64,000 nt of DNA, from positions 4,320 to 68,319 of IMG/VR virus record IMGVR_UViG_3300010396_000001; one strand, given 5' to 3'. Positions within the stretch are counted from its first letter, which is position 1. Each line of letters begins with the position of its first letter. Source of the stretch: a virus. Taxonomy: Duplodnaviria > Heunggongvirae > Uroviricota > Caudoviricetes. Of this stretch, positions 1-64,000 are shown piece by piece. The position numbers were made by a program, and so were the translations under genes. The notes under the pieces are model-generated. The model was given only the letters and a program-made list of their open reading frames with translations. It was not told the origin of the DNA and did not search any database.

Positions 1-37
1 TCATCCCGGCTGCCCGCTCAGGTCTACCTACGTCAAG

Positions 38-265
38 ATGATCTCCAGCGCGGAGTGCGAGGACTGCGAGGGGTTCGAGGAGAGCAGCCTCGGCAACTCG
101 GCCGAGCACCTGCGGATGCTCCGGCAGAAGGCCAGCGAGCACGCCGGGGTTGCCCACCACCGGGTGACCATGCACCTGGCCCAGGACGTGATCATCGAGC
201 CCATGCACCCGCAGACCAGGGAGAAAGCACTCAGGGGCCTCCCTGATGTCGGCGCCGGGGTTTAG
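38..265 (+). CDS. Small hypothetical protein (CxxC, His-rich)
   Basis: 75-aa ORF with CEDC motif and coding-like codon usage; its TAG overlaps the -10 element of the next gene. Confidence 0.55.
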   Translation: MISSAECEDCEGFEESSLGNSAEHLRMLRQKASEHAGVAHHRVTMHLAQDVIIEPMHPQTREKALRGLPDVGAGV

Positions 266-275
266 GCTGCCGCCC

Positions 276-1295
276 ATGACACAGATCCCCGCCCCGGCCA
301 ACCGGATCAACCACGTCGTCATCGTCGGCGACGAGTCGGGCTCGATGAGCCGTCACGCCCGCTCCTTCGTCCAGGTGTTCGATAACCTGGTCGCCGATCT
401 CGTCGATACCTCAAAGGACCTCGACCAGGAAACCCGGATCTCCTTCTACGCATTCGCCGATGCCAGCGATATCCGGTGCCTGATCTGGGACAAGGACGTC
501 CTGCGCGTTCCCAGCATCGGCGGCCTCTACCGGCCGCATGGCGTTACCGCGCTCATTGACGCCTCCTGCCTGGCTATTGACGATCTCAGCAGGACACCGG
601 TTATGTACGGGGACCATTCTTTCCTGTTCCTGTGCCTGACTGACGGCATCGAGAATGACTCGCGGCGCAATACCGCCCGCGATCTGGCTGACCGCATTTC
701 CGCGCGCCAGGACAACTGGACCTGGGGCATCTTCGTGCCCGACCGGGCGGGCATGAGCCGGGCGCGCCAGTACGGCTTCCCCGAGGACAATGTCTCGATC
801 TGGGACACCACCTCGACTGCCGGGTTCGCCTCGGCCGGCAACCTGATCCGCGAGAGCGCCCAGGTCTTCATGCAGGCCCGGTCCCGCGGCGAGCGCCGGG
901 TCAGCTCCCTGTTCCGGGTCAACGCCGTGAGCACCGAGCAGGCCCGGGCCTCGCTTATTCCGCTGGCCGACAACACCTACCGGCTGTACCCGGTCACCCA
1001 GGAAGCCGACATCGCCGATTTCGCCCAGGTGGCCACCGGCGTGCCCTACCGCAAGGGCAGCTGCTTCTACCAGCTGGAGCGGGCGGTGACCATCCAGGAC
1101 TACAAGGGCGTCATCGTCGAGGGCTCCGACGGGCGCCTGTACACCGGCGGCGCCAACGTCCGCCAGCTGCTCGGCCTGCCCGAGCAGGGCAGCGCCCGGG
1201 TGCGCCCGGCCGGCCACGGGTGCACCGTGTTCGTCCAGTCCACCAGCTACAACAGGAAGCTGCGTCCCGGCACGCGCCTGCTCGTCATGAGCTGA
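276..1295 (+). CDS. von Willebrand factor A (vWA) domain protein
   Basis: MIDAS elements GDESGSM, GVTAL, LTDG. Start placed at ATG 276, 7 nt after TAGGCT (leaderless); the ORF track starts at 246. Confidence 0.85.
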   Translation: MTQIPAPANRINHVVIVGDESGSMSRHARSFVQVFDNLVADLVDTSKDLDQETRISFYAFADASDIRCLIWDKDVLRVPSIGGLYRPHGVTALIDASCLAIDDLSRTPVMYGDHSFLFLCLTDGIENDSRRNTARDLADRISARQDNWTWGIFVPDRAGMSRARQYGFPEDNVSIWDTTSTAGFASAGNLIRESAQVFMQARSRGERRVSSLFRVNAVSTEQARASLIPLADNTYRLYPVTQEADIADFAQVATGVPYRKGSCFYQLERAVTIQDYKGVIVEGSDGRLYTGGANVRQLLGLPEQGSARVRPAGHGCTVFVQSTSYNRKLRPGTRLLVMS

Positions 1296-1306
1296 GCGGC
1301 CGGAAG

Positions 1307-1477
1307 GTGTGGATGAGGCAGGCTCGCCCCGAGGGGCTTCCCCGGTTGTGCCCCGAGTGCCCGCAGCCGGGCCCGCGGCTGGTCATCCTCGCCCGGTACT
1401 GCGGGGTCTGCAAGATCAGCCACCAGCAGTGGGGCTGCCCGGACTGCCGCGCCATGTGGTGGCCCCCGCTGGAGTAG
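1307..1477 (+). CDS. Small zinc-finger protein
   Basis: Three CxxC pairs (CPEC, CGVC, CPDC). Confidence 0.55.
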   Translation: MWMRQARPEGLPRLCPECPQPGPRLVILARYCGVCKISHQQWGCPDCRAMWWPPLE

Positions 1478-1593
1478 GCTGACGGCGCCAGCTGGCGGGA
1501 GAAGCAGATAAGTCGCATCGGCAAGCCGGGCTGGTTACCGTGCCGCCTCACGGGTTCCCGCCAGCTGGCCTGCTACGACTCAGGGAGCTGATC

Positions 1594-1761
1594 ATGGCAG
1601 CACAGCAGGGCTGGGAGCAGGCCGCCGCCCTGGAGGTCGAGGAAGACCCGCTCACGCTGGAGTGGAAGGCCGAGGCGCACCGCCGCACGGTCGAGGCCCA
1701 GCTGAGCGAGGCCGCCCGGCGGGCCGACCCGGCCCCGAGCCTGCCCGTGCGCCCCCGGTGA
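1594..1761 (+). CDS. Hypothetical protein
   Basis: GGGAG RBS; GTGA overlap with the next gene. Confidence 0.55.
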   Translation: MAAQQGWEQAAALEVEEDPLTLEWKAEAHRRTVEAQLSEAARRADPAPSLPVRPR

Positions 1762-2027
1762 GTCACCTCGACATGCAGGCCGCGGTGACTACCTGGGTAG
1801 CCGAGGCCGTGCAGGATCTCGCCTTTGACCTGGAGATCAGCTACTGGATCATGCTGAACGTCCACACGGCCTTCCCGGTGGCATCCGTCATGCTGACGGT
1901 GACCAGCAACGGGCGGTCGGCCTGGACGACTCCGATGGCCGCGGTAGGGCGCTGGCCCCCGGACCGCCTGAGCGTGCGCGAGGCAGTGGGCGACGGGGTA
2001 CGCCAGATCCGGTCGTACCTGGCATGA
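1758..2027 (+). CDS. Hypothetical protein
   Basis: 4-bp start/stop overlaps on both sides. Confidence 0.6.
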   Translation: MSHLDMQAAVTTWVAEAVQDLAFDLEISYWIMLNVHTAFPVASVMLTVTSNGRSAWTTPMAAVGRWPPDRLSVREAVGDGVRQIRSYLA

Positions 2028-2218
2028 GCGTCACCGGCGAGGAAGCCGTGATCACCATCACCATGAAGGGCCTGCGCAATGCTGACCAGGCTGTCGCCCA
2101 GGTAGCCACGTTCGTCCACCGCAGCCTCTACCAGGTCCACGGGACTCAGGAGTTCGAGGTCATCATCGAGGCACCTGACCAGGCATTCAGGAAGGTCATC
2201 TCCCATGAGCGAGGCTAG
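2024..2218 (+). CDS. Hypothetical protein
   Basis: ATGA coupling to the upstream gene. Confidence 0.6.
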   Translation: MSVTGEEAVITITMKGLRNADQAVAQVATFVHRSLYQVHGTQEFEVIIEAPDQAFRKVISHERG

Positions 2219-2441
2219 CGAGATCAACCACGGCAGCCACACCTACCGCCTGGCTACCGAGACGGTCCTGGGCCTTTACACCCAGCTGCGCCGCAATGGC
2301 GACGAGAAGACCGTGAAGATCGAGACGCGCCTGGTCCAGGAAGACGGCTCGGTCTTCGCGATGCGCCTGACGAGCATGCCAGGGGGCAGCGGGCCCGAGA
2401 TCCGGCTAACTCCCGTGACTTATCCCCGGGAATACGCCTAG
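2205..2441 (+). CDS. Hypothetical protein
   Basis: 78-aa ORF in the same operon. Confidence 0.55.
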   Translation: MSEASEINHGSHTYRLATETVLGLYTQLRRNGDEKTVKIETRLVQEDGSVFAMRLTSMPGGSGPEIRLTPVTYPREYA

Positions 2442-2548
2442 GATCACTTCCCGAAGGAGGTGGAGTAGGTCCTAGCACTGAGCGCGCCCTGGTCCCTTTC
2501 GCCGGGCGGCCAGGGCTCCTCAGCTCTCACGCTGCTAGGGTCCCCTGC

Positions 2549-2776
2549 ATGCACGCGCCCACCGACATCCTGATCCGGACCGCCAACCCGGATATTCTCC
2601 AGCAGACCCTCCAGCAGCTCCCTGGCGTAAGGGCCTCCCTGCTGGGCAGTCCCGGACGCTACGAGCGCGAGGACGGCTGCTGGCGCGCCCGCGTGTTCGC
2701 CGGGCTGCCCTTCCTGGAGTTCGCCTTCGAGCAGCAGGGCTACGGCGAGATCGTCCGCGAGGCGGCAATCCCGTGA
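2549..2776 (+). CDS. Hypothetical protein (leaderless)
   Basis: TAGGGT 7 nt before ATG; GTGA overlap with the nucleotidyltransferase gene. Confidence 0.65.
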   Translation: MHAPTDILIRTANPDILQQTLQQLPGVRASLLGSPGRYEREDGCWRARVFAGLPFLEFAFEQQGYGEIVREAAIP

Positions 2777-3570
2777 CCAGGGGAACCGCCGCCCGGTACG
2801 GCACTGAGGAGTTCCGCCAGATCGCCGAGCGCGCCACGATCCTGCGCTGCGAGGTCGGCTCGGGAGCCCACGGCATCGCCATCCCCGGCACTGACGACCG
2901 CGATGAGATGGGCCTGTGCATCGAGCCGCCCTCCCACGTCATCGGCCTGCGCGAGTTCGAGCAGTACATCCGGCGCACCGCCTGGGCCCGCGGCGGCGAG
3001 CACGAGCCCTCGCAGGCCGGGGACCTGGACCTGGTCGTCTACAGCCTGCGCAAGTGGATGCGGCTGGCCCTCAACGGCAATCCCTCGATCCTGCTGCTGC
3101 TGTTCGCCCCGGATTCTGCCTGCCAGGTCCTGGAGCCCGCCGCCGTCCGCCTGCGCGAGAACGCCGGGAAGATCATCTCTCAGCAGTCCGGCTTCAGGTT
3201 CCTGGGCTACCTGCACTCCCAGCGCGAGAAGCTGCTCGGCATACGATCGCCCGAGGTGCACCGGCTGGACCTGGTCCAGAAGTACGGCTATGACACCAAG
3301 TTCGCCGCGCACGCGGTGCGCCTGGGCATGCAGGGCATCCAGCTCATGCAGACCGGGCGCCTGCAGCTGCCGATGAGCGAGTGGGACGCCGAGTTCGTGC
3401 GCACCATCAAGACCGGCCGCTACCGGCGCGTCGAGGACGTACTGGACGAGATCTCCCGCCTGGCCCGCGAGCTGGAGGAGGCAATCCAGGTCTCGGAGCT
3501 GCAGGCTGCCCCGGACCGCGAGTGGGCCGATGAGTACCTGGTCAGCGTTTACCGGGAGCTGTGGGGGTAA
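2773..3570 (+). CDS. RlaP/Nuc-transf-like DNA polymerase beta superfamily nucleotidyltransferase
   Basis: VGSGAHG...TDDRD (GS plus DxD), YSLRKWMRLALNGNPSILLLLF and KFAAHAVRL motifs. Confidence 0.85.
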   Translation: MTRGTAARYGTEEFRQIAERATILRCEVGSGAHGIAIPGTDDRDEMGLCIEPPSHVIGLREFEQYIRRTAWARGGEHEPSQAGDLDLVVYSLRKWMRLALNGNPSILLLLFAPDSACQVLEPAAVRLRENAGKIISQQSGFRFLGYLHSQREKLLGIRSPEVHRLDLVQKYGYDTKFAAHAVRLGMQGIQLMQTGRLQLPMSEWDAEFVRTIKTGRYRRVEDVLDEISRLARELEEAIQVSELQAAPDREWADEYLVSVYRELWG

Positions 3571-3580
3571 ATAGCCTTCC

Positions 3581-3655
3581 ATGTACATCGGCGGCGGCGT
3601 TCTTCTCCTGATTCTCATCATCGTGGTGATCCTCATCCTGCTGCGCCGGGCCTGA
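3581..3655 (+). CDS. 24-aa single-pass membrane microprotein (MYIGGGVLLLILIIVVILILLRRA)
   Basis: Translated by hand; hydrophobic helix followed by a basic tail; below the ORF-track cut-off. Confidence 0.65.
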   Translation: MYIGGGVLLLILIIVVILILLRRA

Positions 3656-3669
3656 CCCCGGAGGTCCTC

Positions 3670-3885
3670 ATGACTGCCCCACAGCCCGCTCCGGCGCCCC
3701 GCGCCAGCTACCCGCTCTTCCGCTGGGCGCCCGGCACCTCGCCGGCCTCGCGCGTCCTGCTGGTCCTGGCCTTCGCCTTCGCCATCGCGGCGACCCTGGT
3801 GGCTGCCGGGGTGATCACCTTCTCCGGCGGCAACTGGCTGATCCCGGCATCCCTGGCATCGTTCTTCCTCGCCTGGATTGTCTGA
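3670..3885 (+). CDS. Small membrane protein (2 TM)
   Basis: GGAGG RBS; two hydrophobic segments. Confidence 0.65.
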   Translation: MTAPQPAPAPRASYPLFRWAPGTSPASRVLLVLAFAFAIAATLVAAGVITFSGGNWLIPASLASFFLAWIV

Positions 3886-3903
3886 GGCGCTAGGCTGCCG
3901 CGC

Positions 3904-4380
3904 ATGGACAAGAATGAAGCGCGGCAGGTCATCCTCAGCTCCCTCCGCCTGGCCCGCGAGCGCGTTACCGGCGACACCCTGCAGGTCAAGGCACGGCGCC
4001 TGGCTGAGCTGAACGAGGCCATCGGCGAGATCGCCGCCTGCCGGGTCCCGGCATCCTCTCCCCTGTCGGCAGCCAGGGTGCGCGAGCTGCTCGGCGACCC
4101 TGAAGGCCATCACATCAGCGAGGCCGTGGACGCCTGGGCTGCCGTGTTCAGCATCGCCGGGCCCGAGAGCGAGGGCCCGGCGACTGCGGGCGTGCGCTTC
4201 CGCGAGGCCGACGCTGAGTCTCCCGAGCTGACCGCCGAGTTCGGCCTGGTGCAGGGAATCCTGCGCCAGCACGACCGCACCGCGAAGGATGACAGCGCCA
4301 CCCTGCGCGGCACCAGCGCCTCCATGACGTACCTCTCGCCGGTGGGCCGCTTCCGGCTTACCCTGGAGCAGCTTGACTAG
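3904..4380 (+). CDS. Hypothetical protein (leaderless)
   Basis: TAGGCT 7 nt before ATG; 158 aa. Confidence 0.65.
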   Translation: MDKNEARQVILSSLRLARERVTGDTLQVKARRLAELNEAIGEIAACRVPASSPLSAARVRELLGDPEGHHISEAVDAWAAVFSIAGPESEGPATAGVRFREADAESPELTAEFGLVQGILRQHDRTAKDDSATLRGTSASMTYLSPVGRFRLTLEQLD

Positions 4381-4381
4381 C

Positions 4382-4410
4382 TTGCTGAATGTAATAAACC
4401 TTGCTAGCCT
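4382..4410 (+). promoter_or_regulatory. SigA-like promoter with an operator in the spacer
   Basis: TTGCTG-17-TAGCCT; the spacer carries TAA-N6-TTG. Confidence 0.65.
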
Positions 4411-4447
4411 TCTGTCAGTTTCCTGACCGCCCAGAGCAAGGAGCACC

Positions 4448-4849
4448 ATGAGCAAGCACCTCGCCCAGCTCGGCCTCGCCGCCGTTCTCGCCGCCACCCT
4501 GAGCTTCGCGGCGGCATGCGGCGGGCATGGCCACGCTGCTTCGAGCGCCTCGGCCGAGGCCTCGGCCCTGGCGCACAACCCGAAGATCGTGGCTGCCGAG
4601 AACCACTGGAAGCCTGTTGTCCGGGCCTGCGATGCCGGCCAGCACTGGCTCACCCATCCCCTGCGCTCTGCCGAGAACCTGGTGAACTGCTCGACCAGGG
4701 GACTGACCGCGCGCCAGAAGAAAGCTGCGGAGCAGTGCGCCAGCACCGGCATCTTCCGCAACGGCCTGCATCAGTCCGCGATACCCAGGGATGAGACGAC
4801 TCTTGCCCTGTGCCTGGCCAGGGTCGCCCCGCCGAAGGCGAAGAGATGA
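4448..4849 (+). CDS. Putative lipoprotein
   Basis: Signal peptide ending in lipobox-like FAAAC; AGGAG RBS; paired Cys residues. Confidence 0.7.
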   Translation: MSKHLAQLGLAAVLAATLSFAAACGGHGHAASSASAEASALAHNPKIVAAENHWKPVVRACDAGQHWLTHPLRSAENLVNCSTRGLTARQKKAAEQCASTGIFRNGLHQSAIPRDETTLALCLARVAPPKAKR

Positions 4850-5769
4850 CCACGCAGGCAGCCAGGCCGGGATCCGCTCGCCCTGGCCTGCTGCGCCATC
4901 CAGTTGAGCACATGCGGGCGAAGCTGCCGCCGCCGATCATCATGCCGAGCGGTCATGCCGCCCGGTACCGGCTGCTTCAGACGATCACGTGGATCGGCAT
5001 CGCCGGTGCCTGCGCCGCTGCCCTGGTGGCCGGAGCCTACTTCAACGGCCTGGAGGTCAACTGGCACGTCTTCTGGCTGAAGAGCTGGTGGGACGGCGGC
5101 ATGGGCCACCTGATCACCTCGCCTAGCTGGCCGCTGTACCGGCACGGTTACCGTGACCAGGGCGAGCCCGAGGTGGCGTTCCTGATCGTCGGGATGATCT
5201 TCGCCAAGCGCAAGTCCTGGAGCCGCCGGGCCCCGCTCTGGTACATGATCATCGCCCCGGTACTGCTGCTCGCGCTATCCGCGGCCGGCATCACCGGCGT
5301 GATCTGGCTGCTGAACTTCGGCATCCCGCACCTGCTGCACGAGCAGGCGCTGAGCCACTGGTACCTGTTTGCCGGGACCCTGGCCGGCGGCTTCCTGCTC
5401 GGGCACATCGTCAAGCCGGTCTGGAGGCCAGCCGGGGCGACGATCAACGGATGGTTCGTTGACTGGTCGGTGGACCGGTACCTGGTCCGGCGCCAGCACG
5501 GCAACGGCCGCATCGTCGCTGCCCCGCGCTGGGTCCGGCACTGGTACACCGCCCCGCTGTCCCTGCGCGAGCGGTGGATGTGGCAGGTCAGGAACAACGA
5601 GGTCATCACCCGGCACCGGAACCTGCCCCGGTGGGCAGCCTGGGCGCTGGCTGCCATCGGCGCCCTGTTCCTGCTGCTGGTCGCCTACCTGACCGTGACC
5701 GGTTTCATCGCCCACTTCTGGATCGGGAGCGGTCACTCGGTCCCGTTCCTTGCCCCTGCGGGCAGCTGA
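4846..5769 (+). CDS. Multi-pass membrane protein
   Basis: About 5 hydrophobic segments; ATGA coupling. Confidence 0.7.
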   Translation: MTTQAARPGSARPGLLRHPVEHMRAKLPPPIIMPSGHAARYRLLQTITWIGIAGACAAALVAGAYFNGLEVNWHVFWLKSWWDGGMGHLITSPSWPLYRHGYRDQGEPEVAFLIVGMIFAKRKSWSRRAPLWYMIIAPVLLLALSAAGITGVIWLLNFGIPHLLHEQALSHWYLFAGTLAGGFLLGHIVKPVWRPAGATINGWFVDWSVDRYLVRRQHGNGRIVAAPRWVRHWYTAPLSLRERWMWQVRNNEVITRHRNLPRWAAWALAAIGALFLLLVAYLTVTGFIAHFWIGSGHSVPFLAPAGS

Positions 5770-5810
5770 CTCCGCCCGTGCCCGTGCCGGGGCGCTGGCA
5801 CGGGCGGTCC

Positions 5811-5842
5811 GGCCCCCTCCCGGGTGTCCCACGGGAGGGGGC
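5811..5842 (+). terminator. Terminator-like hairpin
   Basis: 12-bp stem GGCCCCCTCCCG/CGGGAGGGGGCC after the stop at 5769. Confidence 0.5.
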
Positions 5843-5849
5843 CTCCTGC

Positions 5850-5878
5850 TTGCAAGATACAATAATCATTGATAGCGT
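5850..5878 (+). promoter_or_regulatory. SigA-like promoter with an operator in the spacer
   Basis: TTGCAA-17-TAGCGT; CAA-N6-TTG at 5860-5871. Confidence 0.7.
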
Positions 5879-5913
5879 GATGTCGATCCCTTCACCCGAG
5901 CACAGGAGACAGC

Positions 5914-6651
5914 ATGACTACCGAGCGTCAGGAGACCGGCGGCCCGGGCCGCACCCCGCGCAGCGAGATCGGCCCGGCCGTCTCAGCAAACCGCAAGAAG
6001 GAGCCGGTGCTCCTGCTCGACCTGTCCACGTCCATGGACTGGTCGGCCACCGACGAGGGCAACGGCAAGGACTGGCCGGACGAGGGCAGCCGACGCGCCA
6101 TCGTGATCGGGGCCCTGCCCCTGCTGGTCAAGGCCCTGGAGGATCAGGACTCCGAGGCCGCTGCCGAGCAGGCGGGCGGTGATGACGAGGAGGGCGGCCT
6201 GCTGACCTTCGGCTTCGCCAACGACCCCGTCGAGATCGGGGACCTCAACTCCTCGAACCTGTCCCGGCGCCTCAACGAGATCCAGTGGGGCGGGCGCACC
6301 TACATCATGCCGGCCTGGAAGCTGGCCCTCAAGGACTACGACGAGGAGTTCGGCGACCGCGACCCGGCCGACCAGCCCACCCACCTGGTGCTGGTCATCA
6401 CCGACGGCCAGGCCGACGACTTCCGCGAGTTCGACAAGGTGATCGAGTCTGCCAGCGCCAAGCGCGTCATCGTCGTCGCGATCGTCGGCCACGGCGCCAA
6501 GGCCCGCGCCACCTTCGACGAGTACACCGCCGCCGCCAAGCGCAACACCGCGGCCGACAGGTTCGGCAAGACCCACGTGCGCGTCGTGTCGTTCGACGGC
6601 GTGACCGACCCCGCCGAGATCGGCGAGGACCTGGCCACCCTGGCCAGCTAG
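5914..6651 (+). CDS. vWA domain protein (TerF-associated vWA-like)
   Basis: MIDAS DLSTS, GGRT, ITDG. Confidence 0.8.
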   Translation: MTTERQETGGPGRTPRSEIGPAVSANRKKEPVLLLDLSTSMDWSATDEGNGKDWPDEGSRRAIVIGALPLLVKALEDQDSEAAAEQAGGDDEEGGLLTFGFANDPVEIGDLNSSNLSRRLNEIQWGGRTYIMPAWKLALKDYDEEFGDRDPADQPTHLVLVITDGQADDFREFDKVIESASAKRVIVVAIVGHGAKARATFDEYTAAAKRNTAADRFGKTHVRVVSFDGVTDPAEIGEDLATLAS

Positions 6652-6715
6652 CCCGGCCCGCGCCCAGGCCAGGGAGAAGTCGCCTGGCATCTTCGCAACT
6701 GGGCACGGTACGGAG

Positions 6716-6749
6716 GAGAGGCCCCGGAGCTGATGCCCCGGGGCCTCTT
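6716..6749. terminator. Hairpin between convergent genes
   Basis: AGAGGCCCCGG/CCGGGGCCTCT 11-bp stem. Confidence 0.55.
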
Positions 6750-6755
6750 CCTGTC

Positions 6756-7094
6756 TCAGGACGGCTGGCCGACGCGCTCGCGCTGAGCCTCGGGCAGCGC
6801 ATCGCGGGCCGCCTTGAACTCTTCCGCGCTCAGCCCGCGGCCCAGCTCGTTGATCAGGCGCAGCTGGAAGCGCTGCGTGGTCACCCTCCGGTTCAGGATG
6901 TCCAGGGCCGCCCGCTGGCGCGCGGTCTTGCCGACCAGGCGGGCCGCGCCCCACCGGGCGTGATCGCCGCCCGCGATGATCTCGCGCAGCGCCGCGATCT
7001 CGTCACGGGCCTCGGCCAGCTCGCGCCGGGCGTTCCTCAGGCTGGACTGCAGGTCGGCCTGGGCGGTCCGCTTCTCCTCAGCTGTCATGGTCAT
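6756..7094 (-). CDS. Hypothetical coiled-coil protein
   Basis: 112 aa, heptad-like N-terminal half; overlaps the end of the PTH2-like gene. Confidence 0.65.
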   Translation of the reverse strand: MTMTAEEKRTAQADLQSSLRNARRELAEARDEIAALREIIAGGDHARWGAARLVGKTARQRAALDILNRRVTTQRFQLRLINELGRGLSAEEFKAARDALPEAQRERVGQPS

Positions 7095-7401
7095 GGCGTG
7101 CTCCTTCCGCTAGGGCGAGGGGGTACTTCGAGCACAGGCGGGCGGCCTGCGGCTCCAGGGCGACCGCAGTCAGCGCATCGCCGAGATCAGGCTCGTGAAA
7201 GGGGACCGCGATGAGCTGGCGGCGGCAGGCGTCCTCCAGCAGCCAGCACAGGGCCAGCTCATCAGGGACAGCCAGGAGCACGAGGGTATTCGAGGAAGCG
7301 TGCCAGGCGGAGGTCAGCTCGGGATGAGCGACGGCCAGGTCCAGCGCGGCATGAGCGGCCTGGACAGCCTGGACGGCGAGCGGCAGGTCAGCCCGGGTCA
7401 C
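7078..7401 (-). CDS. Peptidyl-tRNA hydrolase, PTH2-like
   Basis: RADL...QAVQAAHAA, NTLVLLAV, FHEPDLGDALTAVAL pattern of the PTH2 fold. Confidence 0.75.
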   Translation of the reverse strand: MTRADLPLAVQAVQAAHAALDLAVAHPELTSAWHASSNTLVLLAVPDELALCWLLEDACRRQLIAVPFHEPDLGDALTAVALEPQAARLCSKYPLALAEGARHDHDS

Positions 7402-7440
7402 GAGATAGAGCCGTGAGCCCTAGTAATGCGTCATGGCGGC

Positions 7441-7470
7441 AAGCTAGCCCGGCTGCCCGCGGCATGTCAA
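7441..7470 (-). promoter_or_regulatory. SigA-like promoter for the PTH2-like gene
   Basis: TTGACA-18-TAGCTT on the minus strand, just past the tRNA 3' end. Confidence 0.6.
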
Positions 7471-7476
7471 GCTGAG

Positions 7477-7549
7477 CGCCCCCGGCCGGAATCGAACCGG
7501 CGACCTGCAGATTTAGAGTCCGCTGCTCTGCCACCTGAGCTACGGGGGC
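7477..7549 (-). tRNA. tRNA with CUA anticodon (amber suppressor-type)
   Basis: 73-nt cloverleaf: GCCCCCG/CGGGGGC acceptor, GCTC-AGGTGGCA-GAGC D arm, GCGGA-CTCTAAA-TCTGC anticodon arm, AGGTC variable loop, GCCGG-TTCGATT-CCGGC T arm, G73, no encoded CCA. Confidence 0.92.
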
Positions 7550-7554
7550 GCGAT

Positions 7555-7702
7555 GCAGGACGAGCGCCCACGCCACGGCGGGAAGATCCCTCATCTGCCG
7601 CCCGGGGTCGGACCCCCGGCGGAAGATATCTCCGCGCCTCCACTTGCGGTAGTTACAGCTACCGCTACGAGCCGGGGAGCGGCTCGCGGACGCCCGTCCT
7701 GC
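7555..7702 (-). ncRNA. Candidate structured ncRNA (15-bp closing stem plus five hairpins)
   Basis: The closing stem has G-U pairs only on the minus strand; extended -10 TGcTAGCAT places +1 at about 7703-7705. Confidence 0.65.
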
Positions 7703-7791
7703 TGTTCAGCATGCTAGCACGCTGATAAGGTAGATTGCAGCTAGACGGCAGATGCTCTCGGGGGAAGCGCTATCGCGAGAGGGGATCACTC

Positions 7792-8100
7792 ATGCAGACT
7801 GACTTTGACCAGGACTTCCGTCGGCTGGCCGCTCGCGGGAGCTTCGTCATCCGGCCGCTCACCCAGTACGCCTCCGTCCGTGACGAGCTGCCCTACCCGC
7901 AGGAGGAGAGGTTCCGGCGCGTCGTGGCCCTGGACTGGTGGCCGCTCGGTCACCGCTGCGACCCGATGACGCGCCAGCGCTTCATCAGCGCATCTGTCGC
8001 CGCGGTCCTGGTGCTGGCCCTGGAGAGCACCGCTCCCCCGCGCGTGCCGCTGGGTCAGCCTGCCCCGCAGCTGCGGCAACGCCGGGATATCATCGGCTGA
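7792..8100 (+). CDS. Hypothetical protein
   Basis: GAGGGG RBS before ATG 7792. Confidence 0.5.
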   Translation: MQTDFDQDFRRLAARGSFVIRPLTQYASVRDELPYPQEERFRRVVALDWWPLGHRCDPMTRQRFISASVAAVLVLALESTAPPRVPLGQPAPQLRQRRDIIG

Positions 8101-8101
8101 C

Positions 8102-8692
8102 ATGACTGCCGTCGCTGAGTCGCTCCTGGACCGGGAGATCTCCAGTACCGCCCAGCAGCGGGCTGAGGGTGACCAGCGTACCGACCGGCGCAGGCTGGGC
8201 GCCTTCCTGACGATCATCGCCCGGCACGCCGCGGATGCCGCGGACTTCGCCCTGCTGGCGGACGCAGTCATCCCCGAGCAGTTCCGGCAGTCGGCTGACG
8301 GCCTGGCCGCGCTGTACCAGCGCCTGCTCGATGCCGATCATGAGCCGGATCCGGGCGAGATCCTGGCGCAGGCCTGGGAGGAGCTGCTGCCCGGCCTGCA
8401 GCACAAGGAAGATCTCTTCCAGCGGGCCCGGATCACCCTGGCCAGTCTCGCTGCTGATCTCCGGGAGTGCTACCGCGAGGCGCTCGCCGCGGCGGCCACG
8501 GCCTATGTCGAGGCCGGGGGCCTGCTGTCTGCCAACACCCTGGTGCCGCTGACTCCCGAGCAGTTCCCTGAGCTGCCTGGCGCTGTCATCCAGCACCTGA
8601 AGTGGCGCCTGGAGGGCGAGGGCTACGAGCCGTCGGTGATCCCCTCGCGCAAGCGCTCCAAGGTCCGGATCTACCGGCTGCGCCAGGACTAG
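8102..8692 (+). CDS. Hypothetical protein
   Basis: 196-aa helical ORF. Confidence 0.65.
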   Translation: MTAVAESLLDREISSTAQQRAEGDQRTDRRRLGAFLTIIARHAADAADFALLADAVIPEQFRQSADGLAALYQRLLDADHEPDPGEILAQAWEELLPGLQHKEDLFQRARITLASLAADLRECYREALAAAATAYVEAGGLLSANTLVPLTPEQFPELPGAVIQHLKWRLEGEGYEPSVIPSRKRSKVRIYRLRQD

Positions 8693-8701
8693 GCTGCCAC
8701 C

Positions 8702-8959
8702 GTGCCCGAGATAATCACCAGCTGCCCCTGCCGTCGGCCGCATGAGATGAGCCCCGCCACCTGGTCGGCCTTCCGGCGCGTGACCAGGGGACTGCCGGAG
8801 ACCGTGGTCATCGAGGTGAATCGCAGGTCCTGGAAGGTGCCCCGGATCTATATCGCGCTGCACTCCGTGCACGGCGGCGACCTGCCGGAGCTGGCCGGGC
8901 GCTACGGCTGGGAGGAGCTGGATCCCGGCGAGGCGCAGCCGGACGGCCTGTCCCTGTAG
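8702..8959 (+). CDS. Hypothetical protein (probably leaderless)
   Basis: TAGGCT 6 nt before GTG; CPC motif. Confidence 0.6.
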   Translation: MPEIITSCPCRRPHEMSPATWSAFRRVTRGLPETVVIEVNRRSWKVPRIYIALHSVHGGDLPELAGRYGWEELDPGEAQPDGLSL

Positions 8960-8974
8960 CTGCCATCTTCCTGG

Positions 8975-9024
8975 CAATGTTTATTGCAGCTTTGTTTGCA
9001 TCCTGGCGGGAAACCTGACAGGAT
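8975..9024 (+). promoter_or_regulatory. Operator plus promoter cassette, copy 1
   Basis: CAA-N6-TTG followed by TTGCAT-17-CAGGAT with an ATCCTG/CAGGAT inverted repeat. Confidence 0.6.
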
Positions 9025-9079
9025 GAAAGCAACCGGCCAGCATCAGGCGGCCGGCAGCAGCTCCCGGAAGGGGCACGAA

Positions 9080-9841
9080 ATGATCAGGAAGATCTCCGCA
9101 GTCATCGCCGCGGTGGTTGCCACCGTCGGGATCGGCGGCGCCGCCCTGGCCAGCACGGCCAGCACGGCCACCTCGCCGACGGTCTTCAGCGGCTGTGTCA
9201 ACACCAGGACCGGCCGCGTGCTCGACAACGTCTTCACCAGCCCCGCCAACTTCAGGCGCTGCCCGTCCGGCAGCTTCGAGGTGACCTGGAACCAGCGGGG
9301 GCTGAAGGGCGCCACCGGAGCGACCGGGGCCACGGGCCCGGCAGGCCCCGCCGGGGCGCCTGGCGCCACGGGTGCCAAGGGCGACACCGGCTCGCAGGGT
9401 CCCTCGGGCGTGGTCTCCACTGGCACTACCGACCTGGGCGGCGTTGCCTCGGTCCCGACCGGGGGCAGCTTCGTCACCAATGCCACCGATGTCGGCGAGA
9501 TCACGCTGGACGCGGGCACCTACCTGCTGAACGTGGACGCCAAGGCTACCCCGCCCTCTGGCGGCACCGGCGCTGTCGAGGAGTTCCCGCAGTTCTTCGT
9601 CTACAACGGTACGCCACTCGCCGACTTCTCCAACGACCTGTTCAACGTCGGCTCCGGCGCGCTGGAAAATGGCGCCAACGCCAACATCGACAGCTACTTC
9701 AGCGGCTCGGGCGAGATCACGCTGAACAGCTTGACCACGCTGCACTTCTACGCCTTCGGCTACAACAGCGACCGGAGCGCGGGCAGCTACGTCCTGGACG
9801 ACCTGTCGGTCACGGCCACCCGGCTCAACCCGGCCAGCTAG
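9080..9841 (+). CDS. Secreted collagen-like (G-X-Y repeat) protein
   Basis: Signal peptide MIRKISAVIAAVVATVGIGGAALA; about 12 GXY triplets; C-terminal beta-rich domain. Confidence 0.8.
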   Translation: MIRKISAVIAAVVATVGIGGAALASTASTATSPTVFSGCVNTRTGRVLDNVFTSPANFRRCPSGSFEVTWNQRGLKGATGATGATGPAGPAGAPGATGAKGDTGSQGPSGVVSTGTTDLGGVASVPTGGSFVTNATDVGEITLDAGTYLLNVDAKATPPSGGTGAVEEFPQFFVYNGTPLADFSNDLFNVGSGALENGANANIDSYFSGSGEITLNSLTTLHFYAFGYNSDRSAGSYVLDDLSVTATRLNPAS

Positions 9842-9852
9842 CCACCACGAGA

Positions 9853-9901
9853 CAATCTTTATTGCATTCGGCTTGCATCCTGGCGGGGAACCTGCCAGGA
9901 T
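9853..9901 (+). promoter_or_regulatory. Operator plus promoter cassette, copy 2
   Basis: CAA-N6-TTG followed by TTGCAT-17-CAGGAT with an ATCCTGGC/GCCAGGAT inverted repeat. Confidence 0.6.
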
Positions 9902-10015
9902 GCTGCCTGCACCGCGGAGCAGAGAATGCACCCGGCAGCCACGGAGGGGGTAAGCACCAGCGCGCCAGGGGCGCGCATGATCCGCCACATGAACTCTTTC
10001 TCGGAGGAAATGCAC

Positions 10016-10882
10016 ATGCGCAAGGCAATCTTCACGCGGCTCGCGGCCCCCGTGGCCGCCGTCGTCGCCGTGCTGGGCTTCGGGCTGGCCTCGGCCAGCG
10101 CCGCGGGCGCGGCCACCGTCGCCGTCCCGAACGCCGTCAGCCACGACACTGCTGGCCTGGCCGGCCAGTACAAGAACAACGTGGCCAGCGGATGGCGCTA
10201 CCGCGACGTCAAGACGACCTTCACGGTTACCGCCAACATGGAGCAGCTCGGTAACACGGGCTCCGGGCCGACCGCTGAGTTCGGTGGCGCGGGCGTCCGA
10301 CTGTGCGACGCGAACAGCGACAACGGCCAGGGCTTCGGCCTGGATAACGGCGTCATCTGGAATGCCCCTCTGAGCGAGTTCCAGGCCGCGGTGGGCTTCG
10401 GCGATGGCGTGGACGCTACCAGCACCGACCCCGACCCGTGCGTGAGCACGGGTGCGTTCTCAGCCCCGCATGTTTACCCTGGCAGCGTCAACGCGGCCGG
10501 TGTTTCCATCGGGGACAGCATCACCGTGGAGACCTACTACAACCCGAAGACCCACTGGGTGACCTTCACCGTGACCGACAACACCACGGGCTTCACCTCC
10601 AACCTGCACTGCTTCGCCGGCTACCAGAACTTCTACGAGGCGGGCGTCGGCGTGCTGGATCTGAACGCGAACGCCCTGGTAGGACCGGCGATCAACCCGA
10701 TCACGGCCTTCACCGGCTCGCGGGCGACCAACTACGGCGCGAAGTCCGCCGCGACCTCCCTGCTGTCCGACGGCCCGGCTCCGGGCGCGGTCACGGCCCT
10801 GAACGGCTCCAACGTCCCGGTGGTCGTGCCCGGTCCCCTGACCGGCGGATCCGCGTTCTCGATCACGGCCGGCATCAGCTAA
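10016..10882 (+). CDS. Secreted beta-sandwich protein, peptidase G1/A4-like fold
   Basis: Signal peptide; GGAGG RBS; YRDVKTTFTV, GDSITVETYY and TFTVTDNTTG resemble G1-family strands. Confidence 0.6.
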   Translation: MRKAIFTRLAAPVAAVVAVLGFGLASASAAGAATVAVPNAVSHDTAGLAGQYKNNVASGWRYRDVKTTFTVTANMEQLGNTGSGPTAEFGGAGVRLCDANSDNGQGFGLDNGVIWNAPLSEFQAAVGFGDGVDATSTDPDPCVSTGAFSAPHVYPGSVNAAGVSIGDSITVETYYNPKTHWVTFTVTDNTTGFTSNLHCFAGYQNFYEAGVGVLDLNANALVGPAINPITAFTGSRATNYGAKSAATSLLSDGPAPGAVTALNGSNVPVVVPGPLTGGSAFSITAGIS

Positions 10883-10894
10883 CCCGTCAGCCGG

Positions 10895-11052
10895 CGCTTC
10901 CCGGCCTGCCTGTCTCCCGGGAAGCGTCACCAGCCGGGGCCAGGCGAGCATGTTGCCCCCGTGCATGCTGATGGATCACCCCCCCGATCCTGCGTGGCCC
11001 CTTCAGCGGAGCCCGCTCCTGCCGGTGAAAGCCCGGTTCGGAGCGGGCTCCG
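10895..11052 (+). ncRNA. Candidate 6C-like structured RNA
   Basis: Adjacent hairpins with C5 and C7 loops inside GGGGCCA/TGGCCCC, flanked by 10-bp and 13-bp stems. Confidence 0.5.
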
Positions 11053-11101
11053 TCCATTTACCGGGAAGACGGCATGCCATTCTCCTGGTAATGTTCATTG
11101 C

Positions 11102-11419
11102 ATGCAGGAATCACTGATCGACCCGGCTACCGGTAAGCCCCGGCTGCTGGCCGAGATGTGCTCCACCTGCGTGTTCCGGCCCGGCAACCTCATGCGGCTG
11201 CGACCGGGCCGCCTGAAGGACCTGATCAGGCAGAACACCGGCCCCGAGGCCCAGGGCCTGCACTGCCACCAGACCACCTACGGCCAGAACCCGGAGACGG
11301 GACTGGCCCTGTGCCGGGGCTTCTACGACCGCTTCGGCCAGCTGGCCAACTTCATCCGCGTCTGCGAGCGGATCGGCGGCTTCACCGAGGTCGTCCCGCC
11401 GGAGGAACATGATGCCTGA
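11102..11419 (+). CDS. Cys/His metal-binding hypothetical protein (leaderless)
   Basis: CSTC...CHQ...CRG; TAATGT 7 nt before ATG. Confidence 0.7.
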   Translation: MQESLIDPATGKPRLLAEMCSTCVFRPGNLMRLRPGRLKDLIRQNTGPEAQGLHCHQTTYGQNPETGLALCRGFYDRFGQLANFIRVCERIGGFTEVVPPEEHDA

Positions 11420-11609
11420 GCCCATGATGATGATGGAATTCCGGCCCGCCGCACCCGCCGGCACCACGCCGATGACCGAGCACCTGTGCCCCCGGTTCGG
11501 CGTCCGGTACCTGCATCCAGACAGCCCGGACGAGATCCCGATCTGCGGCCACGTGTCCCCGTCCGTGGCCATCGAGCTGGCCCGCCGCCGCGAGGAAGGC
11601 ACGTCATGA
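11409..11609 (+). CDS. Hypothetical protein
   Basis: Coupled small ORF. Confidence 0.5.
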   Translation: MMPEPMMMMEFRPAAPAGTTPMTEHLCPRFGVRYLHPDSPDEIPICGHVSPSVAIELARRREEGTS

Positions 11610-11743
11610 GGATCACCCGCCGCGAGAGGCTGCGCCGTCACTGGTGCGCTCTGCGCCGCCGCTGCTTCGAGTGTGACCTGCGCCGGCCGTTCCACCGGCT
11701 GGACTGCTCGCGCATGTTCTTCGGGGATGACGGCCTTGACTGA
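11606..11743 (+). CDS. Small Cys/Arg-rich protein
   Basis: ATGA overlap; CFEC...H..DC motif. Confidence 0.5.
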   Translation: MRITRRERLRRHWCALRRRCFECDLRRPFHRLDCSRMFFGDDGLD

Positions 11744-12560
11744 CAGCACGGGCCTCGGCGACCGCATGAAACGCTACGAGGCCTCGACGAGGTTCCGGCT
11801 GCCCCGACGTACCTACACGGTCATCCGGGTAGACGGGCGTGCCTTCCACACGCTGCTGCGGGATGCCGACAAGCCCTTTGACTATCCCTTCATGCGCATG
11901 ATGGAGCACACGGCACGGGAACTGTGCGCGGAAATTCCCGGAGCTGTATTCGCTTACGCCCAGTCCGACGAGATTTCTGTCCTGGTGCATGACTTCTCGT
12001 CCATTCACGCCGAGCCGTGGTTCGGCGGGAACGTCCAGAAAATATCCTCGGTCAGTGCCTCTGTTGCCACGATCCATTTCGCGAGAGCTGTTCTTCCCGG
12101 GACGTCCTGGGGCCACCGTGCCGCCACTTTCGACGGCCGGGCGTTCACGATCCCGGACCCGGTCGAGATCGGCAATTACTTCATCTGGCGCCAGCGTGAC
12201 GCCGCGCGCAACTCGGTGATGATGGCAGCTCAGGCTCGCTTTTCCCACGCCGAGCTGCAGGGCCTTAACAGCGGCCAGCTCCAGGAAAAGCTGTATGCCG
12301 AGGCCGGGATCAACTGGAACAATTACCCGGCACAGGCCCGCCGCGGCAGCCTCACGGTCAGCCAGGAGTACCGGGTGTCTCACGATGATCCTCCGGTCGC
12401 GCCGCACATGGCCGGGGACTGCCTGCACCCGCGGACCTGCGTGCGCCACCGGTGGAGCACGCAGGCGGCGCCGGCCTTCGCGATCGAGCCCGGCAACGTC
12501 CTGGCCACGCTGGTCCCGCCCCTGCCGGTGATGCCGGCCCCAGCCGCAGAGGAGAGCTGA
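11727..12560 (+). CDS. thg1: tRNA-His guanylyltransferase Thg1-like protein (3'-5' polymerase)
   Basis: IRVDGRAFH, YAQSDEIS, FDGRAF and YFIWRQRDAARNS motifs; start could alternatively be 11736 or 11766. Confidence 0.92.
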   Translation: MTALTDSTGLGDRMKRYEASTRFRLPRRTYTVIRVDGRAFHTLLRDADKPFDYPFMRMMEHTARELCAEIPGAVFAYAQSDEISVLVHDFSSIHAEPWFGGNVQKISSVSASVATIHFARAVLPGTSWGHRAATFDGRAFTIPDPVEIGNYFIWRQRDAARNSVMMAAQARFSHAELQGLNSGQLQEKLYAEAGINWNNYPAQARRGSLTVSQEYRVSHDDPPVAPHMAGDCLHPRTCVRHRWSTQAAPAFAIEPGNVLATLVPPLPVMPAPAAEES

Positions 12561-12910
12561 TGATCCCCGTCGCCGCCGGAGTGTATGCCGAGCTGTTCGA
12601 CCTGACGCCGCTGCCCGGCGGCGGGTTCCGGGTCAAAGAGACCGAGACCCACTGGATCGACATTGTCCCGATGATCTTCAGCTGGCGGATGGTCACCGTG
12701 CCGAAGAACGACCCGCTGACGCGCGAGCGCAGCTGGTGCTACTTCGGGAGGGAGGCCCAGAACTTCATCGCCGCCGTGCTGGCCGCCCAGGCCTGGGACG
12801 GCACCGATGGCACGCGCCCGGAGGGCTGGGACAAGGACCTGCAGACCGGGGAGTACAGCCGCCGGAGCGGCCTAGGTAAGGAACCAGTTCACGACCCGGC
12901 CGCCGGATGA
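12560..12910 (+). CDS. Hypothetical protein
   Basis: TGATG coupling; WCY and AWDG motifs. Confidence 0.65.
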   Translation: MIPVAAGVYAELFDLTPLPGGGFRVKETETHWIDIVPMIFSWRMVTVPKNDPLTRERSWCYFGREAQNFIAAVLAAQAWDGTDGTRPEGWDKDLQTGEYSRRSGLGKEPVHDPAAG

Positions 12911-13210
12911 CAGCGTGCTGTGGGTCGGGACCGCCGCGGTGACCGGCACGTTCGGCAGCGGGATGGCCGGCTGGCCGGACGGGGTCACCGTGATGTCCAC
13001 GACCTGAGGCGTGCCCATGTAGAAGTTCACGGCGCCATTCGGCGTGGTGAACGGGTTGCTCAGCGTCGCCGAGCCAGTCGGGCCCTGGTACAGCGCTCCC
13101 GGCACGGCCGCAGCCCTGCCCGGCACGTTGACCGTCACGCTGGCGCTGGCCAGGGTGGTCTTGCCCGGCATCTTCGCGGCATCCAGCACGACCCGCACCC
13201 TGCTGCTCAT
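12872..13210 (-). CDS. Stand-alone paralog of the tail-fibre N-terminal domain
   Basis: LSNPFTTPNGAVNFYM matches LTNPFTTPDGNVSFYL in 51035..52012. Confidence 0.65.
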   Translation of the reverse strand: MSSRVRVVLDAAKMPGKTTLASASVTVNVPGRAAAVPGALYQGPTGSATLSNPFTTPNGAVNFYMGTPQVVDITVTPSGQPAIPLPNVPVTAAVPTHSTLSSGGRVVNWFLT

Positions 13211-13291
13211 GTCGCTTCCGGGCGCTAGGATCCTGACCGGAGCCGGCAGCTGACGGCCCCTGGCCCGCCGGCCGGAACACCCGGCGGAAAC

Positions 13292-13347
13292 GGACAGTCC
13301 CGGTGGGCTTCCCCGCGAGGGGAATCAGGGTTCGATCCCCGTTGTCC
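13292..13347 (+). ncRNA. Mini tRNA-like element
   Basis: GGACA/TGTCC closing stem, GTCC-CGGT-GGGC arm, TTCCCC-GCGA-GGGGAA arm, GGG-TTCGATC-CCC T-like arm. Confidence 0.4.
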
Positions 13348-13351
13348 TGCC

Positions 13352-13460
13352 GGAGCGCGAGGGTAAGCCGGGAAGCGGCCGATACCGGTGGCAGCTGGCA
13401 CTGCCCCGGCCCCGTGCCAGCGGGGGCGGACGGAGGTTCAAATCCTCCTCCTCGCGCTCC
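13352..13460 (+). ncRNA. tRNA-like RNA with an extended acceptor stem and complementary loops
   Basis: 12-bp terminal stem, D-like arm, two central hairpins, canonical GGAGG-TTCAAAT-CCTCC T arm. Confidence 0.65.
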
Positions 13461-13471
13461 CCGGAAGCAGC

Positions 13472-13825
13472 GTGACCGCGATCATCCCGCCGGACAACCG
13501 GGCCGCCGGCCAGACCGGGCACCTCGGTGATCACAACAACATCTCCGACGTGCTCACCGCCATGGCCTCGATCCTGGCTGCCTACCCGTCGCTGGCGATG
13601 GGGACCGCCAACCTCGCGGGCGGCACCGTCACCGTCCCGAGCGGCATCGTGACGGCCTCCTCGGTGATCTTCCACGCCCGCCAGTCACCGGGCGGCACGC
13701 TCGGCCAGCTGTCGGTTACCGCGATCATTCCCGGCGTCTCCTTCACCATCACCTCGACCTCGGGAAGCGAGACTTCCCAGGTCGGCTATCTCATCGCCAC
13801 CGGCGCGCCGCCTGCCATTCCCTGA
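13472..13825 (+). CDS. Putative virion protein
   Basis: Gly/Ser/Thr-rich beta protein at the start of the structural gene run. Confidence 0.6.
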   Translation: MTAIIPPDNRAAGQTGHLGDHNNISDVLTAMASILAAYPSLAMGTANLAGGTVTVPSGIVTASSVIFHARQSPGGTLGQLSVTAIIPGVSFTITSTSGSETSQVGYLIATGAPPAIP

Positions 13826-13850
13826 CGCTCGGAAGATGCAGGAGGCTTAC

Positions 13851-14375
13851 ATGACTGCTGTGACCGAAGAGCGCTCGCGATACGTCCCGGTGATGTGCCG
13901 GAACAAGATGGCCGGGCCCACCGTGATCGCCTCGGATCCCAAGAGCACCCACGAGGTGATCTTCTCCGGGGCCGGGGCGCCCGACGGCGGCGATGTCCAG
14001 CCGATCCCGGACGAGCTGATCCGCGTGCCGGCGTTCTCGCGGGCGATCTCCCTCGGCATCCTGGAGGTCATCCAGGGCTCCGACAACGAGGCGGTCCGGG
14101 CCGCGCTCCAGGTTCAGTCCGATGCCTTCTGGAAGCGCTCGCAGCAGGACAACGAGACTGCCCTGGCCAGCCTCGACGCGCCTGCCGACAATGACCTGAT
14201 CGCCGTGGCCTGCATCGGGCCGGGCACGCGGCCCGGCACCCGGTGCGAGGACACCATCCCGGTCCGGGCCCGCGAGCAGGACGCCCAGCCGCCGCTGTGC
14301 AGCCGTCACCAGTCCCTGGCCTCCCGGTGCCTGCGCCGGGGCACCGGCCCGTGGGAGCTGGAGGAGCTGGGATGA
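13851..14375 (+). CDS. Hypothetical protein with a C-terminal C3H-type motif
   Basis: GGAGG RBS; C..C...CSRH. Confidence 0.65.
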   Translation: MTAVTEERSRYVPVMCRNKMAGPTVIASDPKSTHEVIFSGAGAPDGGDVQPIPDELIRVPAFSRAISLGILEVIQGSDNEAVRAALQVQSDAFWKRSQQDNETALASLDAPADNDLIAVACIGPGTRPGTRCEDTIPVRAREQDAQPPLCSRHQSLASRCLRRGTGPWELEELG

Positions 14376-14767
14376 CCTGGGCGCCGGGCCGCCCGGACCC
14401 GGCGGCCATGATCGACAACTACGACACCTCGGAGACGGCAGGCCCGGATGCGCGCTTCGGCCACGTCGAGCAGGTGTCAGCCGTCTTTGACGTTGCCCGG
14501 GCCGTGGACCTGGCGCGATCGGCGCAGGAGCTGGCCGGGGCCCGCCAGCTCCCGGACATGAGCCACCCGGCTGTCCGGCCGCTGCTGCCGGACGCCGACC
14601 GTCACCGCCGGGAAGCGCTGATAGCCGCTCAGCGGGCCCAGGCGCAGCTGCGGGCCCGCGGGCTGGCGGTGGACCCGCAAAGCGGCCAGGTGCAGCGCCT
14701 GGCGCCGCCCGCGGCCCCTCCGGCAGCGGGCACGGGCACGATGCTGGCAGTGGATGAGGAGCCATGA
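14372..14767 (+). CDS. Hypothetical protein
   Basis: ATGA overlaps on both sides. Confidence 0.6.
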   Translation: MTWAPGRPDPAAMIDNYDTSETAGPDARFGHVEQVSAVFDVARAVDLARSAQELAGARQLPDMSHPAVRPLLPDADRHRREALIAAQRAQAQLRARGLAVDPQSGQVQRLAPPAAPPAAGTGTMLAVDEEP

Positions 14768-17700
14768 GCATCTCGAACATCGGGATCGACCCGGGCGTTA
14801 CCGACACCGGCCTGGTCGGCGAGCAGATCGACACGATCACGCTGTCCAACACCGTGCCCGCCACGCTGAGCAAGGTCGGGATCATCTCCTATCCCGGCTT
14901 CAGCCCGGTCAGCGCCCAGGCCTCTCCGGTGTCCACGGTGACCGGCGCGCAGCCCGCGGTGATCACCGTCTTCGACACCACGTCCAGTCACCCGCTCGTC
15001 GCCGGGGTGGACTACACGCTGTCGCCCAGCGGCTCGGGCTCGCAGCTGACCTACTCGATCCTGCGGGTCTCCACCAGCACGCAGTCCTCCAACAACGACA
15101 CGTGCACGGTGAGCTACCTGTTCGGCGACATGCCCGACACCGCTTATGCGATCGGCGAGACCCTCGCCCAGTCGCAGCTGGCCCCGCTCGGGCTCACCCA
15201 GGGCCAGCAGTTCGGGGCTTACCCCGGTCAGCTGCCGGGCGCGGCCGACACCACGGGCGCGTCAGTGGCAGGCATCGGCGCCGCCCTTCCCGGCGGCTCG
15301 GTCTCCGACGTCATCCCCTGGGCCGGATCGGGCAACCTCGGCGGCCAGACCGGCACGGTCAGCCAGTCCGATTACGCCGTCGCTCCCGCCAGGGAAGGCA
15401 CCTACGGGTGGCCGCTCGGCACGCCGGACACCGAGGAGGTCTACGGCGGCGGCAGCCCGCTGGCCTTCGTGCCCTCCCTCGGCAATGAGCCGCAGGGCAA
15501 CGTCGGCAGCACCGCCGACCCCGGCATCATCGACACCACGATCTCCGGCGGCTCGCTCTACCAGGCCACCAATCCCAGCTCGCCTGCCTACCGGCCGCCG
15601 ATCCTCGGCGTGGCCGCCTCGGTCAAGGACACCACGCTGACCGACATCCTGGGCAACCAGGTCAGCGCGCAGCCGTTCACGGACGCGGGCTACAACGGGG
15701 TCAACGTGGACACCTCCTACATCGGCGCCCCCGCCGCCCCCTCGGCGCTGTCGAGCCAGACCGATACGTTCGCCAGCGGCCAGATCACCGTGCCGAACTA
15801 CCTGTCGCAGGCAGGGGTGATCACCAGCTCGATCGTGGTGACCAACACCACCTCGTCCCAGACCATGGTGCTGAACACCGACTACACGGTGACCGTGGTC
15901 GGCAACGGGCCGGACACCTACGCCTACCTGACCTTCATCGTGGCCGCCCACTTCGCGGTCGGCAACAACGTCTCGGCGACCTACTCCTACGGGAGCCCGC
16001 AGTACTACGACTCCAATGCCCCGGCCTCGGTGCCCGCGGCCCCCGGCGTCGGCGCGGGCACCCTGCAGACCGACACGCCGATCTCCTTCACCTCGACCCC
16101 CGTGGCGCTGACCAAGACCGGCATCGTCACCCCGCCCGCGGGCCTCGTGGTCACCGACCTGACTGGCGGAAACGCGGGCAAGCTCCAGGTCCTCAACGTG
16201 GACTACACGGTCACGGTGAGCGGCTCGGGCTCGACCCTGACCTACTCGATCGCCCGCCTGGCCGGCTCGACGCACTCAACTTCGGGCGACAATGTCTCGG
16301 TCGCCTACCTCTTCGGCAATGCGGCCTACTTCACCTCCGGCCCTGCGCAGCCGGTTAACCGGGGCGCCCAGATTTCCTGGACGCCCCCGGCCGGGACCAC
16401 CGAGGTGGACTACTACCTCATCCAGTCGCTGCCCGACCTGGGCACGATGTACGTGCCGAAGAACGGCCAGCCCGGCTTCTACGGCCAGCCCAGCGTGGCG
16501 GGCTCAGACGACTACGGCCAGCCGATCTTCCAGTCCGACACGTTCGTGCTGCCCAGTGCCCTGGCGGCGCCTGCCACGCCGTCTTCCAGCACCGCCACCA
16601 CCGGCGGCACGGTCCTCGCCGGCACCTACGGCATGATCATCAGCTACACCAACGCCAGCGGCGAGACCATCGGCTCCCCGTCGCACAATCAGGTCACCAC
16701 GGGCTCGACCTCGACCCTGACGGTCAACTCGCCGTCCGCCGAGGCCGGCGCGACCGGCTGGTACGCCTACCTCACCCAGGCGGGCGGCTCGGCCTACACC
16801 CGGCAGCAGGCCGCGGGATCGCCGACGCCGATCGGCACCAACCTGACGCTGACCGCCCCGCCGACCAGTGCGGGCGCGGCCCCGCTGAGCACCCCGCAGC
16901 TGAGCAAGACTGCGGTCATCACCCCGCCCGGCCAGCTCATCGTCCGGGACACGACCTCCTCGGCGCTGACCATCCAGGGTGCCTCGTCCTCGGACTACGC
17001 GAACCTGACCCCGACCGGCGGCCAGCTGGCGGGCCCGGCCGAGCAGGACCCGCTGCAGCCCATGGGGGGCGTGCTGATCTACGGGGTGGACTACACCGTC
17101 ACCACGATCGGCGTGGGCCCGTTCACCACCTACCAGATCAACCCCGTGGCAGGCTCAGTCAACGCCTTCCCGGGCGATACCATCGTGGTGGACTACTGGT
17201 ACGACCAGGCGGGGACCGTCCCGCTCAGCGCCGCGAACGACACGCTGACCCTGGTCGCCTCCTCGGCCGCGCTGCTGCACTCGGGCATCGTGACGGCGCC
17301 GCAGAACCTGATCGTCTACGACACCACGATCTCCAGGCCGCTGGCCTTCGGCCTGGACTTCACCGTCGCCTCCGCGGGGCTCGGCCCGGTGAAGACCATG
17401 ACGATCACCGTGATCACCTCGGGCCCGGCCGGGGCGGGCGCCACGGACACGCTGCATGCCTACTACCTGTACGGCAGCGCGCTGGCGGCCTACTTCACCC
17501 AGGGCCTGACCGAGAACGCCCCGCTGATCTACAAGCCCGGCGGCTCGGTCTATGCCTGGCAGGGCTACCAGTTCCAGATCGCCGCGGGGAACCGGCTCGG
17601 CCTCGGGCCGTGGTCGAACGCCAGCGACTTCGTGGTGCCCCTCAACTACCAGGCTCCTCAGCCCGGTTTTGAGGGCACTACGCAGACGATCACCTTCCGG

Positions 17701-17775
17701 GACCCCGCCAACACGATCAACCCCGTCTACACCCCGTCCGGATCGGTGCTGGCGGGCACCGGCCTTGGTTACTGA
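14764..17775 (+). CDS. Large virion protein with five repeated beta-sandwich modules and FN3-like elements
   Basis: 1003 aa; repeated L..GI.TP...DYT...SY.(F/Y)G module; ISWTPP and YQFQIAAGNRLGLGPWS. Confidence 0.7.
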   Translation: MSISNIGIDPGVTDTGLVGEQIDTITLSNTVPATLSKVGIISYPGFSPVSAQASPVSTVTGAQPAVITVFDTTSSHPLVAGVDYTLSPSGSGSQLTYSILRVSTSTQSSNNDTCTVSYLFGDMPDTAYAIGETLAQSQLAPLGLTQGQQFGAYPGQLPGAADTTGASVAGIGAALPGGSVSDVIPWAGSGNLGGQTGTVSQSDYAVAPAREGTYGWPLGTPDTEEVYGGGSPLAFVPSLGNEPQGNVGSTADPGIIDTTISGGSLYQATNPSSPAYRPPILGVAASVKDTTLTDILGNQVSAQPFTDAGYNGVNVDTSYIGAPAAPSALSSQTDTFASGQITVPNYLSQAGVITSSIVVTNTTSSQTMVLNTDYTVTVVGNGPDTYAYLTFIVAAHFAVGNNVSATYSYGSPQYYDSNAPASVPAAPGVGAGTLQTDTPISFTSTPVALTKTGIVTPPAGLVVTDLTGGNAGKLQVLNVDYTVTVSGSGSTLTYSIARLAGSTHSTSGDNVSVAYLFGNAAYFTSGPAQPVNRGAQISWTPPAGTTEVDYYLIQSLPDLGTMYVPKNGQPGFYGQPSVAGSDDYGQPIFQSDTFVLPSALAAPATPSSSTATTGGTVLAGTYGMIISYTNASGETIGSPSHNQVTTGSTSTLTVNSPSAEAGATGWYAYLTQAGGSAYTRQQAAGSPTPIGTNLTLTAPPTSAGAAPLSTPQLSKTAVITPPGQLIVRDTTSSALTIQGASSSDYANLTPTGGQLAGPAEQDPLQPMGGVLIYGVDYTVTTIGVGPFTTYQINPVAGSVNAFPGDTIVVDYWYDQAGTVPLSAANDTLTLVASSAALLHSGIVTAPQNLIVYDTTISRPLAFGLDFTVASAGLGPVKTMTITVITSGPAGAGATDTLHAYYLYGSALAAYFTQGLTENAPLIYKPGGSVYAWQGYQFQIAAGNRLGLGPWSNASDFVVPLNYQAPQPGFEGTTQTITFRDPANTINPVYTPSGSVLAGTGLGY

Positions 17776-17808
17776 TCTCTCCCCGGGGAGAGCGAGAAGG
17801 GAAGGTCA

Positions 17809-18462
17809 GTGGCAACATTCAGCACGCTCCTCGGCCTGAAGCTGAACGCGCCCACTGACCCTTTCCAGCTGTCTGACTTCATTCAGAACTGGAATATCCT
17901 GGACGCTAATCCCGGCGTCTTCATCTGCACGTCAGGGTCGCGCCCGTCCTATACCAGCGGCCAGGCCGGGCGCCTGATCTTCATGACTGACCTGAAGCAG
18001 CTGTCCTACTGGAACGGCTCTTCTTGGAATGACCTCCGGGACTCGGCTCCGGTATTTGCCGGGGGATCATTCATCAACTCGAATATCTCCATGGGCGCCA
18101 GCCCGACGGTCTCGGTCTGCACGTTCACCACCCCGCGACCCTGCGCTATCTCGGTGATCCTGTCGGCGACCTACAGCATTCCCGCGCAGGTCGGCATCAG
18201 CTTCTTCCAGTCGATTACCTTCGACGGCCAGCAGCAGCAGCTCGGCTCTTACCGCGAGCGGTGGCAGATTGCCGACCTGCCCGCCCTCCTGCCAACGCAG
18301 TTCAATATCGCCTCGCTGGCCGTTATTCCCAGCGTGGCCGCGGGCTCGCACACCATCGGGGTGCTGGTGCAGAACAGCAATTCGTTCAGCACCTCGCTCA
18401 ACCTGATCGGCGCGAAGACGATCGGCATGATCTCGCTTTACAACACCAATAACACGCTGTAG
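17809..18462 (+). CDS. Putative virion or fibre-type protein
   Basis: LGLKLNAP...NWNILD N-terminus typical of phage fibre proteins. Confidence 0.65.
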   Translation: MATFSTLLGLKLNAPTDPFQLSDFIQNWNILDANPGVFICTSGSRPSYTSGQAGRLIFMTDLKQLSYWNGSSWNDLRDSAPVFAGGSFINSNISMGASPTVSVCTFTTPRPCAISVILSATYSIPAQVGISFFQSITFDGQQQQLGSYRERWQIADLPALLPTQFNIASLAVIPSVAAGSHTIGVLVQNSNSFSTSLNLIGAKTIGMISLYNTNNTL

Positions 18463-18467
18463 GCGAC

Positions 18468-19376
18468 ATGACCGTTATCTCGCCGGACCTGGCCGACTGG
18501 AGCGAGCGGCAGTACCTGTCCCAGTACTCGATGACCCCGCTGTCCCTGACAATCTTCATCGGCGGGGTGCCGGCGGACCCGGACGGGCAGGCCGTCGCCG
18601 CCCAGCTGATCCTGCAGAATGCCGACGGCACGGTCACGCCGGTGAACAGCTACACCGCGGCCCGGACCGGCACCGGCGCCTACACCGTGACCCCGTCGTC
18701 GCAGGACACCGCGGTCCCCGCCGACGCCGAGCTGGCCTGGTCCTATACCGTCGCCTCGGCCGGCGGCCCCCAGCAGTACGCCTCCCTGCTGACGATCGGC
18801 CCGGCCAACCCGTTCTACGACAGCCTGCCGCTGGACATGAAGGACTTCCTGGAGGTCCAGCTGTGGGCCCGGTTCCGCGATCTGTTCGACTCTCCTGACG
18901 GCGGCCCCAACCTGCAGGCCTACTTCCAGGCCCACTGGTCCCGCGGCCGGGTCGCCCAGCTGATGGGCATCGCGGTCTCCAAGCTCAACTCGATCGCCCA
19001 GCCCTGGTCGAACTACACCCTGGACGGCTCGACCGGGCCTGAGTACCCGATCTCGCTGTGGGGCGGCCTGCTGTCGAGCTACACCTACTGCGAGATGGTC
19101 AAGCACCTGATCCGCTCCTACACCGAGCAGCCGCTGCTGCAGGGCGGAGCCGGGATTACCCGCCACGACCGGCGCGATTACGTCGATCGCTGGCGCGCCG
19201 TCCTCCAGGACGAGCAGGCCGAGCTGAAGAGCATGCTCGACGTCTTCAAGATCCGCCACATGGGCCTGGGCAATCCCCGCGTGCTGGTCTCCGGAGGCAC
19301 TTACGGCCGCTACGCTCCCACCCGGATCGCGGGATCGGTCGCCGCCCGTCCGCGGATGTGGGCCCGCTGGTACTGA
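18468..19376 (+). CDS. Putative head-tail adaptor or neck protein
   Basis: Position and size; N-terminal beta domain plus a helical C-terminus; function inferred from synteny. Confidence 0.5.
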   Translation: MTVISPDLADWSERQYLSQYSMTPLSLTIFIGGVPADPDGQAVAAQLILQNADGTVTPVNSYTAARTGTGAYTVTPSSQDTAVPADAELAWSYTVASAGGPQQYASLLTIGPANPFYDSLPLDMKDFLEVQLWARFRDLFDSPDGGPNLQAYFQAHWSRGRVAQLMGIAVSKLNSIAQPWSNYTLDGSTGPEYPISLWGGLLSSYTYCEMVKHLIRSYTEQPLLQGGAGITRHDRRDYVDRWRAVLQDEQAELKSMLDVFKIRHMGLGNPRVLVSGGTYGRYAPTRIAGSVAARPRMWARWY

Positions 19377-19395
19377 GGCTGGTAATCTTTGTTGC

Positions 19396-19638
19396 ATGAA
19401 GCTGCACGACTACGAGCCTGACGTGCAGGTCTGCCGCAGCATCATCGACGACAGCACCTGGTACTGCTACGACATGGATGGCACTCGCGGCGACATGACC
19501 AGCTGGTCAGCACCTGGTCCGGTCCGGAAGGTCAAGCGCTGGGCCGAGCAGCAGTTCGCCCGTGGCCAGCGCGTCCGCTGGCAGCGCATCGACGGGGATA
19601 CCTGGCAGCTGCGCATCGTCCGGCCGAGGAGTCGGTGA
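19396..19638 (+). CDS. Hypothetical protein (leaderless moron)
   Basis: TAATCT 7 nt before ATG, overlapping an operator copy. Confidence 0.6.
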   Translation: MKLHDYEPDVQVCRSIIDDSTWYCYDMDGTRGDMTSWSAPGPVRKVKRWAEQQFARGQRVRWQRIDGDTWQLRIVRPRSR

Positions 19639-19820
19639 TCGAGCTGCGCTGCGAGATCCACGGCGGCCCGCTCCGCTATCACAAGGGCCTGTGGGTTTGC
19701 CCAGGCTGGGATGGCGAGGGCTGCCTGAACATCGCGGGCGGCCTGCCGCAGGATGCCTATGACCGCGTGTCCTCGGGCCAGACGCGATGGCCCGGCGCCA
19801 TGCTAGCGTCGTCGTCATGA
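19635..19820 (+). CDS. Small zinc-ribbon-like protein
   Basis: CEIH...CPG...C; coupled starts and stops. Confidence 0.55.
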   Translation: MIELRCEIHGGPLRYHKGLWVCPGWDGEGCLNIAGGLPQDAYDRVSSGQTRWPGAMLASSS

Positions 19821-20008
19821 TGCTCCAGCAGGCATTCCTCCGCTCCGGCACCACTGTCCGGACCGCCTGGATCGGGCTGAAGGCAAAGGCCGGGGACCAG
19901 GTCACCCTGAAGAACTCCGAGGATCCGCACCGCCGGTGGAACGTCGTGGCCGTCTACGCCCGGATGCCCGCTGACCAGCTGCACACGGACTGGCACAACA
20001 ACATCTGA
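19817..20008 (+). CDS. Hypothetical protein
   Basis: ATGA overlap. Confidence 0.6.
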   Translation: MMLQQAFLRSGTTVRTAWIGLKAKAGDQVTLKNSEDPHRRWNVVAVYARMPADQLHTDWHNNI

Positions 20009-20016
20009 TGGCCGCC

Positions 20017-20048
20017 CCGGCGACGCTGCCCTGCGGCAGCGTCACCGG
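20017..20048. terminator. Hairpin between convergent genes
   Basis: GACGCTGCC/GGCAGCGTC stem extended by CCGG/CCGG. Confidence 0.5.
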
Positions 20049-20066
20049 GCGCGTGCACCAGGAGGC

Positions 20067-20279
20067 CTAGCTCTTGCCGCGCGAGGCGAAGCGGCTGTAA
20101 GCCGCCGTCAGGTGCTCGCCGATGGTGGAGGCCGCGCTCCCCATGAACTCTGACGGGCTCACGGTCGGCATCTCCTTGCCCTTCTTGCGGCCCTGCTCGT
20201 AGGCCATGCCCGAGAAGTAGGCGGCGATGACGGCGGTAGCAGTCGCCCCCACCTTGAGCGCGAGCTTCTTCATGATCAT
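20067..20279 (-). CDS. Small membrane-anchored protein
   Basis: MKKLALKVGATATAVIAAYF helix; AAGGA RBS. Confidence 0.55.
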   Translation of the reverse strand: MIMKKLALKVGATATAVIAAYFSGMAYEQGRKKGKEMPTVSPSEFMGSAASTIGEHLTAAYSRFASRGKS

Positions 20280-20368
20280 TTTCCTTCCGGATCGTGTCAG
20301 CTGACTGGCAATCATGCTAGCATTCCCGTGACATCGCCGGGACCGGATCGAGAGGACTGCAGGAAGCC

Positions 20369-20602
20369 ATGAGCCATGCCACTGATCATCCGACAACGTG
20401 CTCAGGCAAGAAGTGCACCGCCTCCGTGCCGGGGGCCAAGTGGGCTCGCATAAAGGCCACCAAGCAAGGGTGGATATTCCTGAAGAACGGCGAGTCCTAC
20501 TGTCCGGAGCATCTTCCTGAGTGGGTAGAGGGCTGGCGGCTTAGAAGAGCAGCCCGCGAGGGCAAGCTGGCACCTAAGTGCGGGATGAAGACCGACAGCT
20601 GA
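20369..20602 (+). CDS. Small zinc-finger-like protein
   Basis: C....C ... YCPEH motif. Confidence 0.6.
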   Translation: MSHATDHPTTCSGKKCTASVPGAKWARIKATKQGWIFLKNGESYCPEHLPEWVEGWRLRRAAREGKLAPKCGMKTDS

Positions 20603-20619
20603 CAAGAAGGAGCACTTTC

Positions 20620-20997
20620 ATGGAGGACACGTTCTACCTGGTCATCAACTCTCACAAGGTCGTCAAGTTTCAGCGGTCCCTTCCGACCGGACTTAACCGC
20701 GGCGAGATTCCAGTCCGCGTGGATGTCATTGTCGAGCCCACCGCCTTCCGCACGCCCACCCTGATCCGCCAGATAAGGATCGCCGACCCCTTCGAGGACA
20801 TCGCGCTCAGTGATGTCGAATTCCGGAAAGATTTCATTACCGAGGAGGAAGCGGAGCTGATCAGGCGCCGTCGGCTCGGGCAGATGCGCGCTGTCCTGGA
20901 AGCGCAGGGATACACGATAACCCCGCCGCCGGAACCAGAGGAAGGTACCGTGCAGGCCGAGGCGCGCAGCCTGCTGTCCGGGGAAAAAGAGCAATAG
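20620..20997 (+). CDS. Hypothetical protein
   Basis: AAGGAG RBS. Confidence 0.65.
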   Translation: MEDTFYLVINSHKVVKFQRSLPTGLNRGEIPVRVDVIVEPTAFRTPTLIRQIRIADPFEDIALSDVEFRKDFITEEEAELIRRRRLGQMRAVLEAQGYTITPPPEPEEGTVQAEARSLLSGEKEQ

Positions 20998-21012
20998 GAG
21001 GATCCCGCATTC

Positions 21013-21717
21013 ATGCCCGAGACCACCACAGCCAAGGCACATAAGCCTCAGAAACTGAAGGAGAAGCTACCGCCCCTGCATATTGCCGTTCAGGCTATCG
21101 CCACGATCATCGCCTCATTCATCGGCAGCTTCCTGGGCGTTGCCGGGACGATCATCGGCCTGGTGATCGGCTCAGTGATCTCCACCGCCTTCCCCGTGCT
21201 CGCCGAGCATGCCGCCGAGCGCGGCAGCGCAGCCGCCAGGGCCCGCTACCAGCAGCTGCGCCTCACCCGGATGGATCCCGGCCGCGCCCGCGCTCAGGTC
21301 GCCCGCGAGCAGCGGACCCGCGCGTTCCGGCAGCTGACGGCCGCTCGTGCCGGGATCACCGCAGTGATCGTCATCGTCACTGCCTTCGCCGGGGTCACCG
21401 CGGTGGAGGCCATGGCAGGCAAGCCTGCTTCCGATATCGTCCGCGGCCAGACCGGGCACGGGCTGACCATCACCGGCGGCGCCCCTCCGGCCCCGGCACC
21501 GAGCCCGACCCTGACGCCCCGGCGGCACCGGCGGCGCTCACCCTCGGCTACCCCGTCGCTCACCCCGTCTGCCTCGGCGCCGGCTACCTCATCCTCCCCG
21601 GCGCCCTCATCATCCAGCCCGGTTCCGGTCACGACCTCGCCGAGCCCGTCGCCCCCGACCAGCTCGCCCGTCCTGGTTACCTCCCCGCCGCCGGCCTCGG
21701 CAACGGTGCTGCCATGA
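21013..21717 (+). CDS. Membrane protein with a Pro/Ser/Thr-rich extracytoplasmic tail
   Basis: Three hydrophobic segments followed by PSP/SSP repeats. Confidence 0.7.
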   Translation: MPETTTAKAHKPQKLKEKLPPLHIAVQAIATIIASFIGSFLGVAGTIIGLVIGSVISTAFPVLAEHAAERGSAAARARYQQLRLTRMDPGRARAQVAREQRTRAFRQLTAARAGITAVIVIVTAFAGVTAVEAMAGKPASDIVRGQTGHGLTITGGAPPAPAPSPTLTPRRHRRRSPSATPSLTPSASAPATSSSPAPSSSSPVPVTTSPSPSPPTSSPVLVTSPPPASATVLP

Positions 21718-21756
21718 GGAGGCGCTCGGAAGTCGTGAGACCTTCCGGGAGCGTGC

Positions 21757-22377
21757 ATGCCGTCGATGAAGTGGTACCGCCAGGCCCGCCTGCCCGCCTG
21801 GAACGGCCTGGTGAACTGGGACTCCGACGCGGTCGTGGTGACCCTGCACACCAGCGCCTACATCCCCAACCCTGACACCGACGCCTTCGTCTCGAACCTG
21901 ACCGGCGAGGTCGCCACCGGCAGCGGCTATGTCCAGGGCGGCATTGCCCTGACCAGCAAGTCGGTCATCTACTCCCCGGCCAACAGCTGGCCCTATGCCT
22001 GGGCCCCGGCGACCGCTTACGCAGCGGGCCAGCTTATCCGGCCGCCGAACGCCAACGGCCAGGTCTTCCAGTGCGTGGCGGCCGGGACCTCCGGGTCCTC
22101 GCAGCCCGCCTGGCCCGCCTACGGGCTGACGGTGACCGACGGGTCCGTTACCTGGCTGGCCGCGGGAGCCGGGATCATCACCTGGAACGCCCAGAACATC
22201 CAGTGGGCCGCTTTCTCGGCCTCGCTGCGCTACCTGGTGGTCTCCGACCGCCAGCAGGGCTCACCGGCCGCTCAGCCGCTGCTGGGCTACCTCGATCTGG
22301 GCGTGACCACCTCGGGCTCGGGAGGCAACTTCGACGTCGTCTGGAGCCCGGCGGTCTTCGCTGACGTGGTGCCCTGA
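21757..22377 (+). CDS. Virion protein with an inserted CBM5/12-like carbohydrate-binding motif
   Basis: WAPATAYAAGQLIRP...FQCVAAGTSG...P.WP...VTDGSVTW. Confidence 0.65.
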   Translation: MPSMKWYRQARLPAWNGLVNWDSDAVVVTLHTSAYIPNPDTDAFVSNLTGEVATGSGYVQGGIALTSKSVIYSPANSWPYAWAPATAYAAGQLIRPPNANGQVFQCVAAGTSGSSQPAWPAYGLTVTDGSVTWLAAGAGIITWNAQNIQWAAFSASLRYLVVSDRQQGSPAAQPLLGYLDLGVTTSGSGGNFDVVWSPAVFADVVP

Positions 22378-23396
22378 TGCCCGTCCTGACCCAGGTCCTG
22401 TCCGTTCCCGGCCCGGCGCTGGCCGGGGAGCTGCCGCCGCGGATCGCCTTCGAGACGTCACCCGGCGCGCCGCTGCTGGTGCGCTCGGTGCCCGCAGCGG
22501 GAGCGGGCACCCCGCCGTTTCTGGCGGGCACGGTGCTGTTCTCGGTGCAGGTCACCTCCCAGCCCGCGGCCGGGGCCGGGATCCCGTCCTTCGCCCAGAT
22601 CGGCCTCGGGCTGGTCCCGGCGCCTGCCCGGCCGATCCGGGCCTGGCAGCGTGACGTCCAGAAGTACGCGATCACCGCCGAGCGCGAGCGCCATGTCCAG
22701 GCCCTGTGGCAGTACGGCGAGCTGGCCGTGTTCGCCCTGATGTGGACCACCCTGGACTATGCTGCCGGGCTGGCCGTGCGCTGCCCGCGGTGCTTCATCC
22801 CGGCGGTGCAGAGCGTCTCGCCCGAGGCCCAGATCGCCACGGCCTACGGCCAGGGCAACCAGTACCTGTGCCCGGTGTGCTTCGACAGCCAGTTCGTGGC
22901 GGCGGCGCCGCTGTCAGGCACTCAGCCGGGCCTGAGGGCCCTGCTGGTGCGCCCGGCGATCTTCACGGACATGGACAAGGACCACCAGCGCACCAGCCGG
23001 GGCGTGATGAACCCCGGCGCGCTGAACGCTGAGTCAACGCCGGACTTCCGGGTCCGGCCCGGCGACTTCATGTTCCGGGTCACCGGTGACCGGTTCCGCC
23101 TGCAGGTGCCCCGCCGGGTCACCCTGCGCACCGGCTTCGCGTCGCCCTACCAGGAGACCGCCGCGATCACCTACAACATGGTCGTGGCCCAGCTGGAGGA
23201 CCCGGCGGCCGTCAGCTCGATCATCCCGCCCGATGATGCCACCCTGGTTCGCTGGCTCGGCACCTACACGCGGGTGCCGGTCAGCTATGCCGGGCTGGAG
23301 ATCATCAACGGGCCGCTCATCCCCGGCGAGGTGCCCCCGCCCGCAGCCTCCGATAACCTGCAGCCAGGAGCGACTTTCCCCCTGGCGGTGACCTGA
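22377..23396 (+). CDS. Putative head-tail connector region protein
   Basis: TGATG coupling; CPRC and CPVC pairs; synteny before the tail genes. Confidence 0.55.
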   Translation: MPVLTQVLSVPGPALAGELPPRIAFETSPGAPLLVRSVPAAGAGTPPFLAGTVLFSVQVTSQPAAGAGIPSFAQIGLGLVPAPARPIRAWQRDVQKYAITAERERHVQALWQYGELAVFALMWTTLDYAAGLAVRCPRCFIPAVQSVSPEAQIATAYGQGNQYLCPVCFDSQFVAAAPLSGTQPGLRALLVRPAIFTDMDKDHQRTSRGVMNPGALNAESTPDFRVRPGDFMFRVTGDRFRLQVPRRVTLRTGFASPYQETAAITYNMVVAQLEDPAAVSSIIPPDDATLVRWLGTYTRVPVSYAGLEIINGPLIPGEVPPPAASDNLQPGATFPLAVT

Positions 23397-23397
23397 G

Positions 23398-23631
23398 ATG
23401 GCGGAATACCGGATCAGCAATGTCCGCTTCGGCGTCGGGCGCGATGCTTGCTCCCCGGCTTCTTATTATGCCGGGATGGCTGATATTCACGAGCAGGCTC
23501 CCGGCGGAGAGTATACCGAGAGCGTCATGTGCCCGCACCGCCATCCGGACGAGAAGTCCGCGAAAGCCTGCGGCAGGGCATCAGCACAGACGAGGATCAC
23601 GGAGAGGAATTCACTGAATGCCTCTTCTTGA
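23398..23631 (+). CDS. Small hypothetical protein
   Basis: CPHRH...AKAC motif; lower GC than its neighbours. Confidence 0.5.
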   Translation: MAEYRISNVRFGVGRDACSPASYYAGMADIHEQAPGGEYTESVMCPHRHPDEKSAKACGRASAQTRITERNSLNASS

Positions 23632-24322
23632 CACTCCGGAGATGAGAATATCCGAGCGCCCCGACCGGCTGATCATGCGCGTAGGCGGCCTGTCCGGGGC
23701 ACGGGCGCGCAATGTGGCCAATGAGGCCGCACGCATCGGGCGCCAGCTGGCGCCCAAGCTGAGCGGGCAGATGGCAAGCCGCCTTTTCCCGCTGTACGGT
23801 AAAGAGTACTTCGGTGTTGGCTGGCTCGATTCCTATGCCTGGTTCCAGGAGCAGGGCATCAGCCCGTTTACCATGGTCGCCCTGGCCGGCAAGACCATTC
23901 CCATGTGGATCGATGATCCTTACGGGACGCTGGCGCAGGAGAACCCGCGGGCGCAGACCAGGATCACGGTCTCCGGCCGCACGCAGGTACTGATCTTCCG
24001 CCGGGCCGCCCAGCTCGGCGCCCGCAAGACGATCCGCACCAAGACCGCCGAGGGCCGCTACGAGGAGCGCGAGGTGCCGATGAGCTACCCCGGCGCCCCG
24101 GGCCGGATCGGCAGGCGCCAGTCCCCGCAGCCGTGGACCACGCCGGGAAAGGTCGGCGGCCAGATCGCGCCCGGCAACATCGGGGTACGGTGGCGGCATC
24201 CGGGCCTGGCGCCCCGGCTGTTCCTCAACCACGCCATCACCTCGGCCGCCCAGCACGCCGGCATCGTGCCGGTGCGCATCTACGTCTGCGACCGGGCCTG
24301 GAAGGCGAGGTTCAGCTCATGA
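23618..24322 (+). CDS. Putative neck or tail-completion protein
   Basis: Basic protein ending WRHPGLAPRLFL; synteny. Confidence 0.55.
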   Translation: MPLLDTPEMRISERPDRLIMRVGGLSGARARNVANEAARIGRQLAPKLSGQMASRLFPLYGKEYFGVGWLDSYAWFQEQGISPFTMVALAGKTIPMWIDDPYGTLAQENPRAQTRITVSGRTQVLIFRRAAQLGARKTIRTKTAEGRYEEREVPMSYPGAPGRIGRRQSPQPWTTPGKVGGQIAPGNIGVRWRHPGLAPRLFLNHAITSAAQHAGIVPVRIYVCDRAWKARFSS

Positions 24323-25071
24323 CCACCCCGCCGTCGCCCGGAGGTACCCCGGGCTACCTGCGCGAGCTGAAGACGCTGGCCCAGCAGGCCATCTCGCAGA
24401 CCTTCGTGGTCACCTACCCCGAGACCGACCCCCGGGGCGGCCAGCACCCGGTCTACTGCTCGCTGGAGTACCCGGTCAGCCCGGCTGCCTACCCGGCCCT
24501 GTGGGTCACCTACGCGCCCGCCCAGCTGCAGACAGCGGGCATCAGCTACACCGAGAATGACGCCGCGGGCAACTGGTATGCCCGCTGGCGGTTCTCCGGC
24601 ACGGTCTCCTTCACCGTGGCCGCCCTGGCCAACAACGAGCGCGACATGATCTACGACCAGCTGGTCAGCATCATCGCGTTTGCCTCCCAGTCCCAGGTGC
24701 CGAGTGCCTTCCGGGAGTTCATCGAGAACTCGCCGCTGATCGAGGTCACCTTTTCCTTTGACTCCCTGGAGTCAACCGGTCACTCCGAGGCGCCGGGAAC
24801 GCCCTGGGGCACCGTCGAGGTGATCTACGAGGACACCGTCTCGATCCAGGTGACCGGCGAGTTCACCTCGGACCCGGTGAGCCTTGCCCTGGTGCCGCTG
24901 CGCGAGATCACGGTCACCGCCTACGCTGCCGAGACGGGGTCCAGCCAGCCCGGCTCACTGGGCAGCTTCATGACCGACATCACGCAGAACTCCGTGCTCA
25001 GCCCGGATGAGAGCGTGATCGGCCCGGCCCTGTCCTCACCTGCTGCTGATCCCGGCGACGCTGGCTTCTGA
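24319..25071 (+). CDS. Putative tail terminator
   Basis: Immediately upstream of the sheath gene; EYP....YPALWV pattern. Confidence 0.55.
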   Translation: MTTPPSPGGTPGYLRELKTLAQQAISQTFVVTYPETDPRGGQHPVYCSLEYPVSPAAYPALWVTYAPAQLQTAGISYTENDAAGNWYARWRFSGTVSFTVAALANNERDMIYDQLVSIIAFASQSQVPSAFREFIENSPLIEVTFSFDSLESTGHSEAPGTPWGTVEVIYEDTVSIQVTGEFTSDPVSLALVPLREITVTAYAAETGSSQPGSLGSFMTDITQNSVLSPDESVIGPALSSPAADPGDAGF

Positions 25072-25223
25072 GGCCCGTTACCGAACTGAGACATACTTTT
25101 CCCGCTACTCGCGTGGGATGAGGCCCCCGCGCGCACCTATAGGAGAGGAAAGAGCAGCCGGGCGTACAACCCGGAGCCCCCGGCGCCTGCACGGAAGTAC
25201 CAGAGGGCGTCCCGGGAGGCAGC

Positions 25224-26756
25224 GTGACCATTCCAACCTTCTCGACGTATCAGCCTCCGGGCGTGTACGTCGAGAGCATCAACACCCCGATCGTCACGCC
25301 CACGGGGGTGCTGCCGCAGACGCTGACCCTGGTCGGCCCGTCGCTCGGCTACCGCACCGGCGTCCAGTCGTTCCTGATCTACGCCTCGGCCGGCTTCCAG
25401 CTGAGCTTCACCGGCGTGTTCACCACCGCGGTGACCGGGCCCCCGGCGATTGCCGCCCCCGTGGTCACGGTGACCTCCACCGGGGTGGTCCTGACCCTCG
25501 GGACGGACTACAGCCTCACGGTCACCCCGGATCCTTCCGGGAACTCCGCCCTGGCGGTTACCACCGTCAGCCGGGTCAGCAACTCCCCGAACATCTCCGA
25601 CGGCGCCCAGGTGACCATCACCTACAACTACGCCGACGTCACCTACTACCAGCCTCAGCTGTTCACCGACTTCAACTCGGTGGCCAACGCCTACGGCCCG
25701 GCCTTCGTCTCCTCGGTCCCGAGCGCCGTCGGTGCCACCCAGATTGCCAACCCGCTCACCTTCGCGGCCCAGCTGGCCTTCGACAACGGCGCGAACACGA
25801 TCATCGCCGTCGCGCTCAACCCGGCCGCCGGGAGCCTGGAGGCGCAGTACCAGGCCGCCTACGGACTGGTAGCCGCCAACTACGGGGCGACGATCATCGT
25901 GCCGGTGTGGGCGGACGACATCGCCCCGCCTGGCGGATCCAGCACCACGGCGTTCGCCCAGCAGCTGGCCAGTGACCTGAACGGAGCCTGCGTCTCCGCG
26001 GCCAACAACGGGTACCCGCGGATCGGCATCTTCGGCCTGCCCCGGCTGTACAACGAGTCCGTCGAGCCCGTCACCTCGTTCGCGGCCACGCTCGGCTCTG
26101 CGCGCCTGGTCCTGGTCTACCCCGAGGTCCTGCAGGTCTACAACAGCCTGACGGGCCAGGTTTTCACCGCCTCGGGCTGCTTCATGGCTGCTGCGGCGGG
26201 CGCGGTCCTGGCGACGCTGCCGGTCAGCACCGGCCTGACGGGCCAGACCCTGACGGGCTTCTCGATCACCCAGGCCGAGATCCAGGCCATGACCCCGGCT
26301 TTCATGAACGCCATCGCTGCGGCCGGCACGACCGTGATCTACCAGAACTGGCAGGGCGCGCTGCAGGTCCGGCAGGGCCTGACCACCAACCAGTCGGCGC
26401 TGAACTTCAGCGAGATCTCCCTGGTACGCCAGTCGGACGTGCTGCTGCTCGCCGTCCAGCAGGGCATGTCCCTGTCCGGGCTGATCGGCACCCCGATCAC
26501 CGCGACCACCATCTCCACGGTCCAGGCGGCCCTTACCGGGATCCTGGAGCAGCAGATCGCCCTGGGCAATTTCGCCAGCTACACGAATGTCTCGGTGACC
26601 GAGCAGCAGTACCCCGGCGGCGACCCGACGGTCATTGCCTGCACCTTCGACTGGCAGCCATTCATCCCGCTGAACTACATCACCGTGGTGCTGTCCATCA
26701 ACCTGACGACCGGGGCAGTGGCCACGCAGTCGTCGCAGAACGCAGTAGCGGCCTGA
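25224..26756 (+). CDS. Contractile tail sheath protein
   Basis: YQPPGVYVES N-terminus; QGLTT...EISLVRQ.D and PLNYITV C-terminus. Confidence 0.9.
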   Translation: MTIPTFSTYQPPGVYVESINTPIVTPTGVLPQTLTLVGPSLGYRTGVQSFLIYASAGFQLSFTGVFTTAVTGPPAIAAPVVTVTSTGVVLTLGTDYSLTVTPDPSGNSALAVTTVSRVSNSPNISDGAQVTITYNYADVTYYQPQLFTDFNSVANAYGPAFVSSVPSAVGATQIANPLTFAAQLAFDNGANTIIAVALNPAAGSLEAQYQAAYGLVAANYGATIIVPVWADDIAPPGGSSTTAFAQQLASDLNGACVSAANNGYPRIGIFGLPRLYNESVEPVTSFAATLGSARLVLVYPEVLQVYNSLTGQVFTASGCFMAAAAGAVLATLPVSTGLTGQTLTGFSITQAEIQAMTPAFMNAIAAAGTTVIYQNWQGALQVRQGLTTNQSALNFSEISLVRQSDVLLLAVQQGMSLSGLIGTPITATTISTVQAALTGILEQQIALGNFASYTNVSVTEQQYPGGDPTVIACTFDWQPFIPLNYITVVLSINLTTGAVATQSSQNAVAA

Positions 26757-26775
26757 GCAGGAAAGAAGACACGCT

Positions 26776-27300
26776 GTGGCAAGCACGACAGTCCGGGTAG
26801 TCGGCTCCGGCTACACCGTCCTTTCCTACAACAACAAGCCGATCGCCTACTGCGAGGGCTGGGAGGACTCGGGCCAGGCTGCCTTCTCCGACACCGGCCA
26901 GCCGTACCAGTTCATCCAGCCGATCGGGTATGAGCACCCCATCGAGGTGGCCACCTCGCGCGTGCTGTCCGGCGGCACGCTCATGATCACCGTGCGCGAG
27001 CTGTGGAATCAGCCCGTATGGTGGGCTCTGGCGGGCCTGACGGGCACCTGGTCGATCGTCGATATCTTCAAGAAGCTGGCGGCCAACCCGAACTACGTGG
27101 CCGCCTCGCTGGTCATCAAGCCGCCGGGCACGGCCAACACCCCGAGCCGCTGGCGGGGGAAGATCTACCACAATGTCACTGTCGTCGGCATCAATGACGG
27201 GGATACGATCACCGTCGGAGCGCTGGCCGTGACCAAGGGAATCACGGCAGTGTACACGCACTGGACGCCCCTGAACGCCAACAAGTTTCCGGGGACATAG
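26776..27300 (+). CDS. Tail tube protein
   Basis: 174 aa directly after the sheath gene; VRELWNQPVW and IYHNVTVV. Confidence 0.8.
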   Translation: MASTTVRVVGSGYTVLSYNNKPIAYCEGWEDSGQAAFSDTGQPYQFIQPIGYEHPIEVATSRVLSGGTLMITVRELWNQPVWWALAGLTGTWSIVDIFKKLAANPNYVAASLVIKPPGTANTPSRWRGKIYHNVTVVGINDGDTITVGALAVTKGITAVYTHWTPLNANKFPGT

Positions 27301-27304
27301 GAGC

Positions 27305-27332
27305 TTGACCTTTCTCCGGTATATGGTAGCGT
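27305..27332 (+). promoter_or_regulatory. SigA-like promoter for lsr2
   Basis: TTGACC-16-TAGCGT. Confidence 0.55.
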
Positions 27333-27371
27333 TGCCTTTCTGCGGACCATTAGCCGGAGAAAGGAACTGCG

Positions 27372-27722
27372 TTGCAGAAGACCCTCGTCACCCTGCTCGA
27401 CGACCTCACCCCCGGGGCTGAGGTCGAGGCCACCCACTCGGTGCGCTTCAGCTTCGCCGGGACCGATTACGAGATCGACCTGGCCGAGCACAACTTCAAG
27501 GCCATGGAGGCCGCTCTCGCGCCGTACATCGACGCGGCCCGCACGGCACCGCGCTCCGCGCCCGGCCGGGAGCGCGGGGCGCGCACCCCGGCTCAGCGCC
27601 AGAACTCGAAGAATGCCCGCCAGTGGCTGCTCGCGAGGGGCCACATCAGCTCGGAGCGAGGCCGTATCCCCGCCGAGAAGCTGAAGATCTGGACCGACGC
27701 CGGCAGCCCGGAGGTGTCCTGA
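27372..27722 (+). CDS. lsr2: Lsr2-like nucleoid-associated protein
   Basis: LLDDL...YEIDL...N dimerisation domain; ARQW...G..ERGRIP DNA-binding motif. Confidence 0.9.
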   Translation: MQKTLVTLLDDLTPGAEVEATHSVRFSFAGTDYEIDLAEHNFKAMEAALAPYIDAARTAPRSAPGRERGARTPAQRQNSKNARQWLLARGHISSERGRIPAEKLKIWTDAGSPEVS

Positions 27723-27725
27723 GCG

Positions 27726-27905
27726 ATGCCCCCCCAGGTGAGCTACGCAGTGACGCCGGAAGAGGCCGAGCGCCTCCTGGCGCCGCTGCCGGATGACGAC
27801 CAGGCGTGCCCCTGCGGGCACTGCGGGAAGACCAACCGCCAGCAGCGGCTGGCGGCGCTCCTGAGCCGCCCGATGCTGGCGCCGGACCCGGCGCCGGAAG
27901 CATAG
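27726..27905 (+). CDS. Small hypothetical protein
   Basis: 59 aa translated by hand; CPCGHC. Confidence 0.45.
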   Translation: MPPQVSYAVTPEEAERLLAPLPDDDQACPCGHCGKTNRQQRLAALLSRPMLAPDPAPEA

Positions 27906-27924
27906 GCGGGGATCCACGGCAGAG

Positions 27925-27956
27925 GCCCGGCCGGACGCGAGTCCGGCCGGGCTTTT
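27925..27956 (+). terminator. Intrinsic terminator
   Basis: 12-bp stem GCCCGGCCGGAC, GCGA loop, TTTT tail. Confidence 0.85.
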
Positions 27957-28017
27957 GTCGTCCCGGTCCACGGAAGCTGTGACGCTCCGCATGTTCCCGG
28001 CCGGAAGGACCCCCTCC

Positions 28018-28341
28018 ATGACTACCCCTGCCGCAGGCCCTACCGTCTCGGTAGCGACGGACAAGGCCTCCTACAACGTCGGCGACCCGATCACGGTCAC
28101 CGCCACCTATGCCGACGACCAGACGGTCACCGACCAGCTGACGGTCACCGTCACCGTGACCGATGCCGCGGGCAACAGCGCCACCGGCACGACGCAGGCC
28201 GGGGTCACCGTGGTGGCGCCGCAGCCGATGACCGCGACGGTCTCGGACTCCTTCGGCGACGCCTACACCGAGCAGCCCGACCAGCCCGTCGGCACCGCCG
28301 TGTTCACCTCCACGGTCGGGACGCCGCCCGCCAGCGCGTGA
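28018..28341 (+). CDS. Ig-like beta-sandwich virion protein
   Basis: TDKASYNVGDPITVTATY...TVTVTDAAG. Confidence 0.65.
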   Translation: MTTPAAGPTVSVATDKASYNVGDPITVTATYADDQTVTDQLTVTVTVTDAAGNSATGTTQAGVTVVAPQPMTATVSDSFGDAYTEQPDQPVGTAVFTSTVGTPPASA

Positions 28342-28502
28342 GCACCCTCACCATCGCGGTCACGGTCACTGACGCCGCCGGGCAGGTTGCCACGGCGTCG
28401 GTGGACGTGCCCGTCACCGATCCCCCGCCGCAGCCCGCCGGGGCACTCCCGGCGGCTGACATCGCCGAGCGGTCCCGGCAGAGATGGAATCAGGTCAGAT
28501 GA
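28338..28502 (+). CDS. Short partial duplicate of the preceding Ig-like protein
   Basis: 54 aa translated by hand; VTVTDAAG repeated; 4-bp overlaps. Confidence 0.45.
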   Translation: MSTLTIAVTVTDAAGQVATASVDVPVTDPPPQPAGALPAADIAERSRQRWNQVR

Positions 28503-28681
28503 GCGCTCCAGTCACGCCGGACGCCGCCGAGGTCGCTGTCCGCACGCCCGGCATGAAGGTAGAGGTCAGGGCTTGTGCCGTCGCCGACGGCAACGTCGAG
28601 TGCGCTGTCGAGGTTAACGGCCAGAAGGTGTGCCTGACCTTCACCGGCACCGACATCCTCGTGGACTTCGCCGGTGGCTGA
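28499..28681 (+). CDS. Hypothetical protein
   Basis: Coupled small ORF. Confidence 0.5.
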   Translation: MSAPVTPDAAEVAVRTPGMKVEVRACAVADGNVECAVEVNGQKVCLTFTGTDILVDFAGG

Positions 28682-29216
28682 GGCCGTCCCCGGGACCCCG
28701 GAGGTCCCTGTCCCGCAGGCCGACGGCTCGCCGCTGGAATTCGGCGAGCCGGACGGCCAGTGGCACATGGACTTCCAGGGACTGCTGCACCTCGGCTACC
28801 TCACCGCCAGCTTCGAGTGGTGCGGTCACAAGATCGTGATCAAGACCCTCAACGGCCGCGAGGACCTGCTGATCGCCTCCCTGATCCGCGACTGGGATGC
28901 CACCATCGGGGCCACGAAGGCCTACGCCATTGCCGTCGCCGGCCTGTCGGTGCTGTGGATCGACGGCCAGCCGATGCCCACCCCGCTCGGCGAGGACGAG
29001 TCCAATCCTGACCGCTGGGCCGCTGAGCGGTTCGCCTATGCCCAGCGCTGGTTCGAGCCGACCATCAACGCGATCTTCAATGCTCACCTGAAATTGCTGG
29101 CGCGGGTGAGCGAGGTGGTCACCGAGATGGGAAAAGAGCCGGCTCCAGCTGGCTGGAGCGACAGCTCAGGATCGCTGGCTCCCGGGGACTTCTCTCCGGC
29201 CGCTCCGTCTCTGTAG
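28674..29216 (+). CDS. Tail assembly chaperone (short form)
   Basis: Lies between tube and tape measure; contains the slippery GGGAAAA at 29129-29135. Confidence 0.8.
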   Translation: MAEAVPGTPEVPVPQADGSPLEFGEPDGQWHMDFQGLLHLGYLTASFEWCGHKIVIKTLNGREDLLIASLIRDWDATIGATKAYAIAVAGLSVLWIDGQPMPTPLGEDESNPDRWAAERFAYAQRWFEPTINAIFNAHLKLLARVSEVVTEMGKEPAPAGWSDSSGSLAPGDFSPAAPSL

Positions 29217-29554
29217 TCCAGGAGCTGGGCGCCCAGCTGCTCTACTTCCTGGACGGCCAGAAGGCTGAGGCCGCCCGGCTGGAGCGCGCCAAGGCCGCCG
29301 CAGTGGCCGCCCGGCGGCTGCTTCCCGAGATCGCCTGGCCCGAGTTCTTCGCCAGCCAGGATGACAACGCCGTCCCGGCGGCGGACGCGGACATGAGCGG
29401 CTTCGAGTGGGAGCATCCCACCCCCGAGTCCTTTGAGAAGGACCTGGCAGCCGTCATGGCGTCTTCCGAGCACGTCGGGCTGCGCGAGCCGCCGGACATG
29501 CCGCAGCCGTCCGAGCGCCCGCCGCTGCTTCCGGCTGACCTGGAGTGGACATGA
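28674..29554 (+). CDS. Tail assembly chaperone, -1 frameshift long form
   Basis: The -1 frame from G-GGA-AAA is open to TGA 29554. Confidence 0.75.
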
Positions 29555-29576
29555 CCGGGAAGCCCTGGAGGCACCC

Positions 29577-32021
29577 GTGACCACTCCCTCATTCGGCGGC
29601 CGGCCTGAGCAGAACGTCAACCCCGGAGCTGACTTCCAGCTGGCCGAGGGCTTCGGCCAGCTGGTCAACAGCATTCAGGGCCTGCAGGCGGTCATCGGCC
29701 AGCAGACCTCGATGCTGGAGCGCACGGCCAGCGCCCAGGCCCGGTACTCGGTAGCGGGCCTGCAGATGCCCCAGGTGACCCAGGCCGCCCTGCAGTCCAT
29801 TCAGGCCGCGGGCGGGATGACGCCGGGCATGACCGGGCCCGCCTCCCAGATGACCGGCGTCGGCGCCCTGTCATCGCTGCAGAACCTGCAGGTCTACACC
29901 AGCCAGCGGATCGGCCAGTGGATGGCTGGCGTCCCGCTGTTCCAGCAGGGCGGGGGCCAGCAGGCTCCGGCTGCGCCTGCTACCGACGTCCGTGGCACTC
30001 CGGGCATGACGCCTCCCGGCATGCCGAACTCTGCCGCGGTGCCCGCCGGGGCGGGAGCCCAGGCCTACAACCAGGCTGCTGCGGCAGCAGCCCAGGCCAC
30101 GGTGGCGGCCATTCAGGCGGCAGCAGGCATCGGGCCAGGAGTCGGCGGCACCGGCGGGCCCGGCGGTCCTGGTCCCGGAGGACCAGGCGGCCCGGCGCCC
30201 GGAGGCCCTCCCCCGGGCGGCCTTCCGGGCGGCGGCACGACCGTGCAGCGGTACATGCAGCTGGCGGGGGCCCGGATCGCGATGTCCGGGGGCTCTCCCG
30301 GCGGCCTGATCAGCGCGGTGCGCGGGCTGCCGGTCATCGGCACGGCGCTGGACATCCTGCAGCACGGGACGAGCTTCTTCCAGGGCCAGTGGGCTGCCGG
30401 GCGCCAGTTCCAGGAGGCCGAGGGCGGTACCAACCTCGGCGGTCAGGCCGAGCGCTTCCACCAGGCGATCTACCAGGCGTCCATGGCCCTGACCCCGATG
30501 GGGGCCGGGGCTGCCGGCCAGGCTTTCAACGACGTGACCGCGATGGGCTACAACCGGGCCGCGCCGGTCGAGGAGCAGCAGGGCGCGGCCACCGGGCAGA
30601 ATCGCATGGGTGCCCTGAACTTCATCTACTCGAATTTCACCGGCTCGGGCATGTCTGTGGACCAGTCGGCTCAGATCCTGCAGACGGCATCGCAGAATTC
30701 AGCAATATCCCTGCAGAATCTCACCCAGGTGCTGAAGACTCTCTCTGATACGGCGGGGAAGGCAGGAACCAACGCTGATCAGGCCCGTCAGTCGTTTGAG
30801 CAGACATTCCAGGCGGCCATTCATGCCGGAGCAGGGCCAGGTGCCCCGCAGCTGGCCGGAGCCGTGGCGGCAACTCAGGCGTCTTACGGGAAGCAATTTG
30901 CGGGAACGAGTTTCGCCGGTGAGCTGAGCATGACCCGGTCCTATATGCTATCTGGACAGTACGGTATTCTCCCGGCTCAGCTGCAGTATCTTCAGCGGAA
31001 TAACCCGCAGCAGGCAGCTAACATGATAGCCGGGCAGAACCTGGGCTTTATCCAGAACGAGCTTGGCCTTTCCCAGACCGATCTGGCCCAGCTGCAGAAG
31101 ATCATTCAGGAGCACGGCGGGAACAATTCCATGAGTTCTCCCGATGCCGTGGACCAGGTTGCCCAGCAATGGCTCAACTGGGGAGATGCTAACGATCCCG
31201 GAGCCTTTAACGTTGACATCTGGGCTCAGGTACTCAGCTCCCTGACCAATATCCCGCTGACGCCTGCCAACGTTGCCCAGTGGATCGTCAAGCAGGTGGC
31301 CGGGCAGAACGAGGCCTCCCAGGCGGCCAAGATGCCCGCGCCGGGCGGCACCGGAACCAGGTCGGGCTCGGCTACCGTCCCCGCTTCCCGCGCCGGCAGT
31401 GCCGTCAGCGGCCAGTACGGTCTCGCGAAGGCTGTCGAGGGGTCGATGAATGGCGTCTCGTCGCGCCTGATCGGCCCGACCGGCGCCAAGACGTGGCAGC
31501 AGGTGCTGACCGGCAAGTCGGGCTCGGCCGCCCAGGCCTACCTCTCCGAGGAGAAGAAGTCAGGCCAGCGCTCGCCGGTGCTGGAGGCCCTGCTGCAGAA
31601 CCTGGGCGCAGGAACCCAGGTCCAGGTGCAGACCAAGACGGGGCCGCGCGTGATGAACCTGACCGACGCGGTGAAGTACTACCCCGACGAGCTGATGGCC
31701 GGCAACGCGATGTTCTTCAGCGCCAGCGGCAAGACCATGCTCGGCACCACCTCGCAGATCACGCACGGGCTGACCGACCCGAACGAGCCGGTCTCCGGCG
31801 AGGAGCACCAGGTCGCAGGCTCGAACCTCGGTGTCTCGCTGAAGAGCTGGCGGCGGCAGCATGGCAGCACCTACCTCAATGCCGGCACCGGCAAGAGCGT
31901 GACGATCAACCTGTCGTCGGAGGCCAAGCAGCTGCTGAAGCTGCTGCCCACCAACAGCGACCAGGCGGCGGCCTCCGGGACCGTTCCGGCGGTGCCGTGG
32001 CCCTCCGTGTCGTCGCGCTGA
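29577..32021 (+). CDS. Tape measure protein
   Basis: About 814 aa, Ala/Gly/Gln-rich, after the chaperone; GGAGG RBS before GTG 29577. Confidence 0.8.
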   Translation: MTTPSFGGRPEQNVNPGADFQLAEGFGQLVNSIQGLQAVIGQQTSMLERTASAQARYSVAGLQMPQVTQAALQSIQAAGGMTPGMTGPASQMTGVGALSSLQNLQVYTSQRIGQWMAGVPLFQQGGGQQAPAAPATDVRGTPGMTPPGMPNSAAVPAGAGAQAYNQAAAAAAQATVAAIQAAAGIGPGVGGTGGPGGPGPGGPGGPAPGGPPPGGLPGGGTTVQRYMQLAGARIAMSGGSPGGLISAVRGLPVIGTALDILQHGTSFFQGQWAAGRQFQEAEGGTNLGGQAERFHQAIYQASMALTPMGAGAAGQAFNDVTAMGYNRAAPVEEQQGAATGQNRMGALNFIYSNFTGSGMSVDQSAQILQTASQNSAISLQNLTQVLKTLSDTAGKAGTNADQARQSFEQTFQAAIHAGAGPGAPQLAGAVAATQASYGKQFAGTSFAGELSMTRSYMLSGQYGILPAQLQYLQRNNPQQAANMIAGQNLGFIQNELGLSQTDLAQLQKIIQEHGGNNSMSSPDAVDQVAQQWLNWGDANDPGAFNVDIWAQVLSSLTNIPLTPANVAQWIVKQVAGQNEASQAAKMPAPGGTGTRSGSATVPASRAGSAVSGQYGLAKAVEGSMNGVSSRLIGPTGAKTWQQVLTGKSGSAAQAYLSEEKKSGQRSPVLEALLQNLGAGTQVQVQTKTGPRVMNLTDAVKYYPDELMAGNAMFFSASGKTMLGTTSQITHGLTDPNEPVSGEEHQVAGSNLGVSLKSWRRQHGSTYLNAGTGKSVTINLSSEAKQLLKLLPTNSDQAAASGTVPAVPWPSVSSR

Positions 32022-32043
32022 CTAGCAGTTTCTCCGGAATCGC

Positions 32044-32072
32044 TTGACCGGCCGTTACCGCGCTGTTAGCGT
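32044..32072 (+). promoter_or_regulatory. SigA-like promoter for the LysM-Rpf and NlpC/P60 pair
   Basis: TTGACC-17-TAGCGT. Confidence 0.7.
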
Positions 32073-32152
32073 CTCGGCCAATTGACGTCTAGGCATGCTG
32101 CCCCCTCTCGGGGGATGGGCCCCGAGGACGTTACGCCGAGGACTGGAGTCTC

Positions 32153-32872
32153 ATGCCAGCCGTTCGCAAAGTCAATCCTGCCCTGTACCTGTTCGTCCTC
32201 GCTGCCACCCTGGTAGCTGTCTTCTACCCCGTTTCCCGCGCTTCATTTGCCCCCGCCGCCAGGGCTATGGCGGTTTCTTCATATCACGGGCCGGATGCCT
32301 CTCTGAAGGCCTACCGGGCCGCTGCCCCGCGCTCCTACCGGGTGCACGCCGGCGACACGCTGTCCTCGATCGCCGCCGCCCAGCTCGGCTCTGCCGCGCG
32401 CTGGGACGCGCTGTGGTGGGTGAACCGCGGCCACGTGCCCAACCCGGACGAGATCATCGCCGGCGAGGACCTGAGCCTGCCCATGGCGTCCCTGCAGGGC
32501 CAGTGGCTGGCCCGCCGCGCCCTGGATGCCGTTCCCCGGCCCCCGGCCCCCAAGCCCGTGATCGCGGATGAGTCAGCTCCCGCGCCCCCGTCAGGGCCTG
32601 CGCCCGCGCCTCCCGTCAGCTCGACAGGAGGCGGTGGTGTCGGCGGTGCCTTCGGCGCCTGCGTGCGCCTGCGCGAGAACGACAACAGCTATGCCTGGGG
32701 CACTGGCGATGGCGGCGGTGCCTACCAGTTCGAGCCCGCTACCTGGGCCAGCGGCAACGGCGGCAGCATGGCCGGCTACGGCACCGCCGGCCCGGCCTGG
32801 CAGGACCAGGTGTTCCTCAGCGTCTACGCCCAGGACGGCACGAGTCCCTGGGCTCCCTCGGACGGTTGCTGA
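32153..32872 (+). CDS. Secreted LysM plus Rpf-like transglycosylase protein
   Basis: N-terminal hydrophobic helix; YRVHAGDTLSSIA LysM; CVRLRE...GGAYQF...TW...Q...WAPSDGC Rpf-like domain. Confidence 0.85.
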   Translation: MPAVRKVNPALYLFVLAATLVAVFYPVSRASFAPAARAMAVSSYHGPDASLKAYRAAAPRSYRVHAGDTLSSIAAAQLGSAARWDALWWVNRGHVPNPDEIIAGEDLSLPMASLQGQWLARRALDAVPRPPAPKPVIADESAPAPPSGPAPAPPVSSTGGGGVGGAFGACVRLRENDNSYAWGTGDGGGAYQFEPATWASGNGGSMAGYGTAGPAWQDQVFLSVYAQDGTSPWAPSDGC

Positions 32873-32874
32873 CA

Positions 32875-33450
32875 ATGCGCGAGCGCCTGAAGCGCCTGGC
32901 AGGCATTGCCGCGGTCGCCTTCTGCATCGGCATCGCGGGCCACTCGGCCAGCCATGCGCCGATGCATATCCGCACGGACCAGCCCCGGCCTCTCGTGCCG
33001 GCTCTGCGCACCTTTCAGCCGGTGCACGTCCAGCTCGACGCCTATGATTCGAGCGGCGGAGGGGGCACCGGCGGCAGCGGCGGATCCGCCCGGGCACCGG
33101 CCCGGCTGCGCGCCTACCGCTGGGCCACCGGCAACGCCAGCGGCTGCTGGTACGCCTGGGCGGGCGCCGGGCCCTGCCGGGCCGGATATGACTGCTCCGG
33201 CCTGGTGATGCGGGCCTGGGAGGCAGCCGGGGTGAGCCTGCCCCACAACGTGGCGGCGATGCTGGAGAGCGGCAAGCTGCGGCGCATCCCGGCACGCGAC
33301 GCCCGCCGCGGGGACCTGGCCGTGTGGGGCGATTACCACGTCGAGCTGGTGGCCTACCTCAGCCGCTGGACGTTCGGGGCCCAGCAGTCCGGCACCCGCG
33401 TGTGGTGGCACCGGACCTGGGGATCCCCGGCCTACTACCGGGTGGTCTGA
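32875..33450 (+). CDS. Secreted NlpC/P60 peptidoglycan endopeptidase
   Basis: Signal-like N-terminus; YDCSGLV, GDLAVW, HVEL. Confidence 0.88.
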   Translation: MRERLKRLAGIAAVAFCIGIAGHSASHAPMHIRTDQPRPLVPALRTFQPVHVQLDAYDSSGGGGTGGSGGSARAPARLRAYRWATGNASGCWYAWAGAGPCRAGYDCSGLVMRAWEAAGVSLPHNVAAMLESGKLRRIPARDARRGDLAVWGDYHVELVAYLSRWTFGAQQSGTRVWWHRTWGSPAYYRVV

Positions 33451-33477
33451 GGACCGGGGCGCCCTGAGCCCGCGCCC

Positions 33478-33951
33478 CTACCACATCCGGTGCGCGCCCG
33501 ACCGCGGTGCGTCCAGCGCGTCCCCGGTCTGGCCGTAGCGCAGTGCGCGCTCGGCATCGGCAACACTGCCGCCGTGCACCTGAGAGTAAGTCAGGGCCTC
33601 GCGGTGCAGCCTGGCCTCGGGCCGGTTCATCCACTCGTGGGCGGCGACACTGGCTGCGACGATCGCCGCGGTCTCGGCAGCGCGAACAGCAGCCTGCTCC
33701 TGCGGGGTCAGGGTCCGCTTCCAGGCTGCGTACCTGCGGCTCTCCTGCACCGCAGACTGGATAATCCCCTTGATCGCGGCGATGATCGCGATCAGCAGCG
33801 GGACGATGATCATAATGGCGCCGGGGATCTCCGCACTCTTATTCGGGGGAGCGCCGGTACCCCCGCCGGATCCGGCCAGGCAGATGATGATTCCTGTGAT
33901 AACGATCCCGGCCAGCAGGAATGCCATCGGGGCGATAAGACGACGGTTCAT
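33478..33951 (-). CDS. Membrane protein (2 TM)
   Basis: Two hydrophobic helices. Confidence 0.65.
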   Translation of the reverse strand: MNRRLIAPMAFLLAGIVITGIIICLAGSGGGTGAPPNKSAEIPGAIMIIVPLLIAIIAAIKGIIQSAVQESRRYAAWKRTLTPQEQAAVRAAETAAIVAASVAAHEWMNRPEARLHREALTYSQVHGGSVADAERALRYGQTGDALDAPRSGAHRMW

Positions 33952-34184
33952 GGCGTTCTCTCTTTCGGGTCGTAGTCGGGAAGACTGCTGACATAGGCGG
34001 CCTTCGTCCTCCAGTACCGGTTGCAGCCTTCCTTCGTGCACGTGACGCCGGAATAAGCCGACCAGGTCCGGTGATAGCCGTTGAAGGCCGAGAAATTGCA
34101 GTTGCGCTGCACCACGCGCCAGGATGGGCGGTGGCTCTTCCGGCACTCCGCATCCTTCTTCCTGAGGTCCTCGCTGAATATCAT
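33948..34184 (-). CDS. Small hypothetical protein
   Basis: C....C..WRT motif; coupled. Confidence 0.6.
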   Translation of the reverse strand: MIFSEDLRKKDAECRKSHRPSWRVVQRNCNFSAFNGYHRTWSAYSGVTCTKEGCNRYWRTKAAYVSSLPDYDPKERTP

Positions 34185-34624
34185 CGGCTCTCTCCTGAAA
34201 TCCGGACGCGCACGCGGATCCGGCTTCGGGCCGGGACGTAAGCGGAATTGCGGCCCTTCAGGAAGATCCGGTAGCCGTCCTGCGTGCGCAGCGTGCTCTC
34301 GATGAGATAGAAGACGCTGTCTTCGAGCAGGATCTCGTCACCGCGCCCGGCCTGCGATGGCGGTATTTTCTCCGTCGCGCGCAGCAGCCGCCACTCGTCC
34401 AGGCGCCCGGTCACCTGAGTGCGCCAGGCGATCCAGTCGGGGTGGTCGGGCACGTGCCCGGACCAGCCGGGGTGACTGCGCCGCGGGCGCGGCACTTCGA
34501 GGGTGACCGGGCCGGCGTGGCACCGCGGGCAGACCGGCGCGCCGGTACCGCCCATCCACCGCCGGCCAGCGCCCGGGCAGGCCGGGATGTCGCGGAGGGG
34601 AGTCTGGCTGGCCGGGGTGCTCAT
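34181..34624 (-). CDS. Hypothetical protein
   Basis: Coupled; CPRCH. Confidence 0.5.
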   Translation of the reverse strand: MSTPASQTPLRDIPACPGAGRRWMGGTGAPVCPRCHAGPVTLEVPRPRRSHPGWSGHVPDHPDWIAWRTQVTGRLDEWRLLRATEKIPPSQAGRGDEILLEDSVFYLIESTLRTQDGYRIFLKGRNSAYVPARSRIRVRVRISGESR

Positions 34625-35547
34625 CAGATCTTCACCAGGCCCTTCTCGTCGAGCCGCGCGCCGTTCGAGCGCTCCTTCTTGACGGCGTTCGCGATGACCT
34701 TGTCGATCTGGGCCTGGGTGGCGCCCGTGCCGGGGCAGGCCGCCTCACGGGCCAGCAGGACCTTCGCTGCCCGGGCAGCTCCCTCGACGTATCCGGCGTG
34801 GCTGGGGTGCTCGCCGTGGCCGTAGTAGTCGCGGAACTCGACCTCGCTGCGCAGCACCGCCAGGCAGGCGGCCACTGTCGTGACGTGCTCGCTGAAGCGG
34901 GCGTCGGTCTTGAAGCTGAACGCCTCCTCCGGCCGCAGTGTCTTGCGGTACTTTGCGGCCAGCCTGGCGGCCTTCTCGGCAGCCCTGGCGTCCAGCGCCT
35001 CGCGGTCACGGCGGCCGGGGCCGCTGAAGTTCGGGTTGGCCGGGGCGTCCGGGAAGCAGACCGTGCAGGCCTTCTCCCCGAACTCCTCGATCATGACGGC
35101 CTCGTCGCAGTCAGCCAGCTCGGGCAGCCATGCATACTCGGTGGTGGGGAAGCAGGTCGGGCAGTTCATGCCCCGGTGAACATGGCCGTTGGCGTTGGTG
35201 ACCAGGAAGTAACGATTCCAGCGGTGCTCCTGGTAGACGGCCTCCAGGTCCGTGACCTCGACGCTGATCTCGGCCTGGCGGCCCTTCAGGGCCCTCCAGG
35301 CCTCCAGGGCTGCAGCAGCCTGCTCAGCGCCGTAACCGGTTTGCTCCGCGAGGCGCCGTGCATCCCGCATGACCTCGCTCAGCGTGCGCCTCCAGCCGGC
35401 GCGGCGGCCAGCCCCGATGACCTTCTTGTCACCGGCGGCATAGTGGATCTGGCTCTCGGCCACCCTGATCGCCTGCTCGATCCGGCTGTCTGCCTCGTAC
35501 AGCTCGGCCAGCCGGGTGTCGGTCTGCTGCGCCTGTGCCTTGTCCAT
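34624..35547 (-). CDS. Conserved actinophage-type hypothetical protein (leaderless)
   Basis: HVH...CPTC...ACTVCFP motif; perfect promoter immediately upstream. Confidence 0.75.
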   Translation of the reverse strand: MDKAQAQQTDTRLAELYEADSRIEQAIRVAESQIHYAAGDKKVIGAGRRAGWRRTLSEVMRDARRLAEQTGYGAEQAAAALEAWRALKGRQAEISVEVTDLEAVYQEHRWNRYFLVTNANGHVHRGMNCPTCFPTTEYAWLPELADCDEAVMIEEFGEKACTVCFPDAPANPNFSGPGRRDREALDARAAEKAARLAAKYRKTLRPEEAFSFKTDARFSEHVTTVAACLAVLRSEVEFRDYYGHGEHPSHAGYVEGAARAAKVLLAREAACPGTGATQAQIDKVIANAVKKERSNGARLDEKGLVKI

Positions 35548-35553
35548 GACAAG

Positions 35554-35581
35554 AGCCTATCAAACTTCCTTGTATTGTCAA
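35554..35581 (-). promoter_or_regulatory. SigA promoter with operator
   Basis: TTGACA-16-TAGGCT, 6 nt before ATG 35547; CAA-N6-TTG in the spacer. Confidence 0.75.
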
Positions 35582-35598
35582 CGCAGCACGGAAGCTAC

Positions 35599-36273
35599 AT
35601 GGGACACGCGACGCTGGGCTTTGCCGGGGGCCCGTCGATCGCCTTCCGCCTGGACCCCGAGGACATCGAGTGGGACTTCCAGATCATCACCAACGTGATC
35701 GAGACGGTCGGCGGCCGGGTGGTCCAGGTGATCGGCTCCTACCTCAACAACCTGATCATCACCGGGAGCCTCGGCGAGGACCACTCCACGCCGAGGGGCG
35801 AGAGCTGGCGCCAGGCCGAGGCCTTCCTCAAACTGGTCGGCAACCTGATGAACTACCAGTCGCGGGACTCCAACAAGCAGGACAAGATGCAGCCCCCGGC
35901 GATCTTCAGCTACCCGCCCAAGGGGTGGCGCTTCCAGTGCTACATCGACTCGCTGACCGACGCGACCGGCTCGGCCTCGCTGATCATGACGCCCGGCACG
36001 ATCAACCAGCGCTACGTCCTGAGCCTGTTCATCGTGCAGGACGCCACCGAGGGCCTGGTCGTCGCGGGCACCAGCAACGGGGTGCTGAACAAGAAGGCCG
36101 AGGAGGCCATCGCCGCCTACATGGCCCGCATCTCGGCCGGGGTGGGCTGGCATTTCTCGGTCTATACCGGCGTGGCCACTCCGGACCTGACCAAGACCGG
36201 CAAGAAGAAGAAGACCAGGCCCCGCCGCTCCGGCGGCGTCGGCCATCCTGTCCCGCCCGGGCCGCCCCAGTAG
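35599..36273 (+). CDS. Putative tail tube initiator or baseplate protein
   Basis: VIETVGGRVVQV motif; synteny after the tape measure. Confidence 0.6.
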   Translation: MGHATLGFAGGPSIAFRLDPEDIEWDFQIITNVIETVGGRVVQVIGSYLNNLIITGSLGEDHSTPRGESWRQAEAFLKLVGNLMNYQSRDSNKQDKMQPPAIFSYPPKGWRFQCYIDSLTDATGSASLIMTPGTINQRYVLSLFIVQDATEGLVVAGTSNGVLNKKAEEAIAAYMARISAGVGWHFSVYTGVATPDLTKTGKKKKTRPRRSGGVGHPVPPGPPQ

Positions 36274-36283
36274 CGAGGAACGA

Positions 36284-36541
36284 ATGACCACTCCGAGCCA
36301 GCGTCCCGTCTGGGGTGCTGATGTCCCGATCTCGATGCCGCTGCCCGTGCCCTCTGACGAGCCCATCGTGGTCGAGATGTACGGCCTGGGCATGACCCAG
36401 TACCGGCTCGTGCACGCCCTGACCCAGCGGGAGTACGAGGCCCTTTCGGTGCCGGTCTACCAGCCGGATGACCCGTCCCTGCCGGTCTCGCAGGACGATG
36501 CCAGCCTGGACAATGCCCCTCCTTCAGCCGGCACGCCGTGA
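36284..36541 (+). CDS. Hypothetical protein
   Basis: GAGGA RBS. Confidence 0.5.
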   Translation: MTTPSQRPVWGADVPISMPLPVPSDEPIVVEMYGLGMTQYRLVHALTQREYEALSVPVYQPDDPSLPVSQDDASLDNAPPSAGTP

Positions 36542-36569
36542 CCTCCCCGGAAGCCTCGGGAGGTCGTCC

Positions 36570-37196
36570 ATGCCGAAGCGCCAGGGCCTGAACTGCACCC
36601 TGTCTTTCACCGACAGCAAGAAGGTGCGCCACGCCTACTCGATCCGGGCCGGCAACCTGAGCCACGGCATCGAGATGATCTCTGATGAGTCCGCGGCCCG
36701 GACCAAGCGCGCCTATTACCCGCACCGCACGGCACTGCAGCAGTTCACCGTTCAGGCGCTGCTGAAGGACTGGGATGAGAGACGCCATTTCGTGAGCTGG
36801 CTGTCCTATTACGCGGCCTATGCCCTCGACCCGGACACCACGCAGGAGTACTTCCCGTGGATGCGCGTCGAGGTGCCCTCGCGGGAATTCCTCCAGTTCG
36901 GCGTTCCCCTGCAGGGATACCAGTGGGGCGCGCACACCGGGATGATGATGTTCACTCCCGATATCGTCTTCGAGGCGGCTAAGTCGCCGGGACAGGCGCA
37001 CCTTCCGGTAGTCAGCTCGGTCATCAACAAGTGGACGGCTTTCACCTCGGACCAGGCGATCGAGTACTTCTACCCGTTCGGCATCCAGCTCGCCGGAAAT
37101 CAGCAGGGAAATTACTCCCAGATCCAGTACCCTGGTGCGCCCACGCAGTTCAATCCGCCGCCCCCGAAGATCCCGCCGGGCGAAGGCGGGATGTAA
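36570..37196 (+). CDS. Putative baseplate protein
   Basis: GGAGG RBS; TAATG coupling to the hub gene. Confidence 0.6.
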   Translation: MPKRQGLNCTLSFTDSKKVRHAYSIRAGNLSHGIEMISDESAARTKRAYYPHRTALQQFTVQALLKDWDERRHFVSWLSYYAAYALDPDTTQEYFPWMRVEVPSREFLQFGVPLQGYQWGAHTGMMMFTPDIVFEAAKSPGQAHLPVVSSVINKWTAFTSDQAIEYFYPFGIQLAGNQQGNYSQIQYPGAPTQFNPPPPKIPPGEGGM

Positions 37197-39709
37197 TGGG
37201 AGTATTTCTCTATCAGCCGGGAATCAAGGTCTATATCACGACCGAGAAGAACGGCATCCTGGATGTCAGCGAGGACCTTGTCAGCGGTAACATGGTCCGG
37301 CGCAGCAACGGCGTGTCCTCATTCACCTTTACCCTGATTAATGTCCGGCGCAAGTACGACGGCATCTTCACGCCAAATGACCGCATCATCGTGATGATGA
37401 AGCGCATCAGCTGGCTGCGCGTCTTCACCGGCTACCTCAACTCCGTCCCGCTGGTGACCGCCTGGCCGCAGGACATCCAGTTCACCGCCAGCTGCTCGCT
37501 CAAGCGGCTGCAGTACTACTACTGGGACCCGGCCCTGGCGGCCAGCCAGTCGCTGGTCGCGACGGCCATGGCCGCTACCAAGAATCCCGATGACGGCGGG
37601 GTCGGGAACGCCATCCTCACCATCCTGAATGACGTCGTCGGCTGGCCGCCGTCCAAGGTGCACATCGCCGGCATCCCGCAAGGCTGGATGAAGTTCGCCT
37701 ACAAGATCGCCAAGGCAGTGGCCGCGGAGACGGCAGAGGCCGACCAGCTGTCCCAGCAGTTCTACGCCGTGCTCGGGGCCAACGGCACCGTCGGGGGCAG
37801 TACCGGCGGGGGCACGGTAGGCAGCGGGGCGCTCAAGCCCGGCAGCTACGGCGGCTATACCATCGACGCCGCCCAGTGCCAGATCGCGATCATCGTCTAC
37901 AACACCTGCGCCCAGATGGGCGGCACGGCCCGTGATGCCGCAGTCGGGATCATGACCGCGATGGACGAGTCCACTCTCGGCGCCAACCCGGCCACTAACT
38001 CCGGCGTCGGCGGCTCCTATGGCATCTTCCAGCAGCGCCCCCAGGACGGCTGGGGAACGGCCAGGCAGTGCTCCAATCCCTCTTATGCGTCGCGGGCATT
38101 CTTCGAGCGGCTGCTGAAGATCAGCAATCGTAATTCCATGACATTGTGGATGGAAGCCCAGACCGTCCAGCGCTCGGCTACGTCCGACGGCTCTAATTAC
38201 GAGCGCTTCGCCACCTTCGGAACCCAGATCGCCGGAGTCCTGTCCAGCAAGGGGAACAATTCCTCGTCGGTCAGCAATACCTCCGCGTTCCAGCAGCTGG
38301 CCTCCCAGTGGAAAGGCGGCCACGCCTCCGGCTCCCAGCTTCTGCAGACCGCGCTCAACCTGATCCAGAGCCATCCCCACATTCCCTACCAGCTAGGCAA
38401 TGACTCGCCCCCGAACACCCCTGCCGATCAGGTGCAGTTCCTCGACTGCTCCAGCTTCGTGCAATGGGCGATCTTCCAGACCACCGGCGGACTGAACGGC
38501 TGCCCGCGGACGTCAGAGGCTCAGAGCGCCTGGTGCCAGGCCAAGGGAAAGATCATCAGTGCCGACCAGGGGATGAACATCCCCGGCGCCCTGATGTACA
38601 TTGGCAGTCCCGGCAGCGCCTCCCATACCGAGATCTCCCTCGGGGACGGCCAGCACACCGTGGGAGCGCATCACACCGGCACCTACTGCGGCGTCGTCAC
38701 CTCGAAGGGATACTGGACCTGCGCCGGGATCCCGCCCGCCCTGGACTACTCCAAGACGCCGGGCACCGGCTCGGGCGCCGGAGGCAATGGCGACGGCTTC
38801 CAGCTGGAGCCCAGCAACCAGCAGCCCTGGTACAACCCGCATGATCCCTTCGACCGGCTGTTCGGCAGCGCTCCCTGGGCGCCGCAGTTCGATACCGACG
38901 CCGCGGTGATCGCCGCCGCGTTTACCGGCCCTCGCGCCCTGCTGCCCGACTCCCCGCTGCTGCCTTACATCAAGAACCTGGTCTCCTCGACGCTGCGCTC
39001 ATTCTCCTCTGCCCCCAACGGGGACTTCATCAGCTGGTTCCCGGACTACTACGGCCTGTGGGGCACCGCGGCGGTCATGCGCGTCGAGCCGGTCGAGCTG
39101 CAGGACTTCTCGGTGTACTGGGACGACACCAACTTCGTTACCCACCAGTACACTGCGGCCCCGCCCGCCGCCGGGCTCAACCTGGCCACGGCCACGATGG
39201 AGAACGTCGGCCCGGTTATCGCCGTTACCACCACGGGGATTGCCACCATCGACATTCCCGGCATCATGTACGCGCTCTTCGGCCTGGAGCCCACCAAGGC
39301 CGCTGCGCAGAAGTTCATTGACTACATCTATACGCGATTCGGTGCCCGGCCTGATTATGAGCAGCTGCCGGGAGTGGTGGGCCCGCAGGGCGAGTTCTTC
39401 TCCGCCCTGTACCTGTTCATGCAGAACTGGGCCTATCAGTACAATTCCGATATCTCGCTGACCTTCATGCCCGAGCTGTGGCCGGGGATGCTGCTCCAGA
39501 TCCCGGAATTCGGGTTCCAGGCTTATGTCACCACGGTCACCCATTCCTTCCAGTTCGGGCCCGGCGGATTCTTCAACACCACCGTGAACATCGCAGCTCC
39601 CGCCCGGCTGCCGGGTCGTGACGGGGACTCCTCCGGCAACCTGATCGGCCTCCCTGTCGCCGGGGGCCTAGTCGGGCAGCCCAGCCTGCCCAGCAGGGGG
39701 AGAAAATGA
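37196..39709 (+). CDS. Baseplate hub with lysozyme-like and NlpC/P60 domains
   Basis: Hub N- and C-terminal regions flank MDES...SYGIFQQRP..GWG (lytic transglycosylase-like) and LDCSSFVQWA...HTEI (NlpC/P60). Confidence 0.8.
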   Translation: MGVFLYQPGIKVYITTEKNGILDVSEDLVSGNMVRRSNGVSSFTFTLINVRRKYDGIFTPNDRIIVMMKRISWLRVFTGYLNSVPLVTAWPQDIQFTASCSLKRLQYYYWDPALAASQSLVATAMAATKNPDDGGVGNAILTILNDVVGWPPSKVHIAGIPQGWMKFAYKIAKAVAAETAEADQLSQQFYAVLGANGTVGGSTGGGTVGSGALKPGSYGGYTIDAAQCQIAIIVYNTCAQMGGTARDAAVGIMTAMDESTLGANPATNSGVGGSYGIFQQRPQDGWGTARQCSNPSYASRAFFERLLKISNRNSMTLWMEAQTVQRSATSDGSNYERFATFGTQIAGVLSSKGNNSSSVSNTSAFQQLASQWKGGHASGSQLLQTALNLIQSHPHIPYQLGNDSPPNTPADQVQFLDCSSFVQWAIFQTTGGLNGCPRTSEAQSAWCQAKGKIISADQGMNIPGALMYIGSPGSASHTEISLGDGQHTVGAHHTGTYCGVVTSKGYWTCAGIPPALDYSKTPGTGSGAGGNGDGFQLEPSNQQPWYNPHDPFDRLFGSAPWAPQFDTDAAVIAAAFTGPRALLPDSPLLPYIKNLVSSTLRSFSSAPNGDFISWFPDYYGLWGTAAVMRVEPVELQDFSVYWDDTNFVTHQYTAAPPAAGLNLATATMENVGPVIAVTTTGIATIDIPGIMYALFGLEPTKAAAQKFIDYIYTRFGARPDYEQLPGVVGPQGEFFSALYLFMQNWAYQYNSDISLTFMPELWPGMLLQIPEFGFQAYVTTVTHSFQFGPGGFFNTTVNIAAPARLPGRDGDSSGNLIGLPVAGGLVGQPSLPSRGRK

Positions 39710-42255
39710 TGAGCCAGGGGCGCCCCAGCACCGGGCGCTATACTCACTCGGTCAGTGATCCGCTGCGGCTGGTTACCATTGCGTCCATCACCGCGGATGG
39801 CAAGACCGCCGTGTGCACTGACCGTAAGGGCTTCGAGGCCCGCGTGCCCTTGCTCGTGCTGCCCGGCAAGGGCGTGCTCCCGGCTGTCGGCGAGAACTGG
39901 TACATCACCCAGAAGAGCGGTACAACGTGGACTTTTGACACCTTCATAGGCTCGGACAGCACCCAGCTGGCCACCTCGTCCGGAAGCCTTCCTATTACTT
40001 ACGGTACTCCGCCTGCAGATACCGTTATCGACCAGGATGGCAATATCCTCCAGTATGACGGGAACGGCAAGCTGGGCCAGGCCCTGGCGAGTCAGCCAGG
40101 AACCGATGGCACCACGGAATTCCCCGCCGGGCTCGGCTCCTTCACGCTGCCGGTCCTGATCTATGCCGGAGCCCCGGCCAGGGGCAACCTGGTGGTCTCC
40201 ATTGCCGGCGAGGCAGGCGAGGACGTCTTTGGCAACAGCTATCCTGCGGGCGCGAACATTACCGAGGGTAACCTTCCTGCCGCCCTGCTCAGCGGCAGCA
40301 TCTCGACCTCGATGCTCAGCGGCACCATTCCGGCTACGCAGATCACGGGAACACTGGCTGGCAGCACGACGCCCAATACCGGTGGTATCCTCAGCTCGAA
40401 TCCGTATTTTACCAACGGGGATCTTGCTAACTGGGTCGCTTTCGGGGGCATCCTGTCGGCCACCCAGGTGACCGGCAGCCCGTTTTCCTGGGCGGCTAAG
40501 GTCGTTTCCTCCGGTACCGCGGCCTTCGGCATCAATGGCACCGGCCTCAATCAGATTTCTGCTACTCCCGGAACGCAGTACCTGGTCAGCGCCTGGGTCT
40601 ATGCCAACGGAGCTACCTCGGGAGCCCAGCTTGGCATGAACTGGAAGACGGCCTCCGGCGGCAGCCTGACCGGCAGCATCCAGACTCCGGCCCTGACTGC
40701 AAACTCCTGGACTCCGCTGGCTGTCGTGGTCACTGCCCCGGCTAATGCTGCCACTGGCATCCCCCAGATTGGCTTCGCTTCTGCCAGCGGAACCGGGATG
40801 CAGGGCTATATCTGCGCCGCCATCGTCCTCCCTCAGGTGCCCGGCGGCCTGATTGAGGTCGGCACTATCACCGCCGCGCAGATTGCGGCGGGCACCATCG
40901 TGGCCGGTATCGTCGATTCCACTCTGGTCACCGGCGCCATCCTCCAGGGCGGTGTCGTCGAGGGCGGCCAGGTGATTGGCGGCCTGGTGGAGGCGGATAG
41001 CTCCAGCGGAGGATTCTTCGCCTACTCAGCGCCGCCCGGGCCGCTGAACCAGAATTACACATTCGCTACGGGAATCTCCCCGTGGTCAAGTTTTGATAAT
41101 GCAGGCGTGGCGGCCTCGTCGCTCCATACCATCGGGCAGTCTCCCGGATCCATGGTCATCACGCCCGATGGCGTCACGGCGAATCCGGGAGCAGTCAGCG
41201 AGAACACCATTCCCGTGACAGTGGGGCCTAACTTTTACGGTGCAACTGCCATGGTCACCGTGCCTGCGGGATGGTCCTCGGGGATGCGGGTTAATATCCG
41301 GTGGTTTAACGGAGCGACCTTCCTCTCCCAGAACAGCGGGACCACTGTCCCGATTCCGGCTAATACCCCCACTCAGCTCACTGCAGCATTCAGTGCGCCC
41401 GTCGGGGCCACGCGCGCATCCATGACCATCACTTTCGTCGGTACCCCCGCATCCTCAGTCCTGGCTTATGTGGGACTGGCCGTCTTCGGTAATAACGGGA
41501 CGCTGATCGTAACCGGCGCGAGTACCAGCGCGACTGATCAGTTCGCCAATTCTTATATCGCCGGAGTAACTAGCTACACCCAGGATTCCGGGTTCACCTT
41601 CTACTGCAACATGTTTGACGGGGCTCTTACTGTCTACGTGGAAGATGGATTCGGCGGTGCCCCGGGTCTTATCGATAATTCAGCGGTGCCTGCAAATGGC
41701 ACTCTCCGGCTTCAGTCCGGCACGGCATCCAGTTCCGGCGACCTGGCCGTGCAGATGTGGCTGTCCAGCAAGAATTCCGGCGGCAGCTCAACTGAGGCTG
41801 TCGTCATCGGGCAGAGCATTCCCACGCCTCCTGTTCCCGGACCGCGGATATTCCAGATTCTCGGCAATCAGAATGTCGGCACGATCTATGCGTGGTCTCC
41901 CGGCACGACTATCGAGGAGACCTGGCAGAGCCTGGGGACCCTGGCCGGGGCAACGGTGAACAAGGCTCGGTACCGGATGATGCCGGACGGAATGGTGCAC
42001 GTGCAGGTTGACGTGACGTTCGGTTCGGCCACTGCCGTGCCGATTACATTCTCCAACACGCTGCCTGTGGCCTACCGGCCGCTTTCGACCGACGTGGATA
42101 TTCGTGCTCCCATGGCCCAGACCAATGCCAGCGGGGCCCTGGCCCGGATTTTCGTCGGCCAGCAGGGCGGCGGCAATCCGGGGCAGGTTCAGCTGGCAGC
42201 AATAGGAACAGTAATCGGCACTTACTCGACTAACTTCCAGTATCCGGTCATCTAG
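39706..42255 (+). CDS. Central spike or receptor-binding protein with two CBM4/9-like modules
   Basis: N-terminal OB-like segment (LPAVGENWYI); two NP.F..G...W...PG.QY..SAWV-type repeats. Confidence 0.7.
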   Translation: MMSQGRPSTGRYTHSVSDPLRLVTIASITADGKTAVCTDRKGFEARVPLLVLPGKGVLPAVGENWYITQKSGTTWTFDTFIGSDSTQLATSSGSLPITYGTPPADTVIDQDGNILQYDGNGKLGQALASQPGTDGTTEFPAGLGSFTLPVLIYAGAPARGNLVVSIAGEAGEDVFGNSYPAGANITEGNLPAALLSGSISTSMLSGTIPATQITGTLAGSTTPNTGGILSSNPYFTNGDLANWVAFGGILSATQVTGSPFSWAAKVVSSGTAAFGINGTGLNQISATPGTQYLVSAWVYANGATSGAQLGMNWKTASGGSLTGSIQTPALTANSWTPLAVVVTAPANAATGIPQIGFASASGTGMQGYICAAIVLPQVPGGLIEVGTITAAQIAAGTIVAGIVDSTLVTGAILQGGVVEGGQVIGGLVEADSSSGGFFAYSAPPGPLNQNYTFATGISPWSSFDNAGVAASSLHTIGQSPGSMVITPDGVTANPGAVSENTIPVTVGPNFYGATAMVTVPAGWSSGMRVNIRWFNGATFLSQNSGTTVPIPANTPTQLTAAFSAPVGATRASMTITFVGTPASSVLAYVGLAVFGNNGTLIVTGASTSATDQFANSYIAGVTSYTQDSGFTFYCNMFDGALTVYVEDGFGGAPGLIDNSAVPANGTLRLQSGTASSSGDLAVQMWLSSKNSGGSSTEAVVIGQSIPTPPVPGPRIFQILGNQNVGTIYAWSPGTTIEETWQSLGTLAGATVNKARYRMMPDGMVHVQVDVTFGSATAVPITFSNTLPVAYRPLSTDVDIRAPMAQTNASGALARIFVGQQGGGNPGQVQLAAIGTVIGTYSTNFQYPVI

Positions 42256-42278
42256 CGTGACCCGGAAGCGGGAGAGGG

Positions 42279-42728
42279 GTGATCGCCATCCGGGACCTGC
42301 AGCTCACCTCAGGAGACCTCGTCCTGGCCGGCCGCGGGTTCGGCACGGTCAGCGGGTCAGCCTACCTGCGCCAGCGGATCGGCATGGCGCTTCAGGTACC
42401 GTACGGATCCGACCCGTTCAACCCGCTGTGGGGCTCCACTCTCCCCTCCATGATCGGGTCCCCGCAGCTGGCCGGGACCAGTGCCCTGGTCAGCTCGGAG
42501 GTCGCCCGCGTTCTCCAGCAGCTGATTGATGCCCAGCAGCAGCAGATGACCCAGGCGACCCTCCGCGGCACCACCAGCCAGCTGGACGCCTCGGACGTGA
42601 TCGCCTCGGTGGACTCGGTCACCGCGGCGCAGGCCTCGTTCAGCCCGGCCACGGTCCAGGTGACGCTGACCTTCACCACCCAGGCGGGCGAGCAGGTCTC
42701 GATCTCGCGGACCCTGAGCGGAAGCTGA
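42279..42728 (+). CDS. Baseplate wedge protein, gp25-like
   Basis: 149 aa before baseplate J; PYGSDPFNPLWGS. Confidence 0.7.
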   Translation: MIAIRDLQLTSGDLVLAGRGFGTVSGSAYLRQRIGMALQVPYGSDPFNPLWGSTLPSMIGSPQLAGTSALVSSEVARVLQQLIDAQQQQMTQATLRGTTSQLDASDVIASVDSVTAAQASFSPATVQVTLTFTTQAGEQVSISRTLSGS

Positions 42729-42729
42729 G

Positions 42730-44550
42730 ATGCCCTCCCAGTCAGATATCTCCTCGCAGATCATTGCCACTCTCGGCACCTCCGAGCCGGACCTGGACAC
42801 CTCCGTCGGCTCGGTGACCCGCGCGATCATCGACGCCGTGGCCTCGGCGATCTCCGACGCCAGCCTCGACCAGCAGATGCTGGCCTACCAGTACGACGTC
42901 TACTCCATGGCCGGCTCGGACCTGGACTCCTTCGTCCAGCTGTTCGGCATGAGCCGGTACCCGGCCGGGCGGTCAGTCGGCACGGTCACCTTCACCAGGG
43001 CCGCCGCCACCGATGTCGTCACCGTCCCGGTCAACTCCCAGGTAATCTCCGCCGACGGCACCGTGACCGTGCAGACGCTGGCAGCGGTGATCCTGTCGGT
43101 AGGAGCCCTGACGGCCACCGTGCCCGCTCAGGCCGTCGTGGCGGGCCCGGCGGGCAACGTGGCGGCCGGGACGCTCACGGTGATGCAGACCGCGGTCTCG
43201 GAGATCACCAGCGTCACGAACCTGACTGCGTTCACCGGGGGCAGCAACCAGGAGACTGACTCGCAGCTGCAGGCCCGCTGGGTGGCCACGGTGTTCAAGT
43301 CGATGGCCGGGACCTCGCAGATGTTCCTCGGCATCGCGCTGAATAATCCTTTCTGCACCGCCGCCACGGTGATCGGCCCGCAGACCCGGTTCCGCGAGCA
43401 GCTGCAGATCTCCGGCGGCATTGCCACGTCCTCGGTGACGGACGCGCAGTACATCTACCCGAGCGGCGAGATTGCCGGGACTGACATTGATAACGGCAAT
43501 ACCGCTGCGCCGGGAATCCAGTACACCTGGAACTACAATGCCAACCCGCCGCAGGTCGTCGTCATCGACCAGACCTACTTTCCTAACGGGCAGCTTATCG
43601 ATCTCTCCTATATCTACCTGGACATCGCGAGCCGTAACCAGCCCGCGCAGGGAATCTTCAACCGGGTAGATGTCATCTGCGCCGGTACCAACCCGGTCTC
43701 TGCCTCGCAGACGATCTCCTTCTCCTCGGCCCTTGCTTTCTCCTCGAATGCCAGCAACAACTACTACGTAGGGTCCTTCGTCAATCCCGACGGAACCGGG
43801 CCCGCACCGGGGAACATCTTCGTGCCGCTGGCATTCGGGCCAATCCTGACCTTGCCCGCGGTTATTGTCGTCGGCACTACCACCTATGCCCAGGCGACTC
43901 CGTCCAACCCGATCGGGACGACGGCAGGCGGCATCAGCTACGCCTATCAGATCGTGCACCGCCAGGGAGCCTTCGGCTGGGGAGCCTACTCGGACTTCGG
44001 CATCGAGTGGCAGGCCTCCATGACGCCGCCTAACGGCTCGATCATCGCCATCTCCTCGGGTTACACCTATAACGACGTCCCGTCCTCGGTCCAGGCCGAC
44101 CTGGAGAACTGGCGGCTGGCGGGCCAGGACGTCTGGGCCCACCAGGCCGTCACCATGCTCCTGCAGTTCAGCCTGGCCATCGTCTACAACGCCTCGGTCT
44201 CGATCACGACCACTCAGGCCGCGATCAGCTCGGCACTGTCCGGATTCCTCACCACGCTCGGGTTCAGCGCCACGATCTACCCCAGCTCGGTCATCGCCAT
44301 CGTCGAGGCGGTGCCGGGCGTCGTGGCCTGCCGCTTCCTGGAGGGCATCGATTATCCCGGCTGGAATCCCGCTAACCCGAATGCCTCAGACGTCGGGATC
44401 CAGCAGGTCGTCAACGGGGTAGTCACCCAGTCCTTCGTGAATACCCTGGGACAGCCCACCACCATCGTCACCGCTGCCAACACCATCCCGGCATTCGGCG
44501 GCACCATCCTGGTCACCAAGGGAATTAACACGCTGGGAGCATTCGGGTAA
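42730..44550 (+). CDS. Baseplate J-like protein
   Basis: GSDLDSFVQLFGMSR, GPAGNVAAG and FTGGSNQETD motifs. Confidence 0.9.
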   Translation: MPSQSDISSQIIATLGTSEPDLDTSVGSVTRAIIDAVASAISDASLDQQMLAYQYDVYSMAGSDLDSFVQLFGMSRYPAGRSVGTVTFTRAAATDVVTVPVNSQVISADGTVTVQTLAAVILSVGALTATVPAQAVVAGPAGNVAAGTLTVMQTAVSEITSVTNLTAFTGGSNQETDSQLQARWVATVFKSMAGTSQMFLGIALNNPFCTAATVIGPQTRFREQLQISGGIATSSVTDAQYIYPSGEIAGTDIDNGNTAAPGIQYTWNYNANPPQVVVIDQTYFPNGQLIDLSYIYLDIASRNQPAQGIFNRVDVICAGTNPVSASQTISFSSALAFSSNASNNYYVGSFVNPDGTGPAPGNIFVPLAFGPILTLPAVIVVGTTTYAQATPSNPIGTTAGGISYAYQIVHRQGAFGWGAYSDFGIEWQASMTPPNGSIIAISSGYTYNDVPSSVQADLENWRLAGQDVWAHQAVTMLLQFSLAIVYNASVSITTTQAAISSALSGFLTTLGFSATIYPSSVIAIVEAVPGVVACRFLEGIDYPGWNPANPNASDVGIQQVVNGVVTQSFVNTLGQPTTIVTAANTIPAFGGTILVTKGINTLGAFG

Positions 44551-45947
44551 TGCCATCAGTCATCACTGACTCCTCGCTGTCTAACCAGTCCGGGATCGTC
44601 AATAACGGCGCCAGCCCCAGCTCGGACGTCTGGTCCTATCCCGACACCCCGGCACTGTCGATCCTGAATTTCCAGGCCGTCTCCACTCAGCCGCTGCCCG
44701 GCGGGACGACGACTGCCACCGGGATGCTGTCGCCCGACCAGATGCTGGCCGAGCGGCTGAGGAACTTTTACCCCGGCGTTTACGACTTGTCTCCGGGATC
44801 GGCTCTCGTGCATTTCCTGGAGTCCCTGCTCGGTGATTCCGGTGTCGGCCAGCTGCGCAAGCGCCAGACCGTGGCCCGCCTGCAGGAAGCCCTGACCTCG
44901 ACGAGCTTCTACGACCTGGACAGCTTCTACGGCGCCCTGTTCGGCGATATCCGCGGGCCGTCGGGATCCCTGCCGGTCAACCCGGCCACCGGGGTCACCG
45001 TCAGCCCCTATACCGACCTGGGCACCTCTGACGGCTGGGATGACGTCGAGGCGATCCACGCGAAGTTCCGCGAGCGGATCATCAACCTGGCCAGGGCCAT
45101 CACCCTCGGCGCCACTGTGCCCGGCCTGCAGGCGCTCGGGGAGGCGGTCGCGGGGTACAAGTGCCACGTCTACGAGACCTGGCGCGTCATCGACAACGAG
45201 GGCCCGCAGGCCGGCCAGGTCTCGGTTCTGAGCTGGTCGCAGATCATGGCCCAGTACGCCACCTGGAACGCCTTCCCGGCCAGTCTGACCTGGAACTCGC
45301 TGCAGGGCTTCACCACCACCGGCACGCCCGCCTTCGGCGGCCTCGGCATCAACGCGCGCAGCGAGGTCATCGTCATCCCGCGCAAGATGTACGCCACGAC
45401 CGCGGCCGGGCAGACCGAGATGTCCTCTGACCTGTACGGCATCGAGCGCGTGTGCGAGGTGCTCAAGCCCGCCAACACGCTGCTGTCAGTCTCCACCGAG
45501 AGCCAGCTCATCCAGACGCCCGTCCCCATCGCGGCCCTGTGGGCCGACAGCGAGTTCTGGGAGATCACCTACGACGTCAGCCCGCCGGATCTCACCGACC
45601 CGGCCTATGCTGCCGCCCTGGCCGGCTACCAGCGCGGCGGCCAGCCGGTTACCTCGCCGCTGACAGTGCCCTCGCCGCCCATGTGCCAGGGCCAGGGCAC
45701 CCAGATCAGCTACGCGGCGGACGTGACCGTCAGCTGGGCCCAGGCCTCCCGGCCCGGCCAGCCGGCCATCCCCGCGGACGTGACGAACTTCGAGACCGAG
45801 ATGATCGGGGGCCAGCAGGTGACCTACACCGCGCCCAAGGCGGTCATTGATCCAGTCCGAGCGGCGAGCGCCCGTACGGCATCAGCTGTCGGACTTCAGG
45901 CTGCGCCGTACTCGGGCCCGCGGGTTCCCGCGGTCCTGGCGGGGTAG
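44550..45947 (+). CDS. Baseplate wedge protein (gpI/P2-like position)
   Basis: TAATG coupling to J; FYDLDSFYG and FRERI motifs. Confidence 0.65.
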   Translation: MPSVITDSSLSNQSGIVNNGASPSSDVWSYPDTPALSILNFQAVSTQPLPGGTTTATGMLSPDQMLAERLRNFYPGVYDLSPGSALVHFLESLLGDSGVGQLRKRQTVARLQEALTSTSFYDLDSFYGALFGDIRGPSGSLPVNPATGVTVSPYTDLGTSDGWDDVEAIHAKFRERIINLARAITLGATVPGLQALGEAVAGYKCHVYETWRVIDNEGPQAGQVSVLSWSQIMAQYATWNAFPASLTWNSLQGFTTTGTPAFGGLGINARSEVIVIPRKMYATTAAGQTEMSSDLYGIERVCEVLKPANTLLSVSTESQLIQTPVPIAALWADSEFWEITYDVSPPDLTDPAYAAALAGYQRGGQPVTSPLTVPSPPMCQGQGTQISYAADVTVSWAQASRPGQPAIPADVTNFETEMIGGQQVTYTAPKAVIDPVRAASARTASAVGLQAAPYSGPRVPAVLAG

Positions 45948-46215
45948 GCGGCCAGATCCGGTGCGTGAGCGGCCCGTCGGTCCGGAATCCGATGTCACGG
46001 GCGGCCAGCCCGGGCAGCTCGCGAACATGAGGCGGGGTGATCATGAAATCTATGTCAAACCCCCGGAACGAGGGCTCTGCCTGGAGCATCCGGACAGACT
46101 GCGGGTAGCGCCAGGTCAGTTCCTCCCGGCCGCCGTCCTCGAACTCGGCGACCAGGCGGACAGTCACCGGGCGCTCGCATCCGAGCACCGGGCCGAACAG
46201 CCTGGATTCTGTCAT
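45844..46215 (-). CDS. Hypothetical protein (antisense moron)
   Basis: TGATG coupling to 46215..46427; 3' end overlaps the baseplate gene antisense. Confidence 0.45.
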   Translation of the reverse strand: MTESRLFGPVLGCERPVTVRLVAEFEDGGREELTWRYPQSVRMLQAEPSFRGFDIDFMITPPHVRELPGLAARDIGFRTDGPLTHRIWPPTPPGPREPAGPSTAQPEVRQLMPYGRSPLGLDQ

Positions 46216-46427
46216 CAGGCCTGCTCCCCGCTCATCATGTCCTGGTAGATCGGCCACTCCAGCACCACCAGGTAGTCAGAGTAGTCCTGGCGGACGGCCA
46301 GGAGCGCATCCAGCGGGATGCCTGCCTGCTGCATTTCCGCCAGGACCTGAGGGATCGTCCTGCCATCGACCGTGTGCTGCTCCATGTGGTGCATGATGCG
46401 GGGCGCGGGCACCTTGCGGGACGGCAT
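46215..46427 (-). CDS. Hypothetical protein (leaderless)
   Basis: TAGGCT 6 nt before ATG. Confidence 0.6.
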   Translation of the reverse strand: MPSRKVPAPRIMHHMEQHTVDGRTIPQVLAEMQQAGIPLDALLAVRQDYSDYLVVLEWPIYQDMMSGEQA

Positions 46428-46468
46428 GGCCGCAGCCTAGCCGAGGGCTTACTCTGCCCGGAAGCCTT

Positions 46469-49400
46469 GTGACCACTCTGCCGGAGGAGATCAGCGTTCC
46501 CGTCGTGCAGCTGCCCGGCAGCACCACGATCCCCTCGATCGCGCCGGCCTACGTGGACGGCATCCCGGTGGAGCTGGCCGCGCCGCCTTCCTCCCCGGCG
46601 AACCGGACGGCCCGCGAGAACCGCTTCTGGTCCTCCCAGCCGCGCCCGGCCACGAGCACGCTGCAGGAGAATTACTTCATCTCCATCTCCAAGCCGAAGA
46701 CCATCAATTACCTGAGTTTCGACCTGGCACATTTCCCGCAGCAGGTCACCATTTCCTGGATGGACACAGACGGCAGCTGGCAGCCTGTGACATGGCAGAA
46801 CGGAAACCCGCTGACCGTTGTTGTCAGCGGCAGCGTCCCCGCCGTTGTCAATAACGCCGCAGCACTCGCCGCCGGCATGAACCCTTACCATTACGGCGCT
46901 GGTCACTGGATGCATTTTGACGAGGCTATCCAGGCATTTACGACCACCCAGCTGCTCTTCACTTTCACGCGCAATGCCGGGGTGCTGCCCTCCACGGCCC
47001 TGCCGGTGGATGCCAGCGGCGTCGCCTGCCCTTACCCCGTCGGCCTGCGCGACCTGGACTTCGGCTACCGGATCCTGCAGCGCTCTGACGTGCCGGCCAC
47101 CGGCCGCTCGGCCACCGTGGTCACCGAGCGCCAGCCATTCGACGTCACCTCCGACGTGCACGGCAGTCCCATGATCGTCGCGATCCGCGAGAACCGGGTC
47201 TCGGACCTGCTCAACGGGCTGCCCTGGAAGAGCGAGCCCCAGCTGCGCGCCGACGCCGTGGTAAATCTTTACGCCGACTCCCGCAGCCCCTCCGGCCAGC
47301 CTCAGGTTATCGACGGCTTCTACATCGATCCGGTCACCAGCGGCGTCCGGCTGAATCTCTACTACTCTCCCTCGGGACCGCCGCCGGGGATCACGTTCCC
47401 GGGGCCGGATACGCCCCTGGTGTTCCCGTCACTGAACGCCGGGGGCCCGTCACTGCCCCAGCCCGGATCACAGGGACTGCTCTTCCCGAGCGCAGGCGGC
47501 TGGGTCACCGTGTCGGCGCAGGCCGCGGGGCTGAGCAGCGGCACCCCCTGGTGGGCGGCCATCGCCATCCAGCCGCAGTTCGCATCGACCGACCCGGGCA
47601 GCTACCTCATCGCGGACACCGGCCTGTTCCAGCTGTACTTCTCCGGCGGCTCCTTCACCCTGCAGGCAGGCTCGGGCGCCGTGATCGCCCAGTGGTCCCC
47701 GGCCTTCTCCGCCAGCACGCTGCTGGTGTTCGCCGTCGCCTTCGACGGCATCAGCATCAGCGGCTGGATGCAGGGCCAGAGCCTGGCGTCCCTGCCTGCC
47801 GCATCCCTGCCGGCAGTGTCCGCGATCAGCCTCGGCGCCCCGCTGCCGGCCACGCCGGGAATGCCGTCCTCGGGCAACTTCCTGCTGACTGCGATGATCG
47901 TCAAGCAGGAGCAGCTGCCGCTCGGGGAGCTGCCGGAGATCCTGGCCGAGTTCGCCGCCGACCCGCAGGCATTCACCGCTCCGGCGGCTGCCGGCGGCAC
48001 CATCGAGAATGCCGCCATGGTCTTCAGCCCGGCCCTTATCCTGGGCCAGGTTAATCCCTGGGGATTCTCGGGAGGGATTACCTCCTCCTACGAATCCTGC
48101 AGCTGGATCCCGGTCTCCAGGAACTACAAGCTCTCGCGCGGCTTCCTGGAATTCGATCCCGTCCTGGCAGCAGTATTCAAGTTTGAGTTCACGTCCCTGC
48201 GACCGGAGCCTTTCGACTATATCCAGCCGCTTCCGAAAAAGGTGAAGACGCTTCCCGGGGGACTCAACCCCGGCGGCCCGAACAAGCCTGCCGTCGTGGA
48301 CACCGGGCTCCAGGTCACCTCGAACCTGGCCCCCTCCATCAATTACGCCGACACCCCGCCGATTCCTCTCCCGCCTGCCTCGAATGCCGCGCTCCCGCGT
48401 GAGGCGCTGCATGCCACGGACCCGGCCGGAGCCGATGCGCTGGCCCAGCTCGGCACGCTGTACAGCTTCCAGCCCTGGCAGCCTGCTGCTACCGTGCCGA
48501 TGCAGGCGGCAGCCGGAACCCATGCCTACGGCGAGGCCATACTCCCCGCGCGCCAGCGCATCGGCTACTTCGTCTCCCTGTCGAAGCTGACCATGTACCG
48601 CAGCAGCTTTGCCTCCCAGGACGACACCGAGCAGTACGTCGAGACCTTCGGCGACCAGGCCAACCTGTCCCCCCTCCCGGCGCCGTCCCCCGCCGTGCCG
48701 TGGAACTGGGCTCCGGGGTTCCTCACCACTCCCGCGGGCCTGGGCACCTACGCCCAGGTGCAGAGCCAGGTGTTCCCCTCTGACCACAAGGTGACCGGGG
48801 TCCAGTTCGCCACCACTCAGTCGGATCCGGTCCAGCTGCTGCCCGACCCCGCCTTCGCGATGCCCGGCGTCCCGTCCTGGGGCCCGGCCGGGGATGCCGA
48901 TCCGGTTACGATCGCCACCGGGATCAATACCGCGCTCGGCGGCATGGCCCGGGTCACCCGCAATCCCGCCGCCTACACCTGGGCTGAGCTGAGCACCCTG
49001 TACGTCTCCTGGGCGCAGCTGGCCGCGGGCATCGGCGCCTGGGCTGCCTTCGGGAACGCAGCGCCCGGCAGCACCCTCGGCGGCCTGGTTTGCACCCAGC
49101 CGCAGGCTGTCACCGGCGCCGGGCGCGTCTATGCCGCCGTCCGGGTGTTCGCCACGCAGGGCCTGACCCAGCCGCTGGCCCTGCAGCTGCTCGACGGCGC
49201 CACCGGTACCGTGCTGTCCGAGACAGACAACCCGGTCGCCGGCGGCGTGGTCACGGAGTGGTTCACCGGCTACACCCTCGGATCGGCGAGCACCACCAGC
49301 GCGCTGAGCTGGGTCCAGGTCCAGAACGAGGTCATCACCTGGAACGGCACCGCAGGCGACACCTGGAGCCAGCTGGACCTGTCCGTCCAGCCGCTCGGCC

Positions 49401-50983
49401 AGACGATCACCGCCCAGGTTATCCAGCGCGGTGTCACGCAGGACACCTGGTACGTCGATAACCTGTCGGTCTTCGAGGACTCGGTCACCTGGAGCTTCAG
49501 CAACGACGGGGGCGCCAGCTGGTACGCGGCCTACGACATCCGCAACAACCCCTCCGGCGTGATGAAGTTCCCGCCGCCTCAGCAGGGCACCGGCAACCAG
49601 CTGAGGTGGCAGCTGCAGGGCTGGCGCCCCGGCCTGACCGTCTCCTCGCTGGTCCTGCGGCCCTGGTACTCCCTGCATCCCAAGGGGATCGCCGCCCGGA
49701 CCGCGGGCATCGGGTACGGGCCGAACCTCACCCCGCTCGATCACTACGCCCCGGTGGCCCGGGACCCGCGCTGGCAGATGTGGGACCAGCCCATCCCGCA
49801 GTCCTGGTACTTCGCCTACCAGCAGCTGCTGCTCCAGGAGGGCGCCTACGTGCCGGTGCCCGAGTTCCCCGGCATCGTCAACCCGCCGGTGCTCGGGAAC
49901 GCCCTGGCCGTCACCGCGGCCTCGCAGGTGCCCCCTGCGCCGCTGCCCGAGCCCGCCTGGGATGACGTTTTCACCGATGTCTTCACCGACACGTACGGGA
50001 TCGCCCCGGCCGGGGACGTCTACGACGACAACTACGACGACGTGTACGCCTCGGATTACATCATCACCACGGGCACCGTCTGGCAGGCTGGTGCCGCCCT
50101 GTCGCAGGGCTCGGTCATGTCGGTCACCGCAGCCGATGTCCCCCTGGTGCGCCCCCTGGCCGGCGCCGCGCTCGGGCTCGTGCCCGGAACGGGAACGGCC
50201 GTTACCAGCTTCCTCGCGGTCACCGGGGAGCCCCTGGGGCTGCGCCGCGTCTACCTCGGCAACCAGATCCCCGCCACCCTGGCCGGGAGCCTGGTCTCCT
50301 ACGACGCCGGGGTCCGCAAGGTGTTCATCGACTTCCAGCCGGACGCCACGACCACCCCGCTGCAGCTGTCGGCCTTCCTGGCTTCCTGCCAGGCCGGGGG
50401 CCTGCAGGCGGAGATCAGCCTGTGGGCCAACCCGGACACCGCATTCACGAGCCCGCAGGATTACCTCACCATCGTGAGCAGTTACCTGCCCGCGATCCGC
50501 CAGAACGGGTATGACCACATCTTCGTCATATCTAATGCCTCGGCTGTTCACCGGAACGGATTCGGGAAATGGTATCCCGGAGATTCGAGTGTGGACGGTA
50601 TTTCCGTCGGATTCTACTGCCAGGGCGCTTCTCCCGGAGATATCGTCAACCCCGGCGGCCCGGTTATCGGATCGCCGTTCATCCCGGTCGCGCCCGCCGG
50701 TCCCTATGCCGACACCCTGGTGACGGCAGCCCAGTTTGCCGACCTGCACGGGCAGCCTCTCGGCCTGGCTGAGTTCGGGGCCGACTGGTCCCTGTTCACC
50801 AATGCGCAGGGCGCCGAGTTCCTGAGCTACGTGCTGAGCTTCCTGAAGGCCCGGATCGGCGCCGGGAAGCCCGTCGGGGACTGCTCTTACCTGTCGGCCT
50901 CGACCTACACGCTGCAGAACGCCCCGGCCGCCTGGGTGTCGCTGTACAAGCAGATCGCCGCGCTGCTGGCCAGCGCGCCCTGA
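46469..50983 (+). CDS. Large baseplate or tail protein with a C-terminal GH26-like TIM barrel
   Basis: 1504 aa; discoidin-like N-terminus, LamG-like middle, C-terminal WYPGD..VD...Y and LAEFG motifs. Confidence 0.75.
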   Translation: MTTLPEEISVPVVQLPGSTTIPSIAPAYVDGIPVELAAPPSSPANRTARENRFWSSQPRPATSTLQENYFISISKPKTINYLSFDLAHFPQQVTISWMDTDGSWQPVTWQNGNPLTVVVSGSVPAVVNNAAALAAGMNPYHYGAGHWMHFDEAIQAFTTTQLLFTFTRNAGVLPSTALPVDASGVACPYPVGLRDLDFGYRILQRSDVPATGRSATVVTERQPFDVTSDVHGSPMIVAIRENRVSDLLNGLPWKSEPQLRADAVVNLYADSRSPSGQPQVIDGFYIDPVTSGVRLNLYYSPSGPPPGITFPGPDTPLVFPSLNAGGPSLPQPGSQGLLFPSAGGWVTVSAQAAGLSSGTPWWAAIAIQPQFASTDPGSYLIADTGLFQLYFSGGSFTLQAGSGAVIAQWSPAFSASTLLVFAVAFDGISISGWMQGQSLASLPAASLPAVSAISLGAPLPATPGMPSSGNFLLTAMIVKQEQLPLGELPEILAEFAADPQAFTAPAAAGGTIENAAMVFSPALILGQVNPWGFSGGITSSYESCSWIPVSRNYKLSRGFLEFDPVLAAVFKFEFTSLRPEPFDYIQPLPKKVKTLPGGLNPGGPNKPAVVDTGLQVTSNLAPSINYADTPPIPLPPASNAALPREALHATDPAGADALAQLGTLYSFQPWQPAATVPMQAAAGTHAYGEAILPARQRIGYFVSLSKLTMYRSSFASQDDTEQYVETFGDQANLSPLPAPSPAVPWNWAPGFLTTPAGLGTYAQVQSQVFPSDHKVTGVQFATTQSDPVQLLPDPAFAMPGVPSWGPAGDADPVTIATGINTALGGMARVTRNPAAYTWAELSTLYVSWAQLAAGIGAWAAFGNAAPGSTLGGLVCTQPQAVTGAGRVYAAVRVFATQGLTQPLALQLLDGATGTVLSETDNPVAGGVVTEWFTGYTLGSASTTSALSWVQVQNEVITWNGTAGDTWSQLDLSVQPLGQTITAQVIQRGVTQDTWYVDNLSVFEDSVTWSFSNDGGASWYAAYDIRNNPSGVMKFPPPQQGTGNQLRWQLQGWRPGLTVSSLVLRPWYSLHPKGIAARTAGIGYGPNLTPLDHYAPVARDPRWQMWDQPIPQSWYFAYQQLLLQEGAYVPVPEFPGIVNPPVLGNALAVTAASQVPPAPLPEPAWDDVFTDVFTDTYGIAPAGDVYDDNYDDVYASDYIITTGTVWQAGAALSQGSVMSVTAADVPLVRPLAGAALGLVPGTGTAVTSFLAVTGEPLGLRRVYLGNQIPATLAGSLVSYDAGVRKVFIDFQPDATTTPLQLSAFLASCQAGGLQAEISLWANPDTAFTSPQDYLTIVSSYLPAIRQNGYDHIFVISNASAVHRNGFGKWYPGDSSVDGISVGFYCQGASPGDIVNPGGPVIGSPFIPVAPAGPYADTLVTAAQFADLHGQPLGLAEFGADWSLFTNAQGAEFLSYVLSFLKARIGAGKPVGDCSYLSASTYTLQNAPAAWVSLYKQIAALLASAP

Positions 50984-51034
50984 CGGAGGTGACCTGAGAT
51001 CCGAGCCCACTATCGCGCTCCCGTCCAGGACAGC

Positions 51035-52012
51035 ATGGGCGACCTGCTGGCCGGCACGGTGGTCAGCGTGTACGTCAACGGCACCACCACCCCGCCATCG
51101 GGGGGCGGCACTCTGCTGAGCAGCCCCATCTACCCGGACGGCTCTTCCTCGGCGCTGCTTACCAACCCGTTCACGACGCCCGACGGCAACGTCAGCTTCT
51201 ATCTCGATGCCTCGCAGCGCGTGGATCTCGGGATCCAGCCGCCCGGCGGCCAGCTCGTGATCTACCCGGACATCGACGTCGAGATCCCCTCGGCCAGCTC
51301 GGCCGTGCTGACCTTCCCCGGCAGCGGGCCGTCCTCCACTCAGGTCGGCAATGCTGCCTCTGCCAGCCAGGCCCAGGCCGTCGCGCTCGGCGATACAGCG
51401 CTGGCCAGCGGGCCCCAGGCCACCGCAGCGGGCCAGGGAGCCCAGGCCACGGCCACCGCGGCCACCGCTCTCGGCCAGGGAGCCATCGCGGCGGCCACGG
51501 ACGCTACGGCGGTCGGCCAGGGATCCTCGGTGCCGGGCAGCGGCGGCACGGCCGTGGGCCAGGGCGCCGGGGTGACAGGGCCGAATTCCACCGCCATCGG
51601 CGAGGGCGCCTCAGCCGCCGGGACGCACTCCACGGCGCTCGGAGCGGGCGCCAGCGCCTCCGTGAGCAACCAGGTGGTGCTCGGCACCGCAGCTGACGAC
51701 GTGGCGCTCCCTGGCGGTCTCTCGGCCAGCCAGGGCGGGGCACAGGCCCTGTCGAACGGATCGACGATCACCTTCGCCGGCAGCCTGTCGGTACCGGTGA
51801 CCGCGTCCGGCAACGTCACCGGGCTCATCCTCGCCGCGAATGCTGCCGGCGGCCAGCTGCTGATCGTCAATAACGAGTCCGCCTTCACCCTGACCTTCGC
51901 GGCAGCGGGCACTTCCAACGTCGCGGACGGGGCCTCCGACGTGATCGCTGCCCTCACCGCCCGGATCTTCGTCTGGGATGGCAACACGCTGCTGTGGTAC
52001 CGGGTCGCCTAG
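51035..52012 (+). CDS. Tail fibre with YadA head-like repeats
   Basis: Approximately 14-aa A.A.G..S.A(L/I)G repeats; the true start may be upstream at 50999. Confidence 0.75.
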   Translation: MGDLLAGTVVSVYVNGTTTPPSGGGTLLSSPIYPDGSSSALLTNPFTTPDGNVSFYLDASQRVDLGIQPPGGQLVIYPDIDVEIPSASSAVLTFPGSGPSSTQVGNAASASQAQAVALGDTALASGPQATAAGQGAQATATAATALGQGAIAAATDATAVGQGSSVPGSGGTAVGQGAGVTGPNSTAIGEGASAAGTHSTALGAGASASVSNQVVLGTAADDVALPGGLSASQGGAQALSNGSTITFAGSLSVPVTASGNVTGLILAANAAGGQLLIVNNESAFTLTFAAAGTSNVADGASDVIAALTARIFVWDGNTLLWYRVA

Positions 52013-52022
52013 GAGGAATGAC

Positions 52023-52469
52023 ATGAGCGAGAAGCCCCGGTTCGGATTCACCAAGGACCATCACCCGGTGTACTTCAGGGCCTTCAATCACCTGGCCGCC
52101 GGGTCAGCCGTCACGCGGTTCAACAAGTGGCTGGCGGTGAAGATAACTCAGGCCGTCGGCACCATGTGGTGCGCGTATGCCTTTGCCGCCCTGGCCCTGT
52201 ACGGGCTGCCGTCGGCGCTGCGGCCCGGCGGCGAGGGCCTCATATCCTGGATTGCGCAGACGTTTATCCAGCTCGTGCTCCTCTCGATCATCATCGTGGG
52301 CCAGAACATCAGCCAGCTCGCCAGTGACGTCCGGGCCGCGAAGACCTTCGAGGACACCGAGCTGATCGTGGACCGCCTGGATACCCGTACGCAGGACGGG
52401 ATCACCGAGGTCCTGGAGGCGGTGCAGAAAGTCCAGGAAATGCTTGCCCCGAAATCTCCGGGCAGCTAG
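52023..52469 (+). CDS. DUF1003-like membrane protein
   Basis: ITQAVGTMWCAY...QTFIQLVLLSIIIVGQN. Confidence 0.7.
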   Translation: MSEKPRFGFTKDHHPVYFRAFNHLAAGSAVTRFNKWLAVKITQAVGTMWCAYAFAALALYGLPSALRPGGEGLISWIAQTFIQLVLLSIIIVGQNISQLASDVRAAKTFEDTELIVDRLDTRTQDGITEVLEAVQKVQEMLAPKSPGS

Positions 52470-52843
52470 TTCCTGGCCGAGGAGAATCTGTCCCAGTCCG
52501 ACTCCCTCATGCTTTCCCGGATGGAATGCACCAGAGCCGCGGGGACATCTGACGTATACGCTCCGGCAGCTGATCCCCGGCGGGGTCTCGGGATATTAGT
52601 GTTGTAATTATTCCCATCCCAGATGGCGGCTTTTATCTGGTTGCACAGCCAGTGCGCGAGCTGAAGGTTACTGAATGCATTCGTGCCGCCAGCGGCTTTC
52701 GGCTTCTTATGGTCTACTGTCACCCCGCGGCGGGAACCCGGCGGGATCGTGAAAACAATAAGCTCCCCGCAGAGCTGGCAGTTATCGCCGTCTCGTGCGC
52801 GGAGCTTACTGATCCTGCCCGCTGAGGCAGAGTTCTTACCCAA
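52466..52843 (-). CDS. HNH endonuclease
   Basis: RDGDNCQLCG...VDH..P...GGTN...NLQLAH..CN; low GC. Confidence 0.88.
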   Translation of the reverse strand: MGKNSASAGRISKLRARDGDNCQLCGELIVFTIPPGSRRGVTVDHKKPKAAGGTNAFSNLQLAHWLCNQIKAAIWDGNNYNTNIPRPRRGSAAGAYTSDVPAALVHSIRESMRESDWDRFSSARN

Positions 52844-54830
52844 TGCCGCCCTCCAGGAAGCGGACCGCGTCAGTGATGTCGCGGGTCACCTTCGCCGGGG
52901 GCAGGCTGTCGATGATCTGGCGCCCGTAGCTCTTGCTGGACAGCCGCGGGTCGAGCACCGCGATGACGCCCCGGTCGGTCTTGTGGCGGATCAGGCGGCC
53001 GGTGCCCTGGATCAGCACCAGGCTCATCGACGGGATGGTCATCATCCGGAAGTCAGCCCAGCTGCCGTACCGCCGGACCAGGGCCTCGGCGCGGGCCTTG
53101 ACCAGGACGTCGGTCGGGACCGCGAACGGCAGCTTGTCGATCACCACCAGGCTGACCGCCTCGCCCTGGATGTCCACGCCCTCGAAGAAGCTCTTCAGCC
53201 CGAACAGGACCGCGCGCCCGGCCTTCAGCTGGCGGATCAGCTCGGGCGTGGGGGCGTCGTCCTGCTTCAGCACCGTCAGGCCGAGCTGGCGGAAGGCGGG
53301 GGCCAGCCGCTGGTAGGCGTCGTTCAGGTTGGCCCGGCTGGTGTACAGCAGCAGGGCGTTGCCGTCGGCAGCCCGCACGAGCTGCTCAGTGGCCTGCTGG
53401 GCGAACACGCGCCACGACTGGGTAGCGGCCCCGCTGGGCTCGGGCAGCCCCTTGGCGGGCACGTACAGCAGCGCCTGGGAGGCGAAGTCGAACGGGGTCC
53501 CGGCGTCGAACTCGATGGCCTCGCCCGGCTTCAGGCCGCAGCCCTCGCGCAGGTAGGAGAAATCCGGTGCGCCGGTGCGCCGGTCGCGCCCGGTGGCCAG
53601 CGTCGCGGACAGCATGACCGCGGGAGTCGCGTCCCAGATGACCTCCCGCAGGAACGGCCCGGCCGACAGGGGCGCGGTGCGCAGGAACAGCCGCCTCTCC
53701 TTCGTGCCGCGGACGGTGACCTCGTTCTCCTCCAGCCAGCGGATGTCGTCCTCGCTGAGCAGGACCGCCGAGATCCGGGCGTGCCAGTCGTCGCAGCGCC
53801 GCAGCAGCCGCTGGCGGGCGATGTAGGCGGGGTCCTCGGGGTCGAGGCCCTTCACGGCCAGCACCTGCGCGCGGGCGGTCTCGATCACGTCCAGCACCGC
53901 GGTGAGCTGGTCGGCCAGGCCCAGGATGTCACGGGCGGCCAGCCGGACCGGGTCGGGCTGCCGGTTGCCGCGGTTGCGCCCGGCAAACAGGACCGCCAGG
54001 GCGCCCCACAGCTCGCCGGCCTGGGCGCTGACGTCCTCGGCGGCGGCCGGGTCGCGGTACTGGTCGTTGAAGAAGCCGGCCAGGTCGTGGCCGAGCCGGA
54101 TCAGGGCGCCCTCGCCGATGCTGTCCTCCAGCGCGCTGGTGGCCACGTCGGGCAGGTTGTGCGCCTCGTCGATCACCAGCTGCTCGTAGTCGCCGAGCAG
54201 GCTGACGGCATCGTTGCTGCGCTGGCGCAGCAGCAGGTCCTGCAGCAGGTAGGCCAGGTTGGTGACCACGATCTGCGCGCTGGCGGCCTTGTCCTTGGCG
54301 CGCTCGGCGAAGCACTGCTTGCCGAACGGGCAGTGCTTGCGGCCGGGGCACTCGGCCGAGCCCATCGACACCCCGGCCCACTCGGTACCCGGCACCGCCG
54401 GCAGGGTCTCGCGGTCGGGGATCTCGTCCTCGCCGGCCTCGGCGATGGCGCCGAGGACCTTCTGCTGGGCGAAGCTCGGGCTGGCCAGGTCGCGGATCTT
54501 CAGCAGGCACGGGTAGTTCGAGCGGCCCTTGAGGATGGCCCAGGTGAAGTCGGTGCCCAGATTGTCCTGGAGGAACTGCAGGTCGCCGATGTACTGGTTC
54601 TGCAGGGCCTTGGTCGCGGTGCCGAACACGGTGCGCTTGCCGGACAGGATCGCCGGGATGAGGGCGGCCAGGCTCTTGCCGGTGCCGCAGCCGGCCTGCA
54701 GGAGCGCGGCGCGCTGGCTGGCCAGGGCTGCCTCGACCTGGACGGCGAGGTCCATCTGGTGCGGGCGCCGGGTGTAGCCGGGGAGGCTGGCTGCGAGGGC
54801 TTCTTGCGCCTCTGCGAACGTGCTGGTCAT
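52836..54830 (-). CDS. dinG: DinG/YoaA-family ATP-dependent helicase (Fe-S type)
   Basis: QAGCGTGKS, NYPC...C...CP...C, IDEAHNL, EGVDIQG...IDKLPF, QGTGRLIR. Confidence 0.92.
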   Translation of the reverse strand: MTSTFAEAQEALAASLPGYTRRPHQMDLAVQVEAALASQRAALLQAGCGTGKSLAALIPAILSGKRTVFGTATKALQNQYIGDLQFLQDNLGTDFTWAILKGRSNYPCLLKIRDLASPSFAQQKVLGAIAEAGEDEIPDRETLPAVPGTEWAGVSMGSAECPGRKHCPFGKQCFAERAKDKAASAQIVVTNLAYLLQDLLLRQRSNDAVSLLGDYEQLVIDEAHNLPDVATSALEDSIGEGALIRLGHDLAGFFNDQYRDPAAAEDVSAQAGELWGALAVLFAGRNRGNRQPDPVRLAARDILGLADQLTAVLDVIETARAQVLAVKGLDPEDPAYIARQRLLRRCDDWHARISAVLLSEDDIRWLEENEVTVRGTKERRLFLRTAPLSAGPFLREVIWDATPAVMLSATLATGRDRRTGAPDFSYLREGCGLKPGEAIEFDAGTPFDFASQALLYVPAKGLPEPSGAATQSWRVFAQQATEQLVRAADGNALLLYTSRANLNDAYQRLAPAFRQLGLTVLKQDDAPTPELIRQLKAGRAVLFGLKSFFEGVDIQGEAVSLVVIDKLPFAVPTDVLVKARAEALVRRYGSWADFRMMTIPSMSLVLIQGTGRLIRHKTDRGVIAVLDPRLSSKSYGRQIIDSLPPAKVTRDITDAVRFLEGGIG

Positions 54831-54875
54831 CTCGTTCTCCTGCCTGTGTGGTTGTCTCGTTGTGGTGCTAATGCC

Positions 54876-54904
54876 AGCCTAGTGGCAATCTTTGTTGTAG
54901 TCAA
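54876..54904 (-). promoter_or_regulatory. SigA promoter for dinG with an operator in the spacer
   Basis: TTGACT-17-TAGGCT; CAA-N6-TTG at 54886-54897. Confidence 0.75.
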
Positions 54905-54911
54905 ACGGCAA

Positions 54912-54951
54912 AGCCCCAGGCGCGGTCGGGGGGGTGACCGCACCCGGGGCT
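54912..54951 (-). terminator. Terminator-like hairpin
   Basis: AGCCCC..GCGGTC/GACCGC..GGGGCT followed by T residues on the minus strand. Confidence 0.5.
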
Positions 54952-54974
54952 CCGTTATCCCGCGGGTTACGCCG

Positions 54975-55625
54975 TCATGCTACCGCCTGCAGATGGCGCC
55001 GTCCGGAGCGATTTGCGGTCCGCTCGAAGTCGTCCTCGTCGGTCACCAGGTGCAGGGCCTGGGCCAGGTGCGCGTCGGCCAGCGGCAGGCTGTCCGGCGG
55101 GTGGCAGCAGTAGGCCTGGGCCTCGGTCTCGGCAGGATTATCGGGCAGCAGCAGCACGTTGCCCGCCTGGCCTTGCTTCTCGATGCGCCACCGGCGCCCG
55201 CGCGAGCCGGTCAGGTCGAAGTAGCCGCGGTCGCGGTAGCTGGCCTGCTGCTCCTCGTCCAGCAGGGACATCAGCAGGCCCAGCGCCCTGTCCGCGGCCC
55301 GCAGCTGGCGCTGCCGCCGCTGCTCCGCCGCCTCGCGGGCCTGCTCGCGCGCCGCGATGTCCGCGGCGCTCTGCGGCGCCGGGGCACGGACGACCTGAAC
55401 ATTCATGGTGCCGGCGGAGATCAGGGAATTCCAGTTTTCCCAGACATAGGATTTCACTTGAATGCTATCCAGCGCCGTAGTCAGCGTGGACGTTGCCGAG
55501 ATACCGGAATTCCATGACTCCCAGGCAGGAAGAGCCATTAGCTGAGTAGTCATCGTGCACGTGGAATTACTGGTCGTGTTCAGCACATTCCAGTACTGCC
55601 AGGGCACGGTGCGGATATCGGCCAC
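54975..55625 (-). CDS. Hypothetical protein, partner of the GG-ending protein
   Basis: C-terminal YCCHP...LAQAL...DE..F...AN motif. Confidence 0.7.
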   Translation of the reverse strand: MADIRTVPWQYWNVLNTTSNSTCTMTTQLMALPAWESWNSGISATSTLTTALDSIQVKSYVWENWNSLISAGTMNVQVVRAPAPQSAADIAAREQAREAAEQRRQRQLRAADRALGLLMSLLDEEQQASYRDRGYFDLTGSRGRRWRIEKQGQAGNVLLLPDNPAETEAQAYCCHPPDSLPLADAHLAQALHLVTDEDDFERTANRSGRRHLQAVA

Positions 55626-55628
55626 GGT

Positions 55629-55949
55629 TCAGCCCCCCTGGTTGGCCTTCACCGCGATCAGGCGGCCGGCCTGCGGGTCGAACGTGCGCATGACCTCTCC
55701 CCGGACGCCCTTCTTGCCCTCGGCCCGGTAGATCATGTAGCCGGCCTCCTTCAGGCGGTTGAAGGTGGACCGGGCGCTCGCGACCTCGGCCTCCTCCTCC
55801 GGGTCCCACAGCTCCCGCTTGTCGCCGTGGTCCTGGTGCATCGTGTGGATGATGCCGATACCGCTGTCCAGCAGCCGGGCGATGTCCTCCTCGGTCAGCT
55901 CCTCGGGCTGCTCGCGCAGGGCCGTGATCTCGGACTCGGTCATGGTCAT
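55629..55949 (-). CDS. Small protein ending in GG, possibly ubiquitin-like beta-grasp
   Basis: beta-beta-alpha-beta-beta-beta pattern ending RLIAVKANQGG. Confidence 0.65.
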   Translation of the reverse strand: MTMTESEITALREQPEELTEEDIARLLDSGIGIIHTMHQDHGDKRELWDPEEEAEVASARSTFNRLKEAGYMIYRAEGKKGVRGEVMRTFDPQAGRLIAVKANQGG

Positions 55950-55987
55950 GGGACTCTCCTCGCGCAGGGGATCCAGGGTGTCAGCTG

Positions 55988-56016
55988 ACGGTAGCGTCCT
56001 GCCCGGAGACGGTCAA
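55988..56016 (-). promoter_or_regulatory. SigA-like promoter for the GG-protein pair
   Basis: TTGACC-17-TACCGT. Confidence 0.6.
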
Positions 56017-56049
56017 GAGACCTTACATGATCCGGTAGCATGGCGCCCC

Positions 56050-56700
56050 ATGCGGAAGATGAGTTCTGATCAGCACTACGGTCACCTCAGGATCAGCGAG
56101 CTGACCGGGCGGCCATTCCGCTCCGGCGCCGCAGGCGTGGCTGACATGAATGCCTACCTGATTGCCCGGCACAATGAGTTCGTGCAGCCCGAGGATGAGT
56201 TCTGGAGCCTGGGTGACTTTGCCCTGGGGCAGATCAGGGAAACGCTGCCGATCGCTGGCCAGCTGAACGGGCGGCGCAAGATCCTGGTCGCGGGCAACCA
56301 CGATCGCTGCTGGGCCGGGGCCCGTAACAGCGCCGGGTGGGATCGCCGTTACCTGGAGGCGGGCTTCAGCCGGGTGATGGCCGGCTCGCCGCCGTGCTGC
56401 CCGACGATGATCATCGCCGGGCAGGTCGTGTCCCTGTCGCACTTTCCCTGGCACGGCGGCGGCGACTCTCGCGAGACCGAGCGTCACGCCGAGCACCGGC
56501 TTGCTGACACCGGCGGCTGGCTGCTGCATGGCCACGTCCACGAGAAATGGCGCCAGCGGGGCCGGATGATCAACGTGGGAGTCGATGCCTGGGGCGGCCG
56601 GCCAGTCTCCGAGGAGGAGATCACCGGGCTGATCGAGGCGGGCCCGCGGGACCTGGCCCCGCTGCCGTGGCCGGACATGCCGGAGGCCCTGGCCGGCTGA
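56050..56700 (+). CDS. Calcineurin-like metallophosphoesterase
   Basis: SDQHYGH, LGDF, GNHD, SHFP, HGHVH. Confidence 0.9.
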   Translation: MRKMSSDQHYGHLRISELTGRPFRSGAAGVADMNAYLIARHNEFVQPEDEFWSLGDFALGQIRETLPIAGQLNGRRKILVAGNHDRCWAGARNSAGWDRRYLEAGFSRVMAGSPPCCPTMIIAGQVVSLSHFPWHGGGDSRETERHAEHRLADTGGWLLHGHVHEKWRQRGRMINVGVDAWGGRPVSEEEITGLIEAGPRDLAPLPWPDMPEALAG

Positions 56701-56722
56701 CCAGGGCCTCCGGGCGAGGATG

Positions 56723-57151
56723 TCAGGCGCCCTTGCGCTGCGTCTTCATCCAGTTCGTGACGTGAATGCCGGTAGCCAGCTCGGACGGGGGCTCGCCGAT
56801 CGGGAACGGGACCAGCTGACCCGGGAGGATGTCGAAGTAGGGGTCCGGCCCGAATAGCGGGATGACATGCTGCAGGCGGATGTGGCAGCGGCTGCAGGCG
56901 TGCTGGTCACGTCCGCGCTCATCCTTCTCCGGAAGCTCACAGCCGCGAGCGCAGATCATCTGGTAGCAGGCCGGGCAGCGGCGGGGGATCAGCTCCAGCC
57001 GCAGCACGTGACGGCGCTGGCGCTCGATTGGCCCCAGCAGGGCATCCTCGTGGGTCAGCCACATGCGCTCATCGTCGGTGAACGTGATGTCGAACAAGGC
57101 GGCCAGGGCATCTACGGCGTCGGCAGTAAGCCTGTCGGTGGGGTTAGTCAT
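56723..57151 (-). CDS. Zinc-ribbon hypothetical protein
   Basis: CPAC and CSRC pairs. Confidence 0.6.
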   Translation of the reverse strand: MTNPTDRLTADAVDALAALFDITFTDDERMWLTHEDALLGPIERQRRHVLRLELIPRRCPACYQMICARGCELPEKDERGRDQHACSRCHIRLQHVIPLFGPDPYFDILPGQLVPFPIGEPPSELATGIHVTNWMKTQRKGA

Positions 57152-57212
57152 CTCGGGATACCTCCTGAAGATTGGCTGTCAGCAGATTGATTCTCGGTGA
57201 GAGTGCCTTTCG

Positions 57213-57740
57213 TTAACCTCCTGTCCGCGATCCGATCAGGGTGCCGCCCAGCAGCCTGCGCGGGCGGCGGGGCTTCAGCAGCTCGCTGATGTCGAAGTCG
57301 GCCCAGCGGCTGAGGTTCCCGGCCGACAGGGCCGTCCAGCCCTCGCGCTGGAGGTGCCGGACCCAGGCCCGGGTGGGGCAGCCGTCCAGCCTCAGCGCGG
57401 CTGCGTCCTGCCAGCCCTCGGCCGGGGAGAACACCTGCGTGACCCGCGGCCGGGCGCCGTGCTCCAGCGGGCGGCTGGCGAAGTACTCCTCGACCGGCTG
57501 GAGCAGCTGCTCGGCCAGGGGAACCGTGTCCCACTCGGCGATCCTGGTGAAGTTCAGGTTGTACCAGGTCTTCATGCGCTTCTCGACTGACGGCTGGGAG
57601 ACTCCGCGCAGGATGACTTCCCACGTGCTGCTGCCGTGGTACCGGGCGACTCCGGCATAGCAGTAGCTGCCCGAGGTTCTCAGCTCGACCCGGCTGCCGT
57701 CAGGAGCCTTCCCGACCAGGGTCTTCTTCGTTCCGCTCAT
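57213..57740 (-). CDS. Hypothetical protein
   Basis: GAGG RBS; promoter upstream. Confidence 0.6.
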   Translation of the reverse strand: MSGTKKTLVGKAPDGSRVELRTSGSYCYAGVARYHGSSTWEVILRGVSQPSVEKRMKTWYNLNFTRIAEWDTVPLAEQLLQPVEEYFASRPLEHGARPRVTQVFSPAEGWQDAAALRLDGCPTRAWVRHLQREGWTALSAGNLSRWADFDISELLKPRRPRRLLGGTLIGSRTGG

Positions 57741-57768
57741 GTCCCTGCCTCCTCGTCGTCCTGAGCCC

Positions 57769-57807
57769 ACCCTATGCTCGATGCCAGGAGATTGTCAAAC
57801 TTCCTTG
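57769..57807 (-). promoter_or_regulatory. SigA promoter with an operator overlapping -35
   Basis: TTGACA-18-TAGGGT; CAA-ACTTCC-TTG identical in core to the copy at 35561. Confidence 0.65.
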
Positions 57808-57884
57808 CAGCCTGCTGTCACCAGGACCGGCGGCTGCCGCGAGAAGAAGATCTCCGGTAACATGCGCACTGAAAGGAGGCAGTC

Positions 57885-58211
57885 ATGAATGCCGAATTCG
57901 ACCTGCTTGTCTCGCAGGCCGTCTCGCATGCGCGCCTCCTGGAAAGGGCGCTGCATGACTCCGGCCCGTGGTGGGCTGTTACGTACGGCTCCCACACGGA
58001 ATGCCGCGTTCCTGTCTCCCGGACGGTGCTGGCCGCGGAGCGCCGCATCATGCTGATCGCCTACCTGACTCGCGGCTGCGAGCGCATTTCCGCGGTCGAG
58101 ATCTACTGTGCCGGAGAGCTGGTAACGGCACGGGAAATAGCGGATGAGCCCTCGGCTCCGTGCCGTATCGCGCTGAGCGTCGGAATCGGCGCGCCCGAGC
58201 CCGCATGGTAG
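57885..58211 (+). CDS. Hypothetical protein
   Basis: AAAGGAGG RBS. Confidence 0.65.
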   Translation: MNAEFDLLVSQAVSHARLLERALHDSGPWWAVTYGSHTECRVPVSRTVLAAERRIMLIAYLTRGCERISAVEIYCAGELVTAREIADEPSAPCRIALSVGIGAPEPAW

Positions 58212-59740
58212 CCGCTGAATTCACCCCGCCCCGGCTGATCGAGTTCCAGCTGGACGGTGCTGCCCTGGCGTGCGTGCGGCGTCACATGCTGGCCGCCTGG
58301 GACACCGGGACCGGGAAATCCGGCCTGGCTCTCGGGGCGGCCTGCATGGCGCTGCAGGACGGCACGGACATCGTGATCATCGTTTGCGAGCCCAACAAGA
58401 TCGCCGAGTGGGTGGCTGACCTCGGGATCTTCACTACGATCAGGCCTGAGGACATCGCGGTGTATCACGGCCCGCGGCGCTCCGGGCTCCTCGCCAGCCT
58501 GCCGGCCGTGCTGATCACCACCTATGACATCATCCGCCAGGACGGTGCCCTGGTGGCAGGGCCGCGCAAGATGACCGACGGGCCGCTGCTGGATGCCCTG
58601 GCCGGGCTCGACGTCATGGTGGTCTATGACGAGATCAGCATCCTGGGCAACCGGGGATCGCGCCGGTACCGGGCTCACCACCACTTCCTGGAGCGGCTGC
58701 GCGCCCGCGGCAGCACCCGGCGCCTCGGCCTGACCGCCACCCCGGTCGAGACTGGCTACGAGAACCTGTTCTCCGAGCTGCGCCTGATCGTTCCCCAGGC
58801 AATGCCCATGATCAAGGAATTCGACAAGAAGGTCATTGCCTACCGCGATCCCACCCGGTATTACCAGGCCCACTACCGGCCCGAGGGGATTACGTGGTTC
58901 CGGGAGATCTGCGCTCCCTGGATCCTGCGCAAGCGCAAGACCGATCCCGATGTCGTCGAGCAGTTCCCGCCTTTTACCGAGAAGTTCATCCTCTGCCCGC
59001 TGCACGCGGACCAGAAGGCCCTGTACCGGCGCCTGGAGGACCTGGCCTGGGATGAGAGCGGCAGTTACCAGAAGGTGGCCGGGCTGGCCCCGCTGCTGCG
59101 CCAGCTGGCTGGGGATCCCCTCGCCGTCCGCGAGGCTGCCGCGCACGGAGATTCCGCCCTGGCCTGCATCATGTGGGAAGAAATGGAGCCCGAGCTGAAA
59201 GGATGCTCCTCGGGAAAGGCCGAGGAGCTGGTCCGCCAGCTGGAGTTCATCTGCGGGAACGGCCACAAGGCCATCGTCTTCACGTTCTTCGCCCACACGG
59301 TGCTCCCCGCGCTGGCCGAGCGGCTGGCCGGGTTCAGCGTCTTCACCTACCACGGCGGGATGGCGCGCGGGGTCCAGGAGCAGGCCAAGGCCGGATTCCT
59401 GGCTGCCCCGGGCGCTGCCGTGCTGCTGGCCTCCGACGCGGCGGCCCGCGGCATCAACCTGCCCGGCATCCCCTACGTCATCGAGTACGAGGCGGCCCGC
59501 ACGCACGCCATCCGCACCCAGCGCGCCGGCCGGGCTCACCGCCTCGGGTCGGGCGTGCCGGTTACCATGATCACCCTGGTGGCCGAGGGCACCATGGAAG
59601 ACGCCCGTGCCATTCCCCGCCTGCTGGACCGCAACGAGCAGCAGGATGTCATCCTGGGGGACTCCGGTGCCGAGAATTACGTCACCGCTGACGACCGGCG
59701 CGAGATGTTCGCCCGCGCGAGGAGGAGGAAGCTATCGTGA
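58205..59740 (+). CDS. SNF2/SF2-like helicase
   Basis: DTGTGKS, YDEIS, LGLTATP, ASDAAARGINL, QRAGRAHRLG. Confidence 0.85.
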   Translation: MVAAEFTPPRLIEFQLDGAALACVRRHMLAAWDTGTGKSGLALGAACMALQDGTDIVIIVCEPNKIAEWVADLGIFTTIRPEDIAVYHGPRRSGLLASLPAVLITTYDIIRQDGALVAGPRKMTDGPLLDALAGLDVMVVYDEISILGNRGSRRYRAHHHFLERLRARGSTRRLGLTATPVETGYENLFSELRLIVPQAMPMIKEFDKKVIAYRDPTRYYQAHYRPEGITWFREICAPWILRKRKTDPDVVEQFPPFTEKFILCPLHADQKALYRRLEDLAWDESGSYQKVAGLAPLLRQLAGDPLAVREAAAHGDSALACIMWEEMEPELKGCSSGKAEELVRQLEFICGNGHKAIVFTFFAHTVLPALAERLAGFSVFTYHGGMARGVQEQAKAGFLAAPGAAVLLASDAAARGINLPGIPYVIEYEAARTHAIRTQRAGRAHRLGSGVPVTMITLVAEGTMEDARAIPRLLDRNEQQDVILGDSGAENYVTADDRREMFARARRRKLS

Positions 59741-60090
59741 AGCTCTCTGACATCGTCGAAAAGAAAGTCCTTAGTGGAATAAAAGGCCTCTCCGACCATG
59801 GGGTATTGCAGGTCGAGCGCGAGCAGTACGACTGGGAGTGCTGGCCGTTCCCGCAGCCGTCACCGGACGGCAAGGGCACCATCACCACCTACATCATCGC
59901 GCTTTTCTACCCGGCCGGTCCCTCCGATCACGTCACGCACGCCCGGGTGCTGCTCGACCCCTATTACCCCCAGCAGAAGGTGGACGAGCTGATCTGGCTG
60001 ATGGTGCAGGATATCCGCGCCGAGCTGGAGGCATTCGGCGCTATCCCGGCCGCCCCGGCGAGGTCACCGGGCGGCCTGATCCCCGGCTGA
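59737..60090 (+). CDS. Hypothetical protein
   Basis: GTGA coupling. Confidence 0.6.
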   Translation: MKLSDIVEKKVLSGIKGLSDHGVLQVEREQYDWECWPFPQPSPDGKGTITTYIIALFYPAGPSDHVTHARVLLDPYYPQQKVDELIWLMVQDIRAELEAFGAIPAAPARSPGGLIPG

Positions 60091-60134
60091 GGCATGGAAG
60101 CCTTAGGGATTCCCTGCTCCCAGCCGGAGGCGGT

Positions 60135-60845
60135 ATGTCGAAGATCATCGTAGTGGACTATGCGTTCGAGCACCCGACGGTCGAGCAGCTGAAGGGCGCC
60201 GGCATCACCGACGTCGGCCGGTACTTCGGCCAGGGGGACTCCGAGCCGAAGAACCTCAACCTGGCCGAGGCCAACGCCCTGGCCGCCGCGGGCATCAGGA
60301 TCTTCTCCATCTTCGAGTACGCCGCCCAGCAGGCCCTCGGCGGCGCGGCCCAGGCCAAGGCTGACGTCGCCCTGTTCCGCGAGCAGCGCGCCGCGGTGAA
60401 GATGCCGGCCGACCGGCCGTGCTACTTCGCCAGCGACTTCGACGTCCCGGACTATGACCCCTCGGTCCCCGACACCCCGGCTAACGCCAAGGCCAAACTC
60501 GGCCCGGTGTACGACTACTACCACACCATCCGCGAGGAGATCGGCGGCAACGCCGGAGCTTACGGCGGCTACTACCTCATCAGGCGCCTGTTCGACTCCG
60601 GGTGCATCAGCTGGGGATTCCAGACGGTCGCCTGGTCCGGGGGCCAGTGGGACAAGCGCGCCTGCCTGCGCCAGCTGGCTGAGACCGAGTTCGGCAACGC
60701 CGCTGACGTGGATGTCCCCGAGCGCACTGACTTCGGCCAGTGGAAGCCGGGCGAGGTCATCAACCCGAAGCCGCAGCCCGGCCCGACCCGGGCCCAGGCC
60801 CTCGTCGCCGCCCGGACCGTGGTGTCCTACCTGGAGAAGCACTGA
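60135..60845 (+). CDS. Endolysin, DUF1906/GH25-like muramidase
   Basis: VGRYF...IFEY...YFASDFD...GAYGGY...WQ/FQTVAWS. Confidence 0.85.
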   Translation: MSKIIVVDYAFEHPTVEQLKGAGITDVGRYFGQGDSEPKNLNLAEANALAAAGIRIFSIFEYAAQQALGGAAQAKADVALFREQRAAVKMPADRPCYFASDFDVPDYDPSVPDTPANAKAKLGPVYDYYHTIREEIGGNAGAYGGYYLIRRLFDSGCISWGFQTVAWSGGQWDKRACLRQLAETEFGNAADVDVPERTDFGQWKPGEVINPKPQPGPTRAQALVAARTVVSYLEKH

Positions 60846-61075
60846 TGCCCGGCCCCGGAAGCACCGAAGGCACCCCTTCGCCTGTGCTGCGTCAGTGCGG
60901 GGTCTGCCACGTCTCCGACACAGGGCCGATGCACATCGCGGCCACCGTGACCGGTGTCGTGGTGTTCGACCGCCACTTCGCGTGCTGCGCCCGGGTGGGA
61001 TGCCCGGACGGCAGTTGCGACGCGATCATGGCGGAGGCCGGGAGTGGGCAGTCTCGATCAGGCGTACTCGAATAA
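60845..61075 (+). CDS. Small Cys/His-rich protein
   Basis: CGVC...H...H..CC...C...C; TGATG coupling. Confidence 0.6.
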   Translation: MPGPGSTEGTPSPVLRQCGVCHVSDTGPMHIAATVTGVVVFDRHFACCARVGCPDGSCDAIMAEAGSGQSRSGVLE

Positions 61076-61442
61076 GCTCCTGAACCAGTCAACGACGGAG
61101 GCGTCCGCGCCGACGACAACGTCTCCGCTGCACTGCCGCCTGATGACGGTGAACGGCAGCTCCACGGTCAACGGCACCGAGCTGGCCACCAGCGGCGGCT
61201 ACACCTCCGGCACCGGTGCCCCGACGATCACCTTCGCCGCTGCCGCCGCGGGCTCGACTTCCTCGAACTCGGCCGTCACCGTGACCAACATGCCCGCGAC
61301 CACGATCAACGGCATCGAGCTGTGGGACTCCTCCGGGACGCCCCAGCGCGTGTGGTGGGGCGCCCTGGCGGCGGCCAAGACCACCAACGCCGGAGACACG
61401 TTCTCGATCCTGACCGGCCAGCTCACGCTGGCCTTCCCGTGA
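61044..61442 (+). CDS. Putative virion or tail-fibre-associated protein
   Basis: GGAGG RBS; GIELWDS...GDTF.I..GQL motif. Confidence 0.65.
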   Translation: MGSLDQAYSNKLLNQSTTEASAPTTTSPLHCRLMTVNGSSTVNGTELATSGGYTSGTGAPTITFAAAAAGSTSSNSAVTVTNMPATTINGIELWDSSGTPQRVWWGALAAAKTTNAGDTFSILTGQLTLAFP

Positions 61443-61450
61443 GGTGAGCC

Positions 61451-62095
61451 ATGCCCGGCGGTGAGACCCCGACAGCCCTGAGCTACCAGGGCAACATCGT
61501 CCAGCCGACCCCGGCCGAGAACGAGGGCAGCGTCGCCGCCCCGGCCGGCGGGGCGACGATCGTCACCCTCAGCCCGGTGCCCGGCACCTACACGGTGTCG
61601 TGGGACGTGGGCTTCACCGCGGGCACCCCGGTCTCGGCGACCGACTCGAACAACTTCGGCCTCTACCTGGGTGCCACCCTCCTGCTGACCTCGGCCAACT
61701 CAGGGGGCTCCCTGGGCATGACGCAGCAGGCCCCGGTACAGGTCACCGAGCCGCTGGCCGCCACCGCGGTAGCGGTCAAGGCGATCGGCGCGGGCACCGC
61801 CGGCGTCACCTACGCGGCCCAGCTCGTGCTGACGCCGGTGGCTGCCGTCTCGCCCGACGACCCGCTGGCTCCCTACAACCCGCTGACAATCGACGGGACT
61901 TCGGTCAACGTGACCAGCACCCCGGCCAACCTGGCCGTCACGATGGCCGGCTTCGACCTCGGGGCCCAGTCCGAGTGCCAGCTGGGCAAGGGCTCGAACG
62001 TGCCCTCGGGCACCACCGACTTCGGCTTCGTGGACACCACCTACCTGCCCACGCAGGCCCAGCAGCTGGCGGGCATGCAGGCCTGCCAGTTCTAG
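61451..62095 (+). CDS. Putative virion protein
   Basis: GAGG RBS; beta-rich. Confidence 0.6.
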   Translation: MPGGETPTALSYQGNIVQPTPAENEGSVAAPAGGATIVTLSPVPGTYTVSWDVGFTAGTPVSATDSNNFGLYLGATLLLTSANSGGSLGMTQQAPVQVTEPLAATAVAVKAIGAGTAGVTYAAQLVLTPVAAVSPDDPLAPYNPLTIDGTSVNVTSTPANLAVTMAGFDLGAQSECQLGKGSNVPSGTTDFGFVDTTYLPTQAQQLAGMQACQF

Positions 62096-62152
62096 CCGCT
62101 CTCCTGCGCCGGCCGGCCCGGAAGGAGCAGAGGACCCCGGAGGAGGCACCAG

Positions 62153-62662
62153 GTGGCACGGTACTTCAGTACGGTCGAGTCAGCGACGGCCATTGTCGGC
62201 AGCAGCGCCCCGTCCGGCAGCAACGCCAACTCGCTGTTCGCGAACCTGGTGGGCTCCACCACGATGCCGCTCAAGGTGCGCCGGATCACCCTCGGCGTGC
62301 GGGCCGGCGTCGGCGCGCCGACCAGCCAGCAGATGACCGTGGCGGTGATCCGGACCACGGCCCGCGGCACGGCGAGCACGACCAATGCCGCCAAGGCCCT
62401 GGACGGCTCGAACACCTCGACGGCTTTCTGCCCCGGCCTGGACGTGGCCTGGACCGCCGTCCCCACGGCCACCTGGACGGCCCCGTACTACTACGAGTTC
62501 ACCGTCAACACCCAGGCCACTCCTGACCTGCCCTACGAGCTGCTGGAGGAGCTGACGGTGGCCCCGGCTGCCTCCAACGCCAACGGCCTGGCCTTCTTCA
62601 ACGTGGGCAATGCCCTGCCGACCAGCCATCTGTACACGCTGGCCGTGGAGTGGGAAGAGTGA
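62153..62662 (+). CDS. Putative virion protein
   Basis: GGAGG RBS; beta-rich, ends VEWEE. Confidence 0.65.
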   Translation: MARYFSTVESATAIVGSSAPSGSNANSLFANLVGSTTMPLKVRRITLGVRAGVGAPTSQQMTVAVIRTTARGTASTTNAAKALDGSNTSTAFCPGLDVAWTAVPTATWTAPYYYEFTVNTQATPDLPYELLEELTVAPAASNANGLAFFNVGNALPTSHLYTLAVEWEE

Positions 62663-62724
62663 CCTTCCTGTCCGGATTGTCCTCCCCGGAAGGCCCGGAG
62701 GCTAGCTGATCCCGGGAGTTGCCA

Positions 62725-64000
62725 GTGCCGGTCTTGCGCGCAGGAGCCTCCGGGTCGGTCACGGCCGCTGTCGGCACCACGCTCGCCTCGACGCTGCCCT
62801 CCGGTGCCCGGCAGAACGACATCATCTCGATCTGGTGCGCCTCGGTCTCGGCGTCCAACACGTTCTCCTCGCCGGGATTCACCGCGGCGCCGCCCGTCAG
62901 CGGCGCCGGGGGGCAGGGCTCTGTCCAGCTGCTGTCCAAGATCAACTACGGGCCTGATCCCGCAGGGGCCACCTACACCGTCACGGCCTCATCGCCGGAC
63001 GTGTTCGGGCAGGCGATTTTCGCCTACGGCGGCAATGACCAGCTGATCGTCCTCGACGGGGGCGCGCTGTCCGGCGCGGTCGGCGCATCGCCCGGCACCA
63101 CGGTCTCCTCGCAGTCGCTGACCATCACCCAGCGCGGCGACATCCTGGCGTGGCTCGGCTTCGCCATCGTCCCCGCCGGCACGATCACCCTGACCGCGCC
63201 CGCCGGATATGCCACCGAGATCGCCCAGTTCACCTCCAGTGTCACCGGGGCCAGCCAGGTCACGATGATGATGGCCGACTTCAGCGGCACCGTGCCGCCG
63301 GGCGCCACCGGGGCGGTCTCCGGGACGGCGTCGGCATCCGGCATCAGCGGCGCCGTGCTGCTGGGCATCCCCGCCGTTCAGCCAGTACCGCGGTTCCTGG
63401 GACGCCCGTCCCGGACGAGGCTCGCGCCGAAACTGCGCCGCAGCCGGACCGTGCAGCCGGTGCAGCAGACCGGCGGCCTTTTCCCCGTATTCACCCGGCA
63501 GCGCCCGCGGCCCGTGCAGGCGCCCCGCAACTGGTCCCGCGGGCGCGTCTTCCAGGCGCCCTTCACGCAGGGCAACCGGGGCGGCCCGTGGCCGGTCATG
63601 GTCATCACCCAGCGGTTCCGGCCGCTGCAGGCAGCCTGGTCCGCGAGCCGGTTCCGGCGCGGCCGGGTCTTTGCCCCTCCGGGCATCGCGCAAGGGCCGC
63701 AGGCGCCCCGGTGGGTGCCTCAGCAGGTCATCAGCCGGCCATCGTGGCGTCGCGTGGCTCCCCGGCTGCGGCGCAGCCAGGTCTTCGCCCCGGCTCCGCA
63801 GAAGCAGGCCACCGGAGCGCCCTGGGCGATGTTCCGCCGGGTCCGCAGCCGTGATGCCGAGGGCTTCCGGATCTACCGCAAGCGCGTCTGGGCTCCCCGC
63901 ATGAGCCAGGGCCCGCTGCCGGCGGGCACGCCGCCGGTCATGCGGCCGAGATCCCGGCCGCGTCCCTGGTGGTACCGCCGCCAGGGCCGCGTGTTCGTGG
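62725..64000 (+). CDS. Partial ORF: beta-rich N-terminal domain plus Arg/Pro-rich repeats; runs off the window end
   Basis: Translated by hand from GTG 62725 (GGGAG RBS) with no stop to 64000; absent from the ORF track. Confidence 0.65.
   Translation, partial: MPVLRAGASGSVTAAVGTTLASTLPSGARQNDIISIWCASVSASNTFSSPGFTAAPPVSGAGGQGSVQLLSKINYGPDPAGATYTVTASSPDVFGQAIFAYGGNDQLIVLDGGALSGAVGASPGTTVSSQSLTITQRGDILAWLGFAIVPAGTITLTAPAGYATEIAQFTSSVTGASQVTMMMADFSGTVPPGATGAVSGTASASGISGAVLLGIPAVQPVPRFLGRPSRTRLAPKLRRSRTVQPVQQTGGLFPVFTRQRPRPVQAPRNWSRGRVFQAPFTQGNRGGPWPVMVITQRFRPLQAAWSASRFRRGRVFAPPGIAQGPQAPRWVPQQVISRPSWRRVAPRLRRSQVFAPAPQKQATGAPWAMFRRVRSRDAEGFRIYRKRVWAPRMSQGPLPAGTPPVMRPRSRPRPWWYRRQGRVFV

What the first reader, a model, noticed from the sequence alone, without database searches (positions are those of the whole stretch)
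13352..13460. tRNA-shaped RNA whose two central loops are perfectly complementary
Seen in sequence: acceptor GCGAGGG/TCCTCGC extended to 12 bp by GGAGC/GCTCC; D-like arm GCCG-GGAAG-CGGC; perfect T arm GGAGG-TTCAAAT-CCTCC; G at the discriminator position. The anticodon and variable region holds two hairpins, CCGG(T)GGCAG-CTGGCA-CTGCCCCGG and CCCCG-TGCCAG-CGGGG. Their 6-nt loops CUGGCA and UGCCAG are exact reverse complements. Inference: a kissing loop, an intermolecular hand-in-hand oligomer (as in phi29 pRNA), or a two-state switch (alternative 8-bp helix GCTGGCAC/GTGCCAGC). It cannot decode normally because the loop is 6 nt. It sits 11 nt before the first virion gene, so it could be a tRNA decoy, a processing signal or an assembly RNA.
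Basis: partly seen in the sequence, partly recalled or inferred. Interest (0 to 1): 0.85.

Follow-up and report, generated by a model that had tools for sequence, protein, structure and literature searches.

The report
Orphan non-decoding tRNA-like relic
This 109-base stretch is a one-off, tRNA-derived RNA shape that cannot decode; it sits where related phages carry a large tRNA gene array, its closest known relative lacks it, and nothing supports the proposed kissing-loop function.

Summary
It is tRNA-like. A covariance model built from 12 phage tRNA-Ser genes matches exactly 13357-13456 (26.4 bits, E 7e-5). ARAGORN calls it once its threshold is lowered to 95%, with a 6-nt anticodon loop. 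Default ARAGORN and Rfam do not call it, and no canonical anticodon loop can be drawn.

Context explains most of it. More distant relatives carry 18-39 tRNA genes ending 53-58 nt upstream of the same K1-lyase_C gene. The closest relatives (85% and 61% protein identity) have a collinear intergenic region with a clean 105-110-nt gap exactly where this element lies. Several exact-pattern scans of viral and metagenome contigs and a sequencing-run index found no homologue.

The kissing-loop idea is not supported.

Best reading: a lineage-specific, tRNA-Ser-like, non-decoding relic or variant in a lost tRNA-array slot. It may still be cut by tRNA-processing enzymes.

One oddity remains: an unbroken 12-bp closing helix that none of 62 real tRNAs shows.

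The scan has not found this element on other DNA.

The parts
13352..13356 (+). 5' strand (GGAGC) of the 5-bp extension that lengthens the acceptor helix to 12 bp
   Evidence: sequence. Pair probability 0.98. None of 62 real tRNAs in relatives or in this genome extends by more than 2 bp. L090 has GAAGC at this place.
13357..13363 (+). Acceptor-stem 5' strand GCGAGGG. The covariance-model match starts here.
   Evidence: The R1 match covers 13357-13456. Pairing seen.
13364..13384 (+). UAA linker, D-like hairpin GCCG-GGAAG-CGGC and CGAUA spacer. This is the part most similar to a relative's tRNA-Ser(CGA).
   Evidence: The 5' half (13357-13405) scores best of 161 phage tRNAs against L227 tRNA-Ser(cga), at 25 of 31 aligned bases, z 3.9. 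The hairpin has low probability in the thermodynamic ensemble.
13385..13409 (+). Anticodon-position hairpin: inner 5-bp stem GGCAG/CTGCC with the 6-nt loop CTGGCA (13395-13400), extendable to 9 bp
   Evidence: ARAGORN at 95% threshold reads a 2-base 'anticodon' gg. In the MFE, CTGGC pairs with GCCGG 13367-71 instead.
13410..13431 (+).
   Evidence: Pair probability 0.98. Present in every low-energy fold.
13432..13448 (+). Canonical T arm GGAGG-TTCAAAT-CCTCC
   Evidence: probability 0.995. Aligned to the model's T arm.
13449..13460 (+). Acceptor 3' strand TCCTCGC, G at the discriminator position (13456) and trailer CTCC. The last 5 nt pair with 13352-56.
   Evidence: The 21-mer GGTTCAAATCCTCCTCCTCGC is identical to the 3' end of tRNA-Ser(UGA) genes in seven 41-kb IMG/VR phages.
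13283..13351 (+). Upstream mini tRNA-like element, in tandem 4 nt before the large one. It is context, not part of the insert.
   Evidence: Conserved in L090, L092/L093, L094 and L226, with compensatory changes. R1 scores 11.2 bits.
13472..13825 (+). Downstream gene: a 117-aa protein with a K1-lyase_C (tail-fibre/spike C-terminal) domain
   Evidence: PF24146, E 1.2e-20. 43 homologues found.
12872..13210 (-). Upstream, divergently oriented 112-aa gene of unknown function
   Evidence: GC3 frame analysis. Homologues at 82% and 55% identity. Same layout in L090 and L092.

Best explanation
The element is a lineage-specific, tRNA-derived, non-decoding tRNA-like gene. It has a class II, tRNA-Ser-like body and a damaged 6-nt anticodon loop.

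It lies in the slot immediately upstream of the K1-lyase_C virion gene. Related 160-kb phages keep the 3' end of an 18-39-member tRNA array in that slot. This phage lineage has lost the array and retains only two tandem tRNA-like remnants: a conserved mini element and this 109-nt one.

Shown: tRNA-family shape, + strand, inability to decode, absence from the nearest relatives, and synteny with tRNA arrays.

Inferred: it is transcribed in the leader of the virion gene and is still recognised by RNase P and 3'-end tRNA-processing enzymes through its acceptor/T-arm stack. At most it would then act as a dispensable processing or stability module. Otherwise it is a neutral or recently arisen pseudo-tRNA. 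It is not a kissing-loop or assembly RNA.
For: (1) A covariance model built from 12 phage tRNA-Ser genes hits 13357-13456 on the + strand over the whole model: 26.4 bits, E 6.7e-5 in 174 kb. The only other hit in the 64-kb window is the true tRNA(CUA).

(2) ARAGORN calls the element at 95% of its default threshold, with a 2-base anticodon, that is a 6-nt loop.

(3) The element has G at the discriminator position, an extra variable-position hairpin and UA at positions 8-9. Its 5' half matches L227 tRNA-Ser(CGA) best of 161 tRNAs, at 25/31. Its 3' 21 nt are identical to phage tRNA-Ser(UGA) genes.

(4) The loop CUGGCA is one substitution plus one deletion from the Ser(GGA) loop CUGGAAA (read from the sequence).

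(5) Relatives L095-L098, L227, L231, L233 and L234 carry 4 to 39 tRNAs in the stretch fetched (18-39 where at least 3 kb upstream was obtained), ending 53-58 nt upstream of the same gene.

(6) Those arrays also hold aberrant members: one with a 6-nt loop, one with an 8-nt loop and a degenerate Ser-like copy.

(7) L090 (85% identity), a second contig with the same 156-nt spacer, and L092/L093 (61%) have collinear intergenic regions with a clean 105-110-nt gap at this element.

(8) The genome has only three credible tRNAs left.

(9) The element folds as an independent domain in its leader context.
Against: All helices are unbroken: 12 + 5 bp in the acceptor/T stack, with a single G-U. A long-neutral relic should have acquired mismatches, given about 20% divergence of the flanking intergenic DNA from L090. 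This implies either recent origin or selection on structure.

The 5-bp extension that buries the discriminator is seen in none of 62 real tRNAs. It is not what an RNase P/Z substrate normally looks like.

The covariance-model score rests mostly on the acceptor and T arm, and the interior was aligned differently from my homology-guided reading. The tRNA-Ser(CGA) similarity is only modestly above the next-best tRNAs (29 against 26).

Rfam's tRNA model gives no hit even at E 10. Transcription and processing are untested.
Confidence: 0.58

Rival explanations
1. It is a functional, non-decoding tRNA mimic under structural selection that works with the phage's RNA toolkit or against host defence. 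It could be a decoy for a tRNA-targeting nuclease. It could be a substrate or regulator of the Thg1-like 3'-5' polymerase, with the trailer GCUCC templating the 5' strand. It could be a SerRS ligand, since SerRS does not read the anticodon (established knowledge).
For: The helices are perfect, and the unusual 12-bp closure is absent from 62 real tRNAs. The z score is extreme. A Thg1-like gene lies 800 nt upstream and an RlaP gene is at 2773-3570. The genome also encodes Ro60/TROVE and YrlA-like RNAs, so this phage does use tRNA mimics.
Against: The closest relative lacks the element, so it is dispensable. No homologue was found. It is not linked to Thg1 in 80 other Thg1-bearing phage loci. There is no direct evidence of expression.
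Confidence: 0.2
3. It is a chance GC-rich structure, or a DNA-level feature of a divergent promoter region. It is neither tRNA-derived nor made as RNA.
For: The stretch is 73% GC and has many alternative pairings. Default tRNA finders do not call it. No promoter or terminator consensus was found.
Against: The covariance-model match has exact tRNA boundaries at E 7e-5. The T loop is canonical and, among non-tRNA sites, unique in the genome. Strand asymmetry favours + (G-U pair; -69.7 against -64.8). It lies in tandem with a conserved tRNA-like element, in a tRNA-array slot.
Confidence: 0.1
4. It is a Ro60-binding Y RNA (YrlA-type) serving the phage's own Ro60 protein.
For: The genome encodes a TROVE/Ro60 protein. 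YrlA RNAs mimic tRNA (PMC4201824).
Against: The YrlA-like RNAs lie next to the TROVE gene, about 80 kb away. The YrlA order is T arm, acceptor-like hairpin, D arm (Rfam consensus line), whereas here the D-like arm is first and the T arm last. There is no YrlA hit at E 10. The closing helix has no internal loop or bulge.
Confidence: 0.03

Closest known systems
Class II bacterial/phage tRNA-Ser genes in phage tRNA arrays
   Same: 7-bp acceptor, UA at positions 8-9, canonical T arm, an extra hairpin at the variable-arm position, G at position 73, and tandem placement in a tRNA-array slot. It gets a full-length match to a phage tRNA-Ser covariance model.
   Different: The anticodon loop has 6 nt and lacks a usable U33-NNN-R37 frame. 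The anticodon-position stem can extend to 9 bp. The D loop is short. Five extra pairs bury the discriminator. It scores 26 bits against 65-80 for true tRNA-Ser genes. It is not called by default ARAGORN or Rfam.
Aberrant or degenerate tRNA-like members of related phages' arrays (L227 4734-4807, 8837-8917, 5946-6032)
   Same: They belong to the same phage family, sit in the same kind of location, and have tRNA frames with non-standard anticodon loops or decayed arms.
   Different: There is no sequence homology to them. They lack the 12-bp closure and are embedded in intact arrays.
tRNA-like processing signals (plant mitochondrial t-elements; MALAT1 mascRNA-type modules)
   Same: A non-decoding tRNA-shaped module next to another transcript's end. 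It would work like these if RNase P/Z cuts it (inference).
   Different: No processing data exist. It is dispensable in the closest relative. The mascRNA model scores only 13.6 bits, far below its threshold.
YrlA (bacterial and phage Y RNA with a tRNA-like module)
   Same: tRNA mimicry by a phage that encodes Ro60.
   Different: YrlA has a permuted arm order and a bulged Ro-binding stem. Here there is no Rfam match, and the genome's YrlA-like RNAs are elsewhere.
phi29 pRNA
   Same: Only the idea of complementary loops that could pair between molecules.
   Different: There is no sequence or structure match, the fold is different, and the complementarity is within chance.

Membership tests
Canonical tRNA (Rfam RF00005) | 7-bp acceptor stem stacked on a 5-bp T stem with a T-psi-C-type 7-nt loop | tested here: met
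   GCGAGGG/TCCTCGC plus GGAGG-TTCAAAT-CCTCC
Canonical tRNA (Rfam RF00005) | 5-bp anticodon stem with a 7-nt loop carrying U33 and a purine at 37 | tested here: not met
   An exhaustive scan of 5-bp stems with 6-9-nt loops found none that fits. The best hairpin has a 6-nt loop.
Canonical tRNA (Rfam RF00005) | Detected by standard tRNA finders or models at their thresholds | tested here: not met
   ARAGORN at default finds nothing. Rfam at gathering score and at E up to 10 gives no tRNA hit. ARAGORN calls it only at 95% threshold.
Canonical tRNA (Rfam RF00005) | Unpaired discriminator and 3' end available for CCA | tested here: not met
   G13456 and the next 4 nt pair with 13352-56. 62 real tRNAs extend by 0-2 bp only.
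Class II tRNA-Ser | Long variable arm and G73 | tested here: met
   Hairpin 13410-25 at the variable position has pair probability 0.98. G is at 13456. 13 of 14 reference phage tRNA-Ser genes have G73.
Class II tRNA-Ser | Score comparable to family members under a family covariance model | tested here: inconclusive
   26.4 bits, E 6.7e-5, against 65-80 bits for true tRNA-Ser genes. The score is similar to the weakest real tRNAs. The interior was aligned locally.
Class II tRNA-Ser | Serylation by SerRS | not testable with these tools
   Needs an in vitro aminoacylation assay
YrlA / Y RNA | Arm order T arm, acceptor-like hairpin, D arm inside a bulged Ro-binding stem, with a Rfam RF02553 match | tested here: not met
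   No hit at E up to 10. The arm order is the opposite. The genome's YrlA-like RNAs are at L230 2616-2730 and 2909-2964.
phi29-type pRNA | Match to the pRNA family, and loop-loop complementarity maintained by covariation | tested here: not met
   No Rfam hit. Covariation cannot be tested because there is no homologue. The complementarity is within chance.
tmRNA | tRNA-Ala-like domain plus a tag reading frame | tested here: not met
   ARAGORN -m finds nothing even at an 80% threshold. No Rfam hit.
Phage attP carrying a tRNA 3' fragment | An integrase encoded in the genome | tested here: not met
   No tyrosine integrase or serine recombinase domain in the complete genome, which has direct terminal repeats
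Intrinsic terminator | GC-rich hairpin followed by a U run | tested here: not met
   No terminator-like site in 12800-13900. The helix is followed by CCGGAAGCAGC.

The most novel reading that the evidence does not exclude
The element is a recently evolved, structurally selected class II tRNA mimic that no longer decodes. It would act in trans or in cis with the phage's unusual RNA toolkit (Thg1-like 3'-5' polymerase, RlaP, Ro60/YrlA), or as a decoy for host tRNA-targeting defences. In that case its 12-bp sealed acceptor helix would be the functional novelty, for example a form protected from exonucleases or CCA addition, or the product or template of 3'-5' polymerisation.
Probability: 0.12. 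Interest if true: 0.65.

Novelty: new member of a known kind. Interest (0 to 1): 0.27.

Why it matters
As it stands it matters little. It is a single-genome, dispensable, tRNA-derived element of the kind that gain and loss of tRNA genes in phage arrays would be expected to leave behind.

It is useful as a case study. It shows how a tRNA array decays into non-decoding tRNA-shaped remnants next to a virion operon, and how sub-threshold class II tRNA relics escape standard finders.

If the sealed 12-bp helix and flawless stems reflect selection, it would be a new type of phage tRNA mimic. The same genome also carries a Thg1-like enzyme, RlaP, Ro60 and YrlA-like RNAs, so such a mimic could be tested directly alongside phage RNA repair and quality control.

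Tried and rejected
- **Similarity searches:** blastn against 50,697 phage records found no match. blastn-short and nhmmer against 80 Thg1-bearing phage loci found nothing.
- **Exact or degenerate pattern scans of IMG/VR:**
  - The T arm plus acceptor 3' strand hit only ordinary tRNA-Ser(UGA) genes.
  - Three other patterns found nothing.
  - One pattern hit an unrelated coding sequence.
- **Metagenome contig scans:** the acceptor/T-arm frame found nothing. The two-hairpin pattern with free loops hit only an unrelated, apparently coding stretch.
- **Genome contig scan for a donor tRNA:** it returned mostly archaeal, plus a few bacterial, tRNA-Leu genes with A73. This is generic convergence, not a donor.
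- **Sequencing runs:** only the probable source soil sample holds the stretch. No RNA holder is listed.
- **Laying contigs:** an independent Logan assembly of that run reproduces the stretch with 0 differences. The second run carried only unrelated fragments.
- **ARAGORN intron model:** tRNA-Gly(ACC) with an 18-nt intron appears only at 90% threshold or lower and needs a poor D arm. Rejected.
- **In-frame upstream GTG at 13388:** rejected as a start. Homologues begin at the conserved MTAIIPPD-type N-terminus, which corresponds to 13472.
- **Origin by local duplication of upstream intergenic sequence:** marginal, p 0.03.
- **Other hypotheses rejected:** attP, terminator, tmRNA, YrlA and pRNA (see the membership tests).
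- **Linkage to Thg1:** high-GC Thg1 relatives have no tRNA-like element within 4 kb.
- **Literature searches:** no description of a comparable phage element.

Full report
**Where it is.** The window is bases 4320-68319 of a complete 160.7-kb virus record with direct terminal repeats. The genome is 68% GC and its only sequencing-run holder is a soil metagenome. The element (13352-13460) lies in a 261-nt intergenic region between two divergent genes. One is a 112-aa gene on the minus strand (12872-13210). The other is a 117-aa gene on the plus strand (13472-13825) whose product has a K1-lyase_C tail-fibre/spike domain (PF24146, E 1e-20).

**Observation.**
- The plus strand folds to -69.7 kcal/mol with z -5.2. 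The minus strand gives -64.8.
- Of 363 background 109-nt windows of the same genome, only one reaches z -4.9.
- A scan of the whole genome for a perfect T arm with a TTCRA loop next to a 7/7 acceptor pairing finds only real tRNAs and this element.
- An independent Logan assembly of the probable source run reproduces the stretch without a difference.
- So the tRNA-shaped frame is real and not a chance feature.

**The loops.** The complementarity of the two central loops is weaker evidence than it looks.
- An 8-nt perfect inverted repeat arises in 9.9% of dinucleotide shuffles of the 68-nt interior.
Its D-like and long anticodon-like helices have pair probabilities below 3%.
- In the MFE, CUGGC pairs with GCCGG at 13367-71 instead.
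- Hairpin 2 prefers a 6-bp stem with a GCCA tetraloop.
- The fold that contains the alternative 8-bp helix is about 9 kcal/mol worse than the MFE.
- The two hairpins abut without a linker, so an intramolecular coaxial kissing complex looks sterically implausible. This last point is an inference from helix geometry.

**Is it a tRNA?**
- Default ARAGORN and Rfam (gathering score, and E up to 10 on a 301-nt stretch) do not call it.
- No canonical anticodon arm can be drawn anywhere in it.
- With its threshold lowered to 95%, ARAGORN calls a tRNA with a 2-base anticodon, that is a 6-nt loop.
- I built a covariance model from 12 class II tRNA-Ser genes of phages. It hits 13357-13456 on the plus strand over the full model, exactly from the first acceptor base to the discriminator. 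The score is 26.4 bits, E 6.7e-5 in 174 kb. The only other hit in the 64-kb window is the real tRNA(CUA).
- That score is in the range of the weakest true tRNAs and far below true tRNA-Ser genes (65-80 bits). It rests mainly on the acceptor and T arm.
- Other features point to a tRNA-Ser-type ancestor:
  - G at position 73, an extra hairpin at the variable-arm position, and UA at positions 8-9.
  - A 5' half whose best match among 161 phage tRNAs is the tRNA-Ser(CGA) of relative L227, at 25 of 31 aligned bases, z 3.9. The two share the unusual GCCG-5 nt-CGGC D hairpin.
  - A 3' 21-mer identical to tRNA-Ser(UGA) genes of other phages.
  - The loop CUGGCA is one substitution and one deletion from the Ser(GGA) loop.

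**Comparative context.** This is the decisive part.
- The downstream protein has 43 relatives.
- In the more distant ones (about 53% identity; genomes of roughly 160 kb), the stretch directly upstream of this gene is a tRNA array. There are 18 tRNAs in 3 kb in L095, L097 and L098, 39 in L227 and 35 in L234. The last tRNA ends 53-58 nt before the start codon.
- These arrays include aberrant members that ARAGORN flags or misses: one with a 6-nt anticodon loop, one with an 8-nt loop and a degenerate Ser-like copy.
- The present phage has lost the array. Its genome has only three credible tRNAs.
- In the closest relatives the divergent gene pair and the intergenic region are collinear with ours, including the upstream mini tRNA-like element. 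These are L090 at 85% identity, a second contig with the same 156-nt spacer, and L092/L093 at 61%. In all of them there is a clean 105-110-nt gap exactly where the 109-nt element sits.
- L094 and L226 also lack the element.
- No homologue was found by blastn against phage records, by several exact-pattern scans of IMG/VR and JGI metagenome contigs, or in the sequencing-run index.

**Interpretation.** The best-supported reading is a lineage-specific, tRNA-Ser-derived, non-decoding tRNA-like gene in a lost tRNA-array slot. It sits in tandem with a conserved mini tRNA-like element.
- Whether it was gained in this lineage or lost from the others cannot be decided.
- Either way it is dispensable for the closest relative.
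- By analogy with the arrays that precede the same gene elsewhere, the most likely residual activity is recognition by RNase P and 3'-end processing enzymes. That would make it a processing or stability module in the leader of the virion gene. This step is inferred, not shown.

**What does not fit a simple relic.** All helices are unbroken, although the flanking intergenic DNA has diverged about 20% from L090. A 5-bp extension seals the acceptor helix to 12 bp and buries the discriminator. None of 62 real tRNAs in relatives or in this genome extends by more than 2 bp. This argues for recent origin or for selection on structure, and it keeps a functional tRNA-mimic reading alive at about 20%.

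The genome does invest in RNA biology:
- a Thg1-like 3'-5' polymerase lies 800 nt upstream;
- an RlaP nucleotidyltransferase is at 2773-3570;
- a Ro60/TROVE protein is encoded with two YrlA-like RNAs beside it.

But the element is not a YrlA. The arm order is opposite, there is no Rfam hit, and it lies 80 kb from the TROVE gene. It is also not associated with Thg1 in 80 other Thg1-bearing phage loci.

**Hypotheses tested and rejected.** attP (no integrase), terminator, tmRNA and pRNA.

**Verdict.**
- Observation: largely confirmed.
- Interpretation: 'tRNA-shaped and unable to decode' is right. 'Kissing loop, oligomer or switch' is unsupported.
- Novelty: a new member of a known kind, namely degenerate tRNA-like members of phage tRNA clusters.
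- Interest: low to moderate. One real oddity remains, the sealed 12-bp helix with flawless stems.

Noticed in passing
window 13283-13351 (+); L090 1386-1451; L092 2928-2992; L094 2893-2962; L226 1822-1910 (-): The mini tRNA-like element is conserved in five lineages. It has an acceptor-like stem, a GNRA-capped hairpin and a short T-like arm, with compensatory changes in the acceptor stem and the capped hairpin. In L226 it is inverted together with the 112-aa gene, so it appears tied to that gene rather than to the K1-lyase_C gene. The tRNA-Ser model scores it 11.2 bits here and 19.3 bits in L226.
   Followed up: partly
L230 (genome 96444-99638, outside the window): TROVE match at genome 97944-98138 (-); YrlA-like at L230 2616-2730 (-) and 2909-2964 (-): The phage encodes a Ro60/TROVE protein in a 640-aa open frame, with two YrlA-like Y RNAs beside it (36.8 and 26.9 bits, both below Rfam's gathering score). 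ARAGORN's 'tRNA-Ile(gat)' at genome 99382-99457 overlaps the tRNA-like module of the second one.
   Followed up: partly
window 11673-12560 (+) and 2773-3570 (+): There is a Thg1-like 3'-5' polymerase (PF04446, phrog_4717, E 2e-74) and an RlaP RNA-repair nucleotidyltransferase (PF10127, E 8e-30). No RtcB was found in the genome.
   Followed up: partly
window 7476-7549 (-); L226 508-586 (-): A canonical tRNA with a CUA (amber-reading) anticodon scores 66 bits in Rfam. A tRNA with the same CUA anticodon is present in the related contig L226.
   Followed up: no
L227 683-9945; L234 2342-9947; L095 4-2947: Related phages of about 160 kb carry arrays of 35-39 tRNAs directly upstream of the virion gene. 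These include odd members: L227 4734-4807 (6-nt anticodon loop), 8837-8917 (8-nt loop), 5946-6032 (degenerate Ser-like copy with a broken T arm) and 9431-9510 (tRNA-Tyr-like, missed by ARAGORN).
   Followed up: partly
L094 2963-3000; L095 2950-3000; L097 2948-3000: Between the last tRNA or mini element and the K1-lyase_C gene start, distant relatives have a hairpin with a GGAA(G) loop. Its 3' strand is the GGAGG Shine-Dalgarno sequence, so it may control translation. Here only the CCGGAAG part remains.
   Followed up: no
genome 129406-129485 (-), outside the window: ARAGORN's 80-nt 'tRNA-Arg(gcg)' is extremely GC-rich and looks like a false positive or another aberrant tRNA-like element.
   Followed up: no
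L009 2236-2349 (+): In an unrelated Thg1-bearing 159-kb phage, a 114-nt element lies between two tRNA-Ser genes. It has a closing helix of about 11 bp and two T-arm-like hairpins (24.5 bits with the tRNA-Ser model). It is another closed, multi-hairpin tRNA-like element inside a tRNA array.
   Followed up: no
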